Source: Candidatus Bathyarchaeota archaeon
Lineage (GTDB): Archaea; Thermoproteota; CALKCG01; B24
Assembly: GCA_018396755.1 (NCBI GenBank)
Contig: JAGTQM010000005.1
Span: 23,620-87,619, forward strand
DNA: 64,000 nucleotides
Direction of reading: 5' to 3'
Part shown: positions 1 through 64,000 of the stretch, piece after piece
How positions within the stretch are numbered: the first letter of the stretch is position 1
Layout: each line of letters opens with the position of its first letter
Notes under the pieces: model-generated
Database searches by the model: none
What the model saw: the letters and a program-made list of their open reading frames with translations, nothing else
Told to the model about the DNA's origin: nothing
Position numbers and translations under genes: made by a program

Positions 1-375
1 GCCATGCATGAATACGATTTAGAAACTGCGAGACTTATGAGTATGTCTATTGAGCCAGACATCTACGTTAATGGAGATTCGACAATTGAAGTTGGAGGTT
101 TAAAGTTTAAGGTTTTACATACGCCCGGACATTCACCTGGAAGTATTTCTCTACTCGGCCATGGCTTAATTTTCACGGGTGATTTGATGTTTAAAATGGG
201 TTATGGTAGGATAGATTTACCTGGAGGATCTTACGTTATGCTCATGAAAAGTCTTAAGAGGATTTTAAGTTTTGAAGATGATTTGAAAGTGTATCCAGGA
301 CATGGTCCTTCAACCAATTTACGAGATGAAAAGAGTTTCTATAGACGTTTAGGTCTATGGGATGACTGTGTTTAA
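1..375 (+). CDS. MBL-fold metallo-hydrolase, C-terminal part (5' end lies outside the window)
   Basis: ORF 4..375 is open to the window edge. HTPGHSPGS and PGHG motifs are typical of metallo-beta-lactamase/glyoxalase-II-like hydrolases. Confidence 0.7.
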   Translation, partial: AMHEYDLETARLMSMSIEPDIYVNGDSTIEVGGLKFKVLHTPGHSPGSISLLGHGLIFTGDLMFKMGYGRIDLPGGSYVMLMKSLKRILSFEDDLKVYPGHGPSTNLRDEKSFYRRLGLWDDCV

Positions 376-429
376 TGAATACTCTCTACAGATGCTTAAA
401 ATTTAAAAGCTTGGAGATGTGTTTAAATT

Positions 430-1572
430 ATGTCTAAGTTTATGGAGTCGACACGGAAAGCTTTGATAGGTATGGTTAAGAGGAATCCGCATGATCATAA
501 CCTATACTTGCTTAAGCTTACAGAGTTTAAATCTCTTGTTGAGGCTGCTGGTTACGAGAGCTGTGGAGTAGTTGTTCAGGTTAGACTTAAGGAGAGCGTA
601 GACTACGTATTCGGTAGGGGGAAAGTTGAAGAGATTAAAAACCTTGTAGAAGAGAAGAAGGTTGATGCCTTTGCGGTATATAATATTCTAACTAGTAAGC
701 AGAAGTATAACTTGGAGAATTACCTAGGAGTTAAAGTTTTAGATAGGTATGATGTTACTCTCGAGATTTTTGATAAAGCGAGCACAGATGAGCTTAGCAA
801 GCTTCAGATAGAACTTGCCAGACTTATTAAAAGCTACCCCTACGAGAAGCTCAAAGCGAGTTTCAAGTACAGGGTTGGAAGAGAACATCCTTGGAAGAGG
901 TCTAGTGGAGAATACATATACCATTCTATTGTAAACACATTGAAAAGGCGTATGGCCAGGGTTTACGATGAGCTTGAGAAAAGGAAGAAAACTAGAATAG
1001 AGCAGATAATTAAAAGACGCAGAATAGGTTCACCGATAGTATGTATAGCAGGCTACTACAGTAGCGGTAAGACCTCTCTCTTCAATACTTTAACTGGTTT
1101 AAATAAGCCAGTTAGCCCCAAGCCTTTTACAACTCTCTCAAGTAAGTATTACCTCTCTAATAGATATGGAGAGGTCTTCCTCGTAGACACCATAGGTTTT
1201 GTACACGATTTAGACCCTAAAATGCTTGAATCATTCGAGTTGACGTTAAACGATATAAGGTTTTCAGATGTAGTTATCCTCGTCGTAGACTGCTCAGACC
1301 CCCAATCTATAATGCTATTCAGACTATCCACGTGTTTAGACGTGTTAAAAAACCTTGAAGTAGACTCTAACAGGATTGTTGTAGCTTTAAACAAGATAGA
1401 CCTATTGAATGAGGAGGAGGTGCTCAACCGTTTAAAGACGGTATCTGACTACGTAAATCCAACGCCAGTTATACCCATATCCGCTGAGGAAAAGCTAAAC
1501 TTAGAAAAGCTTATGTCTACGGTATTCTCAAAGCTTAATCAACTGAAGATTCAACAGTACAGCTTCATATAG
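430..1572 (+). CDS. hflX: GTPase HflX
   Basis: N-terminal HflX-type domain (GRGKVEEIK...LQIELARL), P-loop-like GYYSSGKTSLFNTLTG, DTIGF (G3) and NKID (G4). Confidence 0.8.
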   Translation: MSKFMESTRKALIGMVKRNPHDHNLYLLKLTEFKSLVEAAGYESCGVVVQVRLKESVDYVFGRGKVEEIKNLVEEKKVDAFAVYNILTSKQKYNLENYLGVKVLDRYDVTLEIFDKASTDELSKLQIELARLIKSYPYEKLKASFKYRVGREHPWKRSSGEYIYHSIVNTLKRRMARVYDELEKRKKTRIEQIIKRRRIGSPIVCIAGYYSSGKTSLFNTLTGLNKPVSPKPFTTLSSKYYLSNRYGEVFLVDTIGFVHDLDPKMLESFELTLNDIRFSDVVILVVDCSDPQSIMLFRLSTCLDVLKNLEVDSNRIVVALNKIDLLNEEEVLNRLKTVSDYVNPTPVIPISAEEKLNLEKLMSTVFSKLNQLKIQQYSFI

Positions 1573-1679
1573 GTCTAATGGACATATTTCCACGGAATAG
1601 CGTGAATTTGCTAGGGAGCATAGGTTTAGGCGACTATTCTTATGCTAAACTCTTATAGGGTAAAATCGAATCTTGAATC

Positions 1680-2766
1680 TTGATGACTGGTGAAAGTTTT
1701 TTCACACTTAGGACGATACGGTGGGAGGATGGCGCTATAGTTGCAGTAGATCAGAGGCTACTGCCTAAGAGGCTTAAATACGTTAAGATACATAGCGTAG
1801 AGCAGCTTTCTGAAGCCATTAAAAACCTCACTATAAGAGGGGCGCCTGCCATAGGTGTTGCAGCGGCGCTTGGATTAGCATTAGTTGCACATAAATCTAA
1901 AGCAGAAAATATTGGTGATTTCAAAAGAGAAATTATGGATGCGTATGAGAGGCTTAAATCTACGAGACCTACAGCTGTGAACCTATTTTGGGCTCTAGAT
2001 AGGGTCGTTGCGAAGATTTCTGAGGCTAAAGACCCTGGAGAGGCTAAGAAGATTGCTGTAGAAGAGGCTAAAACAATATGGATGGAAGACTATGAAATAA
2101 ATAGACGTATAGGAGAGCATGGAGCTACACTGCTTGAAAACGGAGATATGGTGCTCACGCACTGTAAATGGCTTAAACCAGCAGAATGCGGGAGCACTAG
2201 CTACCACGGGATATGGAACCGCGCTTGCGGTAATAAGGTCGGCTGTAGCTAGAGGTTTACATGTAGAAGTTTATGCAACCGAGACCAGACCAGTACTTCA
2301 AGGTGCTAGGTTAACGGCTTTTGAACTTCTCATAGATAGAATACCGTTTAAGCTTGTAACCGATAATGCTGTCGGATTCTTGATGCGTAGGAAACTTGTG
2401 GATAAAGTCATAGTCGGTGCCGATAGAATAGCTTTAAACGGTGACGTTATCAATAAGATAGGTACTTATATGTTAGCGGTTCTTGCAAATCACCATGGGA
2501 TACCGTTCTACGTAGCAGCTCCAATGTCAACCGTAGACCCTAAGCTTGAGCATGGCGACGACGCCCCTATAGAGTTTAGAAGTGGAGAAGAAGTTGTTAC
2601 GATTTACGGTTGTAAAATAGCCCCTGAAGGTGTTGAAGCGTTAAACCCTGCTTTCGACGTAACCCCTTCAAAGCTGGTAACAGCCATTATAACTGAGCTG
2701 GGAGTATTTAAAGTACCAGATGACTTGGATAGACTGAAGAATATTAGACTTGAGAAAAGTATTTAA
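1680..2766 (+). CDS. mtnA: Methylthioribose-1-phosphate isomerase / aIF-2BI family protein. The frame is interrupted by a 19-nt insert (exon 1 1680..2167, exon 2 2187..2766; 355 aa after removal).
   Basis: ORFs 1680..2252 and 2119..2766 are the two halves of one protein. The N-terminal half reads [27 protein letters not shown] and ends ..VLTHC. The C-terminal half starts at [14 protein letters not shown] and carries [28 protein letters not shown] at 1683 is an alternative to TTG at 1680. Confidence 0.85.
2168..2186 (+). other. Putative bulge-helix-bulge intron inside the mtnA-type mRNA (19 nt, atggcttaaaccagcagaa)
   Basis: Fold read directly from the sequence. Outer helices are 2151-2156/2192-2197 and 2158-2161/2187-2190. 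The central 4-bp helix is ctgt(2162-2165)/gcag(2181-2184). The 5' bulge is aaa (2166-2168) and the 3' bulge is aa(t) (2185-2187). The inner hairpin is tgg-cttaaa-cca. Cutting after the second bulge nucleotide on each side joins cac tgt aa|t gcg gga, which reads HCNAG in frame. Confidence 0.6.
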
Positions 2767-2798
2767 TTCATAGGAAGCTATATTCGAGGTTTGAGGTT

Positions 2799-3569
2799 AT
2801 GGACTTATTCGTTTTAAGATTACTATTGTCTTTTGGCATTTTAACACCATCCACTGTTTTAGATGTGAAGTTTAGAGAGGTCCAAGATGAGTTTTGGATT
2901 ATCGGGTCGATCTTAGGGATCGCCATAAATATCGTAGAGGCTTTAACAGGCCACCTTGAAGTTTCAAGACTGTTAATATCTTTAGCTGTAGGCTGTATAA
3001 TGGGCTTCACGTTGTTCTACATCGGTTTTTTCGGAGGAGCTGATTCAAAGGCTTTAATTTTCCTCAGTCTAACCGTGCCTGAAAATCCAACGTTGATTAA
3101 ACAGCTCGGGATTTCTCTAAACATACCAGTGATTACAGTGTTTAATAATGCTGTTACCTTTTCCCTATGCTATCCATTAGCCATAGCTATTTTAAACGTT
3201 AAAGAATCGGTTAGAGGAAGAGACCCACTGCGAGGCTTACATGTCAAAGGTATATTGCGGAGGATAATATTGTTCTTAACGGTTAAACGTACGTCTTTCG
3301 AAGAACTTAAAAAGAGGATTGGATACTATCCCGCTGAGCAACCGTTCGAAGAAAACGGGAGAATCCTCAGACGACCAATATATTTTATGAAGGCTGAAAC
3401 TGATAAGGAAGAAATGCTTCAGAAACTAGAGCCTTACGCTAGTAAAGGGCTCTACCAAGATGGGATTCTCGTTTCACCTACAATACCGTTTATAACGTTT
3501 ATAACGTTGGGTTTAGCCTTCCTCCCAGTAGGAGATCTTATTCTAACCCTTGCTTCACTCATCAGGTGA
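2799..3569 (+). CDS. A24-family aspartic peptidase (prepilin/preflagellin peptidase-like)
   Basis: Polytopic membrane protein. The two Asp motifs are LDVKFREV near the N-terminus and FGGADSKAL. Confidence 0.6.
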   Translation: MDLFVLRLLLSFGILTPSTVLDVKFREVQDEFWIIGSILGIAINIVEALTGHLEVSRLLISLAVGCIMGFTLFYIGFFGGADSKALIFLSLTVPENPTLIKQLGISLNIPVITVFNNAVTFSLCYPLAIAILNVKESVRGRDPLRGLHVKGILRRIILFLTVKRTSFEELKKRIGYYPAEQPFEENGRILRRPIYFMKAETDKEEMLQKLEPYASKGLYQDGILVSPTIPFITFITLGLAFLPVGDLILTLASLIR

Positions 3570-3823
3570 GAATATTTAAATCGAACAGTCCTACACGTAA
3601 TATGCTTGTGGGTAAAGTAGCTAAAGGAAAACAATGCGACGTTAAAGGCTGCGATAAACCAGCTGTAAGATCCCTACAGAAAGCGGTTACCGCCAACTCC
3701 GGCCTCGATTTAACCGGTCAGGATAGAGTATACCTTTGCAAGGAACATTATAAGGTTGTAAAGAAGAGTCTTAAGAAAGAACGTACTATTACGAAGTGGC
3801 GCTACATGACTAGCGGCTTCTAA
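3566..3823 (+). CDS. Small basic Cys-containing protein, function unknown
   Basis: 85-aa ORF overlapping the upstream stop by 4 nt. It carries CDVKGCDKP...LCKEHYK. The start may be the internal Met at 3602. Confidence 0.4.
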   Translation: MRIFKSNSPTRNMLVGKVAKGKQCDVKGCDKPAVRSLQKAVTANSGLDLTGQDRVYLCKEHYKVVKKSLKKERTITKWRYMTSGF

Positions 3824-3864
3824 ACCATAAGACGGTTTAGACCTGGAAACTTTTAAACTGTCTC

Positions 3865-4941
3865 CTACAATCGTTCAAACCCTACTCCTCTACATTCTAT
3901 TTCACTCGGTCTACCTAAACCTCCATCTATTTTAAAGTCGGCATTTAGAACGATCCTACTAAGCTCTATGCAAGTTAGAGTGTGCAGCGTAAGTTCTACG
4001 GTTTTAAATCTGCTTACGCCATCCGCTAGGCTAGCCCATACGATGAGTTGATCGCAGAGATGTTTATCCATAGGATAGCCTCCTCTGAGTAGGTTAACCA
4101 GTTCTTCAGCTGCTTCTGAGCCTATAAGCTCAGCCCGTTTACCTATAACACCCAGCCTATCCACGCCTAGGTAGCCATAGGTATGCTTAACTGTTAAGAT
4201 TAATCCGCAACCTGGATCTAAGCTACACTTAGGGTTTGGGGGTTGAAGGACTTCTTTCTCGAAAATCGGTTTTAAACCGATTATGCTGAGTTTTTCTGAG
4301 GCGCTTAAAGCCATCCTATTGACTATATGTTCAGGTAGTCTACAGCTATATGTTAATCCTCTGACTTCTGATATTTCACCAAGCTTGTCGAGGGTTATGG
4401 GTTCAAGCTTTCCAACGGGCTCTGTTGAAAATTCGACTTCTCCACCGCCCTTAGGGTAGAAGCCTCTCCTATTTAGTTTTAAATTAGCTTTAACCCCCAT
4501 GAGCCTAAGATTCGGTAGTAAAACCCTCTCAATATAGTCTACTGGAGGAGCCATAGGGTTGTTTGTACCGCCTACAAGCGTAAGCTTAACGTAGCCCGGT
4601 GTAAAAGCCATAACAGGCATGGCGGCTTGAAGGATTAAGGTTACACTTCCAGCAGTACCGACGTCGAACTTGTAAGAGCCTGCTTTAAGCTTTCCAGGGT
4701 TGAAAATAACCTCTGTTGAGCCTAAATTTAAACCTTCAACGTAACCATCGCATAGGGCAGATAAGACTTTCAAAGCTGTCATATGCTGTCTCGCTAAACC
4801 AGGTGGTTTACGTTTACCTCTAACATTCACTACTCTAACAGGTTCACCTAGCAGAGCTGATAAAGACGTAGACATTCTAAGTATCTGCCCACCACCTTCA
4901 AGCATGTCTCCCTGTATGGTTATCATAACACTCAACTCCAT
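3865..4941 (-). CDS. rtcA: RNA 3'-terminal phosphate cyclase
   Basis: GGGQILRMSTSLSALLGEPVRVVNVRGKRKPPGLARQH and full-length colinearity with the RtcA family (358 aa). Confidence 0.9.
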   Translation of the reverse strand: MELSVMITIQGDMLEGGGQILRMSTSLSALLGEPVRVVNVRGKRKPPGLARQHMTALKVLSALCDGYVEGLNLGSTEVIFNPGKLKAGSYKFDVGTAGSVTLILQAAMPVMAFTPGYVKLTLVGGTNNPMAPPVDYIERVLLPNLRLMGVKANLKLNRRGFYPKGGGEVEFSTEPVGKLEPITLDKLGEISEVRGLTYSCRLPEHIVNRMALSASEKLSIIGLKPIFEKEVLQPPNPKCSLDPGCGLILTVKHTYGYLGVDRLGVIGKRAELIGSEAAEELVNLLRGGYPMDKHLCDQLIVWASLADGVSRFKTVELTLHTLTCIELSRIVLNADFKIDGGLGRPSEIECRGVGFERL

Positions 4942-5124
4942 AATTAGAAAACGAAGTTTTTAAATATCTTTTAAAAGGTAAATATCCTCCTCGGCATTAT
5001 AATCTACTTTCAAATCCATCCAACCACCATATTTGAACCCATCTTCCAAATTCAACTTTCCCCTCGATTTCTTCCACGTTGTAGCAGGTTCAAATTCCAA
5101 TGCTCTCAAATCGAAGAGGCAAAC

Positions 5125-6045
5125 TTGAAATGTTTAAATATAGAAAAATGGAGGATTTTGCGGGGGATTCACATGTTTCTGTCTATAAGAGATTTTACCG
5201 TTAAGTGGGTAGGCTACGATACCGTATTTGAGGGTTTGAAAGACTTAGGTATACCGAGCTTTGAGCTTTTCGTCAGTAGGGAATTGAAGGTTGAATCCTA
5301 CCTGGATATGGGCTATGTTACTGAGCTTGGTTTTGATGTATCTTCTAAAGAGTCTAGAGAGGATTTGAAAAGAAGGCTTAGAGAGGCTGAGCTAAGAGTA
5401 TGTGCAATCCTTGTGGAAAACGATTTCTCTTCAGAAGATTTAGGCAGGGAAGTCGATTATGTGCTTTCAGCTGTAAAAGTCGCTTCAGAGCTTGGGGTTG
5501 GTGTTGTTAGAATAAACGCGGTAATGCGTCCAATACCTGGTTACGATTTAGAGAAGCACGTTAGAAGAGTGGCGGATGCCGTTGGGAGGTGTATGGGTTC
5601 CTGCCGCGACCTTGGAGTTAGCCTAGCTGTTGAGAATCATGGGGTTATTGCGAATAAGCGTGAGTTTCTAAGGTCGCTTTTCCGCATGGTTGATGATGAG
5701 CATTTAGGGTTGACGTTGGACACTGGAAACTTCTACTGGTTTGGCTACCCGTTAAGCGAAGTATACGATATTGTGAAGGAATTTGCTTCTAAAGTGAAGC
5801 ATACACACGTTAAAAATGCCACAGTTAAACAGGATAAACGGGAGACTTTTAGAAAACCAGGCGACGTTGAAATGGCTCCGCTCTACCAAGGGGATATAAA
5901 CCTTGAGGGAATTGTAAAAACCCTTAGAAGGGCGGGATACGATTACGATTTAACGATAGAGGATGAATCTTTAGGCATGTTTAAAGACAAGGAAAGACTA
6001 GACGTTCTAAAGAAAGATGTGGAATTTATTAAGAGACTTACATGA
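5125..6045 (+). CDS. Sugar phosphate isomerase/epimerase (xylose-isomerase-like TIM barrel)
   Basis: AVENHG, LDTGNF and the H..KN pattern of AP-endonuclease-2/xylose-isomerase-like barrels. The start is possibly Met at 5173. Confidence 0.7.
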   Translation: MKCLNIEKWRILRGIHMFLSIRDFTVKWVGYDTVFEGLKDLGIPSFELFVSRELKVESYLDMGYVTELGFDVSSKESREDLKRRLREAELRVCAILVENDFSSEDLGREVDYVLSAVKVASELGVGVVRINAVMRPIPGYDLEKHVRRVADAVGRCMGSCRDLGVSLAVENHGVIANKREFLRSLFRMVDDEHLGLTLDTGNFYWFGYPLSEVYDIVKEFASKVKHTHVKNATVKQDKRETFRKPGDVEMAPLYQGDINLEGIVKTLRRAGYDYDLTIEDESLGMFKDKERLDVLKKDVEFIKRLT

Positions 6046-6069
6046 AAATCTATGTTTAAATCTCCATTT

Positions 6070-6801
6070 TTATTTGAGCTTCTCCAGAGGCTTTACGTTT
6101 CCAAACGTCGGTTTTGGGCCCTTCGCAGGTGCAGCCCAACGTACGGCGTTGTATATCACTTTAAGTACGTTGGGGTTGTGGTAGATCGGTAGAGTCTCAT
6201 GTCCAGGCCTAAAGTAGAAGATTTTTCCAAGCCCCCTGTAGAAGCAGCAACCGCTTCTGAAGACTTCACCCCCTTCAAACCAGCTTATGAAGACAAGTTC
6301 ATCTGGAGGAGGTATGTCGAAGAATTCACCGTACATCTCCGTGTGTTCAAGCTCAAAGTATTCGCCGAGCCCTTCAGCTATCGGGTGATTAGGCATTACA
6401 ACCCATATCCTCTCTTTTTCACCAGCTTCTCTCCACTTTAAGTTGCAAGACGTACCCATAAGCCTTCTGAAGATTTTTGAGAAGTGTGCAGAGTGTAAAG
6501 CTATAAGCCCCATACCTTCCAGTACTATACGTCTTTGCAGTTTATCGACGACTTGATCATTGACTTTATCATGAGCCATGTGCCCCCACCATATGAGGAC
6601 ATCCGTAGTGTTAATTACGTCATCGGTTAATCCATGCTCAGGCTCTTCTAGCGTGGCTGTTCTAACCTCTAAGCCAGGCTGTTTTCTAAGATAGTCCGCG
6701 ATGGCATTATGTATACCTCTCGAGTAGATCTCTGCCACTCTAGGATCTATTTTCTCATGGAGAAATTCATTCCAAACAGTTACTCTTACGACATCACACA
6801 A
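6070..6801 (-). CDS. ThuA-like (trehalose utilisation) domain protein
   Basis: [49 protein letters not shown] and FYFRPGHE are colinear with the ThuA family. Confidence 0.75.
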
Positions 6802-6912
6802 AGCAAACCACCTCCTTTATCTAAAAGAATAGCCCACTTATATGCTCTTCCACTACTTACAGGACACTGATCAATAAAATGGACATCGATACTTTCAGGT
6901 AGGTTTTAAAAG

Positions 6913-7677
6913 CTACTTTGCAAGCTCCTCCCATAAGGCCTTATAGTACCTCATTATCCTCTCGGGATCCGAGCTTTCATCTATCTCGGCTAGACAATAC
7001 CTATTGTAATTTGCATCTTTCAGAAGTCTAAATAGCTCTCTATAGGGGTAGCTTTTATCGTATAGTTCATGTATGTGGACGGAGCGTATCCATTTCTTAA
7101 GCATGTTGAAGCTCTCCCTCACAGAGCCGTTTATCAAGTCTGTCTCATTCGAATTCCAACAGACACCTACATAGGGATGGTTTGAAAGCTCCATAATATT
7201 CCGTATACACTTTGGATCGCTTGTCCCGTATCCATGTACTTCAAGCCACACCTCGACGTTATACTGTTCCGCGTAGTCTCCACACCGTCTAAGGGCCTCG
7301 GCTATTTGTTTAATCGTCTTCTCCCTTGGAATACCATAATCCTCCATAAGCCTATTCGGTCTAACTTTTACGCCTAAAGCTCCGACATCGTATGCAAGCC
7401 TGATGAAGGCTTCCGTAGCCTCTATGTTTCTATCGACTTCAGCTTTATCAGGTGAATGATATTCACAGGTAGTTCCCAAGCTTAGGAGTTTAACTGGAGA
7501 CTTCTCGAAAGCTTCTCTAACCCTACGTCTCTTCTCAACGCTTATACTCGGCTCTACACCATGTGCGTGCGTCGTCCTAAGCTCAACGGCTTCAAAATCA
7601 GTCTTACTACATATTTCAATTATCTTCTCAATACTCCAACTTCTAGCCAAATTATATGTTACAAGCCCAAGCTTCAA
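6913..7677 (-). CDS. Sugar phosphate isomerase/epimerase (xylose-isomerase-like TIM barrel)
   Basis: FEAVELR..., LEVHG, CWNSNETD and VHIHEL motifs; 254 aa. Confidence 0.75.
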   Translation of the reverse strand: MKLGLVTYNLARSWSIEKIIEICSKTDFEAVELRTTHAHGVEPSISVEKRRRVREAFEKSPVKLLSLGTTCEYHSPDKAEVDRNIEATEAFIRLAYDVGALGVKVRPNRLMEDYGIPREKTIKQIAEALRRCGDYAEQYNVEVWLEVHGYGTSDPKCIRNIMELSNHPYVGVCWNSNETDLINGSVRESFNMLKKWIRSVHIHELYDKSYPYRELFRLLKDANYNRYCLAEIDESSDPERIMRYYKALWEELAK

Positions 7678-7726
7678 AGCCCATTCACGACTTTCACATT
7701 ACATGGATAACCATATAAGCTTAGCT

Positions 7727-7837
7727 ATGAACCTAGGAATGATAGGCTCAATAATTTTAGCTACAGCGAAAGCCTACAACGCTGAAGTGGTGGCAAGTGA
7801 CAGACACCTGAAGGGTATAGTGGGGGTAAATTCATAG
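7727..7837 (+). pseudogene. Remnant of a PIN-domain (VapC-like) C-terminus
   Basis: The 36-aa peptide MNLGMIGSIILATAKAYNAEVVASDRHLKGIV matches the D..IAATA....A.lvT.D..f end of PIN toxins. The N-terminal part and a partner gene are missing. Confidence 0.35.
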
Positions 7838-8247
7838 AAAAGTGAACTGTTAAAGCATTATCGACGAGTCTGATGAGAGAGTGCTGTTCGGAAGACTTTT
7901 ATGTAACCATTCTAATAATGGGGCCAGCTGTTTAAGACCAATTCAGGCGTCTACTTCAATTTAATAATAACGTCATCCAGGATTATGTGGAAAAGGAAGT
8001 TGGATGATTGTTTAAATGGAGGGTTGAATTCTTAAAAACTGCTCATAGAAGATTCCATGAAGGATGTTCATTGTGATCTATACACGTAATTTGGTGGAAC
8101 AGTACGGTAACAGAAATGCTTCTACGCCGATTTTGAGAACTATCTCCTATAAGCAGTTGAAGATGCCGGCAGATTCAGATGCATAGTATACATCGATGGC
8201 GCTATGAAGCTTAGATAGTTAAAGTTAAGTTTAAAGTAGATAGACAT

Positions 8248-10542
8248 TTGATTGGGTCTTTCATGAGCGAGAACCTATACTTAAATCCGTCTCTTCCAGT
8301 GGAGAAGCGTGTTGAAGACCTTCTTAAACGGATGACTTTAAAAGAGAAGATTGCTCAGCTCTGCTCGATACCTGCCAGTGTTCTATTCGAAGGGGGACAT
8401 TTCTCTATTGAGAAAGCCCGTAGCATACTTGTAAATGGTATTGGGCAGATAACCCGTTTAGCTGGGGACCATAGGCTTAGGTTGAAGCCTAGAGAGGTTG
8501 CTGAGGCAGCAAACGTTATACAGCGTTTTCTACTCGAGGAAACCAGGCTTCATATACCGGCTATAATACATGAAGAGTGTTTAAGCGGCTTTATGGCTTG
8601 GGGAGCCACTACTTTTCCACAGGCTATAGGTTTAGCTAGTACTTGGAATCCCGACTTAGTTGAGAAAGTTGCTTCAACCATAAGGCGTCAGATGAGAGCC
8701 GTGGGTGCGCATCAGGGTCTTGCACCTGTTTTAGACGTTGCAAGAGACCCAAGGTGGGGCAGGGTTGAAGAAACCTACGGAGAGGAGCCTTATCTCATCG
8801 CCTCAATGGGGGTTTCATACGTTAGAGGATTGCAGGGAGACGAATGGAGGTCTAGGATTTTAGCTACGCCGAAGCACTTTGCGGCTCACGGTTTTCCAGA
8901 AGGTGGGAGGAATTGTGCACCAGTACACATCGGTGTTAGAGAGCTTAGAGAGGTTTTCCTCCTACCGTTTGAAGCAGCCGTTAGAGAAGCTGGAGCACTC
9001 TCCATAATGAGCGCCTACCATGATATCGACGGTGTACCGTGTACGGCATCTAAAACCCTTCTAACGGATATTCTTAGAGGGGAGTGGGGTTTTCAAGGAA
9101 TCGTCGTCTCCGACTATGGGGCGATACATATGCTTCATAGTTTCCACATGATCGCTTCAAACTTGAGAGAAGCCGCTGTTAAAGCTTTAGAGGCTGGTGT
9201 AGATATTGAGCTGCCAGCGGCTCAATGTTACTGGGAGCCTCTCCTAGAAGCTTTGAAAAACGGGGTGATATCCGAGACTGTTGTTGATAGGGCTGTTTCA
9301 AGAGTTTTAAGGGTTAAATTCCTACTGGGGTTGTTTGAAAACCCATATGTGGATGTTGAAGAAGCATCTAGAGTTTTCGATACCATTCAGGATAGAGGTT
9401 TAACTTTACAAGCGGCGAGAGAATCCATAGTTCTCCTTAAGAATGATGGAGTTCTTCCACTCAGCAGGACTGTAGATGCCTTAGCCGTTATAGGGCCTAA
9501 TGCTGCTGAAGCTAGAAATCTCCTCGGAGACTACAGTTATACGGCTCATCTATCTCTTGAAAAGCCAGCCGTTGAAATAGTCAGTATACTTGAAGGTATT
9601 AAAGCCAAGGTTTCACCTGAAACTAAGGTCTACTATGCTCAGGGATGCGGCGTTTCAGACTACTTGAAAGACGGGTTTAAGGAGGCTTTAGATATTGCTG
9701 GAAAATCCAACGTTATTATAGCTGTTATGGGTGAAAGGTCTGGGCTTTCAAAATTCGACGTTTCCGGTGAGGGGCGTGATAGAGATGATACAGGTTTACC
9801 AGGTGTTCAAGAAGAGCTCTTAGAGGCTTTATGTGGACTAGGTAAACCTGTTGTCTTGGTCCTCGTGAACGGTAGACCTCTAGCCTTAAGTAGGATTGTT
9901 GAGAAGTGTGCAGCGGTTATTGAGGCGTGGCTTCCCGGAGAAGAGGGTGGAAATGCTGTTGCAGACGTACTGTTTGGTGATTATAATCCAAGTGGAAGAC
10001 TACCGGTGACATTTCCGAGAAGCTCTGGGCAGATCCCCGTATATTCTGCTATGAAGCCCTCCTCCATTAGAAACTATGTGTTTACGGAGGTTAAGCCGCT
10101 GTTCCCGTTTGGACATGGGTTAAGCTATACGGAGTTTGAATACAGCTTGCTTAATATAAGTCCTGAGAGGGTTGAACCGGATGGCGAGGTCTCTGTAAGC
10201 TGCACCGTTAAGAATGTTGGTGGTTTAAAAGGCGATGAAGTCGTACAAGTCTATGTAAGAGATGAGTATGCAAGCGTTGCGAGACCTGTTAGAGAACTTA
10301 AAGGCTTTAAGAAAATTTCACTTGAGCCTGGCGAAGAGAGGAGAATTACCTTCATAATTTCAACAGACCAGTTGGCTTTCTACGACCATCAGATGAAGTT
10401 CGTAGTAGAACCCGGCTTCTTCAAAGTTATGATAGGTAGGTCTTCTGAAGATATAAGGCTAGCCGGAAGATTTGAAGTGGTTGGATGGAGGGAGGTCTTC
10501 GTCAGTAGTAGGAAGCTGTTCAGCTCTGTGATAGTAGAATAG
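8248..10542 (+). CDS. Glycoside hydrolase family 3 beta-glucosidase/beta-xylosidase
   Basis: 764 aa. Motifs are ARDPRWGRVEETYGE, KHFAAHG and the GFQGIVVSDYGA nucleophile region, plus a C-terminal fibronectin-III-like domain. Confidence 0.9.
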   Translation: MIGSFMSENLYLNPSLPVEKRVEDLLKRMTLKEKIAQLCSIPASVLFEGGHFSIEKARSILVNGIGQITRLAGDHRLRLKPREVAEAANVIQRFLLEETRLHIPAIIHEECLSGFMAWGATTFPQAIGLASTWNPDLVEKVASTIRRQMRAVGAHQGLAPVLDVARDPRWGRVEETYGEEPYLIASMGVSYVRGLQGDEWRSRILATPKHFAAHGFPEGGRNCAPVHIGVRELREVFLLPFEAAVREAGALSIMSAYHDIDGVPCTASKTLLTDILRGEWGFQGIVVSDYGAIHMLHSFHMIASNLREAAVKALEAGVDIELPAAQCYWEPLLEALKNGVISETVVDRAVSRVLRVKFLLGLFENPYVDVEEASRVFDTIQDRGLTLQAARESIVLLKNDGVLPLSRTVDALAVIGPNAAEARNLLGDYSYTAHLSLEKPAVEIVSILEGIKAKVSPETKVYYAQGCGVSDYLKDGFKEALDIAGKSNVIIAVMGERSGLSKFDVSGEGRDRDDTGLPGVQEELLEALCGLGKPVVLVLVNGRPLALSRIVEKCAAVIEAWLPGEEGGNAVADVLFGDYNPSGRLPVTFPRSSGQIPVYSAMKPSSIRNYVFTEVKPLFPFGHGLSYTEFEYSLLNISPERVEPDGEVSVSCTVKNVGGLKGDEVVQVYVRDEYASVARPVRELKGFKKISLEPGEERRITFIISTDQLAFYDHQMKFVVEPGFFKVMIGRSSEDIRLAGRFEVVGWREVFVSSRKLFSSVIVE

Positions 10543-10705
10543 TTAAAATCTAGAAAAAACCTTGAAATCCGATATTACCCCTAATTTTTTAAAATCGGAG
10601 AACACACGGAAAAGTTAAACGTGAGTCAGCTTCCTTTTTTAATTTGAAGTTTTAAGTGTTTAAAGTTTTTATCAGGTTTACCCCTTTCATCCTTTTGGGA
10701 TACTC

Positions 10706-11020
10706 TTGAATAGAACAGTTGCCGCGATAGGCTTAGGGATAACGGTAATGGGGGTTGCAGCAGCGCTTGTAACGCTTTCACCTGAACTGTTGAATACTCT
10801 CATCCCGATAATGCTTATAACGGTTGGAGGTATTATAGCAGCATCTTATAAAATAAACGAGGATTGGGGCTTCTACATGCTCCTATGGGGCTCCATGGTA
10901 GCCGTATTAGGGGTTTTCTGGGCTGTAGCTCAGTACTACCCAACGTATGTGAATACTTTAGCCTTCTTCTACATAGCTCTCATAGGGTTAGCTGTATTCT
11001 TAACTGGAGTACGGAGTTAG
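10706..11020 (+). CDS. Small integral membrane protein, unknown function
   Basis: 104 aa with three to four hydrophobic helices. The overlapping ORF 10864..11109 looks non-coding. Confidence 0.4.
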   Translation: MNRTVAAIGLGITVMGVAAALVTLSPELLNTLIPIMLITVGGIIAASYKINEDWGFYMLLWGSMVAVLGVFWAVAQYYPTYVNTLAFFYIALIGLAVFLTGVRS

Positions 11021-11115
11021 AAAGAGGGGTGTTAGCACACTCAAGATCCCGCTCATCGAATCGCCAGGGCCAGAACTGCCATCCACCCCGTAGAATAAAG
11101 TCTCTTTAGGAATAT

Positions 11116-12165
11116 TTAGAGTTTACGTTTTAATGCTTCACTGAAGACTTCTAGGGCAAAATGCTTCTTCATCTCGCTTAGGAAGTTTTCAGCTTTCTCA
11201 ACGTTTAAACGTCTAGACGTCTTGCCGAAAATCCTCTGAAAGTTTTCAGAGTATATGTTCTTTAGAGCGTTATCTGGAAGTTTAAGACCTATGTATGGCT
11301 CTTTATACCTGGTTAAAAGCTCATCGGCTGAATCTGGCGTGTAGAATTCTTCATCAGACTCTAGGAAGAGCCTTATCATCCAAACTCTAGTAGCGGCTTC
11401 TTCAATGGTCTGCCAATCCATTATATCTGTTCCAAACAGAATACGGTTGCTGTAGTTTGTGAAGAACTCTCTCCAGTCATCTCTCCTCCGGGAAATATTG
11501 TACATGAGCTCTACACCTAAGGAGAGGTCTAAATTCGCGTTCCCATATCTTTTAAGGAATTCTTCAGTACGCTCAACATCCGCCGTTAGAAAGTACATGT
11601 GTGCAAATACTATTTTAAGCTTAGAATGTCTCTCCAAAACGTTCTCCATCTCCTTGTACAGTTCTTCCTTAGTTGGATAGTCTGCTCCGTAGGGTCCCCA
11701 GCCTCTCTTCTTAGCCCAATCTGGACACGTCTCCTCACACCAGAACTCCTCTGGATCTGCAACGTGACATAGGACTGGAAATTCAAGTTCTTCACATGCA
11801 GACCAGAAGCCTTCGAAAAGTGGACTATCCAATGGAGTTCTCCGAGCTTTGGGAGCTGGTTTAGAGCCCATTTCTCCAACTCCGTCGAAGCCTGTTTCTA
11901 AAGCCCCTTCTATAAACCTATACCAGTTTGGCTTAGTCTTGGGGTCTGGCGGCTCAACACCAGCGTAGAAAACCTCGGGATGAGCGGCTTTAAGATAAAG
12001 CCCCAGCCCACCAGCTGAAGCGTAAATCCGACTGAGCCTTGAAACTTCAACGATCTTAAGGTACTTGTCAGTCAAGCGTTTAAGCTGGTTTAAATCTTCT
12101 CGAGATCTAAAGTGGACGTGGCAATCCCAAACTTCAAAAGGCTTAAACATATCAAATTTCAACAC
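11116..12165 (-). CDS. Amidohydrolase-superfamily metal-dependent hydrolase
   Basis: N-terminal WDCHVHF metal-binding motif, later CHVADP and FGTD, which is an amidohydrolase-2-like pattern. Confidence 0.6.
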   Translation of the reverse strand: MLKFDMFKPFEVWDCHVHFRSREDLNQLKRLTDKYLKIVEVSRLSRIYASAGGLGLYLKAAHPEVFYAGVEPPDPKTKPNWYRFIEGALETGFDGVGEMGSKPAPKARRTPLDSPLFEGFWSACEELEFPVLCHVADPEEFWCEETCPDWAKKRGWGPYGADYPTKEELYKEMENVLERHSKLKIVFAHMYFLTADVERTEEFLKRYGNANLDLSLGVELMYNISRRRDDWREFFTNYSNRILFGTDIMDWQTIEEAATRVWMIRLFLESDEEFYTPDSADELLTRYKEPYIGLKLPDNALKNIYSENFQRIFGKTSRRLNVEKAENFLSEMKKHFALEVFSEALKRKL

Positions 12166-12452
12166 TGTGAAACACCGAATAAAAATCTCTTCAACTGGCT
12201 TTAAATGTATTTACAACACTGTTAAAATCTACCCCTCCAGGTTTCTCCATTACATTTTACGAGGTTTTTCCATACATATGCCCTTAAAAATATGGAGACG
12301 CCTTACAATTTTCCATCAAATAACAGTTTTAGTAGTGTGGTTAACTATGTCATTGGTTATTTGTTGTATAAACTCCTTCATATTATTAGTGACCATGCTA
12401 CCGTTTAATTATATCAAAATTTTAAGAGGAGGCTAATGTTTTAAAATTTAAG

Positions 12453-12968
12453 GTGGTATTCTTGCTGAGAGAGGTTCCGGTGGAGGAGGCTTGGAGGAGG
12501 AAGTACCCTGAGAGGACGATCCTAGTGGTTTCTGTTAATAGGGAGGGGAGACCTAATATCATAACGCTCGGCTGGAATATGCCGACTTCTGTGAGACCGC
12601 CCATGGTCGCAATATCTATTGGCGTCTCAAGATACAGCCATAAGCTTATAAGTGAAAGCGGAGAATTCGTCTTAGCCTTTCCAAGTGAAGGAATGGAGAA
12701 TGCCATCCTATTCTGCGGGACATACTCTGGGAGAGACGTAGACAAGTTTAAAGCAACAGGTCTTACGCCTATTAAGGCGAAGTATGTAAAGCCTCCGCTA
12801 ATAGGTGAAGCTACGGTGAATATGGAGTGTCGAATCGCCAGCTCGATTAGAACAGGAGACCATACGATTTTCGTAGGCGAGATACTGACCGCTTATGTTT
12901 CCGAAGATGATAAACCAGTACTCTTCAACATGGGTAATTGCGTGTTTAAAGGATTTAAATGCTGGTAA
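12453..12968 (+). CDS. Flavin reductase-like FMN-binding split-barrel protein
   Basis: PNIITLGW..PPMVAISIG.SRYSHKLI.ESGEFVLAFP pattern of the flavin reductase family. Confidence 0.75.
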   Translation: MVFLLREVPVEEAWRRKYPERTILVVSVNREGRPNIITLGWNMPTSVRPPMVAISIGVSRYSHKLISESGEFVLAFPSEGMENAILFCGTYSGRDVDKFKATGLTPIKAKYVKPPLIGEATVNMECRIASSIRTGDHTIFVGEILTAYVSEDDKPVLFNMGNCVFKGFKCW

Positions 12969-13059
12969 ATCATACGAAGTAGTTTTTCTCATGTATTAGC
13001 AATCTAGAAGGCAAAGTTTAAAATAACCGTCTTTAAACAATAACTGAACAGAGGGATAT

Positions 13060-13133
13060 GCCGCCGTAGCTCAGCTCGGTAGAGCAGCGGGCTGTTAACC
13101 CGTTGGTCGGCGGTTCAAGTCCGCCCGGCGGCG
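13060..13133 (+). tRNA. tRNA-Asn (GTT), no intron
   Basis: Hand-folded cloverleaf. Acceptor gccgccg/cggcggc, D arm gctc/gagc, anticodon loop ctGTTaa, T arm ggcgg-ttcaagt-ccgcc, discriminator g. Confidence 0.9.
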
Positions 13134-13235
13134 CTATTTCATACTAGTCCAATTAGTTTAAACTATAGGTATATGGTGAAATTAGGGTTTTCAACCAACT
13201 ACTAATATATTATGATGGATGTGGATATGTTATTT

Positions 13236-14360
13236 TCACCATTCTTTTAACGGTTTTAGTTGGAAGCTCGTTTGAAGATGCTGGGTTTTCTCTGTTTTAG
13301 CGGATAAGTAGGCTTTCTCGATTATTTCGATTACATGTCTAGCGTGTTCACCTGAGATTACTGGCTCTTTATCGTTCAATATACAGTCTATTAGATGCAT
13401 TATGTCCGAGTATATGTGGGCTTCAGGAAGCTTTACGTGAACCCCTGAAACATATGGAAGCCTACTAGACGGTTCTTCAATGTAATGCCAACTTTCCAGT
13501 TTACGGCTCCAAACCTCTATATGACCATGCTCCAACTTTAAAACACCGTCACTACCAGCTATGTGAAGCCCTGAGAACGGTTCTCCATCACCCATGCAGA
13601 AAGCTGAATGTAGAAGGGCGAATATTGAATCTCCGAAGTCTAGTAGCATAACAGTATTATCATCCATTTCTACTTCAACTTCTTTGCCTAAGATTATTCT
13701 ACGTTTAAGCCCTATGCCGGACATAGCTGTAACCCTCATAGCTGGGCCCAGTACCCCCGTTATTAGATGTAGAGCATATATGCCCATATCGTAAACTGGT
13801 CCTCCACCCCTCTTATAGTACCATGATGGGTCTATTGCTACAACTAAGTCTCCTGGTTTACGGAAGTCCTCGTATTCATGCCCTTCAGCCGTCGCCCCGG
13901 TTCTAACCCAGTAGATCTTACCTACAATACCGTCTTTTAACATACTTCGAACCCTCTCAATATCTTTTCTGAAAGCTATCCCAGGTGAAGCTACGAGCTT
14001 AACCTCGGCTCTGTCTCTTTCATTTAGAAGCGTATCGGCTTCTTCAACCGTTAGAGTCATAGGCTTGTTCAAGTGTACATGCACCCCGGCCCTAATGGCT
14101 TTTAAAGCCTGCTCATAGTGTAACTGTATTGGAGTGGCTATCGTCACGGCGTCTAAGCCAGCTTTTGAAAGCATATCTTCGTAACTACTGTACCATTCAT
14201 CGGCGTTGAAACGCTCTTTACATGCTTTAGCTCTTTCCTCAACTACGTCGCAGATAGCTGCAAGCCTAACCTTGTCTTTAACGTCTTCAGCTGAAAGGTG
14301 CGGAAGTAGTCCTCTCTGAGATACGCTTCCACATCCAACTATGCCTATTCTAATAGACAT
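13236..14360 (-). CDS. Gfo/Idh/MocA-family NAD(P)-dependent oxidoreductase
   Basis: N-terminal Rossmann motif IGIVGCGSVSQRG, then an EKP-like LNKPM motif; 374 aa. Confidence 0.85.
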   Translation of the reverse strand: MSIRIGIVGCGSVSQRGLLPHLSAEDVKDKVRLAAICDVVEERAKACKERFNADEWYSSYEDMLSKAGLDAVTIATPIQLHYEQALKAIRAGVHVHLNKPMTLTVEEADTLLNERDRAEVKLVASPGIAFRKDIERVRSMLKDGIVGKIYWVRTGATAEGHEYEDFRKPGDLVVAIDPSWYYKRGGGPVYDMGIYALHLITGVLGPAMRVTAMSGIGLKRRIILGKEVEVEMDDNTVMLLDFGDSIFALLHSAFCMGDGEPFSGLHIAGSDGVLKLEHGHIEVWSRKLESWHYIEEPSSRLPYVSGVHVKLPEAHIYSDIMHLIDCILNDKEPVISGEHARHVIEIIEKAYLSAKTEKTQHLQTSFQLKPLKEW

Positions 14361-14373
14361 GGAAGACCCTCTG

Positions 14374-15162
14374 CTACCAGTACTTTTTCATCAATTCTCT
14401 TAAAAGGCTGAGGCTTTCCTCCACTTCACTCCAGTCGTCTATTTCAAAAGTCCAATACCAGTCGTAGTACTTCTTCAACGCTTTAAACATGGCCTCGTAA
14501 TCTACATTCTTCAAATCTATTCTACCTGAGTGTAAAGCCACTATTCTATGCCCTACAAGTTCTATCTCCTCATGAGGCCTCATGGTTCCCCTAGGCCAGT
14601 AGCAGTGCTCATACACGCCTAAGTGTTTACTAGCTATTTCATCAACCATTCTACATAATTCTCTAAGCCCACCTAAGCCTAAGCGGGCCCAAATTCCACC
14701 TTCAAGACCCAGTTTTACACCGTAGTCTTCAGCCGCATCTACAAGAGATAGTAGTATGTTTTTGGCTTCATCCCAATTTTCAGCTCTACTTACTCCGAAG
14801 TGTATGAGTAGAACTTTTCCTCCCAAGTCAGCCGTCAGCTTTACATCTTCCTTTAAAATTTCCAAACCTCTACTCCAATGCTTAAGCCTAGGACAGTATC
14901 TAGAGTAGCCCCAAGCCCAATCTGAGGATAGACTGGCCAATTCCACACCGTAACTCCGACAAAGCTCACCAATCCTCCGCCTATCTTCAACCGTTAAATC
15001 TTCAGACCATGCTCCAAAATCATCACCCCATGGAGATTTGGGGTCTAAGCAAAGCTCCACACCATTCAACCCAAGTCTAGAGGCAAACCTTAAAGCAGGT
15101 TCAAAAGAATGCCCCCCAGTCTTCTCGGGTTTCGAAAAACCCACTCTTAAACCAATCTTCAT
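14374..15162 (-). CDS. Sugar phosphate isomerase/epimerase (xylose-isomerase-like TIM barrel)
   Basis: 262 aa TIM-barrel pattern (GVELCLD, LIHFG, GLEGG). It lies 13 nt upstream of the Gfo/Idh/MocA gene on the same strand. Confidence 0.75.
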   Translation of the reverse strand: MKIGLRVGFSKPEKTGGHSFEPALRFASRLGLNGVELCLDPKSPWGDDFGAWSEDLTVEDRRRIGELCRSYGVELASLSSDWAWGYSRYCPRLKHWSRGLEILKEDVKLTADLGGKVLLIHFGVSRAENWDEAKNILLSLVDAAEDYGVKLGLEGGIWARLGLGGLRELCRMVDEIASKHLGVYEHCYWPRGTMRPHEEIELVGHRIVALHSGRIDLKNVDYEAMFKALKKYYDWYWTFEIDDWSEVEESLSLLRELMKKYW

Positions 15163-15266
15163 AGTACCACAACCTCATCTATTATAGATGAGCACAATTA
15201 AACCTTAATGTTAAAGTGAAAGCTGAAAAGTTTAAGAGAAACCAGTAGAAGTAAGAACTTACAGAT

Positions 15267-15341
15267 GGGCCGGTAGATCAGCCTGGTATGATCGCCCCCT
15301 TGGCATGGGGGAGGCCGAGGGTTCAAATCCCTCCCGGTCCA
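15267..15341 (+). tRNA. tRNA-Ala (GGC), no intron
   Basis: Acceptor gggccgg/ccggtcc with the G3:U70 identity pair, anticodon stem ccccc/ggggg, loop ttGGCat, T arm gaggg-ttcaaat-ccctc. Confidence 0.9.
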
Positions 15342-15481
15342 CTCCTAATTGAGCGTGAAACCTTTTTATGGTCCCCGTGCGCTTTAATATCTTCGGCTTT
15401 CTTTACGAATTTGATATCATCATCTACAGGCTCTATTTTCACTCCCTCGATTTTTTGTAGGACAAACAGTCTTAGAATAGC

Positions 15482-15847
15482 CTATTTTGTCATCTCTACT
15501 GCGACAGGCTTTTGCATCTTAGCCTTTTCTTGCTCTGCTATCTGTAGAGAAAGTTGTATTTCGTACTCCTTTAACATCTTAACCATAGGGTTTTCTAGGT
15601 TAATTTTGTACAGATTTGCCTTACCTATTCTTCTTGAAACGGTGACAATTCCATACTTCTCTAAGTCTTTGAAGTACTTGTAGAAAGTCTGCTTGCTCAT
15701 TCCCAGGGCTTCTATCACTTCCTTCTTAGTGAAGTCGAAGAGTGGGTTGTCTAGGAAAAAGTCTATTATCCTAAGCTTGGGCGAGTCTCCAAGTGTCTTC
15801 AACAAGAGTGATTGGTATTCCTTCTTCCTATACAGTTCTTCTGGCAT
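15482..15847 (-). CDS. Winged-helix DNA-binding protein (putative transcriptional regulator)
   Basis: FTKKEVIEALGMSKQTFYKYFKDLEKYGIVTVSRRIGKANLYKIN is an HTH plus wing pattern. Confidence 0.6.
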   Translation of the reverse strand: MPEELYRKKEYQSLLLKTLGDSPKLRIIDFFLDNPLFDFTKKEVIEALGMSKQTFYKYFKDLEKYGIVTVSRRIGKANLYKINLENPMVKMLKEYEIQLSLQIAEQEKAKMQKPVAVEMTK

Positions 15848-15919
15848 AACTATCTAGAGATTATTTTTTAAAAAGCAAGTATTTATACTTTAACTTCTAA
15901 AGGTATTATAAGTGAACTT

Positions 15920-16198
15920 ATGTTCAAGCAAGAAGTAAGCGATGAGGAAATCAAAGCCGACTTAATGTATCGCCTTCTCAGAAAGCATTGCTGGGGCGCT
16001 AAATACCTGCCAGTTGACACGCTCGTTAATTGGATCAGCAAACAAATAATAAAAAACGGCAAAAGAATTGGGAAGTGCGTGGAAGAGTTGGCTGGGGAAG
16101 GATATGTCTTGCTCCACAAAAGGGGTGAAACCATTTCCCTAAATCCAGCAAGAAGCAGAGAGATAGCAGAACATATCAAAAAAGTTTTGAAGATCTAA
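15920..16198 (+). CDS. Hypothetical small protein (possible winged-helix)
   Basis: 92-aa ORF divergent from the wHTH gene, with a GKCVEELAGEGYVLLHKRGETISLNP wing-like segment. Confidence 0.4.
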   Translation: MFKQEVSDEEIKADLMYRLLRKHCWGAKYLPVDTLVNWISKQIIKNGKRIGKCVEELAGEGYVLLHKRGETISLNPARSREIAEHIKKVLKI

Positions 16199-16407
16199 CC
16201 TTCTAGCTCATCTTTCTACGTCTAATGGAAAATGGCTCAGGATACCGATAAGGATTAAAGATAAAACTAGTCGATTCTTGTAACCTGTTATCAACTTTAA
16301 GCTCAAATGCAAAGTTACTTAAATGGCTCGATTTCGATCATAGCTCCTCCTTCACTGTTGTTGCCATTTTAGATGCGTATTCGTCTCCCTTAAATGGTAT
16401 AAGCTGA

Positions 16408-16850
16408 GTACAGATCAGCACGGTCTATAGTCGTCTCGACAGCTTTCACAATCAGACATACGACGAATTCGTTGAGAGACTAAGAAGCTATCAAGAGTTC
16501 TTCCAGATGCCCGTGCCACCAAACTTAAACGGATGGAAGAGATTCGGAGAATTCGTCTGGGGTGACATTTTCCCTCCAAAACTCGGATGGGATGTCTTCG
16601 ATCAGATGGCCCATCAGGTGCATCAAATGGGAAGCAGAATACGCCTAGCCATCAATCCCTTTCTGCTGGACATACGCACGCCTTTGTGGCTACAGGGTCA
16701 CTATTTCAACTGCTCAGCAAGAGATGAAGGGGAAGGGAAATATCTTTGAATCTTTTGAAGAGGAGAGGTTACAAACTGTGGTATGGGGAGGATACTAGAA
16801 TTCCAGATTATGATGTTTCAGATGCATCCTTAAGACGAAAAAATTTATGA
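16408..16850 (+). pseudogene. Frameshifted, truncated remnant of a GH31-like glycosidase
   Basis: Open-frame pieces read ..YDEFVERLRSYQEFFQMPVPP..FPPKLGWDVFDQ..VHQMGSRIRLAINPFL..GKYL, then VWGGY and IPDYDVSDASLRR in other frames. This resembles the central region of GH31 enzymes. There is no intact start or end. Confidence 0.35.
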
Positions 16851-16971
16851 TTCGAGTTTAAATGAAATATGATTGCATCTATAAGGAGGAGTTAAAATGA
16901 TTGGGAATAGTTGATAAACCTTATAAGTTAAACTTTATAGGTTAGTTAACCATAATATCGTTGGTGAATAC

Positions 16972-17217
16972 GTGGTCAGAGTTGTACTGAAAGTAAGGAA
17001 TAAAGGCGTGCTGATACTGCCGAAGTCTCTGAGAGAGGTTGCTGGTATAGGTGAAGGTGAGGTGGCTGTTGAGGCTAGGGAGGGGGAGATAGTGATAAGA
17101 CCTCTCAAGCCAAGAATTGTCGATATAGACCACCGCATTGTTGAAGAGATACTAGGCGAGGAGAGTAGGCTTGAGGAGGAGAAGTTTAAGAGAATCCTTA
17201 GAGGCGTACGTGGTTGA
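16972..17217 (+). CDS. vapB: AbrB/SpoVT-family antitoxin (VapB-like)
   Basis: NKGVLILPKSLREVAGIGEGEVAVEAREGEIVIRP is a swapped-hairpin AbrB motif. The gene overlaps the downstream PIN gene. Confidence 0.7.
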   Translation: MVRVVLKVRNKGVLILPKSLREVAGIGEGEVAVEAREGEIVIRPLKPRIVDIDHRIVEEILGEESRLEEEKFKRILRGVRG

Positions 17218-17650
17218 TACGGGGGTTCTAGTAGAGTATATAGTAAGGGGTTCACCTCATAGAAGCGCCGTTGAGAAGCTGCTTAACGACGTGCTGAAGA
17301 AGATCGTAGAGCTATACGTAACACCCATTACAGTCTCAGAGCTCATATACGTAGCATCTAGACTTTACGAGCTGGCTGGCGTTGAGAAGCCCAACGAGGA
17401 AGCGCTGAACTTCGTTAAGTGGCTTACTATGAGAGCTAAGACAGTAGAGGTAGCACCAGACATAGCGGTTGAAGTCGGAGAGCTCAGGAAAAAGCTTAGA
17501 ATAGCTCTATCAGACTGCTATGTAATAGCTACCGCAATAAAGCTCCAGGCAAAAGCACTCTTTCTAAGGCCGGAGAAGGAGATGCTCGATAGAATAGAAG
17601 AGCTGAGAGAGCTACCTATAGCATTTCTCACAGAGGCCAGCTTGAGATAA
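17210..17650 (+). CDS. vapC: PIN-domain ribonuclease toxin (VapC)
   Basis: VVDTGVLVEY at the N-terminus and LSDCYVIATAIKLQAKAL near the C-terminus. GTG at 17210 overlaps the vapB stop. The track ORF begins at 17171. Confidence 0.75.
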   Translation: MVDTGVLVEYIVRGSPHRSAVEKLLNDVLKKIVELYVTPITVSELIYVASRLYELAGVEKPNEEALNFVKWLTMRAKTVEVAPDIAVEVGELRKKLRIALSDCYVIATAIKLQAKALFLRPEKEMLDRIEELRELPIAFLTEASLR

Positions 17651-18038
17651 AGGAAACGACACTTAGGTTCTTCTACTAGTTTGTTTATGCTTATTCTTCT
17701 CAGTCCTTGCTTCTCACTTCATTAACTCATCATTGGTCGTTTCCCCTTTAACGAGTATTAACAATATTTTTTCTAGCTGTTCAATAACCCTTTCCTTATC
17801 GTCCTCTGAATAGCTTGTCGTTGCAAATGTTTCCTTCCAGCTATTTAAGAATATAGCCCTTTTTAACACAGGAATAATTTTCTCCTGAATTTTTAACTTC
17901 AACACTTTTAGATGAGGTAATATCTCTTTTACCCTCTCTTTCAGTCTTGGTGGAATGACATTTTATGCATTAGCGAGGCTTTGTGAAACCATCTGTCTTC
18001 TCAGAAAGGCTTTGAATTGCTTTCAAAAGCTCTTCTCA

Positions 18039-18113
18039 GCAAATTTAATCACTAAGGTGATTAAATTTGCCTTCCTGCTCATCATCTCTATTAATTAGGC
18101 AAATTTAATCACC
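18039..18113. repeat. Three copies of a 14-16 nt element (direct-inverted-direct) able to form two mutually exclusive hairpins
   Basis: gcaaatttaatcac at 18039-18052. Its reverse complement is within ggtgattaaatttgcc at 18056-18071. ggcaaatttaatcacc is at 18098-18113. Confidence 0.9.
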
Positions 18114-18307
18114 TTATCAACAACTTCCTCAACCAACTCTCTAACATCATCCTGCTCCAATCTTGTTGCTTTTACGTTGAAAATCTTCTTCACCAAATTC
18201 ATCGTTGACCTAGGGGCACCAGGATGCCCCAAGCCGCCAGTAAGAGGCGTAGTAATAGCTCCAACAACACTAGCCACGCTTATAATAGCAACGAGAAAAC
18301 TCCTAAA

Positions 18308-20017
18308 TTATTCCTTACTCATTCGCTCCGCCCAATCATCCAATTTCATGCTTTCACTGATATGGGTAATACCGGCTCTACGGGCGATCTCGAGAAAGCT
18401 GCGGAGCAGTTTTAACCGTTTCTCTCCTTTCACTCGGTTCGTCGCCAGTTTAACGTACCAGACTGGTAGACGTGCCACCTGTACGCGGAAATGAACCTCC
18501 TCGTTGTCGGCTAGCTGTTCCGCTTTATCGAATAGCTTTTCAGCTTCCTCCAGAAATCCATCGTCTAGAAACGGTGAAGTCGGTGGGTCAAAAATATGAA
18601 CGTGAGCCTTTTTCTCCTTAACCTTCCGATGTAGTAGTTCTATGTAGGCTCGAATGACATGGGCTGCCCTGCCGTAATAGCCGTTTAGAAAATCGTCGAT
18701 ATGCTTCTGCACATCTGTTTCAGGATTCCAAAGAAGCTTCGCCAAAACATAAGCTCTTAACGGCGCCATTTCTCCGTTTCCACCTGGGGAATAGTTGCCT
18801 TGCTCAAACAAGCCTTTTACACCTTGTTTAACGAAAAACCTTACGTTCGATTGTAGTACTTCAAGGTTTGGGAATGGTTGAAGGTAGTGGGCGAAGTTGG
18901 TCGTATAATCCCAGACATATAGCGTCGGAGACAGCTGCCGCCAAGCTTCAATGTCTTCGCTGAAACTCCTATTCTCCTCTGACGGGCAGCTTTCCAACGG
19001 GTGGGAGAAGCAGCACTCGATGGAGCAAAGCCTGATTATGACGTTTCTACGTGGACGTAGGGTTTTCGGAGGCTTGCGGCTGTACTGGTAGGCGAGCGTT
19101 TCTACGCGGATATTCGGATAGTCTCGCTCGATGGATTCAGCGATCGTGTTGACAAACCTAATGATAGACGCGGCTGGACTCTCCTCAGCATCGTCAAATG
19201 CTTTACATTCTGAACACTGACACCACTTGCCTGTATCGTTCTGTGAAATATCGATGATCGTTGCATCGGGATGCGCTTTCAGCCATTTCCGCACCTGTTC
19301 AATCGCGATTTTAACAAGCTCAGAGTTGGATAAGCATCTTTGAACATATCCGCTGACACGCTTGCCATCCACCATTGGCCAGAAATCTGGGTGTTGTTCG
19401 CAGATTTCACGGTGTATTAGCTGGTCAAAACTGTGTACAAACGGGTAGAATACGACTGCTCGTCCACCGTGTTTCTCAGTCAATTGGTAATGGTGGCCAT
19501 TCAACCTATGACGGGCTGCGAAATCAGCATCCTGCAGCATCTCAGTCCAGAAGACTTCTCGATACTCTAAAACTGGCTTCCGCATCTCGTTCAGAGGAGG
19601 GATTTCAACACGTGTCATTTTTGGCACATACTCCACTTCAGGGGTAAACCAGCGGACGCCGAGCTTCTCCTCCAGTAGAGTGTAAACACCGTAGAGTGTT
19701 CCACGTGGTCTACCGCCGACGATAATAAGATAGCCGTTAAATGTTCTAAGCAGGAAGCCTTCTGAGCCAAGCTTAGCTAAGTCGACCTGTAACCCTAAGC
19801 TTCGTAGATGCTTATTATCGCCGAGTAGGATTTCACACTGCGTCATCGGTTGATCATCTGTAACGATGGGTAGCTTCACAACGCTAATATGCTCTAAGTA
19901 TTTCTGTAGCTCTTCAGCAGCATAGCGTTCCGACGGTACTGCATCCGCAGGTATGATTATGCGGTAGGGGCTTTTACCTTCATCCACCAATACGGTCGGC
20001 TTCGCCACAATAGACAT
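18308..20017 (-). CDS. DUF4838-family protein (putative glycoside hydrolase-like enzyme)
   Basis: 569 aa. The N-terminus IIIPADAVPSERYAAEELQKYLEHISVVKLPIV and the central HSF..L / WCQCSECKA segment are typical of DUF4838 proteins, which are mostly bacterial. Confidence 0.65.
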   Translation of the reverse strand: MSIVAKPTVLVDEGKSPYRIIIPADAVPSERYAAEELQKYLEHISVVKLPIVTDDQPMTQCEILLGDNKHLRSLGLQVDLAKLGSEGFLLRTFNGYLIIVGGRPRGTLYGVYTLLEEKLGVRWFTPEVEYVPKMTRVEIPPLNEMRKPVLEYREVFWTEMLQDADFAARHRLNGHHYQLTEKHGGRAVVFYPFVHSFDQLIHREICEQHPDFWPMVDGKRVSGYVQRCLSNSELVKIAIEQVRKWLKAHPDATIIDISQNDTGKWCQCSECKAFDDAEESPAASIIRFVNTIAESIERDYPNIRVETLAYQYSRKPPKTLRPRRNVIIRLCSIECCFSHPLESCPSEENRSFSEDIEAWRQLSPTLYVWDYTTNFAHYLQPFPNLEVLQSNVRFFVKQGVKGLFEQGNYSPGGNGEMAPLRAYVLAKLLWNPETDVQKHIDDFLNGYYGRAAHVIRAYIELLHRKVKEKKAHVHIFDPPTSPFLDDGFLEEAEKLFDKAEQLADNEEVHFRVQVARLPVWYVKLATNRVKGEKRLKLLRSFLEIARRAGITHISESMKLDDWAERMSKE

Positions 20018-20137
20018 ATTTCTGGAATTATAATTCTAACGATAAAAGCCTTACGAGTTCTTGTGAGAGATTAACGAGAAGAAGTAGGAATGAAAAATAT
20101 AAATCGCTTAAACTATACGAGAATTGTGAGGTAGAAA

Positions 20138-21157
20138 ATGAAGAAGTTAAAAGTGGCGGTTGTTGGAACAGGATGGGTTTCCGGCGAACATATGTCGGCT
20201 TATAAGGCTAATCAGTATACGGAGCTCGTTGCTGTATGTGGGAGGACAAAAGAGTCAGCGGAGAGAAAACTGAAAGAGTATGGTTATTCGGCGAAGATTT
20301 ACATCGATTTAGAGGAGATGCTTGAAAAAGAAGATATTGATATTCTGTCCATCTGTACTCCCAATAACCTGCATCCAGAAGAAACGATTATTGCAGCTGA
20401 GCATAAGAAGCATGTTTTAATTGAAAAACCCGTTGCACTTAACGAAGAAGACTTAAACAGGATGATTGAAGCGGTGGATAGGAACAAAGTAAAGACTCTT
20501 GTCAGCTTCGTCCTACACTGGAATCCGCTTCTCATGACGATCGATAAGCTTTTGCAAGACGATGCGATTGGTGAAATCTACTACGGAGAGGTCGATTACT
20601 TCCATGGAATCGGTCCATGGTATAAACAGTACAAGTGGAATATCAAAAGAGATGTTGGAGGGAGTAGTCTTCTCTCCGCTGGATGCCACGCTGTAGACGC
20701 GCTTTTATGGTTTATAGGAAGAAAGCCTGTTGAAGTGTTCTCTTTTACTACGAGGAGTAGTAACCCAGATTTTAAAGAGTACGAGTATGATCCTACAAAC
20801 GTAACTCTAATCAAATTTGATAATGGCTCAGTAGGGAAAGTCGCTTCTTCTCTCGACTGTAAAACTCCATACATCTTCAATATTGAATTATTCGGCTCCA
20901 AGGGAACGATCAGGAATAACCAGGTCTTTTCTCACAAGTTTCCTGGTCAAACAAACTATGCAACGATTCCTACAATATTGCCAGATAGCGGTGACGTGAG
21001 ACACCACCCCTTCGAGGGTGAGATAAACCATTTCGTAGACTGTATATTAAACGACAAGAAGCCATTTCCAGACTTGAAAGACGCCGTAGTAACGCATAGA
21101 GTGATCTTTGCTTCAGACCTCTCTGCTAAAGAGGGAAAACCCATAAGAGTTACTTGA
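20138..21157 (+). CDS. Gfo/Idh/MocA-family oxidoreductase
   Basis: KVAVVGTGWVSGEH Rossmann motif and LIEKPVAL (EKP motif); 339 aa. Confidence 0.85.
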   Translation: MKKLKVAVVGTGWVSGEHMSAYKANQYTELVAVCGRTKESAERKLKEYGYSAKIYIDLEEMLEKEDIDILSICTPNNLHPEETIIAAEHKKHVLIEKPVALNEEDLNRMIEAVDRNKVKTLVSFVLHWNPLLMTIDKLLQDDAIGEIYYGEVDYFHGIGPWYKQYKWNIKRDVGGSSLLSAGCHAVDALLWFIGRKPVEVFSFTTRSSNPDFKEYEYDPTNVTLIKFDNGSVGKVASSLDCKTPYIFNIELFGSKGTIRNNQVFSHKFPGQTNYATIPTILPDSGDVRHHPFEGEINHFVDCILNDKKPFPDLKDAVVTHRVIFASDLSAKEGKPIRVT

Positions 21158-21442
21158 CAGCGAAAACCCACCTATTAGCTCTTCTATTTTTCTTTTCAAG
21201 TTTAATTTCTCATTTCAATTAGTAGCGACTAACCGAATGTGTAGCCGTAACTTTGAAAGATGGATCCATTATGAAGTGGACAGGTTCACACGTTATTGGA
21301 CAAGACAAAAAGTTATTAATCTCGGTTTACAGGTTTTACGCATTCTTCGAAAAACTATGGAGTCACGGGTCACTATAATAAATAGTTGCTCATTTTTCTG
21401 TTAAAGTCTTTTATCACGTTCATCAATGTAAGGAGATGTAAA

Positions 21443-21883
21443 TCATCGGTTTTCAGAGAGTTTCTCTATTATCGATTTAAGCTTTTGAATCAGCTCCTTA
21501 GGTAGGTTTTCATCGTCCAACCATTCTCTTACGTGTATTAGCCTCAGTTTAACATACGCTAGGTCTCCCTTGTTGAACGCATGCTTAATCTCATATTCCA
21601 TCGCTGTAAGATGGGCTTCATAAATGGTCTTTGAATGGCGATTGACGATTGTCGTGTTGTCGATTGTTATGCCTTTCTTCTTCAATTCGCTTATCTCAAC
21701 GATTTCATGCACCATTAGAAACTCGCTACGTAAAACTTCTTCCAGTGTTATTCTATCACCGCTGACCGTTTTACCAGTCATGTAGTCGTAAAACTCCCTT
21801 GGCGATATATCTTCACAGTCATAGCCGAGACTCCTAGCGATCTTAATGGCTTTTCTCACTTTAAGAGGGAGAGCATCAGACAT
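21443..21883 (-). CDS. Hypothetical protein
   Basis: 146-aa ORF with coding-like composition and an HEIVEISE segment. I recognise no family. Confidence 0.45.
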   Translation of the reverse strand: MSDALPLKVRKAIKIARSLGYDCEDISPREFYDYMTGKTVSGDRITLEEVLRSEFLMVHEIVEISELKKKGITIDNTTIVNRHSKTIYEAHLTAMEYEIKHAFNKGDLAYVKLRLIHVREWLDDENLPKELIQKLKSIIEKLSENR

Positions 21884-22035
21884 AGGGAAACACTCACGTT
21901 ATAATACGCATGGAAGATATTTAACGTCTCTTATTCTACGGATACTGTATCAAGTGAAACCTATATCTGACATTGGGAGTTTAGAGCTGTATGCAAATTT
22001 AAATACAGGCTGGGTTTAGATAAAAATGTGGGAAT

Positions 22036-22305
22036 ATGTCGGAAATCGAAAAGAAAATTGATGAATGTATAGAAGAACTAAGCCAGTATAGGTTTTTCTC
22101 AGCTGAAGCTGAAATGGCGATAAAAAACTTTGAAGAGCTTAAAAAGCAGATGAAAAACCTGTCTAGGGAAAACATCGATGATATTATAAGAGGAGTGGAG
22201 GAAGGATACCGGGCAAGCCTACCATATTCAGGCTTCCTCCCCACGACCGTGGCAAACTTAAAATTCATTAAAGAGTGGCTTGAGAAGAAGAAGGAAGAAC
22301 TATAG
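22036..22305 (+). CDS. Hypothetical helical/coiled-coil protein
   Basis: 89-aa charged ORF. The antisense ORF 21999..22268 looks non-coding. Confidence 0.35.
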   Translation: MSEIEKKIDECIEELSQYRFFSAEAEMAIKNFEELKKQMKNLSRENIDDIIRGVEEGYRASLPYSGFLPTTVANLKFIKEWLEKKKEEL

Positions 22306-22334
22306 CTTTCAGATACACTCTTATTTTTATTTCA

Positions 22335-23306
22335 TTAAGGCTTTATATTCGATGAATCAATATTAGGTTTTCCCGGGTCTCTATCCAACAGGTAACCACT
22401 ACTGATATATCTGTCTCCGGAATCCGGCAGTATAACGACTATTGTCTTCCCTTTTCCCAATTCTCTGGCTTTTCTAACTGCAACGTGCATCGCGGCTCCT
22501 GAAGATATACCGACGAAAAGCCCCTCTTCTCTTATAAGTCTCCTAGTCATTTCAACCGCTTCTCTAAGGCTTACGTTGACTTTTTCATCTATGACCGACG
22601 CGTCGAATATTGGAGGAGTATGCTCTTTCAAGTTTGCTAAGCCTAGGATCTTCTCCCCCTCCATAGGCTCCACTGCTACTACTCTAATATTTGGATTGAA
22701 TTCTTTCAGTCTTCTTCCGACTCCAACGACTGTCCCGGTTGTTCCAATACCAGCGACCAACATATCTACTTTGCCACCAGTCTGCTCAATTATCTCCCGT
22801 CCGGTGGTTTCATAGTGTGCCAACGGATTTAAAGCGCTATTAAACTGACCCAGTAGAATGTACTTCCCAGGGTTTTCTTCAACCATTCTGCGTGCAATCT
22901 CAATGGCTTCAACTTCGTCTTTAGTAAGCATTATCTCTGCGCCGAACGTCTTCACCATGGCTTTCCTCTCTTCGCCAACGTACTCAGGCATTACTATTAG
23001 AGCATTATAGCCTTTAACAGAGGCGATCATAGCTAAAGCTATCCCAGTATTACCAGAGGTTGCTTCAACAATTGTCATGCCTTTAGTCAGCTTCCCCTCC
23101 TTCTCCAGTTTTCCAACCATATATTTCACCATTCTGTCTTTGATCGACCCCGCGGGGTTAAACTTCTCCAACTTCGCTAAAATGGATGCATCGTCTCCTC
23201 TAGTCAACTTGTTTATCCTCACCATCGGTGTATTTCCGATCAAATCTAAAACGCTATCTGCAATCTTCAAAATCCCCACCTCAATGGTCTGCCATGATCC
23301 GTTCAA
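22335..23306 (-). CDS. PLP-dependent cysteine synthase / cystathionine beta-synthase family enzyme
   Basis: GNTPMVRINKL, NPAGSIKDR (PLP lysine), SGNTGIALA and GIGTTGT motifs. Confidence 0.85.
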   Translation of the reverse strand: MNGSWQTIEVGILKIADSVLDLIGNTPMVRINKLTRGDDASILAKLEKFNPAGSIKDRMVKYMVGKLEKEGKLTKGMTIVEATSGNTGIALAMIASVKGYNALIVMPEYVGEERKAMVKTFGAEIMLTKDEVEAIEIARRMVEENPGKYILLGQFNSALNPLAHYETTGREIIEQTGGKVDMLVAGIGTTGTVVGVGRRLKEFNPNIRVVAVEPMEGEKILGLANLKEHTPPIFDASVIDEKVNVSLREAVEMTRRLIREEGLFVGISSGAAMHVAVRKARELGKGKTIVVILPDSGDRYISSGYLLDRDPGKPNIDSSNIKP

Positions 23307-23430
23307 CCGCTTGCAGTAATCCTATAATCTGATAGGGTAAATATTAGTCTTACCGATTCAAAATGCAATAGCCCGTGTTTTTAAAAGCTACAATGCTTAT
23401 AAGGTTAGCTTCCAGAAGGTTTTAAAGGCG

Positions 23431-24102
23431 TTGTTTTCTTTGAAAATCGACGTACATGTTCACACGGCTTACTCAGACGGGCGTGGAACTGTTAGAGAGA
23501 TTCTTAAAATCGCTAAGTTTAAAGGTTTAGATGGATTAGCTATAACAGACCACGATTGTCTCAAAGGGTATTTTAAAGCTAAACTTTACAGTAGCGGTTT
23601 ACTCGTAATACCTGGGTATGAGGTTCATACGGATGCAGGACATGTGCTCGTACTAGGATTGGAACTCCTACCTTCTGAAACGAGGCGTATACGTTATGAA
23701 GAGCTTGTAGAATGGGTTAGATGTATGGGTGGGTTGACGGTTTTAGCACATCCAGCCGCTGGAAGAATCAAATTAAACAGATGGATACGTTGTAAGCCAG
23801 ATGCAGTTGAAATATTAAACGCTCTATATCCATTACATGGATATTTTGTCCATAGGGGGTTGAACGTCGCTTCGAAACTCGGTGTTCCAACCGTAGGCGG
23901 AAGCGACGCCCACTATCCTCAGAATGTTGGAGACGCTTACACAATTGTTGAATCGGATAATCCAAGCTTGAAGGATTTTATGGAGTATTTTAGAAGAGGG
24001 AGCGTGTACTTCGGCGGAAGGCTATCACCTTTATCATCGAGGCTTAAAGTCGGTTTAGGATACATTATTTCCATGGTGGGGGGCTACGTTGAAAAACATT
24101 AA
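23431..24102 (+). CDS. PHP-domain metal-dependent phosphoesterase
   Basis: IDVHVHTAYSDG, ITDHD and GGSDAHY motifs. Confidence 0.75.
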   Translation: MFSLKIDVHVHTAYSDGRGTVREILKIAKFKGLDGLAITDHDCLKGYFKAKLYSSGLLVIPGYEVHTDAGHVLVLGLELLPSETRRIRYEELVEWVRCMGGLTVLAHPAAGRIKLNRWIRCKPDAVEILNALYPLHGYFVHRGLNVASKLGVPTVGGSDAHYPQNVGDAYTIVESDNPSLKDFMEYFRRGSVYFGGRLSPLSSRLKVGLGYIISMVGGYVEKH

Positions 24103-24144
24103 AACTATTCGCACGAATAAAAAAAGAAGGGGTTTGTAGAACGT

Positions 24145-24519
24145 TTATGCCTTCCATAGGCCGTGGATGTTACAGTATTCTCTGGCTTGGATTTTATCTA
24201 CTTTTACTTCGAAATCCGCCTCAGGTTTATCGCCCGGTTTGAGAAACTTCCTATGTGTTGCGCCCTCAACAATCACCTCTATCCACTCTATGTAATGTTT
24301 CTCCTCCATCGGATGGGGAGTTGAACCGACTTTAACCCTCACGCCTTTCTCCGTCTTCTCTATTACGGGTACGTGTTTCTCCATACCTACGTCTTCTGTC
24401 TTCTCTTTAAGCAACTCCATAGGTCGTCCACAGCAAACCAATTGGCCGACGCCGGCATGGAGAACTTCAACAATGTTTCCACAGATGCTGCACCTATATA
24501 TTTGTCTCCGCTCCGTCAT
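24145..24519 (-). CDS. dfx: Desulfoferrodoxin (2Fe superoxide reductase)
   Basis: N-terminal desulforedoxin motif [12 protein letters not shown]...CCG, then EKHVPVIE and the H..EW..I SOR core. Start placed at the internal Met; the track ORF starts at 24546. Confidence 0.85.
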
Positions 24520-24530
24520 ATCGTCACTCC

Positions 24531-25130
24531 CTAGTACTCTTCGCATTTAACTTGGTAGAAGCTTTTCTCATGGTCGCAGGATGGGCATTTCTCCGGCGGT
24601 TCTCTACCGAAATGTACGTATCCACATTCTCTGCAAACCCACCATACTGCTTTATCCTTCTTAAACACCGTGCCACTTTCAACTTCTTTAAGTAGTTTCC
24701 TAAATCTCTCTTCATGGTGTTGCTCGGCAACAGCTATAGCTCTAAGTCTTATAGCGATCTCCCGGAGACCTTCTCTTTCAGCGGCTACGGCAAACTCTGG
24801 ATACATTTTAGTATGTTCATAGTTTTCACCTGCTATTGCAGCCTTCAGGTTTTCAGCAGTAGAGCCTAGAGTTGTTGGGGCAGTTGCTTCGACTTTCAAT
24901 TCTTCAAGTTTTTCTCCGCTTTTCCTGATAAGCTCGTTGATCAACTTAAACAGTACACTGGCATGTTCTCTTTCGTTTTCCGCGGTTATGAGGAAGATTT
25001 CAGCAATCTGTTCGAAGCCTTCTCTTCTAGCGGTTTTCGCGTAGAATGTGTATCTGTTTCTCGCTTGGCTTTCACCGATGAAAGCCTTAGCCAGGTTTAC
25101 TATTGTTTCCTGCATAAGAACACCCTCCAA
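24531..25130 (-). CDS. rbr: Rubrerythrin
   Basis: Ferritin-like diiron motifs ([11 protein letters not shown]) and a C-terminal rubredoxin-like WVCRECGY...CPSCDH. Confidence 0.9.
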
Positions 25131-25316
25131 GTTTATATGGCGTCGACTAAACGTTTAAACATTACCATCCGATGCTTATCTCTAAGAGCTTAAATTGGTT
25201 TATAAAGGGTTTTCCCCATTTCCAGTAAACTTTAGAAAACATTGTTTAACTTGTAGAAGCTGGAAGATTCAAAATATTTATGTAGTCGGAGAGGGAAACT
25301 ATAAAGGCGAGTTAGC

Positions 25317-25607
25317 TTGAATATTTCAGATTTAAAACCCGGTATGAGGAATATAAGCCTTAAAGCCAGAATCATCGATGTTTCAGAGCCTAGGACTGTT
25401 GAAACAAGAATAGGAACCGCTAGAGTTGCCGATGCAACTATTCAGGATGAAACTGGAACAGTTAAAATGAGCCTTTGGAATGATCAGATAGAACGTTTCT
25501 CTGTAGGCGATGTAATAACCATAAGCAATGGATATACGAGTACATTCCGCGGTGAAATGCGGGTTAACGTAGGAAGATATGGGAAAATCTCCAAGGTCAG
25601 ACAGTAG
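25317..25607 (+). CDS. OB-fold nucleic-acid-binding protein (SSB-like)
   Basis: 96 aa. ISLKARIIDVSEPRTV....ATIQDETGTVKMSLWNDQ...GDVITISNGY is the classic single OB-fold pattern. Confidence 0.6.
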   Translation: MNISDLKPGMRNISLKARIIDVSEPRTVETRIGTARVADATIQDETGTVKMSLWNDQIERFSVGDVITISNGYTSTFRGEMRVNVGRYGKISKVRQ

Positions 25608-25699
25608 AAAAGTAGTGATGAAATACGTATTTGAATGATTGAAAGCGAATACAGTACCTAGTGTCTAGTAGACACTATAAGAGTTTAATGGGCTTTCCT

Positions 25700-26161
25700 T
25701 TAAACGTATTTCAGCTTCTCCCAGAATAAACAGCCCTCTCCCTTCTCCCCGGTTTCAGAGTCCTCTACGACTATGCAGATCCGACTGTAATCTAAGTTTG
25801 ACAATTGCTCCGGTAGAGATGTTTGAATTAAATAGCCAAATATCACTTGGTCTTCACCAGCCGCTTCTTCCACCTTGTTTAAGACGAGGATTTTCACGGG
25901 AAGCCCGTCGATACGTGCATTGATCTCCATATCGTGATAGGCTAAGACGTTCCAAGCCCAATATTCAAGGTTTTTCACCGCATAGTCTTTACATATATAC
26001 ATGGCGATATAAGTCCCTTCATCGACTTTGAGACGGTATTTCCCCTCAGCGTCGGTAAACGTTTGATATATCGTTTCGAAGCGCTTATTCTTAATTTCCA
26101 CGGTAGCTCCTTCAATCGAGTTGCCGTCGAAATCCGTCACATTTCCATATATTTCAACCAA
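25700..26161 (-). CDS. Carboxypeptidase-regulatory-like (transthyretin-like) domain protein
   Basis: GNVTDFDGNSIEGATVEIKNK...TDAEGKYRLKVDEGTY motif. Confidence 0.5.
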   Translation of the reverse strand: MVEIYGNVTDFDGNSIEGATVEIKNKRFETIYQTFTDAEGKYRLKVDEGTYIAMYICKDYAVKNLEYWAWNVLAYHDMEINARIDGLPVKILVLNKVEEAAGEDQVIFGYLIQTSLPEQLSNLDYSRICIVVEDSETGEKGEGCLFWEKLKYV

Positions 26162-26333
26162 TTAAACCGTCACCACTCTATCAAACAGTTGAATATCTTA
26201 TTAATCTTTAAACTCGTTTTAAAATAGTAAAGACTCTTTCTCCAATCCAACAGATAATACTCAGTTCCCACACATTTTAAACTAAAAGTTAATTTGGCAG
26301 ATATTATGATATCTATGTCAAAAATCCATGAGA

Positions 26334-26407
26334 AGCCCCGGGTGGGGTTTGAACCCACGGCAACCTGCTTACGAGGCAGGCACTCTACCTGGCTGAGTTA
26401 CCGGGGC
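26334..26407 (-). tRNA. tRNA-Thr (CGT), no intron
   Basis: The reverse complement folds as a cloverleaf. Acceptor gccccgg/ccggggc, D arm actc/gagt, anticodon stem cctgc/gcagg with loop ctCGTaa, T arm gtggg-ttcaaac-cccac. Confidence 0.9.
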
Positions 26408-26456
26408 TTTATTTAAAGCAAAAGTGATAAGGGACTTTAAAGATTTTCCTCTAAAA

Positions 26457-29400
26457 CTATCTTTTAGGTGCTGTACCTGATAGAATCGCCTTCTTATAGC
26501 GGTCCCAGTCTCTCAGTATTTCCCTCATAAGGTTTACTGTTACATCTATTGTTTTCTCAGACATCCCAGGTTCTTTAGGCTTTGAAAGTAGAACTATGTT
26601 GAATGCGTCTGAGCTTGGCGGTTTTGTCGCTCTAAGCTCGTTCACCGTTGCATATTCACGGTATGTATGTGTAAAACGTATTCTAAAGACTTCAGTATTA
26701 TCCGCTAAAATCTCCTCCTCTAGGCTTACGTTTTCCACACGTTCAATCATCCCTGAAATATCCTTCAACCTATCCATCACGAAGGCCGTGAAAAACGGCT
26801 TCTCCGTGATTTGAACCCTGATAGGCATAGCTATACTCCTCTCATGGTAGACTTTGAAGATCTTCTCCTCCCTCTTAGCCCTTTCAACCTCGGGGATCTT
26901 AATCTTCCTCATAAGCGACGGCGTAGCCATAACGGCGGCTCTTATAGCAGGCACAACAGCTGATAAGACTGAGACGGTTATGGAGAAGGCTAACCCTATA
27001 ACACCCCAATACCACTCAAGCTTCTCCCTGACACCTATTTGACCAGCAGGTCCTAGGAAGTTCATAATCCGGTAGGCGCCTAAACCCGCGTAGTAGCCTA
27101 TGCCTCCGCCTATTAACCCCATAACTATAGACTCCGCTAGGAAGACGCTTGCAATATGCGCCGGGTTAAGCCCTAAAGCAGCTAGCAGAACCATCTCCCT
27201 CCTACGTTCGTAGATCAAGTTAACCATAACCATGAATACGTTGAGAAACACCAGCGTAGCCGGGACTAAAAGCTCAATGAAACCTTTAATCTCCCACTTC
27301 TCACCCATGTAAATCCTTGAAACCCTACCGTTGAAGAAAACCCATGCGTAGTACTCTCGAAAAGCCATCCTATTTGCAAAACTATTTAAAGCGTTCTCAT
27401 TATTTATAGGTATGAAGACTGACGGTATACCGATCATATCAGATAAACCGATAACTTCGCCTTCCTGAGATGTGAGGCTTAAAATCTCCCATGCGTTGAA
27501 AACAGCAAACTCTGTAGCGTTGACGGGAGCATATTCACCTTCACCGGTAAGCTTGTAGGGTGCTATAGGCTTACCGTTAATATCACTAGCCTCCAAAATG
27601 GCGTCATTCACATAACCAGCCACTGTGAAATTCCACGTATTTACCTCCACACCTCCTGATAGACTTGATACCTGAATCATATCACCAGGTTTCACTCCAA
27701 GCATTCCAGCTAAACTCTCAGTTAAAGCAATAGCCATATTTTTAGTGAAGAAGCCTATGGGTAAGTATGCTGTTAAACCAAGCTCTTCAGCTATTTCCTC
27801 CGTCAAACCTAAAACACCATATAGATTAGCAAGGCGTCCAGTTGTAGTCCTAAGGCGGATTATCGAAGAGTTTAATGGAATATTATCCACCCGGATTAAA
27901 AATCTTTCAGCACCATATGCCCTTAAAGCCTCAAGTTCACCTTCTACGAAAAAGCGATCTACGCTTAAAACCTTTGTATTATTGAAGGGTATTTTCTCAA
28001 GTAGACAGCCGTTCAATTGAACGTTTGTAGAATCCGGTCCTTCAATGACCACGCCTTGGATCCTTGAGAAAGACGTAAACGCCGTCAACACCATTATAAG
28101 CATCGCTAGAGATATTATGCAGAATGCCGACCTCAGCTTTCTACGTTTGACGTTGCGTTTACCTATTGAGAAGATGACCGTGATAATGCTTTTAAGCGAC
28201 GGCTTTCCCTCGATCTCAGGCGGTCTATATATTCTCGGAAGACCAAAGTACAAGCCTACCACAACGGCGATCGACAACATTATCACAGAGATGAAGAATA
28301 GGCTTCCAGCTATGACTATAGGTCTTAAACCTATAGACTTACCTATGTCGAAGAAGCTGAATACAACCTTGGTTTCAGGATGCATGATTATCTTAAAACC
28401 CGGATATATGTAGTAGAGGGTGATTATTACGAGAACGTATAAAATCAACGCTGTTAAAATCTTCCTCCTAGCATCCTCAAACAGGAAACTCCCCACGGCT
28501 ATTGAGAAAACGGCGAAGAAAAGCGGGTAGAACGTTGAGTGAGACTGAGCTAAAACTCTCATAGCCACTAAACGGTTTTCTAAAAGCCTAAAGTTGAAGT
28601 AAGCCTCCTCGATAAACTGGAAGCGGACAGCATCGAGATCACTATCCGTGGGGTTGAAGTTTATAGGCGGTAGCAAGTGTTTAGCGGATTCCACGTTGCT
28701 TAGAACTCTATCTCTAAGGTCTTCTCTCTCCGCTCCAAGGTAGAAGCCTTCCTCCTCGGCTTGAACGAACCTTCTCTCCAAATCCCTAGACAATACTTCA
28801 ATAGCATCAGTACTCAGCTTGTAGACATCACCTCGAATATCGAGTAGAATATGCTGCCCCTTGCTTAGAATAAATGGACCCCCCCTGAAGCCTATAAGCA
28901 CGGGCAGTATCTCTTTCCTCATCGTACGTTCATTGCGAAACTCCATCTTAGCTATAAGGTAAATAGGCGTGTCGGCAGGCACTACGACCAGGTTTCTCAT
29001 GAAGAGGTCTCTTGAAGATAGGAATTGAATATCTGCACCGTATATGCCTAGGCGCTGTTTAACCGTGTAAATCGGCGGCTCACCATATATTACCACCGTA
29101 CTCTTAGGAAGAACAGGTGTTTCAAAGGTCGAAGCATCAACTATTGTCAGTAGATACCATGAGGGCGCTGTTCTACTGAGAATATACCATATGTCAAACT
29201 TCCGCCTAGGGTAGATTTCAATAGAAGCACCTGGTACGAGTCTAAAATTCACCTCTAGCGATTCTCTAACGCCTCCCTTAGAAACATCTTCAGGGTAGAC
29301 TGCAGGTACGTAGTCTATTAAACCAGTAGAGCTGTTCCTATGGAGGACGTATACTACGTATTCACATCTTGCACCATACCTATCATACATCGGAAGCAAA

Positions 29401-29636
29401 AGCTCGTAGAAGCCGAAGCTATCCGTATAAGTTTGAAAGTACTTCTCCTCTACGCTCCCACGCCAAGGTATAGCTATGATAGATGCATTATACACTGGTT
29501 TAGATGTATAGTGGTCCTCCACTTTCCCATAGACCCTCAAACTTTCAGCTGTAAAAGCAATAGAAGAGTGGGTTAAAATGCTAAAGGTTACAATAAGCAG
29601 TAGTATAGAGAGGAGAGATGTACTCAGTCTTCTCAT
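26457..29636 (-). CDS. Large membrane protein with a C-terminal FtsX/MacB-type permease domain
   Basis: 1059 aa. It has a signal/anchor, an extracytoplasmic region with carboxypeptidase-regulatory-like repeats, several TM helices, the FtsX-type segment NLIYERRREMVLLAALGLNPAHIASVFLAESIVMGLIGG, and a ~170-aa cytoplasmic tail. Confidence 0.7.
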   Translation of the reverse strand: MRRLSTSLLSILLLIVTFSILTHSSIAFTAESLRVYGKVEDHYTSKPVYNASIIAIPWRGSVEEKYFQTYTDSFGFYELLLPMYDRYGARCEYVVYVLHRNSSTGLIDYVPAVYPEDVSKGGVRESLEVNFRLVPGASIEIYPRRKFDIWYILSRTAPSWYLLTIVDASTFETPVLPKSTVVIYGEPPIYTVKQRLGIYGADIQFLSSRDLFMRNLVVVPADTPIYLIAKMEFRNERTMRKEILPVLIGFRGGPFILSKGQHILLDIRGDVYKLSTDAIEVLSRDLERRFVQAEEEGFYLGAEREDLRDRVLSNVESAKHLLPPINFNPTDSDLDAVRFQFIEEAYFNFRLLENRLVAMRVLAQSHSTFYPLFFAVFSIAVGSFLFEDARRKILTALILYVLVIITLYYIYPGFKIIMHPETKVVFSFFDIGKSIGLRPIVIAGSLFFISVIMLSIAVVVGLYFGLPRIYRPPEIEGKPSLKSIITVIFSIGKRNVKRRKLRSAFCIISLAMLIMVLTAFTSFSRIQGVVIEGPDSTNVQLNGCLLEKIPFNNTKVLSVDRFFVEGELEALRAYGAERFLIRVDNIPLNSSIIRLRTTTGRLANLYGVLGLTEEIAEELGLTAYLPIGFFTKNMAIALTESLAGMLGVKPGDMIQVSSLSGGVEVNTWNFTVAGYVNDAILEASDINGKPIAPYKLTGEGEYAPVNATEFAVFNAWEILSLTSQEGEVIGLSDMIGIPSVFIPINNENALNSFANRMAFREYYAWVFFNGRVSRIYMGEKWEIKGFIELLVPATLVFLNVFMVMVNLIYERRREMVLLAALGLNPAHIASVFLAESIVMGLIGGGIGYYAGLGAYRIMNFLGPAGQIGVREKLEWYWGVIGLAFSITVSVLSAVVPAIRAAVMATPSLMRKIKIPEVERAKREEKIFKVYHERSIAMPIRVQITEKPFFTAFVMDRLKDISGMIERVENVSLEEEILADNTEVFRIRFTHTYREYATVNELRATKPPSSDAFNIVLLSKPKEPGMSEKTIDVTVNLMREILRDWDRYKKAILSGTAPKR

Positions 29637-29778
29637 ACGTCCTCAAGTTATTTTATATTTAAGGGGTTTTTTATCTTTTACCTTTTTCCGTAATGCTTTA
29701 AGCACCGACAATAAGCCGTTTAAAAATTATAGTCTCAAAACTTATATTTAGCCTGAGTCTCAATAAAGCGGGATAAAC

Positions 29779-30276
29779 ATGGCGAAGAAACCGACGAAGC
29801 TTATAGCAATCATCTCCATTATGAGTGCTTTAGGAAACGTATTAGGCTTCCTATCAATAAGGCTACCATCTGCACCCGGCACAGTAGTAGAATTCCACCT
29901 ATCTGCACTTCCAGCCCTATTACTAGCCGTAACAGTTGGACCTTTAACGGGGGCTGTGACAGGAGCTTTAAGCTTAATTATAGCTACGATGAAAATAGGG
30001 AACATATTCATACCGTTTGGAAACGCATTACTAGCCTACATAGCTGGATTATTCTCTAAAAAATTTAAATTATCACCACCAGCCAGTGGAGCCGCCGCGG
30101 TAGTACCTTACACGCCGTACATGTGGTTTGCCTGCTCAATCTACGGTGTTCCAGAGCCGATCATAGCATTCATAGTAGTGAAGGCCTTCATCGAAATACT
30201 GATCTCATGCACTCTAATAGAGTTTATACTGCTAAGACGGGAGGTTAAAGACTTCCTAGTGAACATTGGAAGGTAG
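29779..30276 (+). CDS. Small polytopic membrane protein, possibly an ECF-transporter S component
   Basis: 165 aa with five to six helices and an S-component-like N-terminus (IAIISIMSALGNVLGFL...GPLTGAVTG). The family assignment is tentative. Confidence 0.45.
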   Translation: MAKKPTKLIAIISIMSALGNVLGFLSIRLPSAPGTVVEFHLSALPALLLAVTVGPLTGAVTGALSLIIATMKIGNIFIPFGNALLAYIAGLFSKKFKLSPPASGAAAVVPYTPYMWFACSIYGVPEPIIAFIVVKAFIEILISCTLIEFILLRREVKDFLVNIGR

Positions 30277-30340
30277 GTTTCAATACAGCCTCTCTAAGAC
30301 GAGAATCCATCGACGTATTTGTGAATTAATATGGAAACGT

Positions 30341-30620
30341 TCAAACCACAGGTCCAACGCCATTATCATAGAGTTTGAGCCGGACGGCAAGCTTTACATC
30401 TCTGACAGTTACCTTAATGTTGTCTTCAGCTCCCTCGACAGCTCTTAAACATCGCTTTTCTCCCACCTTCTATTGGAGCCTGAGACGTCTCAGGCTGGTC
30501 TCGAAAGTTGGTAGACATTCCACAGTATCTATAGCCTCAATCCCACAGCTTGCGCCTGCACCAACGTATATCCACCACCTTTTTAAAAGACTCTACGACA
30601 GCTTCAACAGCCTTCGCCAT
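30341..30620 (-). pseudogene. Frameshifted remnant of an unidentified gene
   Basis: Three consecutive minus-strand frame pieces: MAKAVEAVVESFKKVVD, IYVGAGASCGIEAIDTVECLPTFE.. and KVGEKRCLRAVEGAEDNIKVTVRDVKLAVRLKLYDNG... No single intact ORF remains. Confidence 0.3.
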
Positions 30621-30758
30621 CCTCGGTGTCTCAAGTTTAAACGGTAGAAGTGACTAATTAGAGGATCACATCAATAGTTCAACCGTTAGGTTGAGAATAA
30701 ATTATAATGCGTTCTCATAGTAGAGATTGTGAGAAAGGTTTTCATGCAAATATTACAG

Positions 30759-31148
30759 TTAAACCTTCTCCGTCAGCTCTATAAGTTTCTTTATTATCGG
30801 CATTCTCCTTCTCACATCCTCTGCATCTAGCTTCGCCTCGTGAAAACCCCACACGTGTAGGTAGTTTGCCGCATCCCACTCAAGCTGTACATCTATACCT
30901 ATCTTATCCACGAGCTTTCCAACAGCTCTTTCAAGTAGGGTAACTGTCCACCTACCCCTCTCCTCAGCGGTCTTAGACTCTTCTAAGTTGAAACGTTCAG
31001 AGAGAATTTTGATGCATTCTTCAGCAGCCTTATACAGTTTTTCGGAGGACTGTAGAGAGTCCTTCTTAGCCAAGAGATCTTCGGCTTCACTAAGCAAATG
31101 CTTAATAAGTCCAACCGTTGTAGATGCGACCATTTTAATCTTCAACAA
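30759..31148 (-). CDS. PaREP1-family protein (HEPN-superfamily-like)
   Basis: AEDLLAKKDSLQSSEKLYKAAEECIKIL....RGRWTVTLLERAV...LH.WGFHE pattern of crenarchaeal PaREP1 proteins. Confidence 0.7.
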   Translation of the reverse strand: MLKIKMVASTTVGLIKHLLSEAEDLLAKKDSLQSSEKLYKAAEECIKILSERFNLEESKTAEERGRWTVTLLERAVGKLVDKIGIDVQLEWDAANYLHVWGFHEAKLDAEDVRRRMPIIKKLIELTEKV

Positions 31149-31269
31149 AGGTATCGCATTTATCTATTTAACCTTTGCAGGTTTTCCAGGTGTTAAGCTG
31201 GTAAAGTTAATTTAGCAAATAGTAGAATGGTAGAAGAACATCTTCAGGAAGTTTGGCATGCAGATGTTT

Positions 31270-32289
31270 TCAAGCATAGTTAACCAAGCTTTTAATGGTT
31301 TCTAGAGAAGGTTTTCTATAACTCATAGATATGAGCGTTGTACATTGAGAGAGGCAACCTCTACAGCTGTCAACAGCTTTTAATGCGTGAGCTCTTTTTC
31401 CGCTAACCCATAGGTCTTTAAGAGGGGTTTCAGTGATCTTGCCTATGACGCTTCCCCTAACGGCGTTACATGCAAGTAGTGTACCGTCTGGGTCAATCAT
31501 TGCGTAAAGTGTACCAGCATCGCAAATCTTACTCATTCCACATTGGAAGTATCGTTCAACGGCTTCAATATACCATCTTGTAGGTGCTATGAACTGCGGC
31601 ATATCCTCTTTAAGCTCTAGGAGAGATTTAATGAGCATATTTACCTTCTCAGATTCAGGCTTCAATTCTACAGGTGGAGGATAAGGCATAACTGGTTGGA
31701 AGGATACAAAGTCCACAGCCCCTATTAGGTTTTTGAAAAGTTGAACCGCTTCATCTACGTTGGCTGAGTATATTGTTAAGTCTATTCCAACTTTAACGTT
31801 GTTTTCTCTAAGATGTTGAATAGTCTTTAAAACCCTCCTATATGTTCCAGTTACCCCCCTAGTTGAATCATGCGTATACTCGAAGCCGTCTAGCGAAATG
31901 TTCACCACGTCGAATACTCTGCTGAGGGATTTCGCCCTAGAACCCGTTATCGTCGTCCCATTTGTACTTAGAACTGTGTAAACTCCACGTTCTCTAGCAT
32001 CTCCAGCTAAAATTTCCAAGTCTTCTCTAAGGGTTGGCTCCCCTCCTGAGAAGTCTATTGCTACAACGCCGAAATCAGCCAGTTGACCTACCACTTTAAG
32101 CGCGTCTCCCGTCTTCAACTCTTCAATATTGCATCTCCACCAATTACAGAAGACGCATCTTAGATTACATCTAGCAGTACAACAGTAGACAATGTAGCTT
32201 AACCTAGGCTTACCCATTTTAAACCTTAGATAAGACGATAAAACCCTATAGACGCTTCTCAACCTCAAGGTTTTCTCCAAATCACTCAA
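31270..32289 (-). CDS. Radical SAM protein with a SPASM-like C-terminal Cys cluster
   Basis: CNLRCVFCNWW (CX3CX2C), GGEPTL, and C-terminal CDAG...CN...CRGCLSQC. Confidence 0.8.
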   Translation of the reverse strand: MSDLEKTLRLRSVYRVLSSYLRFKMGKPRLSYIVYCCTARCNLRCVFCNWWRCNIEELKTGDALKVVGQLADFGVVAIDFSGGEPTLREDLEILAGDARERGVYTVLSTNGTTITGSRAKSLSRVFDVVNISLDGFEYTHDSTRGVTGTYRRVLKTIQHLRENNVKVGIDLTIYSANVDEAVQLFKNLIGAVDFVSFQPVMPYPPPVELKPESEKVNMLIKSLLELKEDMPQFIAPTRWYIEAVERYFQCGMSKICDAGTLYAMIDPDGTLLACNAVRGSVIGKITETPLKDLWVSGKRAHALKAVDSCRGCLSQCTTLISMSYRKPSLETIKSLVNYA

Positions 32290-32295
32290 TTAACA

Positions 32296-32751
32296 ATGAC
32301 TCAGAGAACCTTTAAATACTTCTCTCAAAATCCTCTTTCACGTATGAAGAGGGGGAAGCGTAGAAGCTTCTTCGATGAAATATTCGGGGAAATGGAGAAG
32401 GAATTTGAAAGATTTGAGAAGTTCTTTCAAGAGTCTGAAGTCGGCGATTACGGATATTCGATCAACGTTACTGAAAGCGGTGGAAAAACTAAAGTCTACG
32501 TTAAAGCCGGTAAGAACGTAGACGCATCGGAGCTTAAGAAGATGCTGAGAGAAAGATACCCAGGGGCTGAAATAATCGTAGAAGGAGGCAAACCTCTCAT
32601 AGAGGAGGTTGAGGGGGAGAAAAAACCCACTGAAGCGGAGACGTATAGAATACCTGTTGAAGGGGCTAAGGAAGAGAGAACCCGTAGGGTAACTACTGAA
32701 AAATCGAAAACAGATGAGAAACGTAGAAAATCCCTAATAGAGCCGCTATAG
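32296..32751 (+). CDS. Hypothetical highly charged protein
   Basis: 151-aa ORF divergent from the radical SAM gene. The start is possibly the internal Met (MKRGKRRSFFDEIF). Confidence 0.4.
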   Translation: MTQRTFKYFSQNPLSRMKRGKRRSFFDEIFGEMEKEFERFEKFFQESEVGDYGYSINVTESGGKTKVYVKAGKNVDASELKKMLRERYPGAEIIVEGGKPLIEEVEGEKKPTEAETYRIPVEGAKEERTRRVTTEKSKTDEKRRKSLIEPL

Positions 32752-33492
32752 GCTATGTAGACCGATTTTAAATAGTTTAACGGCGTTTCTAGTGGTTTTC
32801 TCAGCAACTTCATCTACAGGCGTATTTTTAATAGAAGATACTGCTCTAGCCGTTTCAACCACCGATGATGGGTCTGATCTAACCCCTTTATAGACGACTG
32901 GGCAATCCGTTTCAAGAAGCAGCCTTTCCAAGGGGGCTCTTTTAACTGCTTCAATATGGTAGCGGCTGTACTGGGCGGCAGGCGTAGCGGACACGTAATA
33001 GCCTGAGTCTAAAATCTCGTTTAAAACGTTTTCAGGCCCAGTATACCAGTGGAATACGGCTTTCTCAACACCCATAGATTTGACTATTTCGAAGGCTTCA
33101 GACCAAGCACCCCTCGAATGTATCGATAGAGGCTTACCATACTTAACAGAGAGCTCTACTACTCTTTTAAAGACTTTAACCTGTAGATTTCTATCTGTTT
33201 TAACCCAGAAGTCCAACCCAACCTCCCCAATGGCGACCGCTTTATCAATCTTCTCCTCGATGAGTTTGAAATTCCCCTCAACGTCGTCAGACGTTAGATT
33301 CCACGGGTGTGCTCCAAGAGCCGGATATACGTATCTTCTAAACTCTCCCCCAATGTTTAAGATCTTCAGGTTTGTTTCTAAAGACGAGCCGACGGCTATG
33401 ACCGCGGCAACTCCAACCTTTCTAGCTTTATCTAGAATGGACTTCAGGTTTTCAAACTCATCTAAGTGAGCGTGGGTATCTACAAGCATCAC
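32746..33492 (-). CDS. tatD: TatD-family metal-dependent hydrolase/DNase
   Basis: VDTHAHLD, IGEVGLDF, SIHSR, HWYTG and ETDCP motifs. Confidence 0.85.
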   Translation of the reverse strand: MMLVDTHAHLDEFENLKSILDKARKVGVAAVIAVGSSLETNLKILNIGGEFRRYVYPALGAHPWNLTSDDVEGNFKLIEEKIDKAVAIGEVGLDFWVKTDRNLQVKVFKRVVELSVKYGKPLSIHSRGAWSEAFEIVKSMGVEKAVFHWYTGPENVLNEILDSGYYVSATPAAQYSRYHIEAVKRAPLERLLLETDCPVVYKGVRSDPSSVVETARAVSSIKNTPVDEVAEKTTRNAVKLFKIGLHSL

Positions 33493-33548
33493 GCTTAGTT
33501 AATGTTTACTGTAGGAGATATAAGCATATTGGAGGCTTACACGACCAT

Positions 33549-34817
33549 CTACCGTTTTCTCACGTACTTAGCCTTACCTGGTATTTCAGGAGGAGTCTCT
33601 TTTAAACCTCCGAGTATGCTGAATTCCTCCTCTGTAAGACCCAGGTTTTTACCTATCTTCTCGCATAAGCTTGGGTTTAAAACGGCTATAGCCTTCAAAT
33701 ACGGGAGGTATTCTCTAACGGCCTTAGCCCGGGAAGCATGGGTTTTAGAGGCTATTTTAGCGGCTAAACCGTTTAAAAGCTCTCTCCTAGCTTTAAAGCT
33801 ACTGAGAAACCTTATTCTAGATGGGAATTTGAAGGGAGCCCATTTAGGCTTACTATATCGCCTAGACATCGCTACACCAGCGGTCATACACTCCAACGCG
33901 TAGCTTAAAAGCTTCCAATTCTGCTCCCTCTTAATCTTGGCTAGAAACAGGTCTGCTAGTGCAAGGTTTTCAAAGGCCTCAGCCAAGTCTTCGAGAGCGT
34001 TAAATTGAGCTGGCACGTTTTCATAAACCCATTCAAAGAACATTTCAGGATCCATGTCAACCATTTCAAACGCAGATTTAGCACCGTTAACTGTTTTAGC
34101 GTAGAAGACTAGTTTTAAAGCGTCGAATATCTGTAGGATTCTATTTCTAGCGGCGAGCCAACTTACATCTTCAGCTGTTATACGTTTACGCCCATAGGAG
34201 ACTGTTTGAAGGTCGTTTACAGCAGACCTCATATCGCCTTCGGCTTTCTCAGCTATTAACTTTAAAGCACCGTCATCCGCTTCCAACCCCTCCACAGCGC
34301 ATATACGTTTCAAATGCTTAATTACGTCTCTAGAAGTAAGCCTCTTAAACTCTATGAGCTCGCAGACTTCTCTTAAAATGGAAAACCTAGGCTGCCATAT
34401 ATCGTTGGCAACCAGTATAACGGGGTTTCTCGACTTTCTTATAACGTCTAAGAGAGCTGTTAAACCTCCAACGTCTTCACCAGCTATACCGTCAACCTCA
34501 TCTATCAGAATTATACGTTTACTCTGACCGTAGAGGGTGCCCTGCTCCGCAGCTCTACCAGCAACTCTAGATATTTTCTCAGCAGTCCTCCAATCGCTTG
34601 CGTTCATTTCAACGAGGTCGTAGTTGAACAGCCTAGCCACGATCAACGCTATGGTTGTTTTACCTACACCTGGAGGACCGTATAGAAGAGTAGCCTTCTT
34701 ACCTCTTGGATTCCAGTTTTTAACCCATCTGATTAAACGTTCAACAGCTTCGCTATTGCCTACGTATTCTTCCAAGCTTTTAGGCCTATACTTCTCAACC
34801 CACGGGACTTCAGACAA
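33549..34817 (-). CDS. rfcL: Replication factor C large subunit
   Basis: WVEKYRPKSL, Walker A GPPGVGKTT and DEVDG. It lies 3 nt after the RFC small-subunit stop. Confidence 0.9.
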   Translation of the reverse strand: MSEVPWVEKYRPKSLEEYVGNSEAVERLIRWVKNWNPRGKKATLLYGPPGVGKTTIALIVARLFNYDLVEMNASDWRTAEKISRVAGRAAEQGTLYGQSKRIILIDEVDGIAGEDVGGLTALLDVIRKSRNPVILVANDIWQPRFSILREVCELIEFKRLTSRDVIKHLKRICAVEGLEADDGALKLIAEKAEGDMRSAVNDLQTVSYGRKRITAEDVSWLAARNRILQIFDALKLVFYAKTVNGAKSAFEMVDMDPEMFFEWVYENVPAQFNALEDLAEAFENLALADLFLAKIKREQNWKLLSYALECMTAGVAMSRRYSKPKWAPFKFPSRIRFLSSFKARRELLNGLAAKIASKTHASRAKAVREYLPYLKAIAVLNPSLCEKIGKNLGLTEEEFSILGGLKETPPEIPGKAKYVRKR

Positions 34818-34820
34818 CGC

Positions 34821-37800
34821 CTATCCTCCTTTTAAAGCGGCAAGTTTTATCTTAGCCAGTAAAGCCATTATCTGAACTTCTTCATCTGCACCTTGGTCTA
34901 TTCTGAAGTCTGCTTCACCTACAAGCTCGATAATTTTAAGTTTAACAGGCTCAGGAACGTCTAGTTTAAACACTTGAGAATGTATCTGCTTCACTATGTC
35001 AGAGCCAGAGTAGCCTTCCATGTAAAGCATTTTCCTAAGCTCTTCCCTAGCCTCGATTAAGTCGCCCTTTATAGAGATATCCAGTAGATCCGATATTCTC
35101 TTGGGGTGGACAAGCCCGATAACCCTGTAGACAACGTCAGAAGTTACGGATTCACCAGTCGCCGAAGCAGCTTGGAGAAGGTTTATAGCTCTTCTAAGGT
35201 CTCCGGCAGCTATTTCAGCTATAGCATCAACACCGTCTTCAGAAAACGGGACGTCTTCAGATTTAGCGATACGCTTCAGAAAATCAACCGTATCCACTCT
35301 AGGCAACGGTGCAAACCTGAAAATCGCACATCTAGACTGTATAGGCTCAATAATACGACTACTGTAATTACAAGAAAGTATAAACCTGCAAGTATCCGTG
35401 TACTTCTCCATAGTTCTCCTAAGAGCATGCTGAGCGTCGCTGGTGTTATGAGTTAGTATTCCATTAGCTAGAAAGAAGTTTTTATTCTTTCGCGTCGATA
35501 TGTTTAATACTTTGTATCTACCAGCATGCTTCACATTTTTCACCTTAACGTGTTTGATTTTAGGTATTCCATGACCGGATATTCCTACGGCCTCATAGAT
35601 CCTGTTTCTAACATCTTCAAGGAGCTGTGTATTTCTCAATTCATGCTCCCAAACTATAACTGTCTTAAAGTTCCTTTTCTCCAACTCTTCCAATAAAAGC
35701 TGGTCTTTCACCATGTTAGCTTTCTGCCTTTCATACTTTGGAGTTAACCCACATACGGGACAGACATGCCACCAGCAACCGTTCATTAGAAGAGCCACCT
35801 TATCCCCTATTACGAAATCTATTGAGGTTGCGAATCCTCTGTTTCCATTCCTCCTGACATATATGTACTCTCTTCTATAGGGGATTCCCCATTCCCTCAG
35901 ATATTTAGCCATATCTTCTTCAAGCCTGCTTCTAAACCCTCTCTTTCTCCACGCCTCCGCGGACCTTCTCCAAGCCTTATAAGAGACCCGCTTGAAGAAG
36001 CCGGATTCGACGAGCTTTCTATATTTTTCAGATTTAGTCAAGCTTATCTTCACATTATGGGAAATCCTTTCCCTAATACTTCTATCACGTTCAAACCTCT
36101 CTCTAACACCTCTACCGATTGCTATCCTATGCTCTAAGCTTAGCTTCCTATCTTTCCAGTAACCTTCAGGGTAGAGTTTAGCCATCGAGCTTAACCTAAT
36201 TTTCCCCTTTTTCAGAAGTCTTTTAGCGATCTCTGAACGCTTTCTACGATAGTCCTCACTCTGATAAACACCTCTCTCCTTAAGAGCTGAGGCTCCTCTA
36301 AGTGCTATCTTCCTCCTCTCCTCTAAGCTACGTCCTCTCGAAATCTTTCCCAGATATTCATTTCTACAGCTTAAGGAGCAGAAATGAAGCTCGTAAAATA
36401 TCCATGAAGGATATGGCCTGTAAAAAATTCTCCCGCAGTTATAGCATTTTAGAAATCTATCGCTAAAGTCTGCTATTAACGTGATACCTGGTTTTAGGTC
36501 CTTAGTTTTAACAACTTCTACGCTTCTTCCCTCTATCTTGAAGAAGGGGTGCTCAGAAGAGGCAAGTATAGACCTTCCGTCTTCTAGTATGATCTCATAG
36601 AGGTCTGCGACACCCGAGTCAACTACCCTACCTTTATCATCATCAGGCTTTAATGTTGTAAAGTTTAACGACGGTAGATCAAATTCTTCAGTACCATATT
36701 CCTCCATAAGCTTTCTTAAAGTAGAAACGCGTAAGTCGTTTAACTTACCTACTATAACCTCGGTATCTGGAGAGAGACACAAGTGATCAGCCTCGTCGAG
36801 GACAAGTATTTTAAACGGCACATCCAGTAAACTCTTACTTCTAGCAAAACGTTTAACAGTATCTCTAATGACGTTTATCCCCCTTTCATCTGAGGCATTA
36901 AGCTCCATAAAACTGTCCATTAGAAATTTACCGAAAAGATCCCCAGCTAAACATAGTGCAGCTGTCGTGTTGTGGGCTACTACTCCATTTGACAACAGGA
37001 AGGAGTGGTTCGTAGCAGCAACTAAATCCGCTACTGGGAATTTTCCCGCAGTCTCTTTAACATCGACCACTTCATCATATATGAAGTCGCTGACAAGTAT
37101 TGAAGCTATTTCTGCAAGTTTCTCTTCTAAATCGCATAGTATTCTTAAACGTTCATCTATGGCATTTGAAAGATTTCTCACGTATTTAACCATGTATGGT
37201 AACCTTGTTGAATTTGCATTCGGAAAAGACCCTATCTTAGCCTCCTTCACCCTAAGATATTTTATGGCTTGTTTTGCCAATTCCTTTAAATGCGGGTAGA
37301 CGTCTAAGGTTTTCCTTTTAGAAACACTTAATACATGATGATCGTCATCTATTTTCTTAGCAGTAGACGAGAGGAGATGTAGTTTTCTACCTTTTCCCTC
37401 GACCTTCCGAAGCTTCTCCTCCATGCGGAATATGAAATCTAAAGTTGCTGTTTTCAGGAAATCTTCCAATTCCATTTTGATGGAATTAAGGCTTTTTCTT
37501 TGCATGTGTAATTCGCTTATAAGCTCGTCTACTCTTATGCAGGCTTTCAACCTGTTCCTCACATACCATTTAGAATAATGACGGTTTTTGGCGTGAGCAA
37601 AACGCATACTTGTAGGCACTATCCATCGTGCATACTCGCTTAAGTCAAGCCTTATAATATCTTCATATCCGTTAGTATGTAGGTTTAATCTACGTAACTT
37701 GTTCTGATTCGTAAAACCTATAAGCTCTACAAACCTCTTCTTACTCTCTCGGTCACATATGCAGAGCTTAGTTTGCCCATTACCATCTCTTATTCTGGCG

Positions 37801-38888
37801 AATATCCCCAGACGAAGTAGAAGTATTGTCAAGTCTTCTACGATCCTCTTATGCTTCTGACTTAAGTATACTCCACTACTTTCCACCCACCCATCTCCAT
37901 CGAAGAAGGCCCTGAGATAATGTTTAACCATGGAGGTAGGTAGTCTAAATATTATATCGGGAGCCTTCTCCTTCGTGAACCTTCCGAAAAGCTTATTCAT
38001 GAAAAACTCATAGTGAGCTGCTTTTGGAATGTAGTAGTCAAATTTAGTATTTTTAACCTTTACAACATTCAGTCCAAATACTTTTTCAATAAGCTGCTTA
38101 AACCGATCGACTATTATGTAGTCGCTGTTGATGAAACGTCTCCAGCTACTCCCCTCAGACTGAAGATAGCCAACTATCTCCAAGAGTTCTTCAGACAATC
38201 TCCATACTGGTTTCATGGGATGGGAATATGAGCCACCATCTATCTTCCGACCGTAGTAAAGGGTCAGTGCCTTGAGACATTTCTTCAAAACCTCATAATC
38301 CTCAGGTTTTATCGATTTTAAAAATACCTCCTCACCATATTTCTCTGACAAAGGAGGCTCTAATTTACATACAAGTCTATCCTCTAAATCCTTCATGAGC
38401 GTTATCAAATCTATGTCGAGCTCTTGATTCGCTTCTAACGCATCGGGTATTCTCCGTGCAACTAATATTTTATCCCCCCTCTTGATGTCGCATGCCTTCT
38501 TCCAGACTATAGTATGATTATCAAAGACTGGGAAGAAGTGTTCAGGAGTACACTTAACTTCTCTCCCGCTCCTCGTCTTCAACTCTATGAGTTTTTCAGC
38601 CTCTCCAAGATAGACATACGAGTAATTTCCTTTCACAACCCTGCCGATGGATGATGGGGCAAATATCTCCTCTCCCATTTCCATTTCTACTATACGTTTG
38701 GGTCCTGAAGCCGTTAAAACCGTCGTATCTATGGAGACACATTTACCTGTTCCAGGTGGACCTGCAAAAAGGCAATGAGGCATAGACTTTGTTTCAACGA
38801 ATCTTCTCAATCTTTCCACTATATCCTTCTGATTAACCATGTCTTTTAGGCTTCTAGGCCGGTACTTCTCACTCCATAGCTCGCTCAC
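34821..38888 (-). CDS. rfcS: Replication factor C small subunit precursor containing two inteins (mature extein about 319 aa)
   Basis: Extein pieces are WSEKYRPRSL..GPPGTGK | TTAALCLA..LDEADHL | TSDAQHALRRTMEKY..SRC. Both inserts begin with Cys and end with HN followed by Thr. Confidence 0.95.
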   Translation of the reverse strand: MSELWSEKYRPRSLKDMVNQKDIVERLRRFVETKSMPHCLFAGPPGTGKCVSIDTTVLTASGPKRIVEMEMGEEIFAPSSIGRVVKGNYSYVYLGEAEKLIELKTRSGREVKCTPEHFFPVFDNHTIVWKKACDIKRGDKILVARRIPDALEANQELDIDLITLMKDLEDRLVCKLEPPLSEKYGEEVFLKSIKPEDYEVLKKCLKALTLYYGRKIDGGSYSHPMKPVWRLSEELLEIVGYLQSEGSSWRRFINSDYIIVDRFKQLIEKVFGLNVVKVKNTKFDYYIPKAAHYEFFMNKLFGRFTKEKAPDIIFRLPTSMVKHYLRAFFDGDGWVESSGVYLSQKHKRIVEDLTILLLRLGIFARIRDGNGQTKLCICDRESKKRFVELIGFTNQNKLRRLNLHTNGYEDIIRLDLSEYARWIVPTSMRFAHAKNRHYSKWYVRNRLKACIRVDELISELHMQRKSLNSIKMELEDFLKTATLDFIFRMEEKLRKVEGKGRKLHLLSSTAKKIDDDHHVLSVSKRKTLDVYPHLKELAKQAIKYLRVKEAKIGSFPNANSTRLPYMVKYVRNLSNAIDERLRILCDLEEKLAEIASILVSDFIYDEVVDVKETAGKFPVADLVAATNHSFLLSNGVVAHNTTAALCLAGDLFGKFLMDSFMELNASDERGINVIRDTVKRFARSKSLLDVPFKILVLDEADHLCLSPDTEVIVGKLNDLRVSTLRKLMEEYGTEEFDLPSLNFTTLKPDDDKGRVVDSGVADLYEIILEDGRSILASSEHPFFKIEGRSVEVVKTKDLKPGITLIADFSDRFLKCYNCGRIFYRPYPSWIFYELHFCSLSCRNEYLGKISRGRSLEERRKIALRGASALKERGVYQSEDYRRKRSEIAKRLLKKGKIRLSSMAKLYPEGYWKDRKLSLEHRIAIGRGVRERFERDRSIRERISHNVKISLTKSEKYRKLVESGFFKRVSYKAWRRSAEAWRKRGFRSRLEEDMAKYLREWGIPYRREYIYVRRNGNRGFATSIDFVIGDKVALLMNGCWWHVCPVCGLTPKYERQKANMVKDQLLLEELEKRNFKTVIVWEHELRNTQLLEDVRNRIYEAVGISGHGIPKIKHVKVKNVKHAGRYKVLNISTRKNKNFFLANGILTHNTSDAQHALRRTMEKYTDTCRFILSCNYSSRIIEPIQSRCAIFRFAPLPRVDTVDFLKRIAKSEDVPFSEDGVDAIAEIAAGDLRRAINLLQAASATGESVTSDVVYRVIGLVHPKRISDLLDISIKGDLIEAREELRKMLYMEGYSGSDIVKQIHSQVFKLDVPEPVKLKIIELVGEADFRIDQGADEEVQIMALLAKIKLAALKGG
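35445..36779 (-). mobile_element. Intein 2 (445 aa) in the RFC-S DEAD(Walker B)/sensor region, carrying a zinc ribbon and a Vsr-like PD-(D/E)xK endonuclease core
   Basis: Junctions are DEADHL|CLSPDTEV and ILTHN|TSDAQ. The zinc ribbon is CYNCG...CSLSC. The segment 35631..35930 encodes SIDFVIGDKVALLMNGCWWHVC...ANMVKDQ...KTVIVWEHEL, which is colinear with Vsr (PDFVV...HGCFWH...N..RD...VLIVWE). Confidence 0.85.
36969..38741 (-). mobile_element. Intein 1 (591 aa) in the RFC-S P-loop, with a LAGLIDADG homing endonuclease domain
   Basis: Junctions are GTGK|CVSIDT and VVAHN|TTAAL. LAGLIDADG-type motifs are LLEIVGYLQSEGS and YLRAFFDGDGWV. Confidence 0.9.
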
Positions 38889-39135
38889 TGAAAAGACACC
38901 AATATCGGTTTATAGAAAATAGTAGAGTTAAACCTTGCTATCACAGTAGTAGAAAATATCGCCAGTCAACCTTTATCTCCACCTTGCATTTTTTTAAATG
39001 CTACCGTCCATTGCCACCTTCCAATTGCCATAGAAGAAATGTAAATCGTGAAGACGGCAGGAGAATTGTGAAGAAAACTTTACGTAATAGTCAAGATAGA
39101 TAAGTTTTTGACCCTTAATAGGAGAGGCGGTTTAC

Positions 39136-40137
39136 TTGAGGGATAAGCCTCGAATCTACGTAACATCAGGTTCCTTCGGATCATTAACGCCAGATATTTT
39201 TAAACGTTTAAACGAGATTGCCGAAGTTACTGTCAACAGAGGGAAGCTTCAAACTGAAACTCTTCAAAGCGTTTTAAGAGAATACGACGGTGTAGTTTTG
39301 GGGACGGATAAGATAACAAGGGAAGTTTTAACTGGAGACCTTAGAGTTCGCATAATAGCCAGGCACGGCGTTGGCGTGGATAATATAGATTTACAGGCGG
39401 CTACGGAGAAACGTATAGTCGTCACGTATACTCCAAGTGCCAACGCTGAAAGCGTAGCAGAGTATACGGTTGGGTTTATGCTCACGCTCAGTAGGCGTAT
39501 AGTGGATGCGCATATGCTTATGAAGTCTGGTGGATGGGCTAGGCTTGAACTCATCGGTTTTGATTTTAAAGGTAAAACTCTAGGTATAATAGGTTTAGGT
39601 AGTATAGGGAGTAGAGTCGCTGAGATAGCTAAGGCTTTTGGAATGCGCATATTAGCATACGACCCGTTTGTCGATAGAGATAAAGCCGATAGGCTTGGTG
39701 TAGAGCTCACAAGCTTAGAAGCTGTTTTAAAAGAGTCTGATTTTGTTTCTGTTCATGCTTCTTTGACTTCTGAGACTAGGGGTTTGATTGGTGAGCGTGA
39801 GTTTAGGCTTATGAAGTCTACGGCTTTCCTGATTAATACTGCTAGAGGTGCTATTATTGATGAAAATGCCTTGATAAAGGCTTTAAAGGAGAAGTGGATC
39901 GCGGGAGCAGCATTAGACGTATACGCGGAAGAACCGCTACCGAGAGAACACCCACTGAGAAAAATGGAAAACACAATACTAACACCACACATAGCCTCGT
40001 ACACTTATGAGGCTATTAGGAAGACTGATGAAATGGTTTTAGAGTCCTTGGAAACGTTTTTCAAAGGTGGGAGGCCTAAGTGGATAGCTAACCCCGAAGT
40101 TTGGCATCTTATAGAACTTGAAAAGGCTAAATATTGA
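39136..40137 (+). CDS. D-isomer-specific 2-hydroxyacid dehydrogenase (phosphoglycerate dehydrogenase / glyoxylate reductase-like)
   Basis: GIIGLGSIGSRVA NAD motif, NTARG and TPHIAS catalytic His region. Confidence 0.85.
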   Translation: MRDKPRIYVTSGSFGSLTPDIFKRLNEIAEVTVNRGKLQTETLQSVLREYDGVVLGTDKITREVLTGDLRVRIIARHGVGVDNIDLQAATEKRIVVTYTPSANAESVAEYTVGFMLTLSRRIVDAHMLMKSGGWARLELIGFDFKGKTLGIIGLGSIGSRVAEIAKAFGMRILAYDPFVDRDKADRLGVELTSLEAVLKESDFVSVHASLTSETRGLIGEREFRLMKSTAFLINTARGAIIDENALIKALKEKWIAGAALDVYAEEPLPREHPLRKMENTILTPHIASYTYEAIRKTDEMVLESLETFFKGGRPKWIANPEVWHLIELEKAKY

Positions 40138-40188
40138 AGCGTGAAGTGATGAAATATTTTCAAAAAGAAACGTTTAAATTTTTGAAAA

Positions 40189-41367
40189 ATGTTAAAAACT
40201 TCTATGCTTGAGACTAAGGATTTCCAAGAAGTCTATCGAAGCTTAGACGTTAAAATCGTAGATTCAACCCTCCGTGAAGGTGAACAGGCTCCAGGTGTAG
40301 CCTTCACGGTTGAAGAAGCTTTAAAGATTGTTGAATTCGACTTAGATGTTGGAATAGACCTGATAGAGGTTTTCACACCGTACTCGGAGTATGAGCTTAA
40401 ACTTGTAAACGCTCTTAGAAGAGAAGGTTTATCATCCAGCTTGATCGTCTGGTCTAGGCTTAGAAATGAGGATTTTGAACTCGCTTTGAAAACAGAATCC
40501 AACTGGATCGCTGTATCGTTTGGAATCTCCGACAGCCATTTAAAGTATAAATTTAGTGGTTTAAGGAGAGAAGAGGCTTTAATGAGGGTTCTTGAAGCTA
40601 CAGACTACTTACACGGTCATGGCATTAAAGTTTCAATGCATTTAGAGGATTCCACTAGAGCAGATTTAGACTACATGGTTGAATTTCTGAAAAACGTAAA
40701 CGCTGAAAAGTTTAGAGACTGCGATACTTTAAGCGTACTCCTACCGCCTCTAGCATATGAGAGGATGCGTTTTCTAGTGAAGACCACGAATAAGCCTATT
40801 GAAACACACTACCATAACGATTTAGGCATGGCGGTCGGTAATACGATGTCGGCTGTTCTAGCCGGAGCCAGTTGGATATCGGCTACTTGGAATGGGCTTG
40901 GGGAGAGGGCTGGCAACGCCCCTATGGAGGAAGTTCTATTAACTTTGAAAACACGTTTAAACTTGGAGAAGTTCAACGTTAAACCTCTAAGGACCATATG
41001 TAGATTTGTAGCTGAAGCCTCTGGAAGTCCTATAAGCCGTAATAAGCCTGTAGCAGGTTCAGACATATTCACAGTTGAATCCGGTATACATCAAGATGGG
41101 CTGCTCAAGGATAGATGCATCTACGAGCCATATCCGCCTGAAATCCTAGGTGAATCTTGGAAGATCGTGGTTGGAGATAGTTCAGGTAGAGCTGGGCTTG
41201 CCCACGTCCTCAACCATGAAATGGGATACCATGTCTCCGAAGATCCGGATAAGCTTACTGAAATACTCATGTATGCTAGAGGTATGGCTAGAGCGAGGAA
41301 ACGGTATCTTTCACGAGAAGAACTCGAAGAACTTGCAGAAAGATTTTCCCTCGAAAAGAGCATTTAA
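40189..41367 (+). CDS. HMGL-family synthase (homocitrate / citramalate / 2-isopropylmalate synthase-like)
   Basis: DSTLREGEQAPGV, HYHNDLGMAVGN and GLGERAGNAP motifs. At 392 aa it lacks a LeuA-type regulatory domain. Confidence 0.8.
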   Translation: MLKTSMLETKDFQEVYRSLDVKIVDSTLREGEQAPGVAFTVEEALKIVEFDLDVGIDLIEVFTPYSEYELKLVNALRREGLSSSLIVWSRLRNEDFELALKTESNWIAVSFGISDSHLKYKFSGLRREEALMRVLEATDYLHGHGIKVSMHLEDSTRADLDYMVEFLKNVNAEKFRDCDTLSVLLPPLAYERMRFLVKTTNKPIETHYHNDLGMAVGNTMSAVLAGASWISATWNGLGERAGNAPMEEVLLTLKTRLNLEKFNVKPLRTICRFVAEASGSPISRNKPVAGSDIFTVESGIHQDGLLKDRCIYEPYPPEILGESWKIVVGDSSGRAGLAHVLNHEMGYHVSEDPDKLTEILMYARGMARARKRYLSREELEELAERFSLEKSI

Positions 41368-41441
41368 AATAAAGGTATAAGCCTATCTTGAAGGAGCTTC
41401 TTCAAGCAAACACATATATTCTATCTAACTGACATAGTATT

Positions 41442-41690
41442 TTGAGGTTGATAGGTATGCCGTCTGCATGCGTCCTCATAAGAGCTTCGGCTGGCCGGTA
41501 TAAGGAGGTGTTTGAAGCCGTTAGAAACCTTAAAGGTGTTGTTAAGATTTTCCCAGTTTTAGGAAGATTTGATATAGTTGTAGACGTTGAAGCTGAAAGC
41601 TATAGCGATCTGGCCTCCCTCGTTAGACGTATTGGACGTATTGGAGGCGTTGCTTTCACGGAAACCCTCGTTGAAATGGAGGTGGTTTAA
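41442..41690 (+). CDS. Stand-alone Lrp/AsnC-type ligand-binding (RAM) domain protein
   Basis: 82 aa. ACVLIRA..G...EV.EAVRNLKGVVKIFPVLGRFDIVVDVEA is the RAM-domain pattern, and there is no HTH. Confidence 0.65.
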   Translation: MRLIGMPSACVLIRASAGRYKEVFEAVRNLKGVVKIFPVLGRFDIVVDVEAESYSDLASLVRRIGRIGGVAFTETLVEMEVV

Positions 41691-41692
41691 GC

Positions 41693-41917
41693 TTGGTGAA
41701 CGCCTGTATACTGATAAAAGTCGTACCGGTAAGGTTGAATAGGGTTCTTGAAGAGCTTAGGAAGATACAAGGCGTTGTTAAAGTTTATCCAACATATGGA
41801 AGGTTTGACGTAGTCTGCCTCGTAGAGGGTTCAAAAAACGAGGACATAGCTGAAATATCCGCCCTGATAAATAGGCTTGAAGGAGTTAGAAGCACTGAAA
41901 CCCTTATAGAAGCGTAA
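41693..41917 (+). CDS. Stand-alone Lrp/AsnC-type ligand-binding (RAM) domain protein (paralog)
   Basis: 74 aa with ACILIKV....VLEELRKIQGVVKVYPTYGRFDVVCLVEG. It starts 2 nt after the preceding stop. Confidence 0.65.
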   Translation: MVNACILIKVVPVRLNRVLEELRKIQGVVKVYPTYGRFDVVCLVEGSKNEDIAEISALINRLEGVRSTETLIEA

Positions 41918-41952
41918 AGCTTAAGAACACTTTCAACGTAGATTTCTACCGT

Positions 41953-42315
41953 ATGGCTAGCTACTACTTTCCATACGTTAAAGGAAGTATGGAAAACGTA
42001 GACTTAGACAAAGACGGCGTTAAAGAAACTTTAACGTTGAAGTTTCAGAATAGAGTAGGCTCCGGATCAGCATCAGTAGACATAGAAGTATACGTAGACG
42101 GTGTAAACTACACGGATAAAGCCTCCATAAAAATAGCCGATGAAGCAGCTCGACCTGTAAAACCGGGCATGTACGTAACATCATACTATGGAGATGAAGT
42201 ACAGGTAATGGTAAACCACGGCGGTAAAATAGGAGCAGGCAAACACCAAGTAAACCTAAAACTTAGAGTAGACTGGGAAACCTACGAAACAACAGTAGAA
42301 GACGAGACAAAATAA
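41953..42315 (+). CDS. Hypothetical protein
   Basis: 120-aa ORF with a beta-rich composition. I recognise no family. Confidence 0.4.
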   Translation: MASYYFPYVKGSMENVDLDKDGVKETLTLKFQNRVGSGSASVDIEVYVDGVNYTDKASIKIADEAARPVKPGMYVTSYYGDEVQVMVNHGGKIGAGKHQVNLKLRVDWETYETTVEDETK

Positions 42316-42387
42316 CCACCCTTCCCTTTTTCACAACTCTCTTCCTATAAATAATGGGGGGAACTTTTTCAAAGGATCTTAGAGCGA

Positions 42388-43457
42388 TTAGATGATTCTT
42401 TTAAACTTATCCGGTAATGATAGAAGACCTAACTCTCTCACTTTTTTAAGAGATGTTTGATTGGATATCATTATTTTCCATGTAATGGATAGAGAATTTT
42501 TATTTACATTGAAATGTGTTGGAGCAACTTTATGTTTTATAGATAAACGGTCTAAAAGCTTTGATAAATCGAAAATTATATTCGACTTGGGGAGCTCTAT
42601 TTGAGGGAAAAATTGTAGAAGCCTTTTTACACCTATTGAACGTTTAATTCCGAATATTTCATGGATTTGTTCAATTGGAGCATTATAAACTCTGACGGCC
42701 ACTCCAACTTCTAGTATCTTCTTTGAAGCATACGCCTCATCGTCGAAAAATCCTAGTACGGCAGATTTTACTACAGATAACTCTTCACTTTCCATTATAA
42801 AATGGGGAATATGTGGATTTGTTATACTTTTAGGGCCTGAAGGTATTCCAAGCTTATTAAGCACGTGACCACATATTCTTGTGAGATTTGTACGGAAATA
42901 GTTCTTCTTACGATAGATTTTGGGTTTAAAACCGAAGAGCTCTTCTACTAACTTGTGGAATCTAATATGGTTTTCAAATTCTGAAGCCAAATATGCGGGT
43001 GTATTTCTAACCGTACCATCTCCTAGCATTCTCATAACGAATTCCGCTAAAAGCTCAGGCTTCTCTCTTAACAATATATCAACTGTAGAGGCTACAAAAC
43101 CGACTGTATTTTCCCGTCTGACAATAAGACTCCTCTCAGCCATTACTCTCGCTTTATCACTAGTTAGCTTGAGAATTCCCCCTTGCTTTACTAATTAAAC
43201 CGCCCTTCTTCTGACCCCAGTGAGGATCGAGAAGTTCCCTATAAGGGAACGACTTCTCAAGATAGAATTCAATCTTCCTATATATGCTTAATGGCAATGT
43301 TCCACCTTTCTTATAGTAAATGATGGTAGATTTTTCCTACACCAAGCATCTTAGCTAACCTATCATAAGAAACATGGAGTCTTTCCTTCACAGACGATAT
43401 TAAGAGATTTGTATCACAAACCACCTTGGGCTCTAATATACGTTGCCCTCTTCTCAT
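42388..43457 (-). pseudogene. HTH plus LAGLIDADG-like domain gene disrupted by two frameshifts
   Basis: The intact 3' ORF 42388..43143 carries LGDGTV and LGFFDDEAYAS motifs. Its upstream continuation is in two other frames: MRRGQRILEPKVVCDTNLLISSVKERLHVSYDRLAKMLGVGK.. from ATG 43457, then ..IYRKIEFYLEKSFPYRELLDPHWGQKKGG. Confidence 0.5.
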
Positions 43458-43510
43458 ATCCAGTTTGCATATGATAATTCTGATACTTAAACGAAACTAA
43501 ATGACTAAAC

Positions 43511-43519
43511 TTTTTAAAG
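43511..43519 (+). promoter_or_regulatory. TATA-box-like element upstream of the tRNA-Glu locus
   Basis: tttttaaag is centred about 27 nt upstream of 43542, the first gctccgg copy. A second AT-rich box, atttaaat at 43528-43535, lies about 35 nt upstream of the tRNA 5' end at 43567. Confidence 0.3.
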
Positions 43520-43541
43520 AACATTTTATTTAAATTAAAAT

Positions 43542-43566
43542 GCTCCGGAAGGAGCACTTGGTCCAG
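43542..43566 (+). repeat. Degenerate partial copy of the tRNA-Glu 5' portion, directly abutting the gene
   Basis: gctccgg-aagg-agcacttggtccag. The first 7 nt are identical to the acceptor 5' strand. The tail resembles the D loop agcctggtcaag. gctcc-ggaa-ggagc-a can fold as an acceptor-like minihelix followed by actt, as found at the real 3' end. Confidence 0.6.
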
Positions 43567-43664
43567 GCTCCGGTCGAGAAGCGATATGCTTCGCCGAATA
43601 TAGCCTGGTCAAGTATTCCGGCCTTTCGAGCCGGAGGTCGCGGGTTCAAATCCCGCCCGGAGCA
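43567..43664 (+). tRNA. tRNA-Glu (TTC) with a 22-nt intron at a non-canonical D-arm position (intron about 43577..43598)
   Basis: Acceptor gctccgg/ccggagc plus discriminator a, anticodon stem ccggc/gccgg with loop ctTTCga, T arm gcggg-ttcaaat-cccgc. Between the acceptor stem and D loop sits a BHB-like fold: helix cggt/gccg, 3-nt bulge cga, hairpin gaagc-gatat-gcttc, second bulge aat. Splicing yields G10 and a gtat/gtat D stem. Confidence 0.85.
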
Positions 43665-44040
43665 CTTCACCATTGCTGGAATAGTGCTAGGTGAGGGACT
43701 TCACTGGCGACAATATATAAGGGGATATTTACCTTACTGAATTTTTATCCTCAAGAAAACGCTAAATCCTATAAGCTGCTTAAGAGGGTGAGTATAAGCT
43801 CCCATAATTAAGCCTAGGCGTAACGCTAGGGCTGACAGGGGTCCTCCAGAAAGGCGTAGGGCGTTAGGCTGGTTAAAAACGTTGGGAGATGGAAGATGGG
43901 TTGGGATTATGAGATACGGAAGGTGCTGGTCTGCTGAAATAGCATTCTCAACGTTTAAATTCAATCAATAATTAAGCCGTGAAACAAAAATAGCCAAAAT
44001 ATTAGAAGATTGCGTTACAAAGCAGAATACTTTAAGAACA

Positions 44041-45183
44041 TTAGTATGGAGCTTCAAATATTGTTGCGGCAATATAGCGAACGCCTCCTTCACATTTTAC
44101 AGAATCTTTGTCATTATTGAAGTAATAGACCGTTATAATTTTTCCATTTGGGAGAAGTATAGCCCTGGGGTAACCTAAATCTGGGCTTCCTCCATCATCG
44201 CGTAAAATAATTTCTCTACCCCATGTCATTCCCTCATCATTACTGATTTTTGCACGTATTCCATAAGGTGGCGTTCTACGTCCATATACGCATAAAAGTC
44301 GTCCATCTTTTAACACCACCAATGATGCTGGAGTCCCCCATTCATTAACTCTTGAAAGAAAACGCCATGTTAAACCGTTATCTTCTGAGATAAAAATTTC
44401 AGTCCATTGAAACCGCCAATCTGGCCATGCACTTCTTAAAGCAACCACGATTCTTCCATCCGGTAATATTGCAGGATACGGACAGATTTTTGGAGGATAC
44501 GTGGATTCTGGAGTTATATATGAAAGAAAGTTCCAAGATACGCCATCCATGCTTGCAAGAATCATTGGCCTCCCTTCATCTCTAACTTTATTGCTGTCTG
44601 ACAGCTCATCCCAGCGTCTTCCTTGAACAAACCAAAGTAACAATCCGTCTGAACGCAATACGTAAGACGGCCTAGCCTGAATTGTTTCAAATACTGGGTC
44701 GTATAGTAAATGCGGGCCTTCCCATGTATATCCTTTATCGCGTGTTAAAAAGTACGCTGTGGGTCCGCGTTCATTTCCCAGAGGAGTTTCCACCGCCATA
44801 ATAACATTTGGATCTGAGAAATTGACTGGTTGAGGCTTTGGAAGTGGGCTGGCATCTGGCGGGTAAAATAGGATTTTTGCACGTAATTCAGCCCTACTCT
44901 CTACAAGTATCTGAAGATTCTTAAGTGGCCATGTTCTTCCTCCATCTGTTGATCGCATTGTAACCAACTGTCCATTACCTAACTGTATTTGACTATGTCT
45001 AACATCTTTAGGTGATGTATATGAGCATTTATTGCGATTAAAACCGACAAGTAGCTCTCCATTTCCAAAATGCCAGAAACCACCATTAAAAGGCCATCCT
45101 GCATATTCGTTATTTTTTCGATAAACTATAACATGCTCGATGTCGTCAGGATATATGGTTTCTCTATTTCCACTACAAATCAT
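44041..45183 (-). CDS. BNR/Asp-box repeat beta-propeller protein (sialidase-like glycoside hydrolase fold)
   Basis: Asp-box motifs STDGGRTW, SEDNGLTW and SNDEGMTW; 380 aa. By eye it is more AT-rich than neighbouring genes. Confidence 0.7.
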   Translation of the reverse strand: MICSGNRETIYPDDIEHVIVYRKNNEYAGWPFNGGFWHFGNGELLVGFNRNKCSYTSPKDVRHSQIQLGNGQLVTMRSTDGGRTWPLKNLQILVESRAELRAKILFYPPDASPLPKPQPVNFSDPNVIMAVETPLGNERGPTAYFLTRDKGYTWEGPHLLYDPVFETIQARPSYVLRSDGLLLWFVQGRRWDELSDSNKVRDEGRPMILASMDGVSWNFLSYITPESTYPPKICPYPAILPDGRIVVALRSAWPDWRFQWTEIFISEDNGLTWRFLSRVNEWGTPASLVVLKDGRLLCVYGRRTPPYGIRAKISNDEGMTWGREIILRDDGGSPDLGYPRAILLPNGKIITVYYFNNDKDSVKCEGGVRYIAATIFEAPY

Positions 45184-45280
45184 ATTATATGAATCACCTT
45201 ACCAAATGGTAAGCGTTAAATTTCCATTTAATAAACCAACTTCTATTTAAGGTTTATTAACTGCTTACTTTACTTCTAAA

Positions 45281-45487
45281 GTGGATATGGAGAAAGCTGC
45301 AGTAAGTCTAGAAAGGATCAACTTAGATTACGATGAGGAAGCGGATGTGCTATACATAAGCTTCGGTGAGCCCAGAAAAGCTCAAGACAGTGTCGAAGTT
45401 GAGGATGGAATAATCTACCGCATAGCAGACAACGAGATAGTAGGAATAACCATAACACATTTTAAGGCTAGAACACTCAAAAAATAA
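45281..45487 (+). CDS. DUF2283-family small protein
   Basis: YDEEADVLYISFGE......DGIIYRI.DNEIVGITI is the characteristic pattern. Confidence 0.7.
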   Translation: MDMEKAAVSLERINLDYDEEADVLYISFGEPRKAQDSVEVEDGIIYRIADNEIVGITITHFKARTLKK

Positions 45488-45509
45488 TTTTTGGTAATTT
45501 CATACGCCG

Positions 45510-45529
45510 ATCCCGCCCGGAGCATTTCA
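45510..45529 (+). repeat. Duplicate of the tRNA-Glu 3' end (att-like direct repeat)
   Basis: atcccgcccggagcaTttca matches 43650..43669 (atcccgcccggagcaCttca) at 19 of 20 positions, with 15 nt exact. Confidence 0.7.
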
Positions 45530-46456
45530 TTCAGGGAATGATTATATCCCAAAAATTTCAGACCAAGTTCGTAAAAATCTCAGTTTAAAAATGAGTAGAA
45601 AGCTTCAAAGCATTTTTATCTGGTTCTTTCAGCTAATGAAGCTAGAAATTCGCTTACAACTTCTGACTTTGAAGCCTTGATAGCGATTTTCTCTAGAAAC
45701 TTTCAGGTGCTTCAGTACCATAAAACCAAGCTATAATTTCTCCGGCTCTAGTTTTATCTCCTCTACAGGCTCTCACTATTTCTTTTATTTGTATTCCATA
45801 TGTCTCGTAAGTTTTTTCCAAAATATTAACCACTTATTTCAGCTCCTTTTCATAAGGGAAGAGGCATCCTTTATTTGGCTATTCCACGCTCGCAATATGC
45901 TAAAGCCTTCGGCTCAGTAACATTCACGCTTGAAGGTAAGCTGGTAGCAGTCCACTCTTCTTGAAAGATTAATCTCGGCTGCGTTTTAGGGGAAGAGGTT
46001 GCAGTAAAACTTCTGGAGAAATTGAATGTTCTGCTCACGAATCTTGGTAAGGCGAGAATGTGCTGCACAACGACCGTCGCAGCTGGTTCAAAACCGCATT
46101 TAGACATGGCTGAAAGAGCTAAGAAGAATATCGTGATAAATGGACGTGCCAACAGATGTGCATCTAAAGTTTTCGAGAACGCTGGGGAAAGAATTGACTA
46201 TGAAATAGTCATATCAAAGTATTTGAAGAAGGTTTCGACGCTTGACATCCATATGGACGATGTGAAGAAGATAGCTCAAATGATAATTGAAGAAGCTAAA
46301 CTCTAAGAAGAAAAATCGATTGGAATAATCCATAGCCCCCTTCAAAAACACTTGATCAGATCTTATATAATCGGCTTTTTTAGTAGACCGTAACCTGAAT
46401 CAATCGTCTAGCTTTCTGTTTCCTCTTCAATGCATCTATTTTAATGACGGGTTTCA

Positions 46457-47881
46457 TTAAAACGAGAGTAGAACTTGCCAGATGAATAGGTACCCGAAGG
46501 ATTCTATTTCTTCCCAGATTCTTTTGAGGATGCTTTCATCGCCGTAGATTCGCGGCAGTTCTTTGCGTTTCTCCTCCCATGGGATGCATACGCCTGGTTT
46601 AATTTTCGACTTCGGAATAGACTCTGAGGGGCCGGCTTCATCTAAATTCTCCTTCGAATACGACCGTTGCTCTAAGCCTTTAGATTGTCTTAGCGGATAT
46701 GCACCGTAACTGCGCGTGAAATCTGTCATAGCTTTGATATTTTCAACCTTAGCGTCGTTCTGTATTATGGCAGATGCATCCATGATATATCCTCCGTCTG
46801 AAGCTAAAACGTCGATCACCTTCTTACAGTAGCGGCTTACTTCCTCAGGCGTTCCAATGGAGAGTAGCCAGTTGGGTATTCCTCCGCTTATACAGAACTT
46901 ATCCTTCAACTTCCTACGCACCTCGTAAATGTCGCTTCTATCTACGTGGAAGACTATGCTACCTTCAGGCAACTCAGCGAAGCTGTCTAGATGCGGAGTC
47001 CAATCGCCCTCAGCGTAAAAGAGAACTTGATTGTCATGACGCCAAATCTCTTCAATGATGGGTTTCAGAGTACGCCAGTAGATGTTTTTAAAGTGGCTCA
47101 TGCTTATGAATGGTACGTAGCTCCTATGCATCCAGAAACCTATGGGCACTTTCTTCCCCGGATCCGCAGTCATAAGCGCAACCTTCGTCAAATGCGGGGC
47201 AAGCGCTTCACAAGCTTCAAACACCTTCTCAGGCTGTCTATGTAGATCCTTAACCAAACCGATATATCCACGTAGCTTATCAGCGATTATGTCGAGAGGT
47301 GCTTTAAGAATTCCAGCTATAGCCGATACTGTCCCAGTCTCTCTCCTCATCCTCTCCACTTGTAAAGCTGAAGCATTGAAGTAGTCGATCATAGCCATAG
47401 CGCCTTTCACAAGAGCAAGCCTACTCCGATACGGAGGCGCGGTCTCCGCTATTTCAGTTGAAACGCGTGGAAGCCAGACATTGTACAGAAAACCAGTCGG
47501 ATCATCTATAAGTAGATTGTACTCATCTGGCTTCATAAACGCCTTCTGCTCAGACGGCTCAAGATACTGGAATGGAGTATCAGGGGGAATATCAACACCG
47601 GGGACGGCGTAATACTTTAAGCCGAGAGCCTGAGTAAGACCAGTCCACACGTATACCATATTGGGAACCACAGCATCCCAATCGAAGTCTCTAGCACATT
47701 TAATCACGGCTTCAAAAGCCTTCCTATAATCATGCGTCACCTCTTGACAAGTGTAACCAGCATACTTCGCAGTGAATTCCGCAACAAACGGGCGGATTGG
47801 AATATGGTCGGGCTTTTCATTACGCATAGCAGTTAAATAACGCTTCAACCGCTCCTGGTAGAGATACACCTTCTCATTCAT
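46457..47881 (-). CDS. Uroporphyrinogen-decarboxylase (URO-D)-like family protein, long form
   Basis: 474 aa. The N-terminal ..RLKRYLTAMRNEKPDHIPIRPF..E....YAG.T and the overall layout resemble URO-D/MtaA-like TIM barrels. This assignment is by eye only. Confidence 0.55.
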   Translation of the reverse strand: MNEKVYLYQERLKRYLTAMRNEKPDHIPIRPFVAEFTAKYAGYTCQEVTHDYRKAFEAVIKCARDFDWDAVVPNMVYVWTGLTQALGLKYYAVPGVDIPPDTPFQYLEPSEQKAFMKPDEYNLLIDDPTGFLYNVWLPRVSTEIAETAPPYRSRLALVKGAMAMIDYFNASALQVERMRRETGTVSAIAGILKAPLDIIADKLRGYIGLVKDLHRQPEKVFEACEALAPHLTKVALMTADPGKKVPIGFWMHRSYVPFISMSHFKNIYWRTLKPIIEEIWRHDNQVLFYAEGDWTPHLDSFAELPEGSIVFHVDRSDIYEVRRKLKDKFCISGGIPNWLLSIGTPEEVSRYCKKVIDVLASDGGYIMDASAIIQNDAKVENIKAMTDFTRSYGAYPLRQSKGLEQRSYSKENLDEAGPSESIPKSKIKPGVCIPWEEKRKELPRIYGDESILKRIWEEIESFGYLFIWQVLLSF

Positions 47882-48010
47882 TTCATTCTACCCATAATTT
47901 CTAAAAATCCTTTACCGTTAAAAAGCTTTAACTCTAGGTAGTGTTCCTTACCATACAATAATACTACATTTTAGAGAGGAACCATTTCAAAATCCACTCC
48001 AATAGGTCTT

Positions 48011-48379
48011 TTAGAGGGCATCTAAGATTTTTACCCCCTCTTCTTCCATCGTCTTTATCCACTTTGAATCTTTGCACTCTTCAAACCTTCTCCTCGACAT
48101 TATATGTAGTTCAACCCTTGGAAGTTTAATGCCTTTCATCAAAGTTTTATAAACCTCGTTTTCACTGCTTTTCTCATCGTCGAATACGACGAAGATGTCG
48201 ATATCGCTTGCAACAGTATAATCCCCTCTAGCATATGAACCGAATAGTAGAACCTTACATAACCCTAAACGTTCACGGTTTTCCTCAACGCATCTACCGA
48301 TCTCTTTAACTATTTCTTCCCTACTAAATCTTGGAAAGGACACTTTCACAGAACTTGAATATTTTTTCAGCGTATTCAA
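48011..48379 (-). CDS. Minimal nucleotidyltransferase (MNT) of a HEPN-MNT module
   Basis: LLFGSYARGDYTVASDIDIFVVF (GSxxRG...SDxD). The true start is probably downstream of the track Met because of the overlap with the HEPN gene. Confidence 0.8.
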   Translation of the reverse strand: MNTLKKYSSSVKVSFPRFSREEIVKEIGRCVEENRERLGLCKVLLFGSYARGDYTVASDIDIFVVFDDEKSSENEVYKTLMKGIKLPRVELHIMSRRRFEECKDSKWIKTMEEEGVKILDAL

Positions 48380-48719
48380 TTAAACGTTCAGCCTCCCTTC
48401 GCGTATACCTCCTCCTAGGAGAAGAAGATGGATGCGCATTAGGATAACGCGCAGGTATATATGCTTTATCAAGCTCTAGAGCATAATCCAGCAATTCACT
48501 ACTAACTTCAAATCTACCGCTTAAGCTGGAGAGCAAATCGAAGACCAAATAACCCCAAGCTTCAGCTCCAAGCTTTTGAAGGACTGCTTTAACGGCTTTT
48601 TCAGCAGACTGCTGAGCTGAAAAACAAGCCCAATCATAAAAGCCGGACCTTAAATCGTTTTTCGCGTGTTCTAAATCACCCTCGGCCTGATCCATCCAGT
48701 CTTTACTTCTTTCAACCAT
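48324..48719 (-). CDS. HEPN-domain protein
   Basis: A..DL..A......G.YDWACF.AQQSAEKAVKA and KAYIPARYP are HEPN hallmarks. Confidence 0.8.
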   Translation of the reverse strand: MVERSKDWMDQAEGDLEHAKNDLRSGFYDWACFSAQQSAEKAVKAVLQKLGAEAWGYLVFDLLSSLSGRFEVSSELLDYALELDKAYIPARYPNAHPSSSPRRRYTRREAERLIEYAEKIFKFCESVLSKI

Positions 48720-48824
48720 AACATATCAATTATAGTAACAAATAAGGTATATTTAAAAACCATGTCAGAAATATTTGAAGAGCCAACTTGGAGAATCAAC
48801 CGTTGTAGGCTATGGTGTTTCCTC

Positions 48825-50189
48825 CTACTGTAGGTCTTTAAGCTCTTCTCGGAAGATTTTAAAGATTTTATCCTTCAATTCTTCAGGCATTGTTTTCGTC
48901 TGGTGGATTCCGAAGAACTTCTTCTTCAACTCTTTCTCCCTCTTCTCCGCCTCTTTTAGATAGGTTTTCTTGAACAGCTCCATTAGATCTCCTTCATACC
49001 CATTCCGATAGGCCATTAGAAAAGCTAGAAGCTGCTCATCTCTTCCAAGTCTTGAAGAATCATATCCATAGCCGCCTCTACCGCCGTTAAATAGACAGAA
49101 GAGCTCTCTATACTCCGATTCAAGCATATTGGTTGACATATCTAGCCTCCTCGGGTCGATGTCGTTAGCCAAAAAGAAGATGTACATTCGAGCACATTTA
49201 GAGCAGTTCCCACACCAACGTGACCTCCCAGGCTCAAGTAGATCCTCCCCACAGGACATCTGATATTTAGCTATCTCGGGATAGCGGTGGTGTAGAATCC
49301 TTATGACTGCTAATTCATGTAACGATTCAATTAGAGAACCGATGAAAAGCTTTTCCAAACCCAAGGTTTTAACGATTTCTCTAAATTTAAAAATCCATTC
49401 ACTACCCTGCTCGTAGACTGGATTACACCAGAAGCCTTCTCCATCGAAAAAGCCCTCATCGCAAGACTTCTCATTGCCGAAAAATAGGTACTTAGCATTC
49501 TCAGCATACGCTATCGGTAGGAGCATGAGACCGATTTGGCTCAACTGCAGCTCCCAACCATACCAACCTCTTTCTTTCAAGCTCTTATCAGGTTCTCGAA
49601 GAGCCCCCAATCCATTATCGATAAACAGCACCTCCTCCCCAAACTCCTCGAAGAATCTCTTAGAAAGTTTCTCCTTGAAGTAGTTCTCCCGTACGGTGAG
49701 AGGCTCTCTAACGTAAACAAGTACAGGCTTTACTCCAATCTCCCTACAGAGAGCGTAGGTAAGTAGACTATCCTTTCCAAAGGAGAATAGAAGAACAGCT
49801 AAATCTGCCAGATTTTCCTGACGTAGGATGTGTTCTGAAGCATCCTCTTCTTCAAAAAGATACTGAAATTCTGAGAATCTTCTAAGCAATTCCGATGTTT
49901 TCTGAAACTTCAGAAAAGCCGTCGCTGGTAGAGATAGTTTAAAGCCTTCCTCGATCAAGTCTTTCGCTGAGGGTTTAGGCATTTGATACTTGACAACATC
50001 TCTGCCTACTAGGAAAGGCAGGTGAATTGTTGATGCAAAAGTCAAGTTCTCCGCTAGAATTCTCTTAACAGGCTCCGGATACTTTTCAAAAAAACCCTTA
50101 GGAAAGACAGTTGAAAAAGATCTTCCATCGACATCTACCGAAATATGGTTTTCCCCTACTTGCACTTTAACAAGTATTGGTGAAGCCAT
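48825..50189 (-). CDS. Atypical PP-loop (adenine nucleotide alpha-hydrolase superfamily) protein with unassigned N- and C-terminal domains
   Basis: 454 aa. The central LLFSFGKDSLLTYAL is a variant of the SGGxDS PP-loop. Later come FGNEKS and the Cys cluster RWCGNCSKCARMY. The flanking ~130 aa and ~100 aa carry no motif I recognise. Confidence 0.55.
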   Translation of the reverse strand: MASPILVKVQVGENHISVDVDGRSFSTVFPKGFFEKYPEPVKRILAENLTFASTIHLPFLVGRDVVKYQMPKPSAKDLIEEGFKLSLPATAFLKFQKTSELLRRFSEFQYLFEEEDASEHILRQENLADLAVLLFSFGKDSLLTYALCREIGVKPVLVYVREPLTVRENYFKEKLSKRFFEEFGEEVLFIDNGLGALREPDKSLKERGWYGWELQLSQIGLMLLPIAYAENAKYLFFGNEKSCDEGFFDGEGFWCNPVYEQGSEWIFKFREIVKTLGLEKLFIGSLIESLHELAVIRILHHRYPEIAKYQMSCGEDLLEPGRSRWCGNCSKCARMYIFFLANDIDPRRLDMSTNMLESEYRELFCLFNGGRGGYGYDSSRLGRDEQLLAFLMAYRNGYEGDLMELFKKTYLKEAEKREKELKKKFFGIHQTKTMPEELKDKIFKIFREELKDLQ

Positions 50190-50195
50190 TAAAAA

Positions 50196-51173
50196 TTAAC
50201 CTGTAAATTTTTCATGTTCTAAAACTATTAACTTTTTCGCCTCTTTAAACAGGAGCGTATTGCCTCGATCACATGTAGTTGAATATGGAAAATCTACACT
50301 ATCTAAACACGTTGAATAATCTATTCTACGCTTTAAGCAAGCCGAGTAAACAGGCATATGCAGTATTCGCTTAATATCATCTTTAAGTTCGTAGCAGTTG
50401 CTGGTCCAAACGCCGTAGGTTCTATAGTAGGGCCGCAACCCATAGTAGAAAACTGGGTTTGCCTTCGCAGTTGCCCCTACAAGCCTTAGACATTTTGCTA
50501 TGACAAGTTTTACTCCGATTTCGCAGATTTTCTCGACGAGTACTTCTATGTCTGAGGGGGACTGGCCGGGGATTTCTCCGAAGCGTGGAATAATTGGATC
50601 TATTCGAATGGCAATGTTGAAACCAACGTCGATCAATTCCCTCACGGCTTCTATCCTCTCCATTGGAGGAGGCGCGTTCGGCTCGAAGAACTTTGAATCT
50701 AAGCTTATAATTGTCGTTTCTATCAAAGTCTTCTTAGAATCCATAGCCTCCAAATACTTCAGCTCTAAAAGCTTTGACGGGTTTTTAGTGACTACTATTA
50801 TTGGAAAACCGTTCTCCGTTAAAAGTTTAATTGCAAACAACGTATGCCTATATTTATCTTCCAACGGTTGAAGGGGATCACAGGAATTTGAAATACTCAC
50901 AGGTAGCTTATTTAATCCGATTTCAACGGCCTTCTCAATGTCTCTTTTAAGATTCTCTTCAAAGTTAGGTTTACATCTTGGCTTGTCGAAGCCACATATA
51001 TATGCTCTGGCGTAACAGTATACGCATTGGAAAACACATCCAGTATATACGTTAACTTCAAGTCTAAGAGGACATATTTTCGGCCGAAATGGATTGAATT
51101 TTTTTAACACTTTTGCATGCTTCTCATATTCCTGAATTATCTTTAAACTCCACACTACCAATCTAAATTTCAT
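50196..51173 (-). CDS. Radical SAM protein of the SplB/COG1533 ('DNA repair photolyase'-like) type
   Basis: YTGCVFQCVYCYARAY (CX3CX2C in the GC...C.YCY context); 325 aa. Its stop is 6 nt from the downstream PP-loop gene start. Confidence 0.75.
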   Translation of the reverse strand: MKFRLVVWSLKIIQEYEKHAKVLKKFNPFRPKICPLRLEVNVYTGCVFQCVYCYARAYICGFDKPRCKPNFEENLKRDIEKAVEIGLNKLPVSISNSCDPLQPLEDKYRHTLFAIKLLTENGFPIIVVTKNPSKLLELKYLEAMDSKKTLIETTIISLDSKFFEPNAPPPMERIEAVRELIDVGFNIAIRIDPIIPRFGEIPGQSPSDIEVLVEKICEIGVKLVIAKCLRLVGATAKANPVFYYGLRPYYRTYGVWTSNCYELKDDIKRILHMPVYSACLKRRIDYSTCLDSVDFPYSTTCDRGNTLLFKEAKKLIVLEHEKFTG

Positions 51174-51306
51174 CCCGCTACGGATAAAAGATTTCTCCAG
51201 TAAATACCACAGTAGTAATTTTGAGAGGTAGATTCATATGATGAGGGGGTTGGGGGAGAAAATAATTCTATAGCCTCGATTTTCACATCATCGCTTGTCA
51301 GCGTAT

Positions 51307-52071
51307 TTACTCTATTATTCGCCTAAAGCTTATCGATGCTAAAATAAACATTACCATATCGAATACTGCAATTGCAATTAAATCTCCTAAAAGGTTGGAG
51401 AAGTTCCCAGTAATTAGAAGCCCTCTTACAGCATCGACAACATAACTCAGCGGATTCACTATTGAAAATTCTCTTAAAATCGGCGGCATTAGTTGAACAG
51501 GGTATAAAGCATTGCTTGCGAAGAACAACGGCATGGTGATCGCTTGACCTATCCCCATAAACCTCTCCCTCGTCTTCATGAAAGAGGCTACGAGTATTGA
51601 TGCAGCGGCAAAACCGCCGGATGCGAAAAATATCACGACGAAAGCTAAGATTAAATACATCGGGTTGGGTAGGAATCTTACGCCGACTATAACCGCTACT
51701 GGGAGGATTATTAGGGCTTGGAAGATCGCTCTAACACCTGAAGCCATAGCCCTACCGACCACTATAGAGTATCTGGAGACTGGAGCTACGAGAAGCTTCT
51801 TAAGAATACCTGAGTCGCGCTCCCATACTATTGTCAACCCGTAGAATATACTTATGAAGGTCGTCGATTGAATTATAACGCCTGGTGTAATGAAATCTAT
51901 GTACGGTATGCCGCTCGTCGGTATAGCTCTGATGCTACTCATAACGTTGCCGTAGATGACTATCCATAGAATGGGTTGGACGGCTCTAGAGTATATCTCT
52001 GTTCTATCATGGCCTAGTCTTCTCAATTCAAGCTCAATCATAGCCAACATGTTTTTGAAAGTCGCCATCAT
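51307..52071 (-). CDS. ABC-2-type transporter permease
   Basis: 254 aa with six TM helices and the typical ABC-2 layout. It starts 1 nt after the ATPase gene. Confidence 0.8.
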   Translation of the reverse strand: MMATFKNMLAMIELELRRLGHDRTEIYSRAVQPILWIVIYGNVMSSIRAIPTSGIPYIDFITPGVIIQSTTFISIFYGLTIVWERDSGILKKLLVAPVSRYSIVVGRAMASGVRAIFQALIILPVAVIVGVRFLPNPMYLILAFVVIFFASGGFAAASILVASFMKTRERFMGIGQAITMPLFFASNALYPVQLMPPILREFSIVNPLSYVVDAVRGLLITGNFSNLLGDLIAIAVFDMVMFILASISFRRIIE

Positions 52072-52072
52072 A

Positions 52073-53074
52073 CTATCCCCTCCTAATCATATATCTTACC
52101 TGTCTAACGTCGCTTATCCTCCCCTTTTCCTCAAGCCTACCCCCAGTATATTTGAGGAAAACGTCGTCTAAAGTCGGTTTAGTTATAGAGATTCTGTTCA
52201 CGCTTAATGCTTTAGATTTTAGAAAATCTGTAATACATGGTAGAGAAGACTCTGCATCATCGACGAGGATATTTAGGTCTTTATTTTCCATAAAGACGCC
52301 TCTTACGAGTTTCAATCTACGGATCTCCTCTAAAAGCCAAGATTCAGATTGAAAGTTCTCTAGGGTAAACGATATTATCTCCCCACCTACAGAGTGTTTA
52401 AGCTCTTCACTCGTACCTCTTGCTACTACTTTCCCCTGATCTATTATGGCTATGTCGTCGGCATATAGGTCTGCTTCATCCATATAATGAGTATTGAAGA
52501 ATATGGTTACACCGTATTCTTTTTTAAAGAGGTTTAACTTCTCCCAGACTATTTTCCTTGCACCAGGGTCTAAACCTATAGTCGGCTCATCTAGAAACAT
52601 TATTTTAGGTTTAACAAGCATGGCGCAAGCTATTTCAAGCCTCCTCACCATACCGCCAGAGTATGTTCTAACAAGCTCTCCTTTAACATTGTTTAAACCC
52701 ATTATATCCAAAGCCTCATCTATCATCTTCTCCCTCTCTAAGCGGGGAATCCCGAAAATTTTGGCGTATATTAAGAGGTTTTCATATCCGCTGATATCAG
52801 TCCAGACACTCATCTCCTGAGGCACATAGCTAACCAGTTTTCTAACTTTACCGCCATCACGGGTCACGTTTAAACCGAAAACGTAGGCTTCACCAGTTGA
52901 AGGTTTAAGCTGCGTCGTTAGAATTCTCATAAGTGTAGTTTTGCCAGCACCATTTGGGCCAAGTAATGCAAAAGTTCCACTAGCTTCAACCGTTAGATCT
53001 ACACCGTCTAAAGCCTTCACTTTTCCATTATAAACCTTAACGAGATTTTTCGCTTGAACAGCAAAATCCACCAT
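52073..53074 (-). CDS. ABC transporter ATP-binding protein (DrrA/CcmA-like)
   Basis: Walker A GPNGAGKTT, signature YSGGMVRRLEIA, Walker B MFLDEPTIGLD. Confidence 0.9.
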   Translation of the reverse strand: MVDFAVQAKNLVKVYNGKVKALDGVDLTVEASGTFALLGPNGAGKTTLMRILTTQLKPSTGEAYVFGLNVTRDGGKVRKLVSYVPQEMSVWTDISGYENLLIYAKIFGIPRLEREKMIDEALDIMGLNNVKGELVRTYSGGMVRRLEIACAMLVKPKIMFLDEPTIGLDPGARKIVWEKLNLFKKEYGVTIFFNTHYMDEADLYADDIAIIDQGKVVARGTSEELKHSVGGEIISFTLENFQSESWLLEEIRRLKLVRGVFMENKDLNILVDDAESSLPCITDFLKSKALSVNRISITKPTLDDVFLKYTGGRLEEKGRISDVRQVRYMIRRG

Positions 53075-53215
53075 TTTCTCCTAGAAAAGACTAAAGATTA
53101 CACTAAAAAACTTTTGGAAAAAAGAAGATGCCTCTTATAGCCAAACGATGCGTTGAAATCTGACTTCAATGTGTGTCGGAAAGCCAAGTAGATTATGCAA
53201 TCGGAGATAAATTAA

Positions 53216-53452
53216 ATGTCTGAATTGATTCTTAAAGTGGGTAAGAGAGGCGAGATATATACAACTAGAGATGCCCGTAGGAAGGCTGGTATAAAGTCAG
53301 GAGGAATTGTAAAAGCCTTAGTGAGAAATGGCAAACTTATAGTGAAAGCCATACCGAGTATAGAGAGTTTGATAAAAGATTTGCCTCAATTCCTCTCCAC
53401 GATTAAAATCGGGTCCACGATTAAAATCGGGAGTCTCCTTGAGGTGATTTGA
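53216..53452 (+). CDS. AbrB/SpoVT-family antitoxin-like protein without an intact toxin partner
   Basis: LKVGKRGEIYTTRDARRKAGIKSGGIVKALVRNGKLIVKAIP. The following ATG, overlapping the stop, opens only a 19-codon ORF. Confidence 0.6.
   Translation: MSELILKVGKRGEIYTTRDARRKAGIKSGGIVKALVRNGKLIVKAIPSIESLIKDLPQFLSTIKIGSTIKIGSLLEVI
53396..53431 (+). repeat. Perfect 18-nt tandem duplication (2 copies) inside the 3' end of the AbrB-like gene
   Basis: tccacgattaaaatcggg occurs twice, at 53396-53413 and 53414-53431, and encodes STIKIG STIKIG. Confidence 0.95.
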
Positions 53453-53649
53453 TGAAAAGCTACATCAAATATTTCACAGTAAAGACAAGCCAAGCCCTAA
53501 AAGAGTGGTAAAATGGGATGATATAGTGAAAGAGTTAGTTTAGATTTCCCAAAATTTCAGAGTCTTACATTGGCCGAGTTATCCATCTAATACATTTAAC
53601 ATTAAAAACATTAATACTTAAATCTACGTAGGTTGAAAATAGCTTTAAC

Positions 53650-54600
53650 ATGACGTTTAAAGTCTCTCCGAAGGAGAATACTCTCTTAGCTATTGAATGG
53701 AAAGGACCTTGGTGGCTACCCTGCCCAATGTTCGACGAATCGGTTAAAACAGTTGAACCTGGTATAATAGAGCATAGAAGCGAAGGTGTAGACGATTGGA
53801 AGATTGTTTGGACTCTTAAAGACCCATTTTCAGATGGTTTCCCGGTTGGCCATCCAATCAATACGTTGGAAGACTTAGACAGGTATGATCCGCCTTCACC
53901 GTCTAAAAGTAGAATATTGGAGCCGATTTTTGACGGAGTTCGTAGAGTCGACCGTAAAGTTAGTCTGTTAGCTCTCGATCACGGCTGGGGAGTGTTCGAA
54001 AGGGCTTGGCTTCTCTTAGGCGGTATGCCTAAATTATTTCTATGGTCTAGATTATACCCTGACGCTGTAGATGAATTGATGGATATGGTTGTTGAAGTTA
54101 AACTTGAAGTCTTGGAGACTGTTCTAAAAGAGGTCGATTTCGATATTGTGCTTTACGGTGACGATTGGGGTATGGAGGATAGGCTTCTATTCTCACCCGA
54201 ATGGTGGAGGCGGTTTTTAAAACCTAGACATGAAAAGCTCTACCGAGCTGTTAAGAATACCGGGGCGTTCTGCTATCTACATAGCGATGGAAAAGTAGAG
54301 GTGTTGGTGCCAGAGTTGATAGATATGGGTGTCGACATATTGAACATACAACGTGAATGTAACGATTGGGCTAAAATACTTAGAGGTTTTCAAGGTAGGA
54401 TTACTCTATGGGGTGGAGTAAGTGCTAGAACTCTTGATAGAGGTACGACTAGTCAAGTTGCGGTAGAAGTCGAAGAATGTATTAAGCTCGGTAGAATGGG
54501 CGGTGTTATAATGGCTCCAGGACATGCTTTAAAATATAAGAGTGAGAATATAGAAGCTATGAGGAAGGTTTGGGAGGAAAAGAGGAAATACCGGGATTAG
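53650..54600 (+). CDS. Uroporphyrinogen-decarboxylase (URO-D)-like family protein, short form
   Basis: 316 aa. YGDDWGMEDRLLFSPEWWRRFLKP...YLHSDGKV..L...IDMGVDILN resembles URO-D/MtaA-type barrels. Confidence 0.6.
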   Translation: MTFKVSPKENTLLAIEWKGPWWLPCPMFDESVKTVEPGIIEHRSEGVDDWKIVWTLKDPFSDGFPVGHPINTLEDLDRYDPPSPSKSRILEPIFDGVRRVDRKVSLLALDHGWGVFERAWLLLGGMPKLFLWSRLYPDAVDELMDMVVEVKLEVLETVLKEVDFDIVLYGDDWGMEDRLLFSPEWWRRFLKPRHEKLYRAVKNTGAFCYLHSDGKVEVLVPELIDMGVDILNIQRECNDWAKILRGFQGRITLWGGVSARTLDRGTTSQVAVEVEECIKLGRMGGVIMAPGHALKYKSENIEAMRKVWEEKRKYRD

Positions 54601-54620
54601 GCTTCTCCAGAGATATTGAT

Positions 54621-55613
54621 ATGGGTTATGCTAAACTAGCCTCCAGACTGCAAGATTACTTAAACTCTATAGAGCTTAAAGAGCTGACGTCGGGCTATGT
54701 TAAAATTGTAGAGTTAAAACTCTATGAGAAGCAGGGGTTAAGTAACACGATATATCTTCTCAAGGTTGAAGCCGATGATGGGTTTACTGGAGAATTCATT
54801 CTCAGAGTCTATCCAGGCAATGGGGGGAAGGCTTTTAAAGAGTTTAAAATTCTAAGCGTATTACATAGTAAAGGTGTACCCGTTCCAAGAGTTTACGGTT
54901 TTGATAAGAGCGGAGAGGTTTTAGGTAAATCCTTCATAGTAATGGAGAAGATTCAACATTCTCCTGTTGCAGACTATTATGAGTTTATCGACGCTGCTGC
55001 TAAATCACTAGTCGGTATTCACAGTATAACTCCAAGCGAGGTTGGAGACGTCTTAAAGATTAAGAAAGACTATCCTACAGGTGATCTGAAGGAGGTTAAA
55101 GCATTAATGATCATATCTATGTTGACTACGCTGGAAAATCCCATGGTTTTCGCAAGGCTTTTCAACCGTGCGAGAAAGCTTGAGGATAGCCGGGTTGAAG
55201 CTAGATTGAGGTTGATCCACGGAGACTACGGCTTCGACAATATGGTTTATAGCAACGGTAAAGCCTATGTGATCGATTGGGAAGGCGCAGAAATAGCTGA
55301 GCCTACCTTCGATGTGGCGTATGCTTTCAACTTCCTGGATTTCGATGATAAAAATTCTGGGAGAACCAGTCAGAAGCTGTCAGAAGCGTTTATAGACTCC
55401 TATGAGAGGCACGGTGGATCTATCGTAGACTTTCAATTCTATAGGAAGTTGGCCGCCTTAAAACTTCTAGCCATATTAGAAGCCGTTTCGCATCCAGGGC
55501 TGATAGCTTTCATAGCTAGAGAATTTAGAAGACGTACTAAAGCTGAAGACGCTAAACGCTTCCTCGAAATCTTCAAGAAGTATCTTAGAAGCATCTTAAG
55601 CAGCGAAGAATAG
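54621..55613 (+). CDS. Aminoglycoside/choline-kinase-like phosphotransferase (APH family)
   Basis: Brenner-type motif LIHGDYGFDNMV and IDWEGAEI. Start placed at ATG 54621 to avoid overlap; the track ORF starts at 54570. Confidence 0.75.
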   Translation: MGYAKLASRLQDYLNSIELKELTSGYVKIVELKLYEKQGLSNTIYLLKVEADDGFTGEFILRVYPGNGGKAFKEFKILSVLHSKGVPVPRVYGFDKSGEVLGKSFIVMEKIQHSPVADYYEFIDAAAKSLVGIHSITPSEVGDVLKIKKDYPTGDLKEVKALMIISMLTTLENPMVFARLFNRARKLEDSRVEARLRLIHGDYGFDNMVYSNGKAYVIDWEGAEIAEPTFDVAYAFNFLDFDDKNSGRTSQKLSEAFIDSYERHGGSIVDFQFYRKLAALKLLAILEAVSHPGLIAFIAREFRRRTKAEDAKRFLEIFKKYLRSILSSEE

Positions 55614-55813
55614 AGGAAAATCTTAAAAGAAAACACCGTACTAAATTTATCGGTGTCCTTCTGGTTGAAAAAACCTATGAAGCAGAACGAATTAAACCGA
55701 CAACCCTCACAATATGTGCGATCATAAGCATAATCCTAGCGTTCGTCATAAGCTTCCAAGGACCTCTACTACCAGCACCATTAGGATGTGCACAAAGCCT
55801 AGGCTCTCCAATT

Positions 55814-57673
55814 ATGATGACTGGTGGAGACTTCCCAGGCTGGCCTATGGTGGCCTTACTGGTGATTATGGCTCTCAATCAAATTCCAAGCATGAGGAAG
55901 TATCTTACGGGTAGAAACCTGGCCTACCTCTTTGTTACACTAGTCTCATGTACGATGGTTGGAGGAGTTGTTGGAGGCAACGATCAAGCCTATCTTCTGA
56001 GTAGGTATGCGATCTCAGAATCCTTTGGCAGATATCTACCTGAATTTGTAACGCTTCCAGCTGAAGCATCTCTACCGCTTATCAACGGGGTTGGAGACTT
56101 AGGACTACTACCATGGAACGCTATATTCCCAGCGATTATGTGGCGCTTCTTAATGTTTGGAATATTCTCATGCATCACCATAGGTATGGCCAATATCTTC
56201 CGCCGCGAGTGGATTGAAATCGAGAAAATACCCTTCCCCTACACCCTAGTATATCACACGTGTTTAGTCAACGTGGAAAATATAAGGAGGAGAGAATGGC
56301 CTACGAGAACAACATTCCTCATAGGTCTTCTCGTAGGCTTCATACTCTGCCTACCCATAGGTGCAACGTACATGTTTCCATGGTTTCCAGACATATACTC
56401 ATGGAAGGTTAACACCTGCGGCCCTGGTTCGCATTGGTTTGCACCGCCGGGAGTACCGTGGCACTTAGGCATAAATAAGCATCCGACCTTCTGGGCTTTC
56501 ATGCTTATAATACCGATACACTACCTCTTCAGCACCCTATTTTACCTGCTGATTTTTGAAATAGCAATATTTGCCTCCTATGCGGCTGGATACTATACGG
56601 AGATGACGCAGTACGACTTCTGCGGAAGAAACTGGTGTGCTCCAAGCCCCTACGTTAGCCCACCCATTCAGATTTCAGTCGTCAGTACAGGCGCTATGAT
56701 TGGAATATTCATCTCTATGCTTATCTACGAGAGACGCTATATAGCTGAAACCTTGAGTGCTGCATTTGGAAGACTCCGCGGAAGCGAAGTTGAAAGTAGA
56801 GAGCCTATATCTTATAGAAGCTCTTGGATAGTGGTCATCGCGTCTTTCATACTTATGATGGTCTTCTTCGTGTACACAGGATTAAGCCCATGGCTGTCCT
56901 TCGTAGTCCCATTCGCAGGAGTCGTAACCTGGATGGTTACTGGAATGGTTTGGGGAAGGATTGGATTCGCCTACGAGCCGTGCTACGACCTCACACCAGC
57001 TATGATAAGGGTAATGGCTTGGCCGACTCAACTCCTACCTGAAGTAAACTCTGTAGATTATGCCCTTGTCCCTCTGCTGAGCAGAGAGCATATTGGACAT
57101 TATGCGTCCGCGGGTTTCGGTTCGGCATTCTACGCGTCAGTTCTATCCTATAAAATGGCCGACCTCGCTAGGATAAACACTAAAGACGCTTTTAAGCTGA
57201 TAATCGTCTCGCTTTTTCCAGCTCTATTCATTTACCTGCTCTGCAAAATAGCCTTACTTCCAGGACTCTATGGAGCTAGGAGAATTGGATACGAGATTCG
57301 AGACTTCCAAGGAGATATTCAGTGGAACTTCTGGTATAGACCTGTTGATATACCGATTTCAGAAGCCACTATACATCTACTCATAGGTTTCCTCATAGTA
57401 ATAGTAGGGCGATACTTATATACAAAGCTTCTATGGTTCCCAGACCCCATAGTTGCACCCGTCTCATGGGCTTGGGGCGTCTCCCTATGGGGAGCCTGGG
57501 TTCCAATACTAGTAGCGCTAATAGTTAAGAACCTCGTTCTTAGAATAGGCGGAAGCAAACTGTACGAGGAGAAGGTCGTACCATTCGCATCAGGAGTAAT
57601 ACTGGGAGAAGTCTTACAAGTCTTAACACTCAGCGTATTAGCATGGATAATACTACCACGACCAATAATATAA
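55814..57673 (+). CDS. Large polytopic membrane protein, unknown function (N-terminus uncertain)
   Basis: 619 aa with more than 12 predicted helices. The frame is open upstream to 55589 and encodes an extra TM-like stretch (TLTICAIISIILAFVISF) with no ATG/GTG/TTG in frame. ATG 55677 lies in another frame. Confidence 0.6.
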   Translation: MMTGGDFPGWPMVALLVIMALNQIPSMRKYLTGRNLAYLFVTLVSCTMVGGVVGGNDQAYLLSRYAISESFGRYLPEFVTLPAEASLPLINGVGDLGLLPWNAIFPAIMWRFLMFGIFSCITIGMANIFRREWIEIEKIPFPYTLVYHTCLVNVENIRRREWPTRTTFLIGLLVGFILCLPIGATYMFPWFPDIYSWKVNTCGPGSHWFAPPGVPWHLGINKHPTFWAFMLIIPIHYLFSTLFYLLIFEIAIFASYAAGYYTEMTQYDFCGRNWCAPSPYVSPPIQISVVSTGAMIGIFISMLIYERRYIAETLSAAFGRLRGSEVESREPISYRSSWIVVIASFILMMVFFVYTGLSPWLSFVVPFAGVVTWMVTGMVWGRIGFAYEPCYDLTPAMIRVMAWPTQLLPEVNSVDYALVPLLSREHIGHYASAGFGSAFYASVLSYKMADLARINTKDAFKLIIVSLFPALFIYLLCKIALLPGLYGARRIGYEIRDFQGDIQWNFWYRPVDIPISEATIHLLIGFLIVIVGRYLYTKLLWFPDPIVAPVSWAWGVSLWGAWVPILVALIVKNLVLRIGGSKLYEEKVVPFASGVILGEVLQVLTLSVLAWIILPRPII

Positions 57674-57758
57674 CATTATACGGTTAATCAGATAATTCCC
57701 CATTTTTTCTCCACAAACTAAACCTTAATTAACCCCCTTAGAATTCATTCTAAACTGA

Positions 57759-57850
57759 AGCCCGGTGGTGTAGCGGCCAAGCATGGCGGGCTCTGGATCC
57801 GACTCCCGAGGGGAACCCCGCCGACGGGAGTTCGAATCTCCCCCGGGCTA
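57759..57850 (+). tRNA. tRNA-Gln (CTG) with a 19-nt intron at the canonical 37/38 position (57797..57815)
   Basis: A1:U72 acceptor agcccgg/ccgggct, D arm gtgt/gcat, anticodon stem gcggg/cccgc, exon loop ctCTGg..c, T arm gggag-ttcgaat-ctccc. The BHB is weaker than in the other introns (central helix ctct/gggg via G-U pairs, 3' bulge aa|c). Confidence 0.85.
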
Positions 57851-58069
57851 CTAAACCATGATTTCCATGAATCCCCAGGGCATATCCTACTTCCTCCTGA
57901 AAAGCTTTGCTCTATCTATGTCGCAGACGTACTTGAATCCAGATTCCACCAGCTTCATAGCCTCCTCCATGTTTCTAGCAGCTCTACAGATGAACTCGTC
58001 TCTCGGTGAAACGTCGATGCTCATGAGGTTACACTTAGCTCCTTCAGTTTCAATTCCCTTAATCTTCGT

Positions 58070-58495
58070 TTAAGATCCACAATATTCTTCGAACTCCTGC
58101 TCTTGACATATGGTCCGTACTTTCTCTTCAAGCCAACTCTCCTCCTTCCACTTTTTTAACCCGGCCTCTATTTCGCGTAAAGCTTCGCCAACTGGGCACT
58201 CAATACATCTGATCTTTATGCGTTTGAAGCTTCTCCCAATACCATATTTTCTCAGACATTTAGAGCAGAAGCGTTTAACGAGGATTTTCGAAACTTCTCT
58301 ATACTTCCTCCACCTAATTTCCATGATATTTCTATGGATTTTCAACCTACCCCCTCCCCCTCTACTACAGGCGTCTTTGAACTCACAGTACTTGCACTCC
58401 CAAGAGGATTCAGAAATCGGAGGACTGTTAGAGCTGAGGCACTCCTCTACGACATTAGCCATGCATCTTCCATGAACGGTGATAAGTTTATTCAT
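58070..58495 (-). CDS. Cys-rich hypothetical protein (Cas4/RecB-like C-terminal Cys motif plus a zinc ribbon)
   Basis: 141 aa with WECKYCEFKDAC near the N-terminus and CSKC...CIEC later. I recognise no complete nuclease core. Confidence 0.45.
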   Translation of the reverse strand: MNKLITVHGRCMANVVEECLSSNSPPISESSWECKYCEFKDACSRGGGGRLKIHRNIMEIRWRKYREVSKILVKRFCSKCLRKYGIGRSFKRIKIRCIECPVGEALREIEAGLKKWKEESWLEEKVRTICQEQEFEEYCGS

Positions 58496-58585
58496 CTATA
58501 ATGGACCTGTGCAATATTTACGACGGCAATGATGAAAAACAAGTACTTTTAAACTTCTACTCAACTTTTTCCTTATAGTGAGAGA

Positions 58586-60271
58586 GTGAGGTTTAAACTT
58601 GGTTTTACTCTAGTCATCTGTTTTACGTTGCTTTTATCTTCATTATCGGTGCAGTGTATTGCTTGGAGTAATGGCGGCTTCAGTTCTGATCTGCAACATC
58701 CAAAGTATGGGACTCATGATTGGATTGCAGAACACGCACTTGACTGGCTTCAACCTGATGAGAAGCAGTTTATTCTTAATAATCTCGCATGGCTCCTTTA
58801 TGGTACTGAATTGCCTGATAATCCCAGTCCCCCATATGGGATTGGAGATACGTTTAAACACCACGTATACTATCATGCAGACGGCTCTCTGCAGGATGAT
58901 GCATCTGCTGTTAGAGCTCAGGAAGAGTACATGATGGCTCTTGTTTATGCTAAGGCTGGCGACTGGGCTAATGCTTCTATGAGGCTAGGTGCTATGACAC
59001 ATTACATATCTGACGCTGCGGTTTTCAGCCACTTAATGGGTTCAAATACAGACTGGGGTAGTGAACAGCATCACAGTGATTACGAGACCTACGTTAACGG
59101 TAGAACAAACAGCTACTATGATGATTTTAACGTATACTTAAAATTTGACGGTGCTTTAGAAACAATTTCAGCTTACAATGCTACTCTCCTCCTAGCCTAC
59201 GATACTACGTTTGATATGGATGGAGATTTAACGTGTATATGGATGGATGAAAACTACAACTGGAGCAATCCGATGTTCGTGAATAGGGTTGGAGAATCGT
59301 TAAACCTCGCTGTAAACTTGATAACAGACGTCTTGCATACATTTTACTTGGAATATTCCTCTTCCATGGATACGGCTACCGTAACGTTTTCCGCAATTGG
59401 GCTGAATTCAGATGCATCGGAGACCATTCTAACAGTCGATGGAATAGACTATGCGTACAGCCAACTCCCATTAAACATCACCCGTGCTGTCGGCTCCAGC
59501 ATCAGCTTCTCATGGATAGATCCCATAGGTGCCGGGTACGGTAAAAGATACGTTTGGATTTCATCAAGCGGTTTATCGGATATGAGAAATGGAACTATAA
59601 CGGTTCCAGTTGAAGGCGGATCCATAGTAGCTATCTACAAGACACAGTATCAGCTTCAACTGCAAGTTGACCCAGCCGATGCTGGAACTCTAAATCCTCC
59701 TGAAGGCTTACACTGGTATATTGAAGGAGAAGTTGTAACGATATCTGCATCCCCCTCTCCAGGCTATACATTCGATGGCTGGGTTGGCTCATACTCCGAC
59801 GTAGTAAATCCGATCACGATAACGGTTAAACAGCCTACAGTGGAAACCGCGGTTTTCACCAGGCTTTTCAGAGTCACTATTTCAATCTCACCAAGCAGTA
59901 GCTTAACGGTATCTGGAAGCAACAGATTAGCAACTATTACGGTGACGCTAGTGGAGGGTTCGGCCGGAACGGTTTTCCTATCAACATTGGAAACGCCCAG
60001 TGGGTTTTCAGTATCCTTTAACCCAAGCTTCGGAGTTCCTACATTTACAAGCACTATGACAGTAACAGTTTCCCCGTCAACGCCAACTGGAATCTATAAG
60101 ATAGCTGTAATTGGAAGTAGCGGTGATTTAGCGGAGAAAGTTATATACACGTTAATCGTCATACAACCCGAGCTGCTTTTAATACTATTCGGAGGGCTAA
60201 TGCTTATAGTTGTCACAGCTATCATAAGATCGGCAGCCTCAACTAAACGGCGGAAACGTAAACGTAGCTAA
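58586..60271 (+). CDS. Secreted, C-terminally anchored protein with an N-terminal zinc-dependent phospholipase C-like domain and repeat domains
   Basis: A signal peptide is followed by WSNGG...GTHDWIAEHAL (N-terminal Trp plus His ligands as in Zn-PLC/P1 nuclease folds). Further features are the PGYTFDGWVGSY repeat, an S/T-rich stalk, a C-terminal TM helix and a KRRKRKRS tail. Confidence 0.6.
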   Translation: MRFKLGFTLVICFTLLLSSLSVQCIAWSNGGFSSDLQHPKYGTHDWIAEHALDWLQPDEKQFILNNLAWLLYGTELPDNPSPPYGIGDTFKHHVYYHADGSLQDDASAVRAQEEYMMALVYAKAGDWANASMRLGAMTHYISDAAVFSHLMGSNTDWGSEQHHSDYETYVNGRTNSYYDDFNVYLKFDGALETISAYNATLLLAYDTTFDMDGDLTCIWMDENYNWSNPMFVNRVGESLNLAVNLITDVLHTFYLEYSSSMDTATVTFSAIGLNSDASETILTVDGIDYAYSQLPLNITRAVGSSISFSWIDPIGAGYGKRYVWISSSGLSDMRNGTITVPVEGGSIVAIYKTQYQLQLQVDPADAGTLNPPEGLHWYIEGEVVTISASPSPGYTFDGWVGSYSDVVNPITITVKQPTVETAVFTRLFRVTISISPSSSLTVSGSNRLATITVTLVEGSAGTVFLSTLETPSGFSVSFNPSFGVPTFTSTMTVTVSPSTPTGIYKIAVIGSSGDLAEKVIYTLIVIQPELLLILFGGLMLIVVTAIIRSAASTKRRKRKRS

Positions 60272-60349
60272 CAACCTCAATACATTGAAAGAAAATGTTG
60301 AGCAGAAAGCCTAAACCCTTAAATCTCTAAAATTCTCATTTAAAATCGA

Positions 60350-60452
60350 GGGCCGGTAGCTTAGCATGGTTATAGCACCCGGCTGATAAAACCAGAGAAC
60401 AAACGCGATTTCAGAAACCGGGAGGTCGCCGGTTCAAATCCGGCCCGGCCCA
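60350..60452 (+). tRNA. tRNA-Ile (GAT) with a 28-nt intron at the canonical 37/38 position (60389..60416)
   Basis: Acceptor gggccgg/ccggccc, anticodon stem cccgg/ccggg, T arm gccgg-ttcaaat-ccggc. Textbook BHB: central helix ctga(60383-86)/tcag(60411-14), bulges ta|a and aa|a. Confidence 0.85.
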
Positions 60453-61071
60453 CCTTTTCTTAGGAAAACCCGGGGGTTTTCAAGGTTTATTTCAGTTTTC
60501 TTCCCTTTAAAGCGTTTTTACGCAGTCTTTTAGTGCGTTTTCGCTCGGATCATACTCTTTCATGTTGAGTTGGTATAAGGACGCAGGGCTTAAAATCTAT
60601 AATCGCAGCCAATAGCCGGATGAGAAATTCTGTTGTGTAGGCCTTCATGGGTTTGAATTCCACCATTCACATTACAAGAGATTGTTGGAAAGTTAAAATA
60701 CCGTCAATCCATATGATCTGGGGTATTCTACCTTCTCTGTCGTTGGGTCTACTCTTATCTCTAAGCTTTCAAATGTTAAAACTCCGAGTAAGGGCTCAGG
60801 CAGATCCATTGTGGCGATGTTGAATACTTCTTCCCCCTTCCAGAATCTTGATATAAGCCAATGAGCTGGAGAAGAGCACAAACCACGGATAAATCAGACA
60901 GTGTATAAGGTGAAAAAGTTAAACCTGAAGTTGTTGGCTCCCTCGCAGCGTATTGGATGGCGAGGTATTTATATGGTAGCTGACTCAATGTCGAAGGTCT
61001 TCGTCTGGTCTGGAATAGTTTGGAAATCTATATGTGTTTTAAATTCAGCAGTTTACAATGAATGCGTAAAT

Positions 61072-62013
61072 TTAACCTGCATTTTTAAACTTATTCTTCA
61101 ATCCGGCTGCTACTGTTAAAGCTTTTTCCAGGTTTCCATTGGCTTCTTCTAAAGACTTCTTAGCTAATTCGTATCTTATGCCTGTTTTAAGCATGATTAT
61201 TGACGCTTTAACATCGTAGTTTGTATCTTCTAAGACTCTCGAAGCCTCTTCGTAGTTGACGCTTGCTTCAACCATTACTATGCGTTTGGCTCTTTCTCTT
61301 AGCTTAAAACTGATCGGTTTAAGGCTTACCATGAGGTTGCTGTAAACCATTCCAAGTTTAACCATAACAGTCGTACTGAGCATTGTGAGAACAATCTTCT
61401 GAGCTGTACCGGCCTTCATACGTGTAGAGCCTGCTATCACCTCAGGTCCGACGACAGTACATATGACGATGTCAGCATGTTTTGAAATCTTAGCGTCCGG
61501 GTTTACGGTAATAGCTACGGTGGTTGCCCCTCTACTCTTAGCTTCTTTTAAAGCGCCGATCACGTATGGAGTACGTCCACTGGCTGAAATACCTATAACA
61601 GTATCGACCTTGCTTACTCTACGTTTAGCAATGGCTTTGGCGCCGTTTTCTTCCCTGTCTTCAGCCGCCTCAGATGGACCGTATACGGCTTTTAAGCCTC
61701 CGGCGAGGATAGCCATAACTCTTCTAGGATCTATGTTGAAAGTTGACAGTAGCTCCGCTCTATCTATGACGGCTAGTCTACCGCTTGTTCCAGCACCTAC
61801 GTAGAAAACGCGTCCTCTGTCCTTTAAACTGCGTAGGCAGGCTTCTACAGCCTTAGCGATGTTCGGTATTTCCTTCTCAACAGCGTAAGCCACCTTCTTA
61901 TCCTCGTCGTTTATCAGTCTGAGTATGTCTTCTATGTCAAGCTTGTCTAACTCGACGGATCTAACGTTTCTCTGCTCAGATATAAGTCTATCAAGCTCTT
62001 CCACATCATCCAT
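61072..62013 (-). CDS. murQ: N-acetylmuramic acid 6-phosphate etherase
   Basis: SIS-domain enzyme with VGAGTSGRLAVIDRAEL, ISASGRTPYV and GSTRMKAGTAQK motifs. It overlaps the upstream kinase gene by 8 nt. Confidence 0.9.
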   Translation of the reverse strand: MDDVEELDRLISEQRNVRSVELDKLDIEDILRLINDEDKKVAYAVEKEIPNIAKAVEACLRSLKDRGRVFYVGAGTSGRLAVIDRAELLSTFNIDPRRVMAILAGGLKAVYGPSEAAEDREENGAKAIAKRRVSKVDTVIGISASGRTPYVIGALKEAKSRGATTVAITVNPDAKISKHADIVICTVVGPEVIAGSTRMKAGTAQKIVLTMLSTTVMVKLGMVYSNLMVSLKPISFKLRERAKRIVMVEASVNYEEASRVLEDTNYDVKASIIMLKTGIRYELAKKSLEEANGNLEKALTVAAGLKNKFKNAG

Positions 62014-63007
62014 GGAGAAAAACAGCCCTCCTCACGTAGGCTTCTCTAGACGCGGACTCAGAGAGGTTATGTATCAAACGGCGATTTAGTGGTCTTCCAG
62101 CGTTTCTATAGGCTAAAAGCAGTGCACCGAATACTGATTTGAACTTGGATTTAGACCTCCTGATACATGGTATCCTCTTCTTTAAAATGCGGAAGAATAG
62201 TCTAGTAAAGTCAGCATCACCTTCGAAAACACCTCCTCGGACACCGACTAATGGTCTCTCCACTTTCATTCTACTTATGACTGTTGAGGCTGCATGGACA
62301 AGTTCTGAACAAGACCTACGTATAATAGTTGATGCAATGCTGTCTCCATTTTTCCAAAGCATCACCACCAATGGAGCTAAAGACGCTATCTCCACAACCC
62401 CTATCTTCCTCAGCGATATGAGGTCTACGACATCTACGAGGGAATTTACGTTAAAATGTTTCGGTATGTGTTCCACTAGATCCGTTTTCTCCCCTCTTCC
62501 GTCATAAGCCATAAGCGCATATCTTAGAGCTTCTCTACCTATGTAGAAGGCGCTCCCCTCATCGTCGATTAAGTAGCCCCAGCCGCTCACTCTATGGTAG
62601 ACGCCGTCTTCATCTAAGCCTAAAACTATAGAACCCGTACCCGATACTACGACGACACCGGGTCTTCCTAGAGTCGTAGCCGTAAACGCCGCTATGGCGT
62701 CGCCATCCACGTAGACCTTGTTTGAAATCCCCATTTTCTCAAGGTTTTGTCTTATCAGTCTTCTTCTACGCTCACTACCGCCTCCAGCGGTCGCTATGAA
62801 AATTGTATCGATTTGCTCAATGTTCATTCCAGCCGCTTTAACAGCGGCGTCTAAAGCCTCCTTAACGTTGCTGAACATGGTTTTAATACCTACTACGGAT
62901 ATGTTAGAAGGTTTAGAATGTCCTAAGCCGACGACCTGACCGTTTTCATCCGCTATTAAACATGATGTTTTCGTAGCTCCCCCATCAATACCGCAGAAAA
63001 ATCTCAT
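62006..63007 (-). CDS. BadF/BadG/BcrA/BcrD-type ATPase (N-acetylglucosamine / MurNAc kinase-like)
   Basis: FCGIDGGATKT phosphate-1 motif, VVVSGTGS, and GWGYLIDDEGSAFYIG. Start placed at Met 63007; the track ORF starts at 63076. Confidence 0.75.
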   Translation of the reverse strand: MRFFCGIDGGATKTSCLIADENGQVVGLGHSKPSNISVVGIKTMFSNVKEALDAAVKAAGMNIEQIDTIFIATAGGGSERRRRLIRQNLEKMGISNKVYVDGDAIAAFTATTLGRPGVVVVSGTGSIVLGLDEDGVYHRVSGWGYLIDDEGSAFYIGREALRYALMAYDGRGEKTDLVEHIPKHFNVNSLVDVVDLISLRKIGVVEIASLAPLVVMLWKNGDSIASTIIRRSCSELVHAASTVISRMKVERPLVGVRGGVFEGDADFTRLFFRILKKRIPCIRRSKSKFKSVFGALLLAYRNAGRPLNRRLIHNLSESASREAYVRRAVFLHG

Positions 63008-63068
63008 GTTCTGAAAAACTATAATAGATAACACCCTGTTATATTTATTCGTGTCATCTAAACTTAAA

Positions 63069-64000
63069 TTGGGCATTCAATCCTTAATTGAAGGTTGTTC
63101 ACCGTTTCTAACTGGTAAACGCATAGGGGTTGTTTCAAACCATACTGGTGTCACACCTGAATTAGAGCATCTGGTAGATGTGCTTTATTTCAAGCTTCAC
63201 TTAGACGTCAGAGCGATTTTTGCTCCAGAACACGGTTTTAGAGGAGATATGCCTGAGGGCTTTTCAGTAGAGAGCTATGTGGATGAGAGGACGCAGCTTC
63301 CAGTCCACAGCCTATACGGGGCTAGGTTAAAGCCTTCCAAAGAAATCCTGAGCGAAATAGATGCGTTGATTTACGATGTTCAAGACGTTGGAGCCCGCTT
63401 CTACACGTATATTTCAACTCTCTTCTACGTCTTAGAGGCTGCTGGGGAAACGGGCGTAGAAGTGATTCTGTTAGATAGACCAAACCCCATAACAGGGGTC
63501 CACATAGAAGGTCCGATTCTTGATAAGAGGTATAGGTCGTTCGTCGGCATATGGGAGATTCCAATCAGGCATGGAATGACCGTGGGAGAGCTGGCTCTAA
63601 TGTTTAATGAAGAAGCTGGATTAAACGCAAACTTGAAAGTGTATAGGATGATCGGGTGGAGTCGTGGAATGTGGTTTGACGAAACTGGTCTTCCATGGAT
63701 TCCCCCGTCGCCCAACATGCCGTGTTTAACTACGGCGACTGTTTATCCTGGAATCTGCCTGTTAGAAGGGACTAATATATCCGAAGGCAGGGGTACGACG
63801 AAACCCTTTGAACTCGTAGGTGCTCCGTGGATAGACAGCTACAAGTTAGTTGAGGAGTTGAAAAGCCTACCTCTTAGAGGTGTTAAGTTTAGACCGTCTA
63901 CATTCATACCTAGATATCGCAAGTATGAAGGCCAATTATGTCATGGATTGCAAATACACGTTACCGATAGAAATGCACTAGAGCCTGTTAAACTCGGATT
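63069..64000 (+). CDS. DUF1343-family protein (NamZ-like exo-beta-N-acetylmuramidase), 3' end outside the window
   Basis: This ORF runs to the window end, so it is absent from the track. It reads LTGKRIGVVSNHTGV...IFAPEHGFRGD...DVQDVGARFYTYISTL...LDRPNP..G..IEGP...FVG...PIRHGMTVGELA. The start is uncertain (TTG 63069 or nearby). Confidence 0.8.
   Translation, partial: MGIQSLIEGCSPFLTGKRIGVVSNHTGVTPELEHLVDVLYFKLHLDVRAIFAPEHGFRGDMPEGFSVESYVDERTQLPVHSLYGARLKPSKEILSEIDALIYDVQDVGARFYTYISTLFYVLEAAGETGVEVILLDRPNPITGVHIEGPILDKRYRSFVGIWEIPIRHGMTVGELALMFNEEAGLNANLKVYRMIGWSRGMWFDETGLPWIPPSPNMPCLTTATVYPGICLLEGTNISEGRGTTKPFELVGAPWIDSYKLVEELKSLPLRGVKFRPSTFIPRYRKYEGQLCHGLQIHVTDRNALEPVKLG

Follow-up and report, generated by a model that had tools for sequence, protein, structure and literature searches.

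A predicted 19-nt bulge-helix-bulge intron within the catalytic motif of mtnA in Bathyarchaeia

Among archaeal mRNAs, cbf5 carries the sole reported bulge-helix-bulge (BHB) intron in a coding sequence; that of HVO_1309 lies in the 5' UTR (PMC10485636, PMC7714728). The cbf5 pre-mRNA intron is found in Crenarchaeota including Aeropyrum, Sulfolobus, and Desulfurococcales (Watanabe 2002, Yoshinari 2006, Yokobori 2009; PMC2738675). The (alpha-beta)2 type of splicing endonuclease occurs mainly in TACK archaea, including Bathyarchaeota (PMC7714728), and accepts varied bulge lengths (PMC7714728, PMC12397907). According to a 2023 review, more archaeal mRNA introns probably still remain to be found (PMC10485636). 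The literature that we searched contained neither an mtnA intron nor a BHB/frameshift survey, in agreement with the first-pass annotation of this DNA, which had proposed a BHB intron in mtnA and regarded it as unreported.

In this study, we describe a 19-nt insert in the mtnA gene of a member of Bathyarchaeia that is predicted to be such an intron. Coordinates are positions in the 64-kb window, that is, the whole stretch of DNA that was analysed, and the mtnA locus lies on its + strand. Like the cbf5 intron, the mtnA insert would be a short BHB-type intron in a coding sequence, with a relaxed motif and a length in the tRNA-intron size range; both are present in only a subset of related species, in lineages expected to have a hetero-oligomeric (alpha-beta)2 endonuclease. 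However, cbf5 is an RNA pseudouridine synthase gene of Crenarchaeota, whereas mtnA encodes a metabolic isomerase in Bathyarchaeia, which places it outside the cbf5 type. Furthermore, unlike the cbf5 intron, the mtnA insert lies between the catalytic Cys codon and the invariant Asn codon, its 19 nt shift the frame, and its motif is closed by a 12-bp exon-exon helix attributed to clade-specific codon choice. Splicing of cbf5 was shown experimentally, whereas that of mtnA is predicted from sequence and fold. The HVO_1309 intron of Haloferax volcanii is likewise a BHB-flanked mRNA intron, and it is processed by the tRNA splicing endonuclease (PMC7714728); unlike the mtnA insert, it is 46 nt long, lies in the 5' UTR where it breaks no reading frame, and belongs to a euryarchaeon with an alpha2 enzyme. 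A more distant parallel is the IRE1-dependent splicing of eukaryotic HAC1/XBP1, which, as proposed here for mtnA, is spliceosome-independent and removes a short frame-changing intron by means of a structure-specific endonuclease followed by an RtcB-type or tRNA ligase. In that system, however, the IRE1 endonuclease is unrelated, the motif consists of two stem-loops, and splicing is stress-regulated, whereas no evidence of regulation was found at mtnA.

The MtnA homolog had been described as encoded in two frames, 19 nt apart with a +1 offset, and both the open reading frames and the homology bear this out. From the ORF list and the sequence, MtnA homology in the ORF at 1680..2252 stops at VLTHC, and it picks up again at NAGALAT in the ORF at 2119..2766, which is in the +1 frame. 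Exon 1 (1683..2167) contains codons 1-161 plus the AA of Asn162 and ends in GTG CTC ACG CAC TGT AA; it starts at ATG 1683, the equivalent ATG being used in relatives, with TTG 1680 as an alternative start. The predicted 19-nt intron (2168..2186, ATGGCTTAAACCAGCAGAA) is followed by exon 2 (2187..2766), which opens with the T of Asn162, continues with GCG GGA, and has its stop codon at 2764-2766. With 2168..2186 excised, the frame is continuous and THCNAG unbroken: the joined sequence is cac tgt aat gcg gga, which reads H C N A G, exactly to the nucleotide as had been claimed, within a 354-aa ORF from ATG 1683. The predicted spliced junction is CACUGUAA|UGCGGG, and the corresponding junction k-mers are CTCACGCACTGTAATGCGGGAGCAC for spliced RNA and ACTGTAAATGGC and CAGCAGAATGCG for unspliced RNA.

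The joined product is a full-length member of the MtnA / M1Pi family (TIGR00512, NF004326; Pfam PF01008), with the Cys of the catalytic motif present and scores above the curated cutoffs (448 bits versus 271 for NCBIfam NF004326, and 438 versus 279 for TIGR00512). It aligns without gaps to PDB entries 1t9k and 6a34 through THCNAGALAT, and it matches MtnA proteins in PDB with E-values down to 1e-105. mtnA encodes the S-methyl-5-thioribose-1-phosphate isomerase of methionine salvage, in which we take the MtnA-specific catalytic residues to be Cys160 and Asp240. In R15Pi, a paralog, the Cys that corresponds to the one in THCNAG serves as a catalytic residue (PMC5789824). In GenBank, no protein is listed between HflX (MBS7611225) and prepilin peptidase (MBS7611226), which suggests that mtnA was apparently annotated as frameshifted. 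Judged by accession series, none of the closest intact homologs is an mtnA paralog from the same metagenome-assembled genome (MAG). The 19-nt insert is single-copy in the window, and no other split gene was seen there: the five same-strand ORF pairs that adjoin or overlap each other all consist of complete, separate genes.

The RNA around the junction had been said to fold as a tRNA-type splice motif, and the helices and bulges then named were reproduced. When 2145..2203 was folded with RNAfold, the BHB was both the minimum free energy (MFE) and the centroid structure (-23.3 kcal/mol, z = -3.89), and none of 200 shuffles was as stable. The complete fold spans 2149..2199 and has a 4-bp central helix with two bulges on opposite strands. 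Its 5' arm (2149..2161) pairs with 2187-2199 as the outer exon-exon helix, in which 2149-2156/2192-2199 are followed by a 1x1 mismatch (A2157/G2191) and then by cgca/tgcg, 12 bp in all. In the central helix (ctgt/gcag, including one U-G pair), CUGU of the His and Cys codons (2162..2165) pairs with intronic GCAG (2181-2184). The 5' bulge AAA (2166..2168), found by both the fold and the BHB scanner, has its predicted cut between A2167 and A2168. The intronic hairpin UGG-CUUAAA-CCA (2169..2180) gains a 4-bp stem and a UUAA loop when A2177 is changed to G. On the 3' side (2185..2187), the bulge consists of AA (AG in four carriers, L079-L082) plus U2187, with the predicted cut between 2186 and 2187. 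The 3' bulge had been given as 2-3 nt; its presence stands, but its size is refined to 2 nt (aa, 2185-2186), because A2161 pairs with U2187, and becomes 3 nt only if that pair opens. The motif is therefore a relaxed 3-4-2 BHB rather than the canonical hBHBh' with both bulges of exactly 3 nt, and so belongs to the class described for cbf5 and for (alpha-beta)2 substrates; endonucleases that handle relaxed motifs are those of the (alpha-beta)2 or epsilon2 type. Its closing helices exceed 2 bp on each side, with 4 + 8 bp outside and, inside, 3 bp that A2177G extends to 4. A search of Rfam over 2050-2300 gave no match at E <= 10.

Loose BHB geometry is common, with 550 matches in the window when introns of up to 150 nt are allowed, and the whole-window scan was for that reason dropped as evidence in favour of a test in which both the site and the intron length were fixed. 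Shuffled sequence contains BHB geometry with an intron of 19 nt at a rate of about 3.3 per 128,000 positions, so that ~8e-5 occurrences are expected for the three registers compatible with the junction that homology defines. Requiring the long outer helix lowers chance ~100-fold, to 0.1 per 128,000 in shuffles when that helix must have 12 bp or more. By the published cut rule, EndA cleaves behind nucleotide two of each bulge (PMC12397907), and such cuts in mtnA would yield the in-frame sequence of a 354-aa MtnA with THCNAG. The same scanner and cut rule find the 37/38 introns of tRNA-Ile(GAU) (60389-60416, 28 nt) and tRNA-Gln(CUG) (57797-57815, 19 nt) in the window, both of which follow the second-nucleotide rule and end AA|N. 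Thus, the aa|N rule that the first-pass annotation had drawn between the mtnA insert and the tRNA-Ile intron holds, and it extends to tRNA-Gln. As in mtnA, the 4-bp helix of the tRNA introns is built from exon 5' and intron 3' bases, whereas each bulge of these introns has the canonical 3 nt and the whole is set in a tRNA scaffold, in contrast to the 2-nt 3' bulge of mtnA, which has no tRNA body. We also noted that the mtnA insert has the same length as the tRNA-Gln intron; with the tRNA-Ile intron it has the 7-mer AAACCAG and an end reading CAGAA| in common.

The same interruption was sought in relatives, a check that had been proposed with the original claim, and the insert was found at the same codon, with intact BHB pairs and always 19 nt long, in 13 other independent contigs. 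These 13 carriers come from at least five species-level genomes (83-92% nucleotide identity) and, in addition, from metagenomes of JGI, one Logan run, and one MAG of NCBI. The carriers form a narrow clade of Bathyarchaeia, archaea of hot-spring type. Two other mtnA loci were set aside as unrelated: L068, in which the frame is broken elsewhere by a 1-nt slip, and L071, which looks like tandem paralogs. Among the five species, omega in the respective frames ranges from 0.09 to 0.20 in exon 1 and from 0.06 to 0.14 in exon 2 (dS reaching ~0.9), and no further indels or stops occur in the mtnA exons of the carriers. Only 1 of the 19 insert columns varies among five species-level genomes, compared with 61% of third codon positions (p = 1e-6), and in conservation the insert surpasses even codon positions one and two. 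When all 14 carriers are included, the variable columns number two, namely 2177 and 2186. Both of these are synonymous third positions in frame 0 (chance p ~0.14), as translation of the insert would predict.

All 19 BHB pairs form in all seven distinct carrier sequences. Three stem substitutions were observed, each one-sided and compatible with pairing (C-G to U-G, U-A to U-G, and G-U to A-U); C2162U in one carrier (L001) retains its pair as U-G, and the loop change A2177G adds a pair. No double-sided compensatory change was seen in the seven distinct sequences; the carriers are 98% identical in the motif, a similarity that deprives covariation statistics of power. In L079 and L001, the predicted MFE moves to a competing register lacking the BHB. 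Two comparisons speak indirectly for maintenance of the structure. Third codon positions in the helix arms vary at 2 of 11 sites, against 214 of 343 elsewhere (p = 0.004). Furthermore, all 12 outer-helix positions pair in the carriers, compared with 4-8 of 12 in 113 intron-less homologs, and still only 4-6 of 12 in those intron-less homologs that have the identical VLTHCNAGAL peptide. As judged from these sequence comparisons, the outer helix stems from clade-specific codon choice. The Cys-Asn pair is invariant in 119 of 119 full-length homologs, of which 115 have THCNAG and four a single-residue variant, none with an insertion. In the A2186G variants (L079-L082), the register given by the BHB rule is the only one that still encodes Asn; these variants independently single out the junction at which, as had been claimed, homology and structure coincide.

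The computational checks that had been proposed with the original claim all favoured it. Taken together, we consider it probable, at roughly 80%, that 2168..2186 is a genuine EndA/RtcB-spliced BHB intron in the mtnA coding sequence, a reading that draws on sequence and modelled structure. In the proposed scheme, the M-V-L-T-H codons of the pre-mRNA (2149-2161) would pair with the (N)-A-G-A-L codons (2187-2199), and CUGU of the His and Cys codons would form the 4-bp central helix with intronic GCAG, leaving the bulges AAA (3 nt) and AA[U] (2-3 nt) on opposite strands of that helix. The splicing endonuclease EndA would then cut behind A2167 and behind A2186, and an RtcB-type ligase would join ...CAC UGU AA to U GCG GGA..., completing the Asn162 codon and a contiguous THCNAG. 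Unspliced mRNA would give only a truncated product of 189 aa, devoid of the C-terminal half. We infer cleavage and ligation by EndA and RtcB, as well as the endonuclease type of the organism; neither gene lies within the 64-kb window, where only RtcA is nearby, and the enzyme type therefore rests on the literature. No spliced cDNA or protein was present in the 5.8 billion proteins or the assemblies searched, and a junction-centred 100-aa query returned nothing above 71% identity that spans the junction, whether as a spliced form or as an intron-less close allele. One protein from these searches, P0235, proved to be the ORF of the +1 frame preceded by its out-of-frame leader.

Programmed +1 ribosomal frameshifting, which would leave the insert in the mRNA and use the hairpin for recoding, is quite unlikely, albeit compatible with several features of the locus. 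The offset is indeed +1, the hairpin is conserved, and the synonymy of both variable insert sites in frame 0 is what such translation would leave. The ribosome could slip at the Ty1-like string CUU-A (2172-2175) inside the insert, or stay in frame 0 through GAA 2184-2186 and then skip U2187, and a +1-frame stop in carriers L004 and L087 limits any shift to 2152-2186, in keeping with such a model. However, the products of both models, one of them THC-KWLNQQ-NAG, break a motif that has no insertion in 119 homologs; slippage at CUU-A would put Ser in place of the invariant Asn in L079-L082, and skipping of U2187 would delete that Asn. In addition, neither candidate site is followed by the rare or stop codon looked for at a +1 site, the helix surrounds the site whereas a recoding stimulator is expected downstream, and the coincidence of BHB geometry and register (~8e-5) is left unexplained. 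Similarly improbable is the idea that EndA cleavage is mainly regulatory, gating MtnA through mRNA inactivation or conditional splicing rather than serving constitutive maturation. The truncated coding capacity of unspliced RNA would fit, the competing non-BHB fold of some carriers could permit switching, and the 5'-UTR intron of HVO_1309 has been proposed to affect expression (PMC7714728). Nevertheless, strong purifying selection acts on exon 2 in the spliced frame, so the ligated product must be made; neither ligand binding nor an alternative conserved structure was detected, and Rfam gave no match.

Separate translation of the two ORFs, with the C-terminal half initiated at ATG 2119 and the halves assembling non-covalently, would suit the window and most carriers, in which that ATG opens the second ORF. 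It is refuted by L004 and L087, which have TAG at 2149-2151 and no start before exon 2, yet in which exon 2 is under selection. Moreover, the break would separate the catalytic Cys from the invariant Asn, the frame-0 tail is variable in both length and sequence (stop at 2250 or 2280), and the conservation of the insert would have no explanation, which leaves a split enzyme very improbable. The missing GenBank protein might speak for a pseudogene in decay or for an artefact of assembly or sequencing, but this reading is hardly credible either. The occurrence of the insert in 13 further independent contigs, 14 assemblies in total, excludes an assembly artefact, and purifying selection on both halves (omega 0.06-0.20, dS up to ~0.9), together with conservation of the insert above synonymous sites and intact exons in the carriers, excludes a pseudogene.

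Beyond the probable BHB intron itself, it can be speculated that splicing is an obligatory and possibly conditional gate on MtnA synthesis with the non-BHB fold as its off state, that the intron arose by transfer of a tRNA-type intron into a protein gene, as the length shared with the tRNA-Gln intron and the sequence shared with the tRNA-Ile intron might hint, and that many more archaeal mRNA introns lie hidden because annotation pipelines discard them as 'frameshifted pseudogenes'. This broader picture is doubtful at present.

If the BHB intron is genuine, mtnA would be the second known archaeal gene that needs tRNA-type splicing of its coding sequence, and the phenomenon would extend to Bathyarchaeia as another lineage of phylum level, to a core metabolic enzyme, and to a site within a catalytic motif. 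It would also be a case in which exon codon usage has been recruited to build a splice helix. Screening frame-broken 'pseudogenes' of archaeal MAGs for a BHB at the break could show the extent of mRNA splicing by the tRNA machinery.

The mtnA gene of the window is encoded in two reading frames, with MtnA homology running as far as ...VLTHC in ORF 1680..2252, which then continues into a non-homologous tail, and resuming after the VLTHC break in ORF 2119..2766, one frame over. In-silico excision of the 19 nt at 2168..2186 (ATGGCTTAAACCAGCAGAA) joins CAC TGT AA to T GCG GGA and yields a 354-aa ORF starting at ATG 1683; the first-pass annotation, which had described two halves 19 nt apart, thus proved correct on this point. 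The predicted spliced product scores 448 bits against NCBIfam NF004326 (cutoff 271) and 438 bits against TIGR00512 (cutoff 279), and aligns to the solved MtnA structures 1t9k and 6a34 with no gap through THCNAGALAT. For the paralogous R15P isomerase, mutagenesis showed the equivalent Cys to be catalytic (PMC5789824). In MtnA itself, Cys160 and Asp240 are taken to be the catalytic residues. Taking all the data together, we put the probability that the insert is genuinely spliced at about 0.8. The insert sequence is present in one copy only within the window, and no other interrupted gene was found there among five candidate ORF pairs checked.

For 2145..2203, the previously proposed bulge-helix-bulge (BHB) structure is the MFE and also the centroid fold in RNAfold (-23.3 kcal/mol, z = -3.89); its stability was not reached by any of 200 dinucleotide shuffles. 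The fold comprises an outer helix between the exons (8 + 4 bp flanking a 1x1 mismatch), a 3-nt 5' bulge (AAA), a 4-bp central helix of exonic CUGU with intronic GCAG, a 3-bp intronic hairpin, and a 2-nt 3' bulge (AA) next to which U2187 is able to pair with A2161. As modelled, the motif is a relaxed BHB with a non-canonical 3' bulge. Since a permissive scan of the whole window gave 550 BHB instances, the motif alone is weak proof. We therefore compared BHB geometry at the homology-dictated junction, with the required length of n = 19, against shuffles, in which it occurred at ~3.3 per 128,000 positions, or ~8e-5 for the three compatible registers, and at 0.1 per 128,000 positions when the outer helix also had to reach 12 bp or more. 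For L079 and L001, two of the other insert-bearing contigs, the MFE prediction shifts to a competing register; the tRNA-Gln BHB of the window is likewise not the MFE.

The 19-nt insert is found at the same codon in 13 other contigs, making 14 carriers with the window: four species-representative genomes (L002-L005; amino-acid identity 84-93%), seven contigs from JGI metagenomes (L078-L083 and L087), a Logan contig assembled from SRR24425230 (L001) and an NCBI MAG (L158). The next closest mtnA homologs are only 53-60% identical and uninterrupted, and an empty site was not found in any near relative. An Illumina adapter remnant (GTTCAGACGTGTGCTCTTCCGATCT) stands at the start of L001 (1-25). Elsewhere, the mtnA of an ANME-1 MAG (L068, 2782-2836) has a single frame slip at a different site in a variable region, which looks like an indel or assembly error, and the two mtnA-like HSPs of a Planctomycetales contig (L071, 737-2138) resemble tandem paralogs.

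Seven distinct motif sequences occur among the carriers, and all 19 pairs form in each. The stem substitutions C2162U, A2193G and G2150A are one-sided with pairing kept, and A2177G in the loop gains one C-G pair; no double compensatory change was seen among the seven, so formal covariation statistics are uninformative. Because AA stands on either side of the insert, three cut registers give an identical product in the window. With the A2186G variant of L079-L082, however, the Cys-Asn pair, invariant in 119/119 full-length homologs, results only from cuts at 2167/2168 and 2186/2187, and the other two registers give Cys-Ser. This is the register predicted by the proposed rule of cutting after the second bulge nucleotide, in agreement with structural work in which the cut follows the second bulged nucleotide and precedes the third (PMC12397907).

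All 12 outer-helix positions can pair in every carrier, against 4-8 of 12 in 113 intron-less homologs with the same motif. Homologs with the identical VLTHCNAGAL peptide pair at only 4-6 of 12, so conservation of the peptide does not account for the helix. Across the spliced junction, the folding energy is -17.7 kcal/mol, compared with a mean of -7.2 (sd 2.4) in homologs, and within the clade third codon positions are variable at 2/11 in the helix arms versus 214/343 elsewhere (p = 0.004). Because full pairing is confined to carriers and third positions in the arms are constrained, codon choice is, judging from the sequences, moulded to keep the exon-exon helix. In the mature mRNA predicted by in-silico splicing (2149-2199), the active-site codons would still be spanned by a 12-bp hairpin whose loop is CUGUAA.

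A pseudogene or an artefact is excluded by the 14 independent assemblies and by selection on both exons. Among five species-level sequences, with dS up to ~0.9 and no extra indels or stops in mtnA, omega was 0.09-0.20 for exon 1 and 0.06-0.14 for exon 2 in its own frame. Only 1/19 insert columns varied, against 61% of third codon positions (Fisher p = 1e-6); first and second positions varied at 17% and 14%. A split protein is refuted, because the +1 frame of L004 and L087 has a TAG at 2149-2151 and lacks a start codon ahead of exon 2; the frame-0 tail, whose length and sequence vary from carrier to carrier, also counts against it. Programmed +1 frameshifting with the insert retained in the mRNA would agree with the fact that both variable insert positions, the second being 2186 when all 14 carriers are compared, fall on third codon positions that are synonymous in frame 0 (chance p ~0.14). 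However, the shift site would be confined to 2152-2186, a shift at CUU-A would give THC-KWLNQQ-NAG, with the invariant Asn becoming Ser in four carriers, and reading frame 0 through the insert before shifting would leave a product without that Asn. Moreover, no homolog tolerates an insertion in this motif, and we regard frameshifting as very improbable compared with splicing. No spliced mtnA transcript or protein is on record in the protein and contig collections searched; one protein match to the junction query, P0235, was rejected as the +1-frame ORF with an out-of-frame leader.

The scanner and cut rule used for mtnA also recover two tRNA introns of the window, a canonical 28-nt BHB intron (60389-60416) in tRNA-Ile(GAU) (60350-60452, + strand), which was found by Rfam only and missed by ARAGORN, and a 19-nt intron (57797-57815) in tRNA-Gln(CUG) (57759-57851, + strand), both at 37/38. 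Both end AA/N (slash, cut site), as does the mtnA insert, so the bulge rule first remarked for mtnA and tRNA-Ile extends to tRNA-Gln. The mtnA (2172-2186) and tRNA-Ile introns also have in common the 7-mer AAACCAG (chance ~2% by a post hoc estimate) and the ending CAGAA/, which hints at a possible tRNA-intron origin of the mRNA intron. In tRNA-Glu(UUC) (43588-43665, + strand), ARAGORN has the anticodon at position 38, Rfam matches model positions 9-63 only (38 bits), and the 5' acceptor strand is not obviously paired with the 3' end; this tRNA may be interrupted near its 5' end by a small non-canonical insert or intron. No EndA or RtcB gene lies within the 64-kb window. This lineage would be expected to have the broad-specificity (alpha-beta)2 endonuclease, which accepts varied bulge lengths, because this form is placed mainly in TACK archaea including Bathyarchaeota (PMC7714728). 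An RtcA gene (RNA 3'-terminal phosphate cyclase; 3865-4941, - strand; Pfam RTC, 270 bits) is located downstream of mtnA, 1.1 kb away and on the opposite strand; RtcA belongs to an RNA-end healing/ligation pathway, and the data here give no link to the mtnA intron.

The window also has an intervening sequence at the protein level, in the replication factor C small-subunit gene (34821-38888, - strand; 1355 aa), which has a LAGLIDADG domain as well as two stretches of intein-splicing type, followed by the RFC large subunit (33549-34817). A HEPN/nucleotidyltransferase pair (48011-48719, - strand), a PIN-domain protein (17171-17650, + strand) and a PaREP1-family protein (30759-31148, - strand) are typical archaeal toxin-antitoxin-like genes.

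In the literature searched, cbf5 of Crenarchaeota is the only BHB intron listed in an archaeal coding sequence, and HVO_1309 of Haloferax has one in its 5' UTR (PMC2738675, PMC7714728, PMC10485636); an mtnA intron is not mentioned, in keeping with the novelty claimed for it at first pass. The mechanism proposed for mtnA is of the same kind as that of cbf5, whose splicing is known whereas that of mtnA is predicted. New here are the gene and the lineage in which the intron occurs, its place between the codons of the catalytic Cys and an invariant Asn, and the long exon helix tuned by codon choice.

The window comes from a Candidatus Bathyarchaeota MAG with KEJ27 locus tags. The neighbours of mtnA, HflX upstream (MBS7611225) and an A24 prepilin peptidase downstream (MBS7611226), have consecutive GenBank protein accessions, and therefore mtnA (1680-2766) between them has no protein record. 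Presumably, the gene was handled as frameshifted by the annotation and hence dropped, and similar intron-bearing genes in archaeal MAGs are likely to be lost from annotation in the same way.
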